25,766 nt of DNA from assembly GCA_035503215.1 (NCBI GenBank), contig DATJTR010000117.1, forward strand, positions 1 to 25,766, given 5' to 3'. The first letter of the stretch is position 1, and each line of letters starts with the position of its first letter. Below are positions 1 through 25,766 of this stretch, piece after piece. The DNA comes from Pirellulales bacterium (GTDB lineage Bacteria; Planctomycetota; Planctomycetia; Pirellulales; PALSA-1355). The position numbers and the translations under genes were made by a program. A model generated the notes under the pieces. The model had not been told where the DNA came from. It made no database searches and saw only the letters and a list, made by a program, of their open reading frames with translations.

Positions 1-482
1 TCCAAACGCCATTTTTCCGCTTTTTCCAAGCGGCACAGTTCGTCGAGTTGCCGCCGGGCTTCGAGTGGCCGGCGAGTGTGCCGCAGCAGGCTGGCTAGCA
101 TCAACCGGGCGTCAACGTCGCGGCTGTCTTCGGCCAGCAACTCGCCGAGCAGCGTCTCGGCTTCGAACCATGCGCCTTTTAAGTATTCCCCCAAAGCACC
201 GCGAAACAAGTCGTCGCGCGCCTGGCGTGCGGCGGCCGAATCACGCAATCCGCCCGACCAGGCCACAAACAGGCCACTTCCGGCCCAAATTACGGCGAGC
301 GCCACCCAGGCCACCAGTCGCACGGCCGAGGTGATTAGCTCGACCCACACGAGACTCGCGAGCAAGAGGCCATTGAGCAGGACGCCGAAACCGAGCGCCA
401 AGGCCAGCCCCGACCACGCTCCCTCAAACCAAAGTTGAGGCAGCCCAGGCCAAAGATACGCCGCATAGCGCAACACTCGCAT
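1..482 (-). CDS. Membrane-anchored protein with C-terminal TPR-like helical region (partial, runs off the left edge; missed by the ORF track)
   Basis: Manual translation from ATG at 482 gives MRVLRYAAYLWPGLPQLWFEGAWSGLALALGFGVLLNGLLLASLVWVELITSAVRLVAWVALAVIWAGSGLFVAW...DDLFRGALGEYLKGAWFEAETLLGELLAEDSRDVDARLMLASLLRHTRRPLEARRQL. It has two to three hydrophobic segments, then a TPR-like pattern. Purine-rich GAGGGAG upstream. No stop before the window edge. Confidence 0.8.
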   Translation of the reverse strand, partial: MRVLRYAAYLWPGLPQLWFEGAWSGLALALGFGVLLNGLLLASLVWVELITSAVRLVAWVALAVIWAGSGLFVAWSGGLRDSAAARQARDDLFRGALGEYLKGAWFEAETLLGELLAEDSRDVDARLMLASLLRHTRRPLEARRQLDELCRLEKAEKWRL

Positions 483-608
483 CCGCTTCCCGCTCCCTCG
501 CTCTTCGCCAGGGCCATGGGCTCGATCCTCGTGGCCCTTGCCGCCCCGACCGACCGACAATCCGGGGGCGGGCTTGGACGCCACGGAATTCTAGCCCTTT
601 AACGCCCG

Positions 609-629
609 ATATTCAAGGCAACTGAATAT
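609..629. promoter_or_regulatory. Perfect 7-7-7 inverted repeat ATATTCA-N7-TGAATAT, candidate operator
   Basis: AT-rich dyad in the divergent intergenic region 483-864 of a GC-rich genome. No cognate regulator is identifiable. Confidence 0.4.
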
Positions 630-864
630 GCTGCTTGGAGTTACGCATAAAACGATCGACCGATGACGGTTCCCACGGCCAGAACGACCGCTGTTAAGTG
701 GTAAGGATTGTATCGGCTTTTCGGGCGGCTGGGGCACCGCGAATCCGCCAAATGACGGATTTCACCCCGAGGTGCCGATCTTCGCTCGTCTCGCCCTTTA
801 CCCCGAGTCGGGCCGCTGGCACAGTGAAGGTTTCACATTGTTATCTGTAGCAAAGACGATCGCG

Positions 865-2490
865 ATGGCCCACGAGTTCACCCCCGCCGCCGAGCGAGCC
901 TTGGTCTATGCCGGCGGCTGGCGAATGGCCGACGGACCGAACGACTCAGGTGCCCAGGAGTTGGGGCCAGTTGCTCTGCTCTTGGGGCTGCTGGCCGAGC
1001 CGGAATGCCGGGCGGCGGTGCTGGCGGCCGCCCGCGGCGTCGACAAGCCCGGGGTGCTGGCGCGGTGGCCGGCAGTGGAAGCGGTTGCACCGTCTCCGAC
1101 GTCGCGCGTCGAGCGGTTGAGCGCTCAACTTCACGAAGTGCTGGCGATCGCCGAGGAGCATTTGGCCGAGTACCCGCAGCCGCACGTGCTGGCGACCGAG
1201 CATCTCTTGCTCGGTCTGGCCGCGGGACACAACGAAGTGGCCGAGTGGCTGACGAGCCGCGGTTGGGACACGGCGAACCTGGCCGCCGAAATCGATCGGC
1301 TGGCCGGCCATGACCGCGGTCCCCTCCCCTTCGAATTCGATACGCCCGAGGTCGCCGCGGCAGGCGGTTCACAGACGAGCGGAAGTGCAAGCGGGGACCA
1401 AATCGTCAGCAAACCTGGCGACGATCCAGACAACGCGGATCAACTGTCCCTTGATCCCGAAGAGATCGGCCGCCTGCGAATCGTCGATGCCGCCAGTAAC
1501 CGAGCCGGCGAGGCGATGCGAGTCCTGGAAGATTATGCACGGTTCGTACTCGACGACCGCCACCTGGCCGGCGAGTGCAAGGCGCTGCGGCATGCTCTGG
1601 CGGCGGCCTTGGCGATCTTCCCGACGGCCCAGCGACATGCGGCGCGCGAAACGCGGGCCGACGTGGGGACCACGCTCACTGTGGCGAGCGAACAATCGCG
1701 GGCTGACCTGCGCGCCGTCGTTACGGCCAATTTCAAACGGCTGGAACAGGCGCTGCGCAGCCTCGAAGAATATGCCAAGAGCGCGTCGGCATCCACCGCC
1801 GCGGCACTCGAACCGTTGCGTTATCGGACCTATACGCTCGAACGGGCGATCGGCATCACCGCCGACAGCCTCGATCGCCTGGCGATGGCGCGTTTATACG
1901 TGCTCATCGACGGTCGCGAGTCCGCCGCCGCGTTGGCCGATTGGATCGACCTGCTCGTCGCCGCCGGCGCCGACGTGATCCAGCTGCGCGACAAACGGCT
2001 CTCCGATCGCGAACTGCTTGCGCGAGCGCACGTCGTGCGGCAGAAGACCGTGGGAACGCCAGCGCTGTTCATCGTGAACGATCGGCCCGACATTGCGCGG
2101 TTGGCCCGGGCCGATGGCGTGCACGTCGGCCAGGACGAACTGGGCGTGAAGGAAGCCCGCACGATCGTGGGACCCGACGCGCTGGTCGGCGTTTCGACTC
2201 ACAGCCTAGAGCAAGCCCGGGCGGCGGTGCTCGACGGGGCCAACTACATCGGCGTGGGGCCAGTCTTTCCGTCCGGGACGAAAGAGTTCGCCGAGTTTCC
2301 GGGTTTGGAATTGCTGCGGGCCGTGAGGGGCGAGATCCGATTGCCGGCCTTCGCCATCGGCGGAATCGACGCGGGCAATCTGGCCGCCGTGCGGGCGTGC
2401 GGGTTCGAGCGCGTCGCCGTGAGCGGGGCCGTGACCGCCAGTGCGCAGCCGGCCGATGCGGTGCGCGAACTGAAGCGGCTGCTGGCCTGA
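865..2490 (+). CDS. thiE: Thiamine-phosphate synthase with N-terminal Clp-N (Clp repeat) domain and ThiD2-like domain
   Basis: C-terminal TMP-TENI motifs (LYVLID, IQLRDK, IVNDRPDIA, DGVHVGQDE, GVSTHS, YIGVGPVFPSGTK, FAIGGI). Middle RIVDAASNRAGEAMRVLEDYARF...ANFKRLEQALRSLEEYAK resembles the cyanobacterial/planctomycete ThiE N-extension. N-terminal FTPAAERAL...LLLGLL...LATEHLLLGL is Clp-repeat-like. Start placed at ATG 865 (the ORF track uses GTG 772). Confidence 0.9.
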   Translation: MAHEFTPAAERALVYAGGWRMADGPNDSGAQELGPVALLLGLLAEPECRAAVLAAARGVDKPGVLARWPAVEAVAPSPTSRVERLSAQLHEVLAIAEEHLAEYPQPHVLATEHLLLGLAAGHNEVAEWLTSRGWDTANLAAEIDRLAGHDRGPLPFEFDTPEVAAAGGSQTSGSASGDQIVSKPGDDPDNADQLSLDPEEIGRLRIVDAASNRAGEAMRVLEDYARFVLDDRHLAGECKALRHALAAALAIFPTAQRHAARETRADVGTTLTVASEQSRADLRAVVTANFKRLEQALRSLEEYAKSASASTAAALEPLRYRTYTLERAIGITADSLDRLAMARLYVLIDGRESAAALADWIDLLVAAGADVIQLRDKRLSDRELLARAHVVRQKTVGTPALFIVNDRPDIARLARADGVHVGQDELGVKEARTIVGPDALVGVSTHSLEQARAAVLDGANYIGVGPVFPSGTKEFAEFPGLELLRAVRGEIRLPAFAIGGIDAGNLAAVRACGFERVAVSGAVTASAQPADAVRELKRLLA

Positions 2491-2496
2491 GCGTCG

Positions 2497-3135
2497 CTAC
2501 TTCTTCAACAGGTCGTCGACCAGTCGCTTCAACTGCTCGCCGACCCCTTCTTCGTAGCCGATCCACACGCCGCGGATGATTCCTTTTTGATCGAGGACGA
2601 TCGTCGTGGGAAAGCCGAAATAGGGTTCGTCGAGCACCATCGCCACCGCGCGGCGTGTGTTCTCGGCCCGGTCGGCATAGGTCGGCACCAGTATTTGCCG
2701 AGCGGCGAGAAACTCGGTTGTCGCTTCCCGCAGCGGCCCCAGATCGGTGTCTTCGTTGTTGCACGAAACCAGCAGCAAGCGCGCGTCGGGCTGGTCGCGC
2801 AGCTCGACCGACAACGCGGCGAGCTCGGGGAGTTCCTCCCGGCACGGTCCGCACCAGGTGGCCCAAAAATTGACGATCGCCACCTTGCCGGCCAAATCCT
2901 TCAGCGAGACGTCTTGGCTGTCGCCGGTGAGGCCCTGCAGTTCGAGACCCGGCAACGCTCTGCCCACCGCCGGGTACTTCGTGCCCATCCCGTCGGCGCC
3001 GCGGTAGCGCGAAGTCATGAATTTCCCGCACACGATCGCCACGCCGGCGGCTATCAGAAGCACGAGCCAGAACGAGCCATTCCGCTTGGCGGGGGAAGGC
3101 GAGGCGTCGAACGAATCTTGATCGTACTGGCTCAT
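2497..3135 (-). CDS. TlpA/ResA-like membrane-anchored thiol-disulfide oxidoreductase
   Basis: IVNFWATWCGPCREELP active site, FPTTIVLDQKG cis-Pro loop, N-terminal TM helix FWLVLLIAAGVAIVCG. Start placed at MSQY (3135). Confidence 0.9.
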   Translation of the reverse strand: MSQYDQDSFDASPSPAKRNGSFWLVLLIAAGVAIVCGKFMTSRYRGADGMGTKYPAVGRALPGLELQGLTGDSQDVSLKDLAGKVAIVNFWATWCGPCREELPELAALSVELRDQPDARLLLVSCNNEDTDLGPLREATTEFLAARQILVPTYADRAENTRRAVAMVLDEPYFGFPTTIVLDQKGIIRGVWIGYEEGVGEQLKRLVDDLLKK

Positions 3136-3241
3136 GAATGAATCCTGGACGGTTGCCTGAACAATTCGGTTGCGATGCCGCAACGAGCATCGCGCCCGGG
3201 TTGCCGTGACGCGCTGTTGCCGCGGCTGGCTGGGCGCGGCA

Positions 3242-3270
3242 GTACATTATAGGCGGCGATGGGATACAAT
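3242..3270. promoter_or_regulatory. Overlapping divergent sigma70-like elements between the tlpA-like and CYTH genes
   Basis: Plus strand: GTACAT-N17-TACAAT (3242-3270). Minus strand: perfect TATAAT at 3246-3251 with no good -35. Confidence 0.35.
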
Positions 3271-3334
3271 TCCGGTCGTGGCCCGCGGGGCAGGATGGCC
3301 CTACGCGGTTGGCCGAGGCCCAGATGGACGGATC

Positions 3335-3886
3335 ATGCACTACGAAGTGGAACAAAAATTCCCGCTCGACACTCCGGCCGCCGTCGAGGCACGCTTGGCG
3401 GCGATCGGGGCACGGCCACAAGGCCAATGCCAGCAGGTCGACCTTTATTTCGCCCACCCAGCCCGCGACTTTGCCAAAACCGACGAGGCCCTGCGGATTC
3501 GCCGGGTCGACGGCCAGACGCGGATCACTTACAAGGGACCGAAGATCGATCGCGAGACCAAGACCCGGCAAGAGATCGAGCTGCCCCTTCCCGCTGGCGC
3601 GACGACGGCCGACGATTTCGCCGGCTTGCTCGAGGCGCTCGGATTTTCGCCGGTGGCCGAAGTGCGGAAGGTGCGGCGGACGTTCGCGCTCGAGTGGCTA
3701 GGGCACGAAGTCGAGGCGGCGCTCGACGACGTGGCGGGCTTGGGACACTTCGTCGAGCTCGAGCTGTCGGCCGACGACGAAACGCTGAGCGCTGCTCGCA
3801 CGGCGCTTTCCAGTTTGGCTGCCCGCTTGGAATTGGGGACAAGCGAGCGCCGCAGCTATCTAGAATTGCTGCTCGAGCGGCGCTGA
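3335..3886 (+). CDS. cyaB: CYTH-domain protein (class IV adenylate cyclase / triphosphate tunnel metalloenzyme)
   Basis: N-terminal ExExK (YEVEQKF), QVDLYF, DEALRIR, ITYKGPK, EVRKVRR, DDVAGLGHFVELE, C-terminal RRSYLELL. Start placed at ATG 3335. Confidence 0.88.
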   Translation: MHYEVEQKFPLDTPAAVEARLAAIGARPQGQCQQVDLYFAHPARDFAKTDEALRIRRVDGQTRITYKGPKIDRETKTRQEIELPLPAGATTADDFAGLLEALGFSPVAEVRKVRRTFALEWLGHEVEAALDDVAGLGHFVELELSADDETLSAARTALSSLAARLELGTSERRSYLELLLERR

Positions 3887-3893
3887 GAGGCGG

Positions 3894-6047
3894 TCAGGCC
3901 GCTTTTTGGGCCTGCCCGTCGGTCGGCTCTTCGTCGGCAATCGTCAACGACTCGTCGGCCGATCCGCGGTGGATGAGCGTGCGGGTGGGATAGGGGAATT
4001 CGATTCCCACCTCGTCGAATTTGTTCTTGATCCGCCGCAACATTTCGCGACGCACGATCCATTTCTTCAGCGGCCGGGTCTTGATGACGAAGCGGACGAC
4101 GACGGACGACTCGCCCAATTCCTCGACGCCGAGGATTTCGGGGTCCTCCAGAATCAATCCGACGAATTCCGGATCGCGGCGCATTTCGCGGGCCAGCTCG
4201 GCCAGTACGTGCATCACGTGATCGATGTTCTCGCCGTAGCCGACGCCGACATTGAACACTGCCCGCGACCAGCCTTGCGTGGAATTGCTCACGCGGTTGA
4301 TTTCGCCGTGCGGGATGAAATGGAGGCGTCCCTCCCAGTCGCGAAGTACGGTCATTCGCAGGGTGATGCGTTCGACCTGGCCGGACACGTCGTTGATTTG
4401 CACCACGTCGTTGACCATGTACTGCTGTTCGAGCAGGATCATGAAGCCGCTGAAGAAATCCTTGACCAGGGCTTGAGCACCGAAGGCCACGGCGAACCCG
4501 ATGATTGCCAGCCAGCTCAACAAGCGGCCGGTTTCCACGATGCCCGCCTCGTTGAGCAGCATGACGATGCCGCCGGCAAACACGAACACGCCGGCCGCAT
4601 TGTGGACGACGCCGATCAAAGTCCGCGAGCGGTTCTCGCGGTCTTCGGCGCTGTTGCGTTTGGCGCGCCGGGCCAAGAGGGTGATCAGGCGGGCTTCGAT
4701 GCGGCGGAACAGCCACAGCACGCTGGCCAGTGAAACGAGGATGCAGGCGATCCGCGAGCTGTGCTCCTGAAACCACTCTTCGACATTGGCCCAGGCCAAC
4801 GGATTGAGCAGGTCCTTCAGGTGATTCTCCGCCCCGCGGGCTTCGGCGCGGCGCTGTTCGGCTTCTTCCAGGGCGGCAATCTGTTCGGCATGGACGTTGG
4901 CCAGTTCCGAATGCAGATCGTCGAGCTGCCGGTTGTGCTGTGCGACTTCAGCTTGGGCTTCGCGCAGCCGGGCCTTCGCCTCGGTAATCTGTTGGCGGAG
5001 CTGCGCCAGTTCGGCCGGAGCGACACCGGCAACCAGTTTTTTGTGAAAGTCGGCCTCGATGCTGGCCAAGGTCGATTCGATGTTAGCCACGCGCCCCTGG
5101 GCCGTTTCGAGCAAGGTGCGTTCGAGCACGATGTAGCGGTCGAGGATTTCGGCCCGCTCGGTGGCCGATTGGGCCGCGACCTGGGCCTGTTGAGCGACGA
5201 CGCTTTTCTTTTTGGCCTCCTTTTCGGCGGCCGTGAGTTGATTGCTTTTGGCCTCCGAAGGCAAGACGGGAGCCAGCGAATTCAAGCTCGGCTCGGCCGC
5301 CATCGCCGGCACCGTCAGCGGCGTGAGCGTGGGAATCATCGAACCGACGATCGCGGTGACCACCTGACTATCGACGCTCGCTGCGGCCGCGGCATCGGCG
5401 GCCGCCGGCTTGGCCGGGGCAGCTTCGCGCGAGTTCGCTTCGGCCGCGACACCCGGCACGGCCGAGGGGATATCGGCGGCGGGGTCGGCCGGCTTGAGCA
5501 GGACATCGAGCGCCTGGCGGTCGCTGGCCATCTTGGCTTCGAGCGTGGCGATCGAGGTTTGCAAAGCCTTGCGCTGGCGGATGGCCAATTCGAAGCGTTG
5601 TTTGGCCAGGTCCCATTTGGCCGTGAGCTCGGACGGCTTGGCACGCACTGCATCGGCGTCCGGGGTCGAACCGGCCTTGCGCTCTCCGTCGGCTTGCCGC
5701 CGGGCGTCGAGCTGGCCGTCGAGTTGCTTGAAGTCGGCGTCGGCCTCTTGGTATTCCTTCTCCAGATTGGCCAGATCGGCTTTCAGTTCGCCGAGATGTT
5801 TCTGATCGGAATCGAGCGTCCGCTGCAGCCTGGTAATCCGCTGCGCATCGGAAAGGCGCGCGTCGGCCGCTTCGGGAAGCGTCCCGGCCGTGAGCAAAAT
5901 CGGAGCGGCTGGGGATGGGTTGTTGTCGCTGGCCGAGAGCCCTGTCCGGTCGGCATCGGCCGACGCAGCGCATGCCGGCAGTTCGGCGAGCGCAAAGAGG
6001 CAAGCCAAAGCGAAGAACATCCCGACGGCGACAAAACGATCCCGCAT
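3894..6047 (-). CDS. MscS-family mechanosensitive channel with signal peptide and long N-terminal coiled-coil region
   Basis: C-terminal IGFAVAFGAQALVKDFFSGFMILLEQQYMVNDVVQIN..GQVERITLRMTVLRD..G.LHFIPHG is the MscS/YbiO-like core. The N-terminus has a hydrophobic signal and about 400 aa of heptad-rich helical sequence. Start at MRDRF (6047) or MFFAL (6020). Confidence 0.88.
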   Translation of the reverse strand: MRDRFVAVGMFFALACLFALAELPACAASADADRTGLSASDNNPSPAAPILLTAGTLPEAADARLSDAQRITRLQRTLDSDQKHLGELKADLANLEKEYQEADADFKQLDGQLDARRQADGERKAGSTPDADAVRAKPSELTAKWDLAKQRFELAIRQRKALQTSIATLEAKMASDRQALDVLLKPADPAADIPSAVPGVAAEANSREAAPAKPAAADAAAAASVDSQVVTAIVGSMIPTLTPLTVPAMAAEPSLNSLAPVLPSEAKSNQLTAAEKEAKKKSVVAQQAQVAAQSATERAEILDRYIVLERTLLETAQGRVANIESTLASIEADFHKKLVAGVAPAELAQLRQQITEAKARLREAQAEVAQHNRQLDDLHSELANVHAEQIAALEEAEQRRAEARGAENHLKDLLNPLAWANVEEWFQEHSSRIACILVSLASVLWLFRRIEARLITLLARRAKRNSAEDRENRSRTLIGVVHNAAGVFVFAGGIVMLLNEAGIVETGRLLSWLAIIGFAVAFGAQALVKDFFSGFMILLEQQYMVNDVVQINDVSGQVERITLRMTVLRDWEGRLHFIPHGEINRVSNSTQGWSRAVFNVGVGYGENIDHVMHVLAELAREMRRDPEFVGLILEDPEILGVEELGESSVVVRFVIKTRPLKKWIVRREMLRRIKNKFDEVGIEFPYPTRTLIHRGSADESLTIADEEPTDGQAQKAA

Positions 6048-6388
6048 AGCGTTCGCCTTAGCCCAAAGCGAAGTGTTCGGCTGGCCTCGCCCCCCATCAA
6101 TTGGTGGGGTGAAACGACCGGGGAAGGGGGCGGGGAGTATAGCGAGGCGAAGCCCGGGGCTCAACGGCGAAAATCGCCGTCGCAGGGCCGGGCTGGCACC
6201 CTGCGGTCAACCGCGCGAGCGCACGTGAGTGAGAGTTCGGTTGGCGGCCGATCCGCTTGAATTCGTGGGCGGTGATTTGGTCCATCTTTTGCTGTTTCGT
6301 TGATCGGCCCGTGCGTGGGATCTAAAATCGAGTTAGGCCAGGCGGGCACGGTTACCCCATGAGGGACGCCAAAAGCGCCAATGCTTTC

Positions 6389-7735
6389 ATGTTCTGGTTC
6401 ACATCTCTTCGCCAGTCGCGACATCATCCACAAGCCCATCGCTCGAAGTTTTCCGAGCATCACCTGCACCTCGGACTCGAGTCACTTGAAGAACGCTATC
6501 TGCTGTCGGCGAACATAAACGCCGCCATGCAGAACAACTCGGATCAGGTGTCCCCCGCTGCGTCGCCCGTTCAAACTGGCAGCGCGGCTGCCATCCAGCA
6601 GGCGGCAGCGCCAGCGGCTGCTTCGACGACGACTGGAAGTTTGTCGGGCTATGTTTTCTTCGAGCCGGCGACCGGGGCGACGAGCTTCAATCCGACGAGT
6701 CCGGCCACCGGACAGGCACCCTTAGCGGGTGTGTCGGTGACGCTCACCGGGTCGGGCGGAACCGAAACCGTTGCGACCGACGCAAGCGGAGCTTATAGCT
6801 TCGACAACCTGGCACCCGGAACGTACTCGCTCAGCGTTGCCGTTCCCTCGGGAGATGCGGACGCCACTTCACTGCCGAACGGCAATGGAACGGCCGGTAC
6901 CGGCACGATCACCGGCATTACGATTGCCGCGGGTCAAAGCCAGACGAACGAAGACTTCCCGATGACCACTGCGTCCAAGCAACAGCTCGGCCAGATTTAT
7001 TTCACCGCCAGCTTGCTTGTGAGCGGTGCGCAAATACCGCTCGCTCCTTTCGAGCAAGTTGTTACGCCCGCTCCCATGCCGAATGTTCCGCAGCAGGTCT
7101 CCCCTCCCACTTCGATTCCCGGCTTCAGCGGCAGAACGGTGCAAGTGGCGGGCGCCACGTCGCTCCCACCTGGCGGCTCGGGAGGCGATCAGGTCATCGG
7201 CGGCGCGAATCCGTCGAGTCCGCTCTTCGAAGAGAACGTCCAAGACGAACTGTGGACGCAGTACGGCGAACAAATGAACAACTGGTTGAATCAGGCGCCG
7301 GAACAAAGCCTGATCCAAGGGTTGAACGACCTGGGCAACATGGATCTGCTCGTGCCCGGCAGCGGTGCGTCCGGCCAAAACCTGAATTCGACGCCGGGCT
7401 CCGGGGGCGATAACGGCAATACCGCTCCCACGAACATTTACGACAAGCTGTTCAATCTGAACGACCGGCAGAGCGATGGGGGGGTTGCGCCGGAGGACCT
7501 CGGTTTGTTGCCCGAGCAACAGGCCGCCACCGATCAAGACGCCGTCAGCGAGGTAGAGATGGAACTGGCGGCGATGGCACCGATCGGCATTCGCCGTCTG
7601 GCAGACCAGGAAGAATGGTCGACCGCAACGAACGTGTCGGCGGCCGCCGTGGCGATGTTGATGCTGGCGGTTCGCGATCGGGCCGAGAGCCAAGAGGCGC
7701 AGGCAGCCTATTTCGAGCGGCGTCGCAAACGTTAA
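6389..7735 (+). CDS. Planctomycete extracellular protein with SdrD-B-like domain and low-complexity C-terminus
   Basis: N-terminal LGLESLEERYLLS (Planctomycete extracellular motif). GSLSGYVF...LAGVSVTLTG...TDASGAYSFDNLAPGTYSL is SdrD-B/Cna-B-like. Start placed at ATG 6389. Confidence 0.8.
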   Translation: MFWFTSLRQSRHHPQAHRSKFSEHHLHLGLESLEERYLLSANINAAMQNNSDQVSPAASPVQTGSAAAIQQAAAPAAASTTTGSLSGYVFFEPATGATSFNPTSPATGQAPLAGVSVTLTGSGGTETVATDASGAYSFDNLAPGTYSLSVAVPSGDADATSLPNGNGTAGTGTITGITIAAGQSQTNEDFPMTTASKQQLGQIYFTASLLVSGAQIPLAPFEQVVTPAPMPNVPQQVSPPTSIPGFSGRTVQVAGATSLPPGGSGGDQVIGGANPSSPLFEENVQDELWTQYGEQMNNWLNQAPEQSLIQGLNDLGNMDLLVPGSGASGQNLNSTPGSGGDNGNTAPTNIYDKLFNLNDRQSDGGVAPEDLGLLPEQQAATDQDAVSEVEMELAAMAPIGIRRLADQEEWSTATNVSAAAVAMLMLAVRDRAESQEAQAAYFERRRKR

Positions 7736-7751
7736 CCGGATCGTCTGGCCC

Positions 7752-9800
7752 ATGAAAGCTGATCATCCACGTCGAGCGATCGCCGTCTGCCGCTCGATCG
7801 CCGCAATCGCGCTTGGCCTGACGCTTCTGCCGGGGGGATCGTTGCTTGCTCAAACCGCGCCTTCATCCACGGATGCCACGACGCGGTCGGCAGAGCCTTC
7901 GCAATCGGGCAAGCTGGCCGCACTGTTGCCGAAAAGCCGCCAGTTGCAGCACTACGGCGACCTGCGTGCCGCCGAAGAAGTGGCCAAGTACGACCTGAAA
8001 CATCACACCAACGTGTCGCAACTGGCCGGTTCGCTGGAAGAATTGACCAGCATCTACAAGCAGTCGGGCAGGTACTCCGAAGCACTGTCGACGGGCAAAC
8101 GTTACCAAGAACTGCTCGATAAGATCCCAGACGCCGATGCGTCGAAGCGGCAAGACTCGGCGCTCATGCTGGCGGAGATCCTGGCTGGCCTGGGCAAATA
8201 CCCCGAGGCGCTCGCTCGCGTCGATGACGCCTTGAAAATTGACAGCGGGTGGCGGGCGACCGACCCCTTGTGGGAAGCACACCTCTACAGCGTGCGTGCG
8301 CAGATCGATCGGCTGGCAGGCAACGATGCCGCGGTGGCCGCCGATTGGCGAAGTGCCGAATCGCGGCTGCGGGCTGTGCTCGACCAACTCGTCCGCTCGG
8401 GTCCCAATACGGAACTTGAAGAGGCCGCGCTGAAGCTGCTGACCGAGTCTCTCGTGGCAACCGACCGGGCCGACGAAGCGATCGCGGTGCGGCAACAATT
8501 CCTGAACCGCCATCAGGACGATCAAACCCGGGCCCGCAATTGGTCGGAGATCGCGGGAATTTACGCCACGCTGGGGCAAGATGGCAAACAAGAGCAGGCG
8601 TTGCGAGCGGCAATCGCACTCGAGAAGCGAGACGAGGGGCGCAGTAAAGAACCGAGCTCACGCGCCGAGCAGGCCGAACTGCTCGAACGTTGGGGGCTGG
8701 TACTGCAACGTCTCGGAGATGCGGAGGGAGCGCGTCGACGATGGAAGGAAGCGGCTGCGATTCTCGAACAACTGACCGAAGAATCGAGCGGAAGCCGCCG
8801 ACAAACGGAACGATATTGGAGCGACCTGACAACGCTGCAAGCCGTTTACGAGCAGCTGAACCAGTGGCCCGAGGCAATTCGCGTAGGGCAGCGATTGCTG
8901 AGGCATCGCGAGGCGACCCTACTGCCTGACGACCCAAAGCTATGGAGGGCACGCGCCACGCTCGGCGCAATCTATGCTCGAAGCGGGAATACGGACAAGG
9001 CGCGTCAGTTCCTCACCGAGTCGCTCGACTATTGGCGATCGCGGTCGCCGGCCAGCGCCGGCGAGCTAGCCCAGACGCTTACCCAACTCAGCCGGTTGGC
9101 GCTGGCTGAAGGGAATCGGAAGCAGGCCCTGAGCTTGGCGGAAGAAGTAATCCAGGTTTGCAAGGAGGGGGGCGCCGGACAGGAATTACAGTTGGCCGAC
9201 GCCCATGACAACCTCGGGGACATCTTGGCGGCTTCGGACGGCGCGACGGCGGCCCTGACGCAATATCGGGAAACTCAAAAGCTTTGCCAGGCGCATCCCG
9301 ACGATTACCGCTTCACGGGACTGCTCTCCGCCACGTTGGTCGACGTTGCCAAACTCTATAAGTCACAGGGTGAGTTCCACCGGGCGGCCGAGTATTGCGA
9401 GCAAGCACTCGAAGTGCGGAAGCGACTGGTGGGAAAAGACAGTGGGGCCCTCGTCGGCCTGTACACAGCGCTGGCCTCGCTCGAATTGGCCGCCGACCGG
9501 CAGGGCAAGGCGACTGGCAGCGAGCTCGCGCAGGCCGAAGCACACATTGCCGCGGCACGGCAAATCTGCACCGAGCGCGGCTGGCTCGAGGGGCCCGCGG
9601 GCATCAGCGTGCTGGAGCTCGAAGCGGTCGTCGAAGTCCGCCACCAAAAGCTCGACGAGGCCCGCAAACTGCTTGGCCAGGCGCTGACGCTTTCACATCG
9701 CTCGCAACTCGGCGACCTGGAATCGAAGATTCGCACGCAGCTCGCTCAGCTCGACGAGCACGCCTCGCCCGGCGGAAAAGAAAAGCCGGCGAAACCGTGA
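7752..9800 (+). CDS. Secreted tetratricopeptide-repeat protein
   Basis: Signal-like IAAIALGLTLLPGGSLLA-Q, then repeated TPR patterns (LAEILAGLGKYPEAL, LGAIYARSGNTDKA, VAKLYKSQGEFHRAAEYCEQAL). Starts 16 nt after the previous gene, so probably co-transcribed. Confidence 0.85.
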   Translation: MKADHPRRAIAVCRSIAAIALGLTLLPGGSLLAQTAPSSTDATTRSAEPSQSGKLAALLPKSRQLQHYGDLRAAEEVAKYDLKHHTNVSQLAGSLEELTSIYKQSGRYSEALSTGKRYQELLDKIPDADASKRQDSALMLAEILAGLGKYPEALARVDDALKIDSGWRATDPLWEAHLYSVRAQIDRLAGNDAAVAADWRSAESRLRAVLDQLVRSGPNTELEEAALKLLTESLVATDRADEAIAVRQQFLNRHQDDQTRARNWSEIAGIYATLGQDGKQEQALRAAIALEKRDEGRSKEPSSRAEQAELLERWGLVLQRLGDAEGARRRWKEAAAILEQLTEESSGSRRQTERYWSDLTTLQAVYEQLNQWPEAIRVGQRLLRHREATLLPDDPKLWRARATLGAIYARSGNTDKARQFLTESLDYWRSRSPASAGELAQTLTQLSRLALAEGNRKQALSLAEEVIQVCKEGGAGQELQLADAHDNLGDILAASDGATAALTQYRETQKLCQAHPDDYRFTGLLSATLVDVAKLYKSQGEFHRAAEYCEQALEVRKRLVGKDSGALVGLYTALASLELAADRQGKATGSELAQAEAHIAAARQICTERGWLEGPAGISVLELEAVVEVRHQKLDEARKLLGQALTLSHRSQLGDLESKIRTQLAQLDEHASPGGKEKPAKP

Positions 9801-9828
9801 CCTGCGTTGTTCACCAGCCCCCGCGTGG

Positions 9829-10593
9829 CTACTCTTCGCCGGAGCGTGGCCGCGGCGGTCGGCGACGCGGTGGACCGCCGCCGGGAGGGCCAAAGCCTTC
9901 CGCTTTTCCGATGCCTCCCTTGATCGCGCTGTCGGGATCTTGCGGCGTCACCCCCAACACGATGTCGAAGTTGGCGGCCAGCTCGCCAATGCGCGACTCG
10001 GGCAGCGGATTGAAATCGACCATCAGCCGCTGCCGGGCCTTCGGATCTTCGACGTCGGCCAGCACTCCGTCGTCCTCGTTTTGCGGATGTCCGTTGACGA
10101 AGAGCTGCGTCGTGTAGATGCGGCGGCCGTTCTGACTGATGCCGAAATGGATGTGAGGCGTGCGGCCAGGATACGGCACCGGCTTGATCGTGCGGAAATA
10201 ATACTGACCGTGCGAATCGGTGAGAAAGCGGCCGTAGCCCTGGAAGTTGCTGTCGCGGACGGCGTGGCGATCGCGGGTGTTGAGATAGACTCCGTTACCG
10301 TCGACCTGCCAGATCTCGACGAAGGCATTGCGAACCGGTTCGCCCGCGCGGCTGAGGATGCGTCCGGTGAGATGGGTCACTTCGCCCAGAGCCGGCGTAA
10401 CGCCGTCGTTGACGATGATCAGGTCGTTGTCGGTGTCGAGCGGTAGCTTGTCGGGATAGAACGGGCCCTCGGTCAACGAGGGAGTGATCGACAGTTCCTC
10501 GGCCCACACTCCCTTGGCCAGCGAGCCGGCCGCGGCCAATGCGAAGCCTTTGAGCAGATGACGCCGATCGAGCGAAATACGCCCAAGATCCAT
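9829..10593 (-). CDS. Tat-exported intradiol ring-cleavage dioxygenase-like protein (protocatechuate 3,4-dioxygenase beta-like)
   Basis: Twin-arginine DRRHLLKG plus hydrophobic stretch. TEGPFY, EIWQVDGNG, FRTIKPVPYPGRTPHIH retain the Tyr/Tyr/His/His Fe(III) ligand pattern. Start placed at MDLG (10593). Confidence 0.88.
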   Translation of the reverse strand: MDLGRISLDRRHLLKGFALAAAGSLAKGVWAEELSITPSLTEGPFYPDKLPLDTDNDLIIVNDGVTPALGEVTHLTGRILSRAGEPVRNAFVEIWQVDGNGVYLNTRDRHAVRDSNFQGYGRFLTDSHGQYYFRTIKPVPYPGRTPHIHFGISQNGRRIYTTQLFVNGHPQNEDDGVLADVEDPKARQRLMVDFNPLPESRIGELAANFDIVLGVTPQDPDSAIKGGIGKAEGFGPPGGGPPRRRPPRPRSGEE

Positions 10594-10690
10594 GATGGTG
10601 CCCCTCTTTCTGTTTTCCTTGTTTGCTCGCCGTGTCCGAATCATTCTACCGCAAACGCTTCGGCTCATTGCGCGCGCCGGCGGAACGCAC

Positions 10691-11635
10691 TCAGGCCTGG
10701 CTCTGCAGATGTTTGGCGAAGAACTGCTTGACGTGGTCCCACATCGGCTCGCTTAGCGTGTGCCCCACCCCCGGCTCGATGAACCAGGTGAACTTGCCTT
10801 CGGCATGCACGGCTTCGTAAGCCCGGCGGATGGTTTCGATGCCTTGCTTGGCCTCGTCGATCGGGCTGCCATGGTCGGTTTCGCCCAAGTTCAGATGCAA
10901 AGCACGCGGGGCGATGAGGGCCGCGATGTCGGGCGTGTCGCCGTAGGTGAATAGCCCGGGGATGAAATTCGGAAAGCAGTGCAGTAGCTCGGTACGGTGA
11001 ATCGCCGCGTAGGTGGGCAAGCAGCAATTGCCGCACAGGGCCACCAGCCGCGGCTCCCAAGGGCCGACCAGCCAGGTGTGGGTGGAGCCCATCGAATGAC
11101 CGTAGCAACCTAGCCGGTCGGCCTTGATTTCGGGGCGCGCGGCGAGATAGCTCACCGATTGCCGCATATCGAGAACACTCTTCCAAGCCAGGCACTTGCC
11201 GCTCACCACGTATTTCAAGAACAGGAATCGCTCCAGCTCCGACCCGCGCAGCTTGCCCGGCGTGCGGTCGGCAAAGCCGAGGGCGTCGGGACAGAGCACC
11301 GCGTAACCTTCGCGAACCAGGCCAACGCCGGTTCCTCCTTCCCGCTCCATGGTCGAAGGGCGCACCCCGGCGGGCCCGTATTTGCCCATTTGGTACTGCC
11401 CGCCATGCGGATGCCAAATGCAGATGCCCGGCACGGGATGTTCGGCGCTCGCGCCGTCGGGAAGCAGTAGGAACGAGCTCACCCGATCCCCCGGTTCCAA
11501 TTCATAAGTAACCGTTTCCAGCCGATAGCCGTCCTTTTGTTCGACTTTTTCGGTTTGCGGGCGCAAATCGCAGGGCGCGGGCCACGCTCCGCCCAAGGAT
11601 TGCAGCAATCGGTCCTGAAAATCGGCCACGGCCAT
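10691..11635 (-). CDS. Alpha/beta hydrolase (dienelactone hydrolase / acetyl-xylan-esterase-like family)
   Basis: Nucleophile elbow GCYGHSMG, HPHGG oxyanion region, candidate Asp (ETDHG) and His (VGHT). Start placed at MAVAD (11635). Confidence 0.85.
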   Translation of the reverse strand: MAVADFQDRLLQSLGGAWPAPCDLRPQTEKVEQKDGYRLETVTYELEPGDRVSSFLLLPDGASAEHPVPGICIWHPHGGQYQMGKYGPAGVRPSTMEREGGTGVGLVREGYAVLCPDALGFADRTPGKLRGSELERFLFLKYVVSGKCLAWKSVLDMRQSVSYLAARPEIKADRLGCYGHSMGSTHTWLVGPWEPRLVALCGNCCLPTYAAIHRTELLHCFPNFIPGLFTYGDTPDIAALIAPRALHLNLGETDHGSPIDEAKQGIETIRRAYEAVHAEGKFTWFIEPGVGHTLSEPMWDHVKQFFAKHLQSQA

Positions 11636-12096
11636 GGGAGACCTCCGGGAATGGTTCTGGAGGAAGAAATGTGGGACCGGCCTATACCGGGCGTATTCGC
11701 TATGAGATCCAGTCACCGGGCAGGCAAGCGGGGTCGAACCGGCAAAGCGGGCGATTGCGGGCGGCCACGAGTTCGAACTGATTCAATCTAACTCTCTCGG
11801 AAACCCAGATCAAACTGGACTTGCCGGGGGGGTTCTGGGATACTCGGCATGTGTTTTGTGTGAGCAAGGTCGAAGGATTCGACCGCTCTGGCACACTGTG
11901 CGCCGCACCAAGGATCGATTCGGCCGGGACGGTTTGCTCGTTCGCCTTGCAGGGCGAACCCAAATGCCGCGTGAGGCATGGGGCAGACCCGCTCTCCTCG
12001 GACATCGGGGAGATTCATCCGTTGCCCCCGCCAAGGACTTTGTCTCCTAGGCCGGGGCGGGGAACCCGCCGTACTTGTCGAGTAAGGACGCTCGCC

Positions 12097-12891
12097 ATGA
12101 TCCGCTATTCGGTCCTCATTCCGCAGCGGAACGCCGGCAACGAGCTGGCGCGTCAACTTCCCGAGCTGCGGCGCGTGCTAGCCATGCTGACGCTACCCTA
12201 TGAGGTGATTTGCATCGACCGGGGATCGGGGCCGGCCACCCGCGGCGCTCTCGGCGAATTGCTCCAGCAATTCCCGTTTCTACGCGTGCTCACGCTCGAA
12301 CGCACCGCTGGCCTGGAGGGGGCGCTGGCGGCCGGAATCGCCGCCGCCCGCGGTGAATTGCTGGTGGCGATCGGTCCGGGCACAGAATATCCGCTCAATC
12401 AGATTCCGCACCTGATCGCCGAACTGTCGCACAGCGATATCATTTTCGGCCGGCAGCCGTCCACGGGCTGGGCCCACGCCTGGCGGCAACTCGCCGATTT
12501 GCCGGCACGCTGGCTGCTCGGCCCGCGAGCGCGCAGCACCGATCCATTGTTTTGGGCCGCGCGCCGCGAAGCGGTGGCCGGATTGGAAGCCGCACGGGGC
12601 ACGGCCCGCTATCTCCCCTGGCTGGCGTCGATGCGGGGTTTTCGAGTTGGCGAAACACCCGTGCGATTTCAGGGCGGCCGGCCGCGGCTGGCGAATGCTT
12701 GGGCCAATCCGGTCGACCTGTTGGCCGTGTGGTGGCTCAGGCGGCGTTATCGGCCGCCACAGGTCGAAGAGCTGCGTCTCGAAACGCCCGCGGCGGCCAG
12801 GCCGGCCGCGGCGGGGGCGAATCGCTGGATCGATGGCGCGCAGAACCTGGGCCGTCGAGAGGCCGACGCCCGGCAACGTGACACCGCATGA
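12097..12891 (+). CDS. Glycosyltransferase family 2-like protein (DPM/ArnC-like fold) with degenerate catalytic motifs
   Basis: YSVLIPQRNAG, YEVICIDRGS, GLEGALAAGIAAARGELLVAI, DIIFGR, GFRVGETPVRF follow the GT2 layout, but the expected Asp residues are replaced. Start placed at ATG 12097. Confidence 0.78.
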   Translation: MIRYSVLIPQRNAGNELARQLPELRRVLAMLTLPYEVICIDRGSGPATRGALGELLQQFPFLRVLTLERTAGLEGALAAGIAAARGELLVAIGPGTEYPLNQIPHLIAELSHSDIIFGRQPSTGWAHAWRQLADLPARWLLGPRARSTDPLFWAARREAVAGLEAARGTARYLPWLASMRGFRVGETPVRFQGGRPRLANAWANPVDLLAVWWLRRRYRPPQVEELRLETPAAARPAAAGANRWIDGAQNLGRREADARQRDTA

Positions 12892-13035
12892 GGCTGGGAT
12901 GGGCCCGACGACTCGACGTGACCAACTTAACGCGATTTGGGCCGCGCACCCAACATCCCACCGGCGACTGAATGCACCCCGAGCGCTCGCGCGCTCCTGA
13001 CGACACGCAACACTGACAGCGAGCACCCCACGAGC

Positions 13036-14304
13036 ATGAAGATCTTCTTTTCCGTCGGCGAACCGAGCGGCGATTTGCACGCGGCCAATTTGATCCGTCA
13101 GCTTCGCAGTCAGCATCCTGAATTGGAAGCGGTCGGCTATGGCGGCCCGCAGATGGCGGCGGCCGGCTGCCAGTTGCACGCCGACCTGACGGCCTTGGCC
13201 GTGATGTGGTTTCTGCGGGTGCTCTTGAACCTGCACAAGTTCTTAGCGCTGGCCGGGCGGGCCGATCGCTATTTTCGCCACTCGCGGCCCGACGCGGTGG
13301 TGCTGATCGACTATCCCGGCTTCAACTGGTGGATCGCTCGGCGGGCGAAGGCGCACGGCATTCCGGTTTTCTATTACGTGCCACCGCAAATCTGGGCTTG
13401 GGCGAGCTGGCGTGTGAAGAAGATGCGCCGGCTGGTCGACCACGTGCTGTGCAGCCTGCCGTTCGAAGTCGCCTGGTACGGTGAGCGCGGCTGCCGGGCC
13501 ACGTTCGTCGGCCATCCCTATTTCGACGAAGTCAGCACCCGGCCGCTGGACCACAAGTTTGTCGCGACGCAGCAGCGCGAAGATTCGCCGCTGGTGACGA
13601 TTTTGCCGGGATCGCGAACGCAGGAAGTGAAACTGAACCTGAAGTATTTTCTGGAGGCGGCGGCACTCGTCCACGCCCAGCTTCCACACGTGCGATTTGC
13701 CATCGCCAGCTTCCGGCCGATGCAGGCCGAACTGGCCCGCACCTTGGCGGCGGCCAGCGGCTTGCCGATCGAAGTGCATTTGCGGCGAACGCCCGAATTG
13801 ATCGAAGCGGCCGATTGCTGCCTGGCGGTGTCGGGCTCGGTGTCGCTCGAGTTGCTGTACCACACCCGGCCGACGGCCATCTTGTATTGGATCAGCCCCT
13901 TGGCCTACCGGGTGCAGTTGTGGTTCCGGCACACCCGCTACATCACGCTGGTCAACCTGCTGACGGCCAAGCAAGTGTTTTCGCACGATTTGAGCCCGTA
14001 CGACCCGGCCGCGCCGAAAGATGCCACGGTGCTGTTTCCCGAGTATTTGACGTGCGAGAACAAGTCGCGGGCGCTGGCCGATCACGTGATCCGCTGGCTG
14101 ACCGATCGGGCGGAACGTGCCCGCGTGACGGCCGAATTGGCCGCCCTCAAAGAGCGCGTGGGACATGGCGGAGCATCGCGGCGGGCCAGCGAGTACATTC
14201 TGACCACGCTGGGCGCGAAGCGGCCGCCGATCCCCCGGCCTCATTTCCGCCCGCTGCCCGCGCCGGTCGCCGAAGCGGGGGGCGACGCTCAGCATGCCGC
14301 CTAA
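13036..14304 (+). CDS. lpxB: Lipid-A-disaccharide synthase
   Basis: MKIFFSVGEPSGDLH, VLIDYPGFN, YYVPPQIWAW, FVGHP, ILPGSR.QE, SGSVSLEL: classic LpxB motifs. Confidence 0.96.
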   Translation: MKIFFSVGEPSGDLHAANLIRQLRSQHPELEAVGYGGPQMAAAGCQLHADLTALAVMWFLRVLLNLHKFLALAGRADRYFRHSRPDAVVLIDYPGFNWWIARRAKAHGIPVFYYVPPQIWAWASWRVKKMRRLVDHVLCSLPFEVAWYGERGCRATFVGHPYFDEVSTRPLDHKFVATQQREDSPLVTILPGSRTQEVKLNLKYFLEAAALVHAQLPHVRFAIASFRPMQAELARTLAAASGLPIEVHLRRTPELIEAADCCLAVSGSVSLELLYHTRPTAILYWISPLAYRVQLWFRHTRYITLVNLLTAKQVFSHDLSPYDPAAPKDATVLFPEYLTCENKSRALADHVIRWLTDRAERARVTAELAALKERVGHGGASRRASEYILTTLGAKRPPIPRPHFRPLPAPVAEAGGDAQHAA

Positions 14305-14400
14305 GGCGGGCACCCCTCGGCTGGGCAGCGTGCAGAGTTTGAGCAGCCACGTCGCCGGGCCGACATGGATCCGCGCCCGCGCGCACGCCACACGGGAGGC

Positions 14401-14429
14401 TTGAAGCCGTGGGCCCGGCAACCGACAAT
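14401..14429 (+). promoter_or_regulatory. Candidate sigma70 promoter TTGAAG-N17-GACAAT
   Basis: Correct 17-nt spacing, 62 nt upstream of the M50 peptidase ATG. Confidence 0.45.
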
Positions 14430-14491
14430 CGCCACAGTCGGCAGTGCCACGATACCGGCGGCCGAGCGCACCCGTGTAAGGATCCCGTTAC

Positions 14492-15235
14492 ATGCTGCTG
14501 AACGACCCGCCCCCGTCGGCCGGTGACTTGCATTTTTCGCTGCTGGGCATTCCGGTCCGCGTGCATCCGATGTTTTGGGTGATCGGGTTGGTGCTGGGAA
14601 TGACCGGCGGGGCCGAGGAGAGCCTGTGGCCGATCCTGGTGTGGGTGATCGCTGTTTTTTTGTCGGTGCTGGTTCACGAAATGGGGCACGCGCTCGTGAT
14701 TCGCGCGCTCGGCGTGCAACCCTGGATCACTCTGTACGGGATGGGTGGACTGACGAACCACCAGGGAGGCCGCTTTCGGCCGGCAACGCAAATCCTGGTT
14801 TCGTTCGCCGGTCCGGCCGCCGGATTCTTGCTCGCCGCGCTCATCATCGTGTTGGTCGTCAGCACCGGCCATGACTTCCGAATTCGCTGGGGCTGGCCTT
14901 ATCTGGTCGTCTGGCTGATCGGGGGATTCAGCAAGCCGGGCGTCGAGGAACTGTGCAACGACCTGTTGTTCGTGAACATCTGGTGGGGCATTTTGAATTT
15001 GCTGCCGATCTTCCCCTTGGACGGCGGCCGCATCACCAACGAAGTCCTCAACATCACCTATCCCCGCGGCGCGCTGCGGGTGACGCTGTGGATTTCGCTC
15101 GTCGTGGCGACGGCGATGGCAGCGACGGGGCTGACCTCGCACCCCGTACAATTGTTCCGGGTGCTTTTGTTTGGGTCGCTGGCCTACAGCAACTTTCAGT
15201 TGCTGGGACTCGCAGCGGGAGGCCGCCGCTGGTAA
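14492..15235 (+). CDS. Site-2 protease family (M50) intramembrane zinc metalloprotease
   Basis: LVHEMGH, VSFAGPAAG, NLLPIFPLDGGRI, multiple TM helices. Confidence 0.92.
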   Translation: MLLNDPPPSAGDLHFSLLGIPVRVHPMFWVIGLVLGMTGGAEESLWPILVWVIAVFLSVLVHEMGHALVIRALGVQPWITLYGMGGLTNHQGGRFRPATQILVSFAGPAAGFLLAALIIVLVVSTGHDFRIRWGWPYLVVWLIGGFSKPGVEELCNDLLFVNIWWGILNLLPIFPLDGGRITNEVLNITYPRGALRVTLWISLVVATAMAATGLTSHPVQLFRVLLFGSLAYSNFQLLGLAAGGRRW

Positions 15236-15267
15236 GGCGTGCCGGGCGGGAGAGGGACTGACAGCCG

Positions 15268-16053
15268 ATGAGATCGCGGCCGCCGGCCCGGCACCGGATC
15301 GTGGTGCTAGGCGCAAGTAACGTTGCACGTGGGATTTCGGTCATCGCCGAAACCGCCCGCCAAATTCATGGTCGGCCGCTGGAGATTTTCGCCGCCTTCG
15401 GCCGTGGCCGCTCTTTTGGCAAGACCAGTTCGTTCTTGGGTCACCAGCTGCCGGGCATCGTCGAAAGCGGTCTCTGGCAGTCGCTCTCTGCGCAAGCGCA
15501 CCTGCCCACCAGCGCGCTGGTGACCGACATCGGCAACGATTTGTTTTACGATCAGCCGCTGGATCGGATCGTCGGTTGGATCGATTTTTGTCTCGCGCGG
15601 TTGGCCGCGCTCGAAGCGCGGACCGTGGTCACGCGATTGCCTTTGGACAACTTGCCGGGGCTCGGCGAGCGCAGATTTCGGCTGCTGCGAAAAATTTTTT
15701 TTCCCAACTGTCGACAAAGCCTGGCCGAGGTGACCGAGTCGGCCCGAGCGCTCGACGCGCGCGTCGCCGAGCTGGCCCGCGCGTATGGCGCGGAGATGAT
15801 TTCGCCGCCTCGCGCGTGGTATGGATTCGACGCGATTCACATTCGTCTCCGCGCCGTGCCGCGGGCCTGGCGTGAGATTCTGTTGGCCTGGTCGCCGGCG
15901 ACGGCGCCCGCGCGCGGCGTGGCGCCTTCGCCACTGCGTGCGCTCTATCTGAATACGGTTTTTCCCGAGCGCCAGCGTGTTTTTGGCCGTGCCTGGCAGG
16001 TGCGGCAGCCGTCGGGAAAACTGCCGGACGGGACGACGATGTGGTTCTATTGA
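15268..16053 (+). CDS. SGNH/GDSL hydrolase-like protein
   Basis: Block I VVLGASN, block III DIGNDL, block V FDAIH. Follows the M50 gene by 32 nt. Confidence 0.72.
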   Translation: MRSRPPARHRIVVLGASNVARGISVIAETARQIHGRPLEIFAAFGRGRSFGKTSSFLGHQLPGIVESGLWQSLSAQAHLPTSALVTDIGNDLFYDQPLDRIVGWIDFCLARLAALEARTVVTRLPLDNLPGLGERRFRLLRKIFFPNCRQSLAEVTESARALDARVAELARAYGAEMISPPRAWYGFDAIHIRLRAVPRAWREILLAWSPATAPARGVAPSPLRALYLNTVFPERQRVFGRAWQVRQPSGKLPDGTTMWFY

Positions 16054-16084
16054 AGCGCTCTCGCGCGCGTCGTTCGAGCGCTTC
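16052..16084 (+). terminator. 9-bp GC-rich hairpin at the SGNH gene stop (no U tract)
   Basis: GAAGCGCTC (16052-16060) and GAGCGCTTC (16076-16084) are exact reverse complements. Confidence 0.3.
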
Positions 16085-16268
16085 GCGGCGATCGCGTCGT
16101 GTTGCCTGGCGCGGCGCTGCGCAATCATTTCGCGCAAGCGCGCGCACGACGCGGCGCGATCGATCGATGCGCGCGATTGCGCGTACGCCGAGTGGCTGCG
16201 CGGTGACGAAGAGGACGAGCGCGACTTGAAAAAAACATGCGCGATGCAAAGATTTCAGCGAACACATG

Positions 16269-16296
16269 TTGCAGAAATCAGAAGAATTTGTACAAC
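16269..16296 (+). promoter_or_regulatory. Candidate sigma70 promoter TTGCAG-N16-TACAAC for the micropeptide locus
   Basis: Lies in a locally AT-rich patch immediately before the structured leader. Spacing is 16 nt. Confidence 0.4.
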
Positions 16297-16489
16297 TACT
16301 AATCAGTGTGTTTCCCTGAACGAGGAGTTGATCGGCCCGACGTGATCACCAGCGACTCGTGTGCGTGTGACGCGACTGGCCGTGACTGAGTGTTGCGTTT
16401 CTGTTCAGGGTGGGACTCGCTCGCAGACAAACGTGACCTTGGAGGTCACCGAGACGGATCTCGCCGAAACTTTTTTTGGAGGACGGACT

Positions 16490-16576
16490 GTGGCCAAGAA
16501 GAAGAAAGCTGCTGTGAAGAAGGCTGCCCCGAAGAAGAAGGCCCACAAGAAGGCGGCCAAGAAGAAGAAGAAGTAG
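16490..16576 (+). CDS. 28-aa Lys/Ala-rich histone-H1-like micropeptide (MAKKKKAAVKKAAPKKKAHKKAAKKKKK)
   Basis: GGAGG at 16478-16482, 7 nt before GTG 16490. In-frame AAG/GCT/GCC codons to TAG. 16 Lys and 8 Ala. The ORF track extends it to GTG 16361, but that start lacks a comparably placed RBS. Confidence 0.8.
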   Translation: MAKKKKAAVKKAAPKKKAHKKAAKKKKK

Positions 16577-16594
16577 CTTTGAAGAAGTAGCATC

Positions 16595-16785
16595 GTGCCG
16601 GTAGCACTTGGGGCCGGTAGAAACTACCCCCCTGGCAAGCTACGCGGAACAGGCACCGCTTAGAGCCCGCTCGACTCTGCACAGGGCATCGAGGCCCGCC
16701 GCAAGGCGAGTGTCAGCCTGAGGATGGGTGCCGCTACCCCCGTTTGGCGCTTGGTGTGAAAACCCAGCCGGCCAGCGGTAACGAA
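16595..16785 (+). ncRNA. Candidate structured RNA (3' UTR element or separate sRNA), no family recognised
   Basis: Hand-found helices: GGTAGC 16600-05/GCTACC 16733-38; GGCACC 16652-57/GGTGCC 16727-32; GGGG(CC)GGTAG-AAA-CTACCCCCC 16610-32; CTCGA...TCGAG enclosing CTCT-GCAC-AGGG; CGCC-GCAA-GGCG; GCT.GGT-GTGAAA-ACC.AGC within TGGC...GCCA and CGTT...AACG. No convincing ORF; ends just before a terminator. Confidence 0.5.
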
Positions 16786-16796
16786 ACAACGAGAAA

Positions 16797-16834
16797 GAGC
16801 CGCCGGAAGGGTCTTCCGGCGGCTCTATTTTTTT
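16797..16834 (+). terminator. Rho-independent terminator
   Basis: 13-bp perfect stem GAGCCGCCGGAAG/CTTCCGGCGGCTC, loop GGT, followed by TATTTTTTT. Confidence 0.9.
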
Positions 16835-16840
16835 GAGGAA

Positions 16841-17012
16841 GGCTACAGGCCACAGACTACAGGCTAAGGTAGGAAGCAGGGCAGCACCAAGTGGCCGCAT
16901 GAGTGCCGCACGTTTCGCGACGAGAAGACCAACGAACTCGTGGCGCGCTGCATTCGAGCTAAAGCCCAAGAGCTGTTGTCGCCTGTAGTCTGTAGCCTGC
17001 GGTCTGCAGCCT
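16841..17012. repeat. Two short heptamer arrays (consensus CTACAG[G/A]) in inverted orientation flanking about 116 nt
   Basis: Left CTACAGG-CCACAGA-CTACAGG (16843-16863). Right CCTGTAG-TCTGTAG-CCTGCGG-TCTGCAG (16982-17009). The arms give 13 bp of perfect complementarity and 20/24 overall. Confidence 0.75.
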
Positions 17013-17017
17013 TCCCC

Positions 17018-18106
17018 TCACATCTTCAGCGACGGCAACGGCGCGGCGGCGGGTCCGGCGGCGGCGAGATTGCGGACGAGCGTCTTGACGATCGCTTCCA
17101 AATAGGGCGCGGCGGCGGGATCGGTGAGATTGGCCGCCGTTTGACCACTGTCGCCGTGCTCGCGAATCGAAATCGTGATCGGCACCTCGCCCAAGAACGA
17201 AATGCCCAGCTCGGCCGCGCGGCGTTTGGCCCCGCCCGATCCAAAAATGTCGTACCGCTTGCCGCAATCGGGACAGACGAAGCCGCTCATGTTCTCGACC
17301 ATGCCCAGCACGGGAATGTTTACCTTGCGAAACATCGCCACCGCTTTCACCGCATCGAGCAGGGCCACGTCTTGCGGCGTGCACACCACCACCGCACCGG
17401 TCAGGGGAACGAGCTGCGATAGGCTGAGGGCAACGTCGCCCGTGCCGGGGGGCATATCGATCACCAGGTAGTCGAGCGGGCCCCAAGCAACGTCGCGCAA
17501 AAACTGGGTCAGCGTGTGGTGCAGCATCGGCCCACGCCACACGACCGCCTCGCCCGGGGCGACGAGCAAGCCGATCGAAATCATTTTCAGCCCGGCCGCG
17601 TCGATCGGCTGGATGCGGCTTTGCACTACCTCGGGCTTGCCGCTGGCGCCGAGCAGGTGCGGGATGCTGGGGCCATAGACGTCGGCATCGAGCAGGCCGA
17701 CGCGGCTGCCGGCTTTGGCCAACCCGAGCGCGAGACTGGCGGCGATCGTGCTCTTGCCGACGCCTCCCTTGCCCGAGCCGACCGCAATGATGCTCTTTGC
17801 GGTCACGCCGAGCTCGCCGCGCGGCTGCGGTGGCCGGTCGAGCACGGCCAGATCGACTTTCACTTCTTCGAGTGCCGGAAACCGGCCGGTGAGGAGCGTG
17901 ATCAGCCCGCGACAGGTGTCGTCCCACAAGGGAGCCGAATGGGTCGAGAGGGCCAGGGTGAGCGAAACGCGTCGGCCATCGATCGCCAGATCGCGGATCT
18001 GCGAGCCGGCCAGAAGGCTTTCGCCGGTTTCGGGATCGACGACCTCGGCCAACGCCCGCTCCAGGTCGGCCCGGCTGGGCAGTTCACTCGTGGGGGAATC
18101 GCTCAT
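17018..18106 (-). CDS. mrp: Mrp/ApbC/NBP35 iron-sulfur cluster carrier ATPase with N-terminal DUF59-like domain
   Basis: VGSGKGGVGKST, DADVYGPSIP, VVWRGPM, YLVIDMPPGTGD, GMVENMSGFVCPDCG, LGEVP. N-terminal LAEVVDPETG. Confidence 0.94.
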   Translation of the reverse strand: MSDSPTSELPSRADLERALAEVVDPETGESLLAGSQIRDLAIDGRRVSLTLALSTHSAPLWDDTCRGLITLLTGRFPALEEVKVDLAVLDRPPQPRGELGVTAKSIIAVGSGKGGVGKSTIAASLALGLAKAGSRVGLLDADVYGPSIPHLLGASGKPEVVQSRIQPIDAAGLKMISIGLLVAPGEAVVWRGPMLHHTLTQFLRDVAWGPLDYLVIDMPPGTGDVALSLSQLVPLTGAVVVCTPQDVALLDAVKAVAMFRKVNIPVLGMVENMSGFVCPDCGKRYDIFGSGGAKRRAAELGISFLGEVPITISIREHGDSGQTAANLTDPAAAPYLEAIVKTLVRNLAAAGPAAAPLPSLKM

Positions 18107-18123
18107 CGCGGTTTCAAATCCTC

Positions 18124-18567
18124 TCAAGATTCCAAGGGAAGCGTCTGCCAGATTTGTTCAACGAGTTCGTCCATGGCCGCCCAATGCCGGCTGGTGGCGT
18201 GGCGGCCGAGATGCCGCCGGGCCAGCCGCACCACGGCCGGTGCTTCGCCGCGGCCGCAGCAAACCTGCACGGCACCGAGTTCGCTGGCAAGTGCCGCCTC
18301 GTCGGCATCTTCGCGATCGAGCAGCACCACGACCGGGGCCTTGGGGTAGCGGCGTCCGAGGGTGTCGACCATTTCAGCCGCCTGATCCCGTCGCTGGGCG
18401 CTCCAGGCCAGGGCCACCAGGCTTTCGGGCGCGTCGGCAAGCCGTGCCAAAGCATCGGCCGGGCGACGCGTTTCGACGATCCGCAGCGGCTTGTCACCCG
18501 CAGCCTGCCGTAACGCGGCCGCCCAGCGGCCGGTCGGTTCGCAAACGATGAGTGCGGGACGAGACAT
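18124..18567 (-). CDS. Receiver (CheY)-fold-like protein with degenerate phosphorylation site
   Basis: LIVCE...WAAAL / ADALARL...SLVAL / YPKAPVVVL...AALASELGAVQV follows the alternating beta/alpha receiver layout. Ends 17 nt before mrp. Start placed at MSRPAL (18567). Confidence 0.6.
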   Translation of the reverse strand: MSRPALIVCEPTGRWAAALRQAAGDKPLRIVETRRPADALARLADAPESLVALAWSAQRRDQAAEMVDTLGRRYPKAPVVVLLDREDADEAALASELGAVQVCCGRGEAPAVVRLARRHLGRHATSRHWAAMDELVEQIWQTLPLES

Positions 18568-18773
18568 TAAAGGCTGCCAAAGACCAAGGAACGACTCGCC
18601 GCACTTCACGCGGCCGATCAGGCGAGAGTCATCCTAGGCTAGCACGGCGACGCCCCGCAAGCCACGGCCGGCGAGGCGCACCCGAAGATGGTATGCCCCT
18701 CGATTCCTCGGTTAAAATCAATTTCAGGATGGCTACAGCTTGTCGCACGCCTCCAGTCACGGGATGCCGAGCC

Positions 18774-20780
18774 ATGTACGAACGCTTTACCGACCGCGCC
18801 CGCAAGGTGATGAAACTGGCCAACGAGGAAGCTCAACGCTTCAACCACGAATACATCGGCACCGAGCACTTGTTGCTCGCGCTCGTCAAGGAGGGAAGCG
18901 GCACTGCGGCCGCCGTGCTCAAGAATCTCGACATCGATCTGGGCAAAATCCGGCTGGAGGTCGAAAAGCTTATCCCAAGTGGCCCTGATATGGCCGCGAT
19001 TGGCAGGCTTCCGCAGGCCCCGCGAGCCAAGAAAGTGGTGGAGTACGCGATGGAAGAAGCCCGCTTCCTGAACCACAACTATGTCGGCACCGAGCACTTC
19101 CTGCTGGGACTATTGCGCGAGGAGGAAGGGGTGGCGGCACACGTCCTGATGAACCTGGGGCTGACGTTGGAACAGGTCCGCCAGGAAGTGCTCAACCTGC
19201 TGGGACGCGGCCTTGCCCCGGCCGCCGCGGAAGATGCGGATCACGAGATCGGCGAGGCCGCACGCCGCCGCAACCGCGAAGGCAGAGGGATGTACGATCG
19301 CTTCACCGACCGCACCCGCAAGGTTATGGAGCTGGCCAACCAGGAAGCGCAGCGCTTTAACCACGAGCACCTCGGCACCGAGCACATCCTGCTGGGGCTC
19401 GTCAAAGAAGGGAGCGGCGTCGCGGCCAATGTACTCAAAAACCTCGACATCGATTTGCGCAAAATCCGACTGGAAGTCGAAAAGGTCATTCAAAGCGGAC
19501 CCGACATGCTCATGGCGGGCAAGCTGCCACTTACCCCGCGGGCCAAAAAAGCGATCAATTACGCTTTAGAAGAAGCCCGCAATCTGAACCACAACTACGT
19601 CGGCACCGAACACCTCCTGCTCGGCATGCTCCGCGAAAAGGAGGGGGTCGCCGCGCGGGTGCTGATCGGGCTGGGGTTGACGCTGGTCGAAGTCCGCCAC
19701 GAAGTGCTCAACCTGCTGGGCCACGTCGCGGAACCCGCGGCCGAGGCAGCCGGAGGCGTTGCAGAACCGGCTGCCGGCGAGGCCACTCGCGTCGAGAGCG
19801 CAATTCTTCGCAGCATGCCGTTGACCGCCCGGGCGCAAAAGGTTTTCCAATTGGCCAACGAGACCGCGCAGCGGCTCGACAGCCGCACCGTCGAGCCCGA
19901 GCATGTGCTGTTGGGGCTGCTCGACGAGGGGAGTGGCGCGGCGCTGCGGGTGCTGAAGCAGTTGGGAATCGACTTGCGCAAGCTGCGGTTGGAATTCGAA
20001 AAGATTGTGCAAAGCGAAGCAGGCCAAGAGCCGAGCGACCCCGCCTCCCGCGAACTTGGGACGAAAAAGACACTCGGGCGGGCAATCCACGAGGCGATGG
20101 AACTGGGTCACCCGTTCATCGGCACGGAGCACATCCTGCTGGGCCTGCTGAGCGAACCGGACGACGTGGCACGGCGGGCGCTTTCGAACGTGGGACTGAC
20201 GCTAGAGGAACTCCGCCCGGCGGTCGCCCGGGTGCAAAAAGGCGATTTCGCCGCGACCGTCGATCGGCTGACGGTGCCCGAGCGCGTGCAGCCGTGGTCC
20301 ACGACAGGCCGATATGCCCAGTTCACGGATCGTGCCCGCGACGTCCTGCGATCGGCCAACGACGAGGCGGCACGCTTCAATCACGAATACATCGGCACCG
20401 AGCACATTCTCTTGGGACTGATCGAGGAAGGGACCGATTGGTACTCGACCAATGGCGCAGGCAGGGTGCTGGTGAATCTTGGCATCGACCCGCGCAAGGT
20501 CCGCCGGGAAGTCGAAAAGCTCATCCAATATGGCCCCGACGCGGCGACGGTCGGCCGCCTGCCGCAAACCCCGCGGGCGAAACAGGTGGTCAACTACGCG
20601 ATCGAAGAGGCCCATTGGCTGGAGCACAAGCACGTCGAGCCCGAACATCTGCTGCTGGGCCTGGTGCGCGAATGCGAAGGGGTGGCTGCCCAGGTGCTGA
20701 TAAACCTGGGCCTGAAACTGGATGCGGCGCGAGCGGAAGTGCGGAAGCTCATCGGCGGCGGAAGCGAAAGCGCGGGCTGA
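18774..20780 (+). CDS. Protein of four tandem ClpC-type double-repeat N-domains, no AAA+ module
   Basis: Four units start MYERFTDRARKV (18774), MYDRFTDRTRKV (19290), LTARAQKV (about 19821) and YAQFTDRARDV (20313), each with two [G/E][T/P]EH.LL[G/A] motifs. No Walker A/B. Stop follows unit 4. 668 aa. Confidence 0.92.
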   Translation: MYERFTDRARKVMKLANEEAQRFNHEYIGTEHLLLALVKEGSGTAAAVLKNLDIDLGKIRLEVEKLIPSGPDMAAIGRLPQAPRAKKVVEYAMEEARFLNHNYVGTEHFLLGLLREEEGVAAHVLMNLGLTLEQVRQEVLNLLGRGLAPAAAEDADHEIGEAARRRNREGRGMYDRFTDRTRKVMELANQEAQRFNHEHLGTEHILLGLVKEGSGVAANVLKNLDIDLRKIRLEVEKVIQSGPDMLMAGKLPLTPRAKKAINYALEEARNLNHNYVGTEHLLLGMLREKEGVAARVLIGLGLTLVEVRHEVLNLLGHVAEPAAEAAGGVAEPAAGEATRVESAILRSMPLTARAQKVFQLANETAQRLDSRTVEPEHVLLGLLDEGSGAALRVLKQLGIDLRKLRLEFEKIVQSEAGQEPSDPASRELGTKKTLGRAIHEAMELGHPFIGTEHILLGLLSEPDDVARRALSNVGLTLEELRPAVARVQKGDFAATVDRLTVPERVQPWSTTGRYAQFTDRARDVLRSANDEAARFNHEYIGTEHILLGLIEEGTDWYSTNGAGRVLVNLGIDPRKVRREVEKLIQYGPDAATVGRLPQTPRAKQVVNYAIEEAHWLEHKHVEPEHLLLGLVRECEGVAAQVLINLGLKLDAARAEVRKLIGGGSESAG

Positions 20781-20807
20781 CGGGGCGCACTGCCGGCTTA
20801 TACGCAG

Positions 20808-20900
20808 TTTCAAAACCGGCGGGGACTGTCCCAAATATGCGGAGCCCGCGAGGCAAATTAAGACTGTCCGACTGTCCCCCTCTCCCAGCCGGTTTTGAAA
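20808..20900. mobile_element. 93-bp MITE/REP-like element with 13-bp terminal inverted repeats and flanking CAG direct repeat
   Basis: TTTCAAAACCGGC (20808-20) and GCCGGTTTTGAAA (20888-900), with CAG at 20805-07 and 20901-03. Three internal GACTGTCC copies (20824, 20862, 20870). Confidence 0.65.
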
Positions 20901-20906
20901 CAGCCG

Positions 20907-22382
20907 CTACGGCTGCGGGCGGAACTTTTCGCGGTCTTCTTCCAGCCCGAGCTGCACCAGGCGGCGATAGAGGCGCGGCCGGGTCAGGCCTAACAGGTGC
21001 GCGGCGCGGCTTTTGTTTCCCTTCGCCCGGGCGAGCGCCCGCTCGATGATTTCGATTTCGATTTTCGCCAAGAGGCCCGCCAGATCGACCGGCTCGTCGC
21101 GGCGCTGCGGCCGGCCGGCGGCGTCGGCGGCCAGGTGGATCTGCCTGGGCAGATCGCGAGGCCCGACGTGCAGGTCGGCCGCCCGGTCGTGGGCCTCGCG
21201 GACCACGGTGGCCAACTCGTCAAGATTGCCGGGCCAGGAATACGCGGCCAGCGCGTCGAGGGCTTCGGGCGTGAAGCCGGCCAGTTGGCGGCGGGCCGTC
21301 GCGTTCGTTTCTTCCAAGTACAGTTGGGCCAAGAGCGGCAGATCCTCCAGCCGCTGGGCCAGCGGCGGCAGCTCGATCGTCAGCGTCGAGAGCCAGGCGG
21401 TGAGATCGGACCGCAGGGTGCCGGCGGCCACGAGCTCAGCCGGCGGGCGCTCGGCCGTGGCGACGACGCGCCACGAGGCCAGCGAGCCGGCGAACATCGA
21501 CACGGCCGCTTGGGCTTCAAGTGATAGGCGATCGACGCCAAGCAGCAGCAGCGTGCGCCACGCTTCGGTCGGCGGGGTGCGGGCCAGTCCACCGAGCGTG
21601 GCGATCAATTGCTCGGCGTCGATCGAACCGCAGGCGACCGGCACGAGCTGGCCGGTCGAATCGGCGGGCGAGCGATAGTGGATCGCCCGAGCGACATGCT
21701 CCTTGCCGGCGCCCGGCGGCCCAACAACCAGCACGTTCGCCGGGGCGGCGGCCGCCAGCGACACTTGGGACCGCACGCGGGTGGCCGCCGCGCTCGAGCC
21801 GACCATCCGCTCCAGGCGGTAGCGGCCGGCCAGACGATGCCGCCAGCTCGCGAGCGCCGCGTGCAGCGATTCGGCCGAAGCGCCGTCGGCAGGCTCGGAA
21901 TCGACCGGTGCGGAAGCATCGACCGCGTCGACCACGACCAACAGGCCGGCCGGGGCGGATGCGACGGCCGCGGAGAGCAGATCGGCGCCTGCGAGCGTAC
22001 TTCCCTCGCCCGACAACTCCGCAGCGGGCGCGCCGGGCGAAAGGGGCAGAAAATCGGCCTGGCGAAAGACCAGCTCGCCGCGCAGGTCGATTGCCGACAC
22101 CCAACCGCGACCGGCCGAGCCGGCCAACGCCGTCGGCGGCGGGCACAGCCGGGCCGCGGCGGCCGCCGGACCGACCAGAGTCGCCGCGGCCGCTCGATCG
22201 TCGGCCGTGGGTCCATACCGGCAGGTTTGGCCGACCAGTTGTTCCTCGGACACGCCCGCCCAAGCCGCGCACGCGGCGTTGCAATAGACGATTTCGTGAC
22301 GATCGTCGATCAAATACACCGGGCGGGCGGCGGCCGCGAAATGCCGAACCAATTGCTGAGCGGTGGTGCGGGGGCGAGGCAT
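20907..22382 (-). CDS. PAS + degenerate sigma54-activator-type AAA + Fis-type HTH transcriptional regulator
   Basis: N-terminal PAS (VYLIDDRHEIVYCNAAC), Walker A GPPGAGKE, WPGNLDEL sensor II region, C-terminal GNKSRAAHLLGLTRPRLYRRL HTH. GAFTGA loop and Walker B are missing. Start placed at MPRPR (22382). Confidence 0.85.
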   Translation of the reverse strand: MPRPRTTAQQLVRHFAAAARPVYLIDDRHEIVYCNAACAAWAGVSEEQLVGQTCRYGPTADDRAAAATLVGPAAAAARLCPPPTALAGSAGRGWVSAIDLRGELVFRQADFLPLSPGAPAAELSGEGSTLAGADLLSAAVASAPAGLLVVVDAVDASAPVDSEPADGASAESLHAALASWRHRLAGRYRLERMVGSSAAATRVRSQVSLAAAAPANVLVVGPPGAGKEHVARAIHYRSPADSTGQLVPVACGSIDAEQLIATLGGLARTPPTEAWRTLLLLGVDRLSLEAQAAVSMFAGSLASWRVVATAERPPAELVAAGTLRSDLTAWLSTLTIELPPLAQRLEDLPLLAQLYLEETNATARRQLAGFTPEALDALAAYSWPGNLDELATVVREAHDRAADLHVGPRDLPRQIHLAADAAGRPQRRDEPVDLAGLLAKIEIEIIERALARAKGNKSRAAHLLGLTRPRLYRRLVQLGLEEDREKFRPQP

Positions 22383-22525
22383 CGGAAAACGGCCTGCAAG
22401 GGAAACGAGCGGCCCGCACGAGCAAAAACGCGCGGCGCGCGGGCGATGCGCTTCAGAATACTTCCGCCCGGGGCGAGACTCCAGCCAAGCCGCGGCGTGG
22501 GCCGAGATCACGACCGATCGCGGCT

Positions 22526-24289
22526 CTAGCGAGACGCGGTTTGCCCAGCGGCAGTGGGCACTTGGTCGGCCGGCAATGGAGCGGCTGGCAACGGGGCCGC
22601 ATCAACCGAAACGGCAGCCGGCACTGCGACGGGACGCATGCGGCGGGCCGCCTGCTGCGCTCCGCTCGTGGCGGGGGCCGCGGCTTCGGCCGCCGAATTG
22701 GCTGCGTCGAGCGGCGGAGCCGGATTGCATCCGAGCGCGATGACCAAACCGGCGCAGGCGAGCGCCGTGGCCGCGGCACCGACACCCCCCTGCCCCGGCG
22801 CCGCGCTGACCACCGGGCGGAAGAACATCACCGAAACGACGCGCAGATAGTAGCCGGCCGAAATGGCGGCGTTGATCACGCCGACAATGGCCAGCGCCAA
22901 AAACCAGCCCCGCAAGCCGGTGCTCGCCTCGGCACCACCGGCATCGACCCCCAAGGCACCGAGAAACAACGACAGTTTTCCCCAGAAGCCGGCAAACGGC
23001 GGCAAGCCGGTAAGACTGAACATGAAGACCGACATCGCCGCGGCGGCCCAAGGATGGTGCCGCCACAAGCCGGCCAGGTCGTCGACCCGGTTGATCTGCC
23101 GCTCGCCATCGCCCAGCCAGGCCAAGAGGGCGAACGCGCCGAGCGTGGCCACGGCATAGACCAACACGTAGAACAAGAGCGCGCCGATGCCGTCGACCGT
23201 CTTGGCGCCGCTGGCGCCGCCGGCCACGGCAAGTCCGACCGCGATGCCGATCAGCATGTAGCCGCCATGGGCGATCGACGAATAGGCCAGCAGCCGGCGA
23301 ATGTTCTGCTGCCACAAGGCCACCAGGTTGCCCAGTGTCATCGTCACCAGGCTCAACGTCAGGGCGACTCCCCAGCCGAAGCGAGCCAGCTCGTGCAGCG
23401 ACGGCTCGGGACCGGCCAGCCCGGCCACCACGATTCGCACCAAGGCGGTGACGCCGGCGATCTTGGGCACCACGGCCAGCACGCCGGCATTCAGATGCGA
23501 CGTGCCTTGGTAGACGTCGGGAGCGTAAAAGTGAAACGGCACGAGCGTGATGCGGAAGCCCAAGCCGGCAAAGATCAGCACCAAAGCGACTTTGCCGAAG
23601 ATGACCAACCGCGCGGCATCGGGGGCCGGCGACAGAAGAGCTCGCGCGGCCGCGGACAGCTCGGTCGAACCGGCCACGCCGTACATGAAGCTGAAACCGT
23701 ACAGCAGCAAGGCCGACGACAAGATGCTGAGGAAGAAGTATTTGGTCGTCGCTTCCTGCGCCGAGTCGCCGCCGCGGCCGAGATACAAAATCACGTAGGT
23801 CGGAATCGAAACCAATTCCAGGCCCACGAAAACCAGCACCAGGTCGTTCGCCACGGCCACCAGCATCAGGCCGGCGATCATCAACAGCAGCGAGCCGAGA
23901 TACTCGGTCATCAGGTTGCCGGACACCGTGCGCGAAGCGATTGCCACCACGGCCACGCCCAGCGCCAGCACCGACCAGCGAACGACCGACGAAAAATCGT
24001 CGATCGCCAGCGAGCCCGGCTCGGCCACTTCGGCGCCGGCGGCCGCGGCAGGAGCTGGACCGACCTCTGGTTCGGTGGCGGGTGCGGTAACCGCCGCCGA
24101 GCGGGCGGCCAGCAGGGCCGGATTATGCTCCTGCTGATAGAGGGCGATCCCGGCCAGCAGCAATCCGCCGGCCACCAGCCAGGACCAGCCTTCGCGGCCT
24201 GGCAGAAACGCCCCGACGACGAACGTCGCCGTGGCGAAGGCCAGCAGAATGATCTCGGGCAACAGTTGGTACAGCGTTTCAGTGGACAC
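22526..24289 (-). CDS. nuoN: NADH-quinone oxidoreductase subunit N
   Basis: DLVLVFVGLELVSIPTYV, EATTKYF, VPFHFYAPDVYQG, RRLLAYSSIAHGGY, SLTGLPPFAGFWGK. GTG start at 24289 with AAGGAGGT upstream, overlapping the nuoM stop. Confidence 0.95.
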   Translation of the reverse strand: MSTETLYQLLPEIILLAFATATFVVGAFLPGREGWSWLVAGGLLLAGIALYQQEHNPALLAARSAAVTAPATEPEVGPAPAAAAGAEVAEPGSLAIDDFSSVVRWSVLALGVAVVAIASRTVSGNLMTEYLGSLLLMIAGLMLVAVANDLVLVFVGLELVSIPTYVILYLGRGGDSAQEATTKYFFLSILSSALLLYGFSFMYGVAGSTELSAAARALLSPAPDAARLVIFGKVALVLIFAGLGFRITLVPFHFYAPDVYQGTSHLNAGVLAVVPKIAGVTALVRIVVAGLAGPEPSLHELARFGWGVALTLSLVTMTLGNLVALWQQNIRRLLAYSSIAHGGYMLIGIAVGLAVAGGASGAKTVDGIGALLFYVLVYAVATLGAFALLAWLGDGERQINRVDDLAGLWRHHPWAAAAMSVFMFSLTGLPPFAGFWGKLSLFLGALGVDAGGAEASTGLRGWFLALAIVGVINAAISAGYYLRVVSVMFFRPVVSAAPGQGGVGAAATALACAGLVIALGCNPAPPLDAANSAAEAAAPATSGAQQAARRMRPVAVPAAVSVDAAPLPAAPLPADQVPTAAGQTASR

Positions 24290-25766
24290 CGGCCACCTCC
24301 TTTCGAGGCGCGACTTCAAGGCCGGCGGGAGCTGGCTCCTCGACATCGTCTCTGGGAGCGATCGCCTGGCGACCGTCCGCTTGCCGATCGCCCTGGGCAT
24401 CGTCGGCCACGCTAGGGGCCGTCTGGTCCGCCGCGACGGATGCCTCCTCCTGCGAGCGATAATAATCTTCGAACCGCTGCGAAGCCGCTAAGGCGACCGG
24501 ATCGAGCGACGCGCTCATGCGCGAAGTAAAGAAGTTCGGATCGAGCCCAATCCAGAACATGAATACGATCAGCGGCACGAGGGCCAAGATTTCGCGGAGC
24601 GACAAGTCGCGCACCGACGACGGCGGCAGCGGGCTGGCCGCGCCGTGGCCGCCATGATCGTCGTGGCCGTGCGAATCGTGTGCGTGCGAGTCGTGGCCGC
24701 CGGCCGGCGGGGCTGCGTGGGCCGGGCCGTGGCCATGATCGCCGGCCGGTTCGTGCAGCGGACCAAAGAAGACCCGCTCGACCAGCCACAGCATGTACCA
24801 GGCCCCCAGCACGACGCCGAACGTCGAGACGACCGAAATGGCCTTCAAATGATCGGCCAATTGGGCCGGGGCGGCGCTGAACGCCCGCACGAACATTCCC
24901 TGCAGAATCGTGAACTCGCCGGGGAAGCCGTTCAGGCCGGGCAGGCCGATGCTGGAGAAGGTGAACAGCACGAACATGAACGTCAGGATGGGCAGGCGGC
25001 GGCAGAGACCGCCGAGTTGGACGATCTCGCGGGTGTGATACCGGTCGTAAATCATCCCGACCAGCGCGAACAAGCCACCGGTCGACAGGCCGTGGTTGAT
25101 CATTTGCAGCACGCTCCCCTGCATCGCCAGCGTATTGAGGGCGAACAGGCCGAGCATGCAGAAACCCAAGTGGCTGACGCTGGAATAGGCGATCAGTCGT
25201 TTCAGGTCGGCTTGCGTCAAGGCGACCAAGGCGCCGTAGATGATGCCGATCGCCGAGAGCAACAGAATCCAGGGGGCACAGGCCGCCGTGGCGTCGGGCA
25301 GCATCGGCAGATTGAAGCGCGTGAAGCCGTAGGTGCCGATCTTGAGCAGCACGCCGGCCAGCAGCACGCTGCCTGCCGCCGGGGCTTGCGTGTGGGCCAA
25401 GGGCAGCCACGTGTGCAGCGGAAACAGCGGCACCTTGATGGCGAAACCGGCGAACAAGGCCAGGAAGATCCAGATCTGATAGCCAAAGCTGAGCGGGTGG
25501 ATCGATAGGCTATGGGTCAGCTCGGGAATCGAAAAGGTCATCCGGCCCGGCGTGAACGAATGGTCCCAGAGGACGATCGCCAACAGCCCCAAAAACGTGA
25601 GCAAACTGCCGGAGAGCGTGAACACGAAAAACTTGATCGCGGCGTAACGTCGTTCTTCGCTCCCCCAAATGCCGATGATGAAAAACATCGGGATGAGCGT
25701 GAACTCGAAGAAAACGTAGAACAGGATAATGTCGCGGGCCGTGAACACGCCCAGCATGCCGGTTTC
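24279..25766 (-). CDS. nuoM: NADH-quinone oxidoreductase subunit M (5' end outside the window)
   Basis: FYVFFEFTLIPM, IKVPLFPLHTWLPLAH, LLKIGTYG, LKRLIAYSSVSHLG, GLPGLNGFPGEF. The reading frame stays open to the right edge. Confidence 0.95.
   Translation of the reverse strand, partial: ETGMLGVFTARDIILFYVFFEFTLIPMFFIIGIWGSEERRYAAIKFFVFTLSGSLLTFLGLLAIVLWDHSFTPGRMTFSIPELTHSLSIHPLSFGYQIWIFLALFAGFAIKVPLFPLHTWLPLAHTQAPAAGSVLLAGVLLKIGTYGFTRFNLPMLPDATAACAPWILLLSAIGIIYGALVALTQADLKRLIAYSSVSHLGFCMLGLFALNTLAMQGSVLQMINHGLSTGGLFALVGMIYDRYHTREIVQLGGLCRRLPILTFMFVLFTFSSIGLPGLNGFPGEFTILQGMFVRAFSAAPAQLADHLKAISVVSTFGVVLGAWYMLWLVERVFFGPLHEPAGDHGHGPAHAAPPAGGHDSHAHDSHGHDDHGGHGAASPLPPSSVRDLSLREILALVPLIVFMFWIGLDPNFFTSRMSASLDPVALAASQRFEDYYRSQEEASVAADQTAPSVADDAQGDRQADGRQAIAPRDDVEEPAPAGLEVAPRKEVAGVH

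Follow-up and report, generated by a model that had tools for sequence, protein, structure and literature searches.

A lysine-rich micro-gene conserved beside mrp in Pirellulales, with a putative nucleic acid–coating product

We find a 28-codon open reading frame (ORF) that is, on balance, a genuine micro-gene, transcribed on its own and translated, held at one chromosomal position in the planctomycete order Pirellulales, whose product is most likely a polycation that coats DNA or RNA. It lies at positions 16490 to 16576 of the plus strand of the window, by which we mean the whole 25,766-nt stretch of DNA analyzed, a contig from the assembly of a Pirellulales bacterium. A block made up of an RNA leader and the ORF is conserved. 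The pattern of codon change points to selection on a protein, and the composition and variable length of that protein point to an electrostatic role.

The micro-gene and its conservation across the order

The frame runs from a GTG start (16490–16492) to a TAG stop (16574–16576), with 27 sense codons after the GTG, and encodes a Lys/Ala polycation of 28 residues, MAKKKKAAVKKAAPKKKAHKKAAKKKKK. The peptide comprises 16 lysines, eight alanines, and one each of valine, proline, histidine, and methionine; acidic, aromatic, and large hydrophobic residues are absent. A Shine-Dalgarno (SD) sequence, GGAGGA (16478–16483), is separated from the start codon by a 6-nt spacer, and the arrangement GGAGGAYG...GTG recurs order-wide. 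The ribosome-binding site, GTG start, peptide sequence, and count of 16 lysines with no acidic residue had all been proposed in a first-pass annotation, and both coordinates and letters are confirmed in the sequence. This frame is the densest in lysine of the whole assembly (12 per 20 residues; 4.67 Mb, 63.6% GC), in which just eight open frames reach at least 9 lysines per 20 residues. A candidate promoter, TTGCAG-16 nt-TACAAC (16269–16296, plus strand), was recognized by eye within an AT-rich stretch and is putative; a consensus promoter scan returned no sigma-70 site.

The micro-ORF lies between a 261-amino acid (aa) gene (15268–16053) and mrp, which encodes a Mrp/NUBPL-type P-loop ATPase on the opposite strand (17018–18127). 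Because this next gene downstream runs on the other strand, the micro-ORF stands alone. The adjoining genes gave no clue to its function. The 261-aa gene has no Pfam family, shows 42 to 60% identity between genomes, and shares synteny with the micro-ORF at every same-family locus. Gene callers skip the micro-gene, and an exact look-up of 10 peptides (MAKKKKAAVKKAAPKKKAHKKAAKKKKK and nine orthologues) in a collection of 15 billion proteins found none of them, which bears out the earlier remark that the frame is too short for routine annotation.

A DNA query spanning 16300 to 16840 matched all 40 relatives searched. In all 24 same-family genomes, DNA identity was 78 to 94% over a block that begins at about 16398 and ends with the stop codon, and so takes in the ORF and roughly 90 nt of its leader; ordinary intergenic DNA can no longer be aligned between genomes this far apart. 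Sequence from about 16442 onward is still recognizable in other families of the order. The extracted orthologues all share one layout: a U-run, GGAGGAYG, 5 to 7 nt, GTG GCC AAG AAG AAG, a Lys/Ala run, and a stop after the last lysines. We searched the order with the corresponding start signature (GGAG-N6-9-GTG-GCN-AAR-AAR-AAR) and found it in 99 of 151 genomes and 27 of 30 families, at one to three copies per genome, whereas the reversed control pattern occurred in no genome. A search with the leader DNA through 300 genomes across the phylum gave no match outside the order. The matches to a MAKKKK pattern that a search across the class returned outside the order were rejected as unrelated proteins that have the N-terminus alone in common.

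Synteny was equally consistent. The order M50 peptidase, 261-aa gene, micro-ORF, convergent mrp was found in 19 of 19 same-family loci checked, and mrp adjoins the micro-ORF in two other families as well. With Mrp as the anchor in public genomes, a K-rich ORF convergent to mrp was present in 47 of 80 named Pirellulaceae or Pirellulales loci; the 47 are nearly all metagenome-assembled genomes labeled Pirellulaceae, Pirellulales, or Planctomycetia, and several of the 33 loci lacking the ORF end at a contig edge. In-frame conservation near mrp in Pirellulales had been predicted beforehand and is what these loci show, and their labels bear out the taxon guessed at that time. The loss of frame or RBS that would have spoken against the gene was looked for at homologous loci; frame, GTG, and SD were kept in all 38 orthologues first examined, and the start codon was GTG in 45 and ATG in 2 of the 47 named loci.

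Several related or similar genes were seen along the way. A second Lys-rich micro-gene lies on another contig of the window's assembly, G000 (contig C687; L002:271-411, minus strand); it encodes 46 aa, MAVKKKVAKKTVKK...KKVAKKKK, and has an ATG start and a leader that differs from that of the micro-gene at 16490. Several relatives carry a second copy of the GGAGGAYG-GTG-GCC-AAG arrangement (G018:C324, G004:C32, G010:C87, and G011:C20). Another small protein family, present at about 10369 of contig C82 (plus strand) of G000 and at L042 (G036:C92), has an N-terminal …GSNxMFADGWExAF… and a Lys/Ala/Ser-rich tail, and is distinct from the MAKKK family.

Coding capacity and strand

Orthologues at this locus range from 18 to 105 aa, always in frame, and among the 38 first examined they end in TAG (33) or TAA (5). 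Pooled, they consist of 59% lysine and 27% alanine, with one acidic residue in total among about 1200. Extra states at codon positions 1, 2, and 3 numbered 10, 12, and 25, so that the third position has about twice the variation of the first or second. Together with the fixed SD-GTG geometry and the stop right after the lysine run, this third-position excess indicates selection on the protein, as far as sequence comparison can tell. Note that AAG repeats slip by 3 nt whether they are coding or not, and in-frame indels are thus weak evidence. The case for sense coding is therefore made by the invariant SD-GTG geometry, the wobble changes in GCN and CCN codons, and the placement of the stop.

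Periodicity cannot by itself assign the strand, because an antisense ORF (16405–16593, minus strand; 62 aa, rich in Phe, Ala, and Leu) is open in all orthologues and has its third codon positions in common with the sense frame. We considered that there might be no gene on the plus strand at all, either because the frame opened by chance within an (AAG)n microsatellite or because the antisense ORF is the real product. We give this almost no credence. The antisense frame has no conserved SD, and in about 15 of 38 loci no start codon precedes the repeat in that frame, whereas the sense strand has the invariant SD-GTG and the T-run of the terminator; the Phe-rich antisense ORF was rejected as the product for want of a start codon in many loci. 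Order-wide synteny and conservation exclude chance, and on these comparative grounds the frame at 16490 to 16576 is not a chance ORF. We infer that it is translated from the plus strand. One orthologue, in G020 (L005:1508-1591), has an internal 7-codon out-of-frame segment (…KKKAAQEGTRSKKK) and then rejoins the same stop; either the frameshift is real and compensated or the repeat was misassembled.

A structured leader, a terminator, and a short RNA

The conserved leader core (16403–16489, plus strand), with 80 to 90% DNA identity across all 24 same-family genomes, contains two hairpins, an alternative long-range helix, and then the U-run. Hairpin H1 pairs GUGACC with GGUCAC (16433–38/16444–49) around the loop UUGGAG, and hairpin H2 pairs CGAGA with UCUCG (16450–54/16459–63) around the loop CGGA. 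The long-range helix, found with RNAalifold, pairs GGUGG with UCGCC (16409–13/16461–65) and excludes H2. In an alignment of 28 leaders, 85% of the cells in H1 and H2 were paired, compared with 35 to 44% when the partners were slid; over the leader helices as a whole the values were 85 to 90% and 35 to 61%, with changes on both sides in seven pairs. Other families have swapped the arms of H1 for other complementary pairs, such as GCGUCUU/AAGACGC and CCUUC/GAAGG, and the long-range helix is 97% paired, with G-C replaced by A-U in nine sequences. The fold of the single leader sequence was not unusually stable against shuffles (z = 0.22), so the claim of structure is a claim from covariation. H2 and the long-range helix may be alternative states, and hence a possible two-state switch before the ribosome-binding site.

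The leader is also rich in GGA. Its last 65 nt contain five GGA in the window's own sequence, and the mean is 4.2 per 65 nt; the corresponding values are 1.0 for flanking DNA and 1.4 for shuffles. Two of the GGA, however, belong to the SD, which formed part of the pattern by which the loci were chosen. Within the same family, GGA stands in the H1 loop in 20 of 20 sequences, in the H2 loop in 16 of 20, and between SD and start in 19 of 20. CsrA-type regulators bind leaders arranged in this way. We detected four genes of the CsrA family (PF02599) over the cut-off in G000, which is 79% complete (C343:4949-5098, C553:2705-2860, C529:417-554, and C461:5819-5944), and 2 to 17 per genome, typically 8 to 12, in 41 of 41 genomes searched (40 relatives and G000). 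The family is strongly expanded in Pirellulales by comparison with the single gene of E. coli, B. subtilis, or Thermotoga. The structured, GGA-rich leader probably gates translation, possibly through CsrA. However, several other families have the ORF but no loop GGA, and we therefore treat CsrA control as a lead rather than a finding.

Downstream of the stop, a 3′ untranslated region of 219 nt (16577–16795, plus strand) is long in the window's genus only; it could be aligned to a single same-genus genome, G001 (79% over 16312–16835), and in other genera the terminator lies about 60 to 100 nt past the stop. The motif GAAGAAGTAG is repeated around the stop codon (16567–76 and 16581–90), and a second in-frame stop, TGA, is at 16580–82. 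The intrinsic terminator (16796–16834) has a GC-rich stem of 14 bp (16796–16826) and a run of seven T on the plus strand (16828–34); no other strong terminator lies close by. On the minus strand its T-rich tail is weaker. It is probably bidirectional and serves the convergent mrp too. The block from 16773 to 16836 (AACGAGAAAGAGCC...GGCUCU-U7) is 82 to 91% identical in other genera and recognizable in another family (G035). Searching the window against Rfam gave no match at the gathering score, and a permissive search gave terminator-like matches alone, all below threshold.

The structured 3′ region and terminator after the ORF in the window's genus, and a codon bias toward a single amino acid like that of the his, phe, and thr leader peptides, would also suit an attenuator, in which a ribosome on the 16 lysine codons senses lysyl-tRNA or translation capacity and controls a downstream element. 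This seems to us highly improbable: mrp is convergent in all loci checked, which leaves no co-directional gene downstream, conservation of the 3′ region stops at the genus, and orthologues reach 105 aa.

The conserved core is present in more than 40 public metatranscriptomes from soil, peat, wetland, litter, rhizosphere, and freshwater, including some RNA libraries that hold merely 12 to 25 million letters. When we looked for RNA-seq from a cultured relative, metatranscriptomes alone came up. In four metatranscriptomes that we compared with the window, coverage was confined to 16390 to 16580, and homologue-bearing contigs measured 120 to 430 nt. One 219-nt contig from peat, nearest to the orthologue of G009, reaches about 100 nt upstream of 16441 and has a word depth of 2138, which is a poor measure of expression. 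Another, of 428 nt and from a close relative of the window's genus, begins 55 nt or more ahead of 16390 and runs on for 139 nt or more past the stop, which places the transcript start upstream of about 16335. Short contigs at very high depth apparently fit a small, abundant, monocistronic RNA, with the proviso that metatranscriptome contigs are strandless and that DNA may be present in RNA libraries.

Such abundance in short contigs, the covarying hairpins of a conserved leader, the three- to fourfold enrichment of GGA, which in the window's family occupies the two hairpin loops and the surroundings of the SD, and the 2 to 17 CsrA genes in every genome searched would also be expected if the RNA were the main product, for example an abundant small regulatory RNA acting as a CsrA sponge or target hub, with translation of the lysine ORF secondary or modulating that RNA, as in a dual-function sRNA. 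We rate this as improbable. The third-position excess, the invariant SD-GTG, and the stop after the lysine run point instead to selection on a protein; several other families retain the ORF yet have no GGA loops; and there is neither an Rfam match nor a leader stability above that of shuffles. A combination of the two is an outside chance of about the same order: a bifunctional, CsrA-gated switch in which the abundant RNA binds or titrates CsrA and, once released, is translated into a polylysine-like nucleoid condenser of 21 to 30 aa. If true, the transcript would be among the most abundant RNAs of Pirellulales, the peptide would be the smallest known bacterial chromatin protein, and the condenser would set the compact planctomycete nucleoid or switch it in the swarmer/sessile life cycle.

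Affinities and proposed role of the peptide

We found no family for the peptide, the 46-aa paralogue, or six longer orthologues (37 to 104 aa) in Pfam or NCBIfam at E values up to 10 or 1. A homologous-protein search with the 46-aa paralogue produced 850 candidates and no significant match, composition correction having stripped the low-complexity matches. In the ESM Atlas, a 78-aa orthologue fell among Planctomycetota clusters of "hypothetical protein," and the first cluster bearing HC2 was at rank 23. Our literature search found no description of the micro-gene, nor a relevant ribosome structure or transcriptome study from a planctomycete.

The first-pass annotation had likened the peptide to the tails of histone H1 and to bacterial DNA condensers such as the chlamydial Hc1 and Hc2. 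The likeness holds for composition, which is rich in Lys, Ala, and Pro as in H1 tails and Hc2, but not for profiles, since those of Hc1, HC2, and the linker histone gave no match and the micro-gene locus was not among the matches of a whole-genome scan with HC2 (PF07382). In composition and length polymorphism the peptide thus recalls H1 tails and Hc2, but it cannot be demonstrated to belong to either family. Hc2 (hctB; PF07382) and Hc1 (PF07432) belong to the same PVC superphylum as the host of the micro-gene and, like the micro-peptide, are Lys/Ala-rich, of low complexity, and free of acidic residues, with translation apparently controlled by the 5′ leader. Hc2 varies in length as short lysine-rich units are gained and lost (PMC2848022), and the micro-gene family is likewise variable; its same-locus orthologues of about 50 to 105 aa resemble small proteins of the Hc2/AlgP type. 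The peptide of the window, in contrast, is six to eight times shorter than Hc2 or Hc1, and it has none of the N-terminal or winged-helix globular domain of Hc1 or linker histone H1 (PF00538), only the tail-like part. Whereas Hc1 and Hc2 belong to a late developmental stage, the micro-gene appears to be housekeeping-like and abundant.

Repeats of the A(A)KK/PKK kind link the peptide to AlgP of Pseudomonas (KPAA repeats), BpH1 of Bordetella, the C-terminal tail of HupB/MDP1 in mycobacteria, and Streptomyces DdbA, which has an H1-like domain (PMC3643593). By analogy with these, electrostatic, sequence-independent DNA binding would be expected. They are, however, proteins of 100 to 350 aa or tails on folded domains, whereas in the micro-gene the tail is the whole protein. 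ScvA of Coxiella burnetii is a basic DNA-binding peptide of about 30 aa that is specific to the small-cell variant. Like ScvA and the sperm protamines, both of them found with condensed chromatin, the micro-peptide is micro-sized, extremely basic, and stand-alone, and these may be its closest functional analogues as a minimal condenser; they are rich in Arg (or Arg and Gln) rather than Lys and Ala, and there is no sequence relationship.

Small ribosomal proteins are a further comparison. At 20 to 35 aa, with a pI above 12, often unannotated and highly expressed, bS22, bL37, Thx, and eL41 resemble the micro-peptide, which could be a lineage-specific counterpart associated with the ribosome or rRNA. 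The peptide is tiny, extremely basic, and apparently very highly expressed; its strong SD and conserved structured leader recall the autoregulation of ribosomal proteins; and one to three start signatures per genome across the order have a housekeeping character. Yet no NCBIfam ribosomal micro-protein family matched the peptide at E values up to 10, nor did any Pfam ribosomal family, and the gene lies outside any ribosomal operon. Proteins such as bS22 have a fixed length and specific Arg/Lys patterns, whereas this family is of low complexity and spans 18 to 105 aa, unlike proteins of a fixed rRNA pocket. We regard a ribosomal role as unlikely, if the most serious of the alternatives. The length range at a single locus favors a nonspecific electrostatic role over a fixed binding pocket, and for that reason we rank the coating of polyanions above a ribosomal protein.

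For the coating polycation that we favor, the following course can be proposed. A short monocistronic mRNA would start near 16300 and end with the terminator (16834), its GGA-rich structured leader gating translation, possibly via one of the many CsrA paralogues. Initiation at the GTG, aided by the strong SD, and removal of the Met would yield a disordered peptide of about 27 residues with a net charge of about +16. This would act stoichiometrically, as a polycation on the phosphate backbone of DNA (compacting the nucleoid), of RNA, or of both, without sequence specificity, and its length would be tuned in each lineage by in-frame gain or loss of AAG and GCN codons. In vitro, about 13 or more charges suffice for an oligolysine to condense DNA. 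To our knowledge, every bacterial K/A/P-rich protein that has been studied (Hc1/Hc2, AlgP, BpH1, and the HupB/MDP1 tail) binds DNA. For this reason, and because the nucleoids of the group are condensed, DNA is the first candidate target. Nucleic acid binding and a nucleoid role are what we infer from these analogies; binding to RNA or to the ribosome fits the data equally well. The genome carries two HU homologues, and a nucleoid role for the peptide is therefore not required; it would work in addition to the usual nucleoid proteins, not in their place.

Planctomycetes have permanently condensed nucleoids, and we know of no proteins identified as being behind this condensation. A conserved, apparently highly expressed polycation gene is a concrete candidate. 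Should the peptide instead be located on ribosomes or in RNA condensates, this would be no less novel for the group. The micro-gene falls below the gene-calling limit of about 90 nt and is missing from Pfam, NCBIfam, and the 15-billion-protein collection alike. It suggests that a gene can encode nothing but a stand-alone "histone tail," whose length is tuned by codon-repeat slippage. Furthermore, the covarying leader, in genomes with up to 17 CsrA paralogues, offers a way into post-transcriptional control in a little-studied phylum.

Follow-up and report, generated by a model that had tools for sequence, protein, structure and literature searches.

Downstream of a very short open reading frame in a Pirellulales bacterium lies a stretch of DNA that folds into an elaborate secondary structure when read as RNA and ends in a strong terminator. 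Does this stretch, positions 16577-16834 on the plus strand of the 25,766-nt sequence analysed here (the window), represent a new non-coding RNA, possibly acting together with the peptide encoded upstream, or is it the tail of the message for that peptide? The original prediction, made from the sequence of the window, had regarded it as a candidate for a novel structured RNA of about 200 nt outside the known families and had placed leader, peptide ORF and folded 3' domain on one transcript of about 530 nt. The region is non-coding and is bounded by the TAG stop codon of a GTG-started ORF of 28 codons on one side and by a U-run on the other. We consider it most probable (roughly 0.6) that the folded region is the 3' UTR of a monocistronic mRNA of ~530 nt for a Lys/Ala micropeptide, and that it serves as a cis-acting termination and stability module carrying an accessory expansion. 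The coordinates of all features are compiled in Table 1.

Table 1 Features of the micro-gene and its folded 3' region, in window coordinates.
Feature	Position	Strand	Description
Promoter	16229..16297	+	A-tract (UP-like) 16229-16235; -35 TTGCAG 16269-16274; -10 region TGTACAACT 16289-16297
5' leader	16303..16489	+	Hairpins GUGAC-loop-GUCAC 16433-49 and CGAGA-CGGA-UCUCG 16450-63; U-run; SD GGAGGA 16478-83
Micro-ORF	16490..16576	+	GTG start, 28 aa, MAKKKKAAVKKAAPKKKAHKKAAKKKKK, TAG stop
Tandem duplication, 14 nt	16567..16594	+	Copies 16567-80 (GAAGAAGTAGCTTT) and 16581-94 (GAAGAAGTAGCATC); spans stop codon
Domain A	16598..16647	+	Nested helices ending GGUAG-AAA-CUACC (16616-28), then C-run; six-sequence consensus A5
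Domain B	16652..16732	+	Long irregular hairpin closed by GGCACC/GGUGCC; apical GGGC-AUCGAG-GCCC 16684-16697
Domain C	16738..16778	+	Expanded form of the family-wide hairpin H2 (CCGYU...AGCGG); apical loop GUGAAAAC 16756-63
Linker and invariant box	16779..16802	+	Box ACGAGAAAGAGCCG 16789-16802, runs into base of terminator stem; linker partly single-stranded (predicted)
Intrinsic terminator	16796..16834	+	14-bp stem with 3-nt loop 16796-16826; U7 16828-16834

Comparison with known RNA families gave no assignment. At gathering scores, Rfam 15 yielded no match in the window or in ten homologous loci, and a permissive scan of 16150-17050 (E<=10) returned only sub-threshold noise from the terminator hairpin. 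ARAGORN detected neither tRNA nor tmRNA, and we found no description of this RNA or of the peptide in the literature. Several established functions were considered for the 3' region and rejected. It does not resemble a CsrA sponge of the CsrB/RsmZ type, as GGA motifs are not enriched (3 compared with 4.8 ± 1.6 expected). Mimicry of rRNA was dismissed because the G001 transcript produced only chance matches of 8-12 nt with its own 16S and 23S rRNA in blastn-short searches. A repeated or mobile element such as REP or MITE is incompatible with a 3' domain that is single-copy both in its own genome and in the family. Open frames are present in all six frames, as expected of GC-rich DNA, and a protein-coding function is excluded by scattered, frame-breaking indels of 1, 2, 4 and 5 nt in the six-sequence alignment A5 introduced below, those of 1 and 2 nt being decisive. 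An Hfq-dependent sRNA derived from the 3' UTR was likewise discarded, as no Hfq (PF17209) was found in the four genomes G000, G001, G002 and G013, the last of which is 100% complete.

The question of which transcript the region belongs to can be approached from both ends of the micro-gene. Upstream, a block composed of an A-tract, TTGCAC, a spacer of 16 or 17 nt and TGTACAA(C/A)T precedes the micro-gene in nearly all loci compared and is conserved across the family and beyond, in much of the order (homologous loci L002-L030). A consensus promoter scanner missed this block at 16229-16297 because its -10 element lacks the canonical A2 and T6. The block may exemplify a kind of strong housekeeping promoter used by the Pirellulales, and transcription is predicted to start near 16303. 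Downstream, a terminator scan revealed no terminator-like site between 16577 and 16795. The segment at 16796-16834 combines a G+C-rich hairpin with a directly following U-run and is a Rho-independent terminator. The original prediction had recognized this terminator correctly but had described its stem as 13 bp long, whereas it comprises 14 bp with a 3-nt loop, followed by U7. The site also reads as terminator-like on the minus strand.

RNA sequences from the environment connect the two ends. Between 11 and 14% of the sampled words of 16300-16850 were recovered in many small metatranscriptomes from soil, peat, roots and litter. A comparison of four RNA runs (X3, X7, X16, X18) with the window, at 80% similarity, placed contigs of relatives on 16390-16577. 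Word depth reached up to 2138 in a peat run, and assembly succeeded even from metatranscriptomes of 11-37 million letters. Contigs of relatives resembling L278, L285 and L281 reach into the homologous 3' domain by 31 to ~217 nt beyond the stop codon, the longest extension into the UTR (~217 nt) being that of a single contig of 368 nt. Note that such contigs from RNA libraries show presence and not transcript ends or processing. None of the RNA runs listed contains the 3' domain of this very organism. In close relatives, the RNA thus begins in the leader, passes unbroken through the ORF and enters the large 3' domain, and the transcript family is abundant. Assembly from such small data sets and the word depth reached imply that the micro-mRNA is very highly expressed in environmental Pirellulales. 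The proposal of one transcript of ~530 nt for leader, micro-ORF and folded 3' part is therefore supported: a conserved promoter has its predicted start site near 16303, there is no terminator between the stop codon and 16796, and contigs of relatives bridge the stop. By these criteria, 16577-16834 constitutes the 3' UTR of the micro-ORF's transcript, with continuity across the stop codon seen in close relatives.

In principle, the region could also harbour an independent ncRNA gene with its own promoter between micro-ORF and terminator, or an RNA could originate from the minus strand. The fold is strong, and no known family excludes such a gene. On the other hand, 16577-16600 contains no conserved promoter-like block, conservation is lowest immediately behind the stop codon, and the RNA contigs of relatives cross the stop codon unbroken. 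For the minus strand, the folding is weaker (z = -2.5), the G-U pairs favour the plus strand and transcription entering from the convergent gene is stopped at the terminator. We regard this possibility as very improbable.

The micro-gene has a wide distribution. BLAST searches with 16230-16850 as query against 60 relatives showed 75-88% DNA identity for leader and ORF (~16398-16580) within the family. Most families of the order gave matches as well, though weaker ones, and the final ~60 nt proved to be conserved, too. Many columns of the leader are invariant in an alignment of 29 loci (A3). GGA motifs lie in the loops of its two hairpins (16441 and 16456), with three more within or after the SD sequence. 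Across the Pirellulales, the micro-gene is present once per genome, and the 3' region is always attached to the micro-ORF. Its neighbours encode a conserved protein of 249-261 aa without Pfam match (15268-16053, plus strand) and a convergently transcribed Mrp/NBP35 (ApbC) ATPase (17018-18127, minus strand). Metagenomic relatives exhibit the same gene order, and homologues of the neighbouring Mrp protein are labelled Pirellulales. Downstream of the terminator and ahead of the stop codon of mrp, 119 nt are flanked by a 30-nt inverted repeat (16837-66/16986-17015, 83% complementary); about 20 further copies of its arm (GGAAGGCTACAGGCCACAGACTACAGGCTA) are scattered over other contigs of this genome, which identifies the repeat as dispersed and REP/MITE-like. 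Each of the genomes G000, G001, G002 and G013 encodes between 4 and 11 CsrA paralogues, and CsrA may control the message of the micro-gene. The leader contains 7 GGA motifs as compared with 4.9 expected, a number that is not significant on its own.

The GTG-started ORF is intact in nearly all of ~45 loci, where it spans 21-31 aa and differs in length by multiples of three nt. Only G020 and L285, both of them long-read records, carry a frameshift. Sequence variants in the RNA contigs sit on third codon positions (16510, 16513, 16522, 16525 and 16543). Between ORFs of equal length, shifts in the Lys/Ala register confound codon-position counts. Taken together, the comparative evidence indicates that the micro-ORF is probably translated. 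The resulting peptide is a Lys/Ala polycation with 57% lysine and no acidic residue. It belongs to no family in Pfam or NCBIfam, and its composition is like that of bacterial histone-H1-like proteins (Hc1/Hc2, AlgP, BpH1). In a sample of 400 genomes from the phylum, almost exclusively from outside the Pirellulales, the exact SD-start signature was not found; its tight form is therefore limited to this order, and divergent relatives may exist. Exact-pattern scans of metagenome and genome contigs for GGGCATCGARGCCCGCCGC returned only chance matches in unrelated taxa, none of them with the 3' box. In G003, the only match is a more divergent Lys/Ala micro-ORF (L302, G003:C208) with a different leader and a related 3' box (ACGAGAAAGGGGCACC plus hairpin), and several other genomes of the family contain a second, weaker match to the micro-gene. 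Such divergent Lys/Ala micro-ORFs may be paralogues or fast-evolving copies.

With the region placed on the transcript, the fold itself can be considered. The 258 nt at 16577-16834 (plus strand) have a minimum free energy (MFE) of -118.4 kcal/mol compared with -97.3 ± 5.4 kcal/mol for dinucleotide shuffles (n = 200; z = -3.93), not one of which folded as well. In the fold of the full 532-nt transcript, the 3' domains stay intact, and domain A adopts the same structure as in the isolated region. These values, together with the lack of Rfam, tRNA and tmRNA matches, bear out the description of the region as non-coding, structured and outside known families. The structural details predicted originally fared unevenly. 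The helix GGCACC 16652-57/GGTGCC 16727-32 is present in the MFE fold as well as in the six-sequence consensus and shows A-U and G-U replacements in relatives; the long interrupted final stem corresponds to domain C, 16738-16778; and the postulated GUGAAA loop is real and conserved, in the form of GUGAAAAC (16756-63) on a covarying stem. For the second helix of the supposedly coaxial pair, GGTAGC 16600-05/GCTACC 16733-38, complementary sequence exists, but the helix is not used in the MFE fold, which pairs 16587-91 with 16733-37, and it is not conserved, its 3' half being missing in four of five relatives. Similarly, the sequence GCAA is found at 16701-04 but forms no tetraloop in either the MFE fold or the consensus, and relatives carry GCGGR. 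The duplication of GAAGAAGTAG at 16567-76 and 16581-90 was verified and is part of a 14-nt tandem repeat, which supplies the GUAGC closing the MFE fold. The repeat is missing in G001 and four other close relatives and is therefore recent and specific to this genome. Judging from these comparisons, the same specificity to this genome would apply to the one coaxial helix and the GCAA loop.

How far does the large fold extend among relatives? For the ~200-nt middle, BLAST found a match in only one other species of the genus, G001, at 70% identity; in the same pair, nearly all columns of leader and ORF are invariant. The large form is also present in four metagenomic relatives, which were reached via contigs encoding the closest Mrp homologues. 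The alignment A5 comprises these six large-form sequences (window, G001 and the four metagenomic relatives), aligned by sequence alone. Its consensus consists of three domains with 70 pairs and has an energy of -47.8 compared with -21.3 ± 3.3 in 100 column shuffles that preserve gap and conservation classes (z = -7.9). Canonical pairs fill 90.8% of the pair cells, a value that falls to 36-46% when the 3' partners are slid by 1-3 columns. Compensatory changes, as envisaged in the original prediction, occur in 10 of the 70 pairs as compared with 5.0 ± 1.6 double-change pairs after redealing of the 3' letters, and none of 500 shuffles reaches 10, although six related sequences provide limited statistical power for covariation. 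G-U cells outnumber A-C cells (35 versus 13), which favours the plus strand.

The single domains reflect this pattern. In domain B, the closing helix is kept via G-C to A-U and G-U changes and the lower helices are kept with different sequences, while none of the six sequences shows any change in the apical stem; the loop reads AUCGAR in five of the six and differs in L281. In domain C, the apical stem covaries beneath a conserved loop (UGG/CCA, GUCG/CGAC, CCG/CGG, GUCG/UGAC, GCCG/CGGC), and the base CCGNU/AGCGG matches H2 of relatives with short UTRs. We thus state that the 3' region is a conserved structured RNA element within one genus-level clade only, and the three-domain fold (~180 nt) appears to be maintained by selection there. 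The large fold is absent from other genera, and its place is occupied by only 35-130 nt in other genera and families. As it is confined to this clade, the notion of an independent conserved ncRNA of ~200 nt has to be abandoned: the large fold is an accessory, lineage-specific expansion of the mRNA tail and not a separate RNA gene.

This conclusion agrees with the architecture of the UTR in 29 loci of the family and one locus each from two other families. Here, the stop codon is followed by a short pyrimidine-rich stretch, a hairpin of variable sequence (H1), the hairpin H2 (CCGCU...AGCGG), an invariant stretch ...CAACGAGAAAG and the terminator. When short-form UTRs were analysed with MAFFT and RNAalifold, only H2 was recovered; H1 appears in single-sequence folds and is not alignable by sequence. 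The distance between stop codon and box varies from 58 to 212 nt in the family and from about 35 to about 230 nt in other families; among relatives overall, the variable middle measures about 35 to 240 nt. Tandem-repeat growth of this variable part was seen in L284 (JGI contig Ga0643777_0000625), with ~15-nt units of CAGACAGTACCTATT, and in L301 (G015:C669), with ~23-nt units of CTTCTGACTGCCGGAGTACCGGC. UTRs thus seem to expand, among other ways, through slippage.

Given this plasticity, the large fold could be regarded as neutral, GC-rich filler that arose by insertion and duplication in a tolerant UTR in which nothing but the terminator matters. Length and sequence do vary wildly among lineages, at times through tandem-repeat growth, a fresh 14-nt duplication is present in this genome, and the 3' domain is only 70% identical to that of G001, in contrast to the near-invariant leader and ORF. 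Neutral filler would, however, hardly retain its fold in the clade despite ~30% divergence (z = -7.9 against column shuffles), with compensatory changes, covarying apical stems under the conserved loops GUGAAAAC and AUCGAR, and 91% pairing where slid controls reach ~40%. We consider this explanation improbable.

Clearly, the most remarkable and constant part of the region is formed by its last ~45 nt, i.e., box and terminator. The box consensus aCaACGAGAaAGaGCCG (ACGAGAnAGrGCCG) was found in 48 of 49 homologous loci from many families. Together with the complementary stem base, it occurs exactly once in each of 54 of the 111 Pirellulales genomes sampled; among high-quality genomes, the pattern of box and hairpin was present in 50 of 102, and it extends over 20 of 28 families. 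A reversed control pattern gave five matches in total across the same 111 genomes. The box is unique in its own genome and better conserved across families than the coding sequence. In 29 relatives, 10 of 15 pairs of the terminator stem exhibit compensatory changes, and the base AGAGCCG/CGGCUCU is kept. The order-wide invariance of the box, a feature not recognized in the original prediction, is the strongest sign of a specific RNA function in this region. Exact conservation of 9-14 nt over ~20 families exceeds the needs of a plain terminator or exonuclease block, so that a specific interaction at the box is likely, and a picture restricted to cis-acting functions may be incomplete. Linker or box are predicted to pair with the leader hairpin (UCUCG/CGAGA), with the U-run before the SD sequence or with the 5' end; these pairings are without covariation support because both sides are invariant.

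An interaction partner of the box could be another mRNA. In 3'-UTR-derived sRNAs such as CpxQ, SroC and DapZ, the seed region is typically located just 5' of a strong terminator. Following this layout, the mRNA would be processed, or internally transcribed, to give a trans-acting sRNA with the box ACGAGAAAG as the seed that pairs with other mRNAs, and the whole would constitute a dual-function RNA. The position of the invariant stretch directly upstream of a strong terminator, its conservation beyond that of the coding sequence across families and the great abundance of the transcript are all in line with this idea. It is nevertheless unlikely: no hfq gene was found in the four family genomes, one of them 100% complete, perfect complements of the 11-mer from the box are no more frequent than controls in five genomes and no conserved target site emerged, and the box is only partly unpaired according to thermodynamic prediction (mean unpaired probability 0.38).

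Alternatively, the partner could be the peptide itself. A polycationic peptide might bind its own mRNA and thereby exert autoregulation, as ribosomal proteins do, or peptide and RNA might assemble into an RNP whose folded tail acts as a buffer or chaperone for the peptide. From its composition, with 57% lysine and without acidic residues, the peptide is expected to bind RNA. Conservation of leader and 3' box goes well beyond the requirements of coding, and the entire unit is retained en bloc. The big fold, however, is missing from most lineages with the peptide and is therefore not essential to such a unit. The transcript also lacks the resemblance to 16S or 23S rRNA expected of a mimic, and the specificity of the contact is doubtful because polylysine binds any RNA. 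Autoregulation or RNP formation of this kind is accordingly quite improbable. A bolder combination of these thoughts envisages a bifunctional transcript that serves as the mRNA for the peptide and in addition uses box and terminator as a recognition module whose ligand might be an RNA-binding protein, the peptide or a pairing partner, with the three-domain fold included in this clade and the abundant RNA functioning as a regulator or RNP scaffold. We regard it as an unlikely possibility. If true, it would establish an undescribed peptide-RNA system in the Planctomycetota.

The reading as the 3' UTR of a micropeptide mRNA accommodates these observations as follows. A strong promoter would drive synthesis of a monocistronic mRNA of ~530 nt that encodes the 28-aa Lys/Ala polycationic micropeptide conserved across the Pirellulales. 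Its UTR consists of two parts, a variable, insertion-prone structured middle that has grown to three hairpin domains in this clade, and an order-wide constant module in which the box ACGAGAnAG leads into the conserved base of the strong terminator. This module would stop transcription just ahead of the convergent mrp/apbC gene and, to judge by its anatomy, provide a very short and abundant mRNA with a nuclease-resistant 3' end. The invariant box would probably act as a docking or pairing site for a putative partner and thus determine how stable the message is or how it is translated.

Bacteria of the order Pirellulales abound in soils, peat and waters, and to our knowledge their RNA biology is almost unexplored. 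The locus described here constitutes an unannotated, single-copy, strongly promoted micro-mRNA, and its relatives are among the easily assembled transcripts of very small metatranscriptomes. The ends of the micro-gene, that is promoter, leader and 3' box with terminator, are more tightly conserved than most genes. The 3' module provides a searchable annotation signature, ACGAGANAGRRCCG-N(12-40)-CGGYYCT downstream of a GTG-started Lys/Ala micro-ORF, and a concrete target for mutations affecting stability or translation of a 28-codon message. The natural expansion series from 35 to ~240 nt can serve as a probe for the contribution of a structured 3' UTR. If the box turned out to mediate binding or pairing, it would give first access to post-transcriptional control in these bacteria, for which four genomes revealed 4-11 CsrA paralogues and no Hfq.

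Structured 3' UTRs and terminators that stabilise mRNAs, dual-function sRNAs, 3'-UTR-derived sRNAs and hok mRNAs are established systems with which the element can be compared. With hok-type mRNAs of type I toxin systems it shares a small ORF on a long, compactly folded RNA, and pairing is predicted between its 5' end and the linker in front of the terminator. Unlike the hok product, the peptide is not hydrophobic and is no membrane toxin, no antisense RNA was seen at the locus, and the end-to-end pairing is short, U/A-rich and lacks covariation support. CpxQ, SroC, DapZ and MicL likewise have a conserved segment directly upstream of the terminator of an mRNA; here, the search for complementary sites stayed at background, and the likeness is one of layout. 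SgrS/SgrT, RNAIII/delta-haemolysin, SR1/SR1P and Spot 42/SpfP also combine, on a short transcript, a tiny ORF with a larger, conserved and structured non-coding part and a strong terminator. In contrast to these dual-function sRNAs, leader, ORF and the foot of the terminator are the most conserved parts here and not the large fold; no Hfq was found in four genomes, and the resemblance is one of anatomy. The 'positive retroregulator' of cry1A in Bacillus thuringiensis and 3' ends stabilised by REP sequences are, like the element described here, cis-acting structured 3' ends that combine with an intrinsic terminator on a highly expressed message, and variable upstream hairpins are tolerated here as well. 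The UTR differs from these examples in being longer than the ORF it follows, a stabilising role is suggested by its anatomy, and a box of 9-14 nt together with the stem base is invariant throughout the order and occurs once per genome. Going by Rfam and the literature found, the element adds a new motif to a familiar class, the structured 3' ends of mRNAs, and is made unusual by an order-wide invariant box on an unannotated micro-gene.

Follow-up and report, generated by a model that had tools for sequence, protein, structure and literature searches.

A motor-less planctomycete protein of four ClpC-type N-domains and its possible role as a multivalent receptor

Phospho-arginine (pArg) tagging is a bacterial counterpart of ubiquitin-type degradation marks, and, to our knowledge, the N-domain of ClpC and, recently, ClpC2 are the only established readers of the tag. 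A gene found in a Pirellulales bacterium encodes four ClpC-type N-domains in one chain without an ATPase, which raises the question of what such a protein could do. The window analyzed here is an entire contig of 25.8 kb (25,766 nucleotides), the longest among the 792 contigs of a MAG that is 79% complete. The gene, its product P0001 and the surrounding features were located as follows.

772..2490, ClpN-ThiE fusion (weak Clp_N, ThiD2 and TMP-TENI)
18124..18609, divergent to the P0001 gene, neighbouring orf with no Pfam match
18626..18644, no strand assigned, 19-nt block GAGTCATCCTAGGCTAGCA in non-coding DNA between the two divergent genes, from the upstream alignment of G000 with the congener G001
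18774..20780, plus strand, motor-less Clp-N gene (P0001, 668 aa, no AAA+ module), from the ORF translation and Pfam
20907..22511, opposite to the P0001 gene (convergent), sigma54-type activator gene, the next gene after the stop codon

The open reading frame spans 18552..20780 on the plus strand. The ATG at 18774 was taken as the start, giving the 668-aa product, because the first residues of P0001 match the start of planctomycete ClpC. The 74 codons 5' of this ATG overlap the divergent gene and resemble the translation of high-GC non-coding DNA. The frame ends with TGA at 20778-20780, and no AAA+ match was obtained when the DNA downstream of it was searched with full ClpC. In Pfam, Clp_N was matched in eight stretches of P0001 (E 1.3e-118), which make four complete ClpC-type N-domains, and no other family was significant, nor was any AAA, UVR or M-domain-like part found. 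NCBIfam matches to ClpB/ClpA/ClpK/ClpG covered N-terminal model positions only and were far under the cut-offs. Class I Hsp100 proteins have one or two AAA+ ATPase modules; P0001 has none. With our own domain HMM, four full-length N-domains were detected at 198-270 bits (aa 1-146, 173-318, 346-491, and 513-663).

A preliminary description of this locus, made from the sequence alone, had reported four double-repeat Clp-N units in 668 aa, with no AAA+ module, a clean stop and a ClpN-ThiE fusion in the same window. These points were all reproduced by the searches above, with a convergent gene following the TGA and a weak Clp_N match in the fusion at 772..2490. Its motif tally was also recovered with identical counts: six GTEH motifs (aa 29, 105, 201, 277, 450, and 541), two EPEH motifs (aa 374 and 622), and FTDR.R (aa 5, 177, and 517) and PRAK (aa 83, 255, and 600) in units 1, 2 and 4. 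The units and linkers are arranged along the plus strand as follows, with identities to the ClpC N-domain of the congener.

18774..19211, plus strand, unit 1, aa 1-146, about 82% identity, pLDDT 85-94
19212..19289, plus strand, linker 1, Ala/acidic-rich, aa 147-172, pLDDT <50 at aa 145-172
19290..19727, plus strand, unit 2, aa 173-318, about 81% identity
19728..19808, plus strand, linker 2, aa 319-345, pLDDT <50 at aa 318-346
19809..20246, plus strand, unit 3, aa 346-491, most diverged, about 50% identity, pLDDT 70-85
20247..20309, plus strand, linker 3, aa 492-512, pLDDT <50 at aa 492-514
20310..20762, plus strand, unit 4, aa 513-663, about 64% identity

Unit 3 carries a ClpB-like EPEH in repeat 1 and a 5-aa insertion in place of the TPRAK segment, and in unit 4, repeat 1 is extended by a 5-aa loop insertion while repeat 2 carries EPEH. 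AlphaFold2, run with a 12-sequence alignment as input, returned four 8-helix domains with pLDDT mostly 85-94 in units 1, 2 and 4 and 70-85 in unit 3, while pLDDT was below 50 in the three linkers and the pTM of the whole model was 0.31. P0001 is thus predicted to be beads on a string, with disordered linkers and no confident packing between the domains.

The preliminary description had left room for the repeat being an assembly artefact. DNA identity from unit to unit is 63-83%, with dS of 0.77-1.38 and dN/dS of 0.21-0.36, indicating that the copies are old and under selection, as opposed to collapsed or duplicated reads. When the comparison of each unit with ClpC was included, dN/dS over all pairs was 0.14-0.36, indicating that all four units are maintained. 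The stretch was contained in two public runs, both labelled wetland metagenome; a look for RNA sequencing runs found none listed. Logan contigs, an independent assembly of the source run, gave exact pieces at an even depth of about 5-7x at 18500-18869, 18840-19493, 19657-20402, and 20456-21000. With zero mismatches, the second of these bridges units 1 and 2, and the third bridges units 2, 3 and 4. In the second sample, exact 151-nt pieces lay over the linker between units 1 and 2 and over the junction of linker 2 with unit 3, so that each of the three unit junctions is crossed by exact contigs, and two of the three in both samples. Since contigs from two samples bridge the junctions of copies that are themselves divergent, an assembly artefact is unlikely.

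No single record covers the gene from end to end, and long pieces were missing at 19494-19656 and 20403-20455. These two stretches, in units 2 and 4, both flank spots whose words recur in many organisms. We also considered a chimera model in which the true gene would be congener-like, made of unit 1 and a hybrid of U2a and U4b. It was rejected on the bridged junctions and on identities, the second unit of the congener being 45.9% identical to U4b against 56.2% to U2b and 63.0% to U1b. More generally, the gene could be an assembly chimera or a decaying duplicate without function, in line with the low coverage, the division of the MAG into 792 contigs, the absence of a gene-spanning record with two short stretches lacking long pieces, and the presence of two units only in the congener. 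We regard this as very improbable, because the frame is open across 668 codons with dN/dS of 0.14-0.36, the depth is even, each junction is bridged exactly, the second unit of the congener is no closer to the U2a/U4b chimera, and other four-unit relatives exist (P0003, P0005, and P0013).

The congener G001 has the same neighbourhood, in the order NuoM, NuoM, sigma54 activator, ClpN, orf, ApbC ... M50, LpxB, and its ClpN gene at this locus has two units only, with a frameshift. G001 is a single-contig assembly, and similar frameshifts occur in several of its other genes. Two further genera of the family have a gap of about 620-750 bp between the activator and ApbC genes, with no Clp-N gene in it. 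From the two-unit version in the congener and the empty slot in the other genera, the P0001 gene is a genus-specific insertion, and as such it would not be a core component of a pathway. Its neighbours (ApbC, the sigma54-type activator and NuoM-like genes) are uninformative on function, and nothing was found with Pfam in the divergent orf. The GAGTCATCCTAGGCTAGCA block, which is conserved in the congener, is a candidate promoter or operator, and the only lead towards an operator in the gene's own promoter such as the one through which ClpC2 represses itself. No sigma70-like site was found around it, and a promoter and terminator scan of the locus gave nothing above chance.

The origin of the units was examined by comparison with ClpC and its relatives. 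Each unit is a full ClpC-type N-domain that matched the solved N-domains of ClpC/ClpC1 at E of about 1e-44 to 1e-46, while unit 1 matched the structures of ClpC2 and ClpC3 at E 1e-14 to 1e-19 only. The N-domains of planctomycete ClpC are nearly invariant between orders. The best database relatives of P0001 were motor-less proteins of two to four units from planctomycete genomes and metagenomes, some with added parts such as UVR, an Avd-like bundle, Uma2, ThiD2-ThiE or CsrA. The tree of the domains was star-like about ClpC branches of zero length, suggesting that the tandem arrays may be repeated independent spin-offs, and within-protein duplications were evident in some members. The domain phylogeny does not tell whether an array is ancient or arose by recent duplication within the protein. 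Among 100 sampled genomes of the phylum, a ClpC-type N-domain was found in every one; by eye, about one fifth of these genomes had extra copies in short frames and about six had tandem copies. Motor-less ClpC N-domain genes are therefore common, and the four-in-one array is an uncommon form. Judged from sequence comparison, the family appears to consist of sporadic planctomycete spin-offs of a nearly invariant ClpC N-domain, motor-less and often in tandem.

No paper on tandem Clp_N proteins of planctomycetes came up in a literature search, although such proteins are already in public databases under generic names. The planctomycete "Clp protease N-terminal domain-containing proteins" are the same kind of tandem motor-less array and are 39-57% identical to P0001 over most of the length, for example P0019 of Planctomyces sp. 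SH-PL14 with three units and P0003, P0005 and P0013 with four. They differ from P0001 in unit number and in added parts (UVR, Avd-like bundle, Uma2, ThiE, or a 500-aa tail), and share no gene context with it. For P0003, the closest full-length relative, the gene neighbourhood consisted of unrelated genes and was uninformative, and Pfam found nothing in its 500-aa tail.

Compared with known systems, P0001 shares the double Clp_N repeat and the 8-helix fold with the N-domain of ClpC/ClpC1 of B. subtilis, S. aureus and M. tuberculosis (5HBN, 3WDB, and 6CN8), but it has four N-domains per chain and lacks the AAA+ modules, the M-domain and the ClpP-docking part. Actinobacterial ClpC2 (Rv2667 family; 8AD9 and 9P2P) and ClpC3 (8B9O) are likewise motor-less and retain one pArg pocket or more. 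The affinity of ClpC2 for pArg is in the micromolar range, and the protein serves as a sponge for ligands (PMC10030653, PMC13345244). The analogy with ClpC2 that the preliminary description had drawn is apt, as P0001 is also a homologue of the ClpC N-domain without a motor and, by markers, has at least one pocket intact in every unit. ClpC2, however, has one Clp-N domain after an N-terminal dimerizing four-helix domain and is a DNA-binding autorepressor, whereas P0001 begins with Clp-N and consists of four Clp-N domains with no other domain. P0001 also resembles its own ClpC much more than it resembles ClpC2, and so arose independently. Plastid ClpT1/ClpT2 are small motor-less auxiliary subunits of the Clp protease; in contrast to the four-domain P0001, ClpT is single-domain, eukaryote-specific and associated with the ClpP ring (PMC7966870). 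P0001 is best classed as a further variant among the known motor-less paralogues of the ClpC N-domain (ClpC2, ClpC3, and ClpT).

Whether the units could read pArg was judged from the residues of the binding pockets, taken from PMC13345244 and PMC12583610. Three elements build the pocket, namely the N-terminus of helix 1 and the loops a2-a3 and a5-a6, and a Thr-to-Ala change in the pocket of ClpC2 abolished pArg binding (PMC13345244). Glu32 and Glu106 are crucial determinants of the two pArg sites of ClpC, the Glu106 site having the most weight for activation (PMC12583610). In planctomycete numbering, the marker set was Thr6 with Gly105-Thr106-Glu107 for site 1, and Thr82 with Gly29-Thr30-Glu31 for site 2. 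The sets were found in P0001 as follows.

Unit 1: site 1 intact; site 2 altered (Thr82Ala)
Unit 2: site 1 intact; site 2 intact
Unit 3: site 1 intact; site 2 degenerate (EPEH, TPRAK lost)
Unit 4: site 1 degenerate (EPEH); site 2 intact

By these sequence markers, five of the eight pockets are intact, with at least one in every unit, and the other three differ from the ClpC N-domain. On this point the preliminary description needs correction. All eight half-repeats retain the Glu of the TEH motif, a conservation that is no specific proof of a pocket because the TEH motifs double as helix caps, and the equivalent of Lys85 is kept in all four units. Among 99 motor-less domains of 40 homologues, both marker sets were present in 61, one in 25 and none in 13, and the marker positions were among the best conserved across these domains. 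ClpB-type N-domains of the phylum have xPEH in repeat 1 and lack Gly-Thr there, which indicates that the markers discriminate, and also makes the EPEH sites of P0001 look ClpB-like.

We then looked for the pathway that writes and uses the mark. Neither McsB nor ClpC was found in the MAG itself, in which ClpP1/ClpP2 and HslU are present and ClpB is truncated by the end of a contig. McsB was present in 143 of 151 genomes of the phylum and in all five genomes of the family, including the congener, and 28 of 30 relatives had ClpC. Over its first 500 nt, the window aligns with the region of the congener that adjoins clpC; by this synteny, clpC would lie about 0.28 kb past the left end of the window and about 19 kb from the P0001 gene. 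Given these frequencies and this placement, the absence of McsB and ClpC is most likely due to the incompleteness of the MAG. Of the genes for which the preliminary description had called for a check, those of McsB and ClpC are both present in the congener and in five of five family genomes, and neither was found in the MAG.

The P0001 gene itself is not adjacent to mcsB or clpC. In two other genomes (G148 and G032), mcsB and clpC are separated by a motor-less Clp-N gene of one unit, giving an mcsA-mcsB-clpN-clpC operon, and in G033 a two-unit ClpN gene is directly upstream of clpC. The operon rows link the family to the arginine-phosphorylation pathway, although the adjacency of these sister genes to clpC could merely record their birth by local duplication. 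In the two operon-encoded single units that were checked, the site 1 markers were kept and the repeat-1 Thr of site 2 was lost, recalling ClpC2, in which one of two sites is conserved. The idea of a pArg connection gained support from the near-universal McsB, from ClpC in the relatives, from ClpP1/ClpP2 in the MAG and from these operons; against it stand the three altered sites, with Thr82Ala in unit 1 and EPEH in units 3 and 4.

The preliminary description had also proposed that such a protein may sequester cyclomarin. Most of the contact with cyclomarin is made by a pair of Phe residues, F2/F80 in ClpC1 and F96/F172 in ClpC2 (PMC10030653), and an F80Y change weakened the binding about tenfold (PMC13345244). 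At these positions, P0001 has Tyr/Gln, Tyr/Leu, Ser/non-aromatic, and Tyr/Gln in units 1 to 4, and planctomycete ClpC has Tyr and Gln. The pair found in ClpC2 is thus missing from both, leaving the cyclomarin-specific claim unsupported, and the reading of P0001 as a strict cyclomarin decoy was rejected. A "decoy" or "buffer" role of P0001 in the general sense is putative, and P0001 may conceivably be a decoy for some other ligand of planctomycete ClpC.

As the best explanation, we tentatively propose that P0001 is a multivalent, trans-acting receptor which holds or buffers pArg-tagged or unfolded ClpC clients. The proposal builds on what was observed, namely the architecture, the fold, purifying selection on each unit, the pocket markers, the presence of the pathway in the lineage and the linkage of sister genes to its operon; from these we infer ligand binding and the direction of the effect on proteolysis. 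A soluble string of four independently folded N-domains without an ATPase would act in trans. Its ligands would be those that dock on the ClpC N-domain, above all the pArg marks placed by McsA/McsB on misfolded proteins, and unfolded segments would probably also be bound through the hydrophobic groove of the N-domain. Several intact pockets on flexible linkers would provide avidity for multiply phosphorylated clients, and the bound clients would be held or buffered so that their delivery to ClpC-ClpP may be delayed or dosed. ClpC2, which binds pArg at about 5 uM, was proposed to be such a holder of pArg-labelled proteins (PMC13345244). A bolder form of the receptor proposal, which we consider a long shot, is that a tetravalent reader cross-links misfolded proteins phosphorylated at multiple arginines into assemblies that can dissolve again, and thereby keeps clients away from ClpC-ClpP as a "pArg holdase" or condensate scaffold that needs no ATP, with the number of units (two in the congener, four here) tuned by tandem amplification.

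Instead of holding clients, free N-domains might bind the M-domains or AAA1 of ClpC, or titrate partners such as autophosphorylated McsB or adaptors, and in this way alter the balance of resting and active ClpC, or modulate the kinase. In ClpC, the pArg pockets and Lys85 of the N-domain touch the M-domains and stabilize the repressed resting state (PMC12583610). The conservation of Lys85 in all four units would fit such a regulator, as would the position of the sister genes between mcsB and clpC and the UVR motif that some relatives have between Clp-N domains, as in the M-domains of ClpC and in McsA. However, P0001 itself has no UVR or M-domain-like part by Pfam, and a divergence of 18-50% from a near-invariant ClpC N-domain fits precise intramolecular mimicry poorly, so that we consider a regulator rather unlikely. 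It is also conceivable that pArg plays no part and that P0001 is a scaffold or holdase working through its hydrophobic grooves in the manner of ClpB/Hsp104, or that its role is unrelated to Clp proteolysis. The groove of the ClpC/ClpB N-domain binds unfolded proteins such as casein (PMC12583610), and the fusion of Clp-N to unrelated enzymes, as to ThiD2-ThiE in the same window, suggests a general interaction module. A role independent of pArg seems quite unlikely to us, because the family conserves the pArg markers better than its average positions and has sister genes in linkage with mcsAB.

Finally, P0001 might be a sponge for natural products, or for phage or competitor proteins, that target the ClpC N-domain. 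Mycobacterial ClpC2 is a precedent with cyclomarin and rufomycin (PMC10030653, PMC13345244), and the near-invariant N-domain of planctomycete ClpC would be an attractive target. The sporadic gain in particular lineages, the amplification in tandem, the star-like shape of the tree and the faster evolution would all fit an accessory gene of the conflict type, as would the relatives fused to the Uma2 nuclease or to Avd-like four-helix bundles. On the other hand, no ClpC-targeting compound or effector is known from the phylum, and no resistance-type or biosynthetic genes are found in the context. Units 3 and 4 have diverged widely from the domain that they would imitate, and the Phe pair that binds cyclomarin is absent from P0001 and planctomycete ClpC alike. 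We hold a decoy to be quite unlikely as well, and return to the receptor as our tentative choice.

If true, a natural protein made of four readers alone would offer a simple test of whether cells buffer or sort tagged proteins with free multivalent readers, and P0001, if it reads pArg, would be a ready-made affinity reagent of high avidity for pArg. For the family as a whole, the near-invariant N-domain of ClpC seems to shed fast-evolving motor-less copies repeatedly, some of them in mcsAB-clpC operons. Such shedding suggests a further, unexplored level of ClpC regulation beyond Firmicutes and Actinobacteria.

The ClpN-ThiE fusion that the preliminary description reported in this window was found to be real, with a Clp-N domain followed by ThiD2 and TMP-TENI.

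772-2490, forward strand: ClpN-ThiE fusion gene; degenerate Clp-N, ThiD2 and TMP-TENI (thiamine-phosphate synthase)

Its degenerate Clp-N domain occupies residues about 35-185, where TEH is gone from repeat 1 and repeat 2 carries ATEH. The metagenomic relative P0039 is a fusion of the same type, with an N-domain near-identical to that of ClpC. In the same-genus congener, the fusion gene and clpC are adjacent and divergently oriented; for the window, we infer that clpC starts about 0.28 kb past the left end.

DNA coding for Clp-N was the site of contig breaks, both at window positions 1-500 and in contigs C672 and C117 of the source genome. The ClpB gene on C672 was cut immediately ahead of Walker A, and its N-domain is missing. 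The assembly may have fragmented there because of near-identical ClpC N-domain words common to community members. In the single-contig congener genome (loci L043 and L044), several genes gave split, frame-shifted matches: the ThiE fusion, GT2, the sigma54 activator, mcsB and the two-unit Clp-N gene. This pattern is typical of uncorrected long-read indels, and therefore apparent pseudogenes of that genome are not to be trusted.

Features around the four-unit Clp-N gene were as follows.

18124-18609, reverse strand: 161-aa ORF, kept in the congener
18626-18644: 19-nt block with CCTAGG, common to the window and the congener
20907-22511, reverse strand: sigma54-type activator; weak PAS, AAA lid, HTH_8

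The block lies where the Clp-N gene and the ORF diverge, in the intergenic stretch that separates them, and could be a shared promoter or operator. No Pfam family matched the ORF, which shares 4 nt with the beginning of ApbC/Mrp; an internal Met (MSRPALIV...) is probably its conserved start. Since the Sigma54_activat match spans only model positions 1-75 of 168, the ATPase core of the activator may be degenerate.

Motor-less Clp-N genes were also found at other loci.

L051, 8001-11471: P0003, a relative of 1156 aa; four Clp-N domains, then a 500-aa tail
L053 (G148), 555-5492, reverse strand: mcsA-mcsB-clpN-clpC operon
L054 (G032), 1500-6201, forward strand: mcsA-mcsB-clpN-clpC operon

A Pfam search gave no match for the P0003 tail. 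At L055 (G033), clpC is frameshifted and a two-unit Clp-N gene lies directly upstream. In the operons of G148 and G032, two other Planctomycetota, a single-unit motor-less Clp-N gene stands between the arginine kinase gene and clpC.
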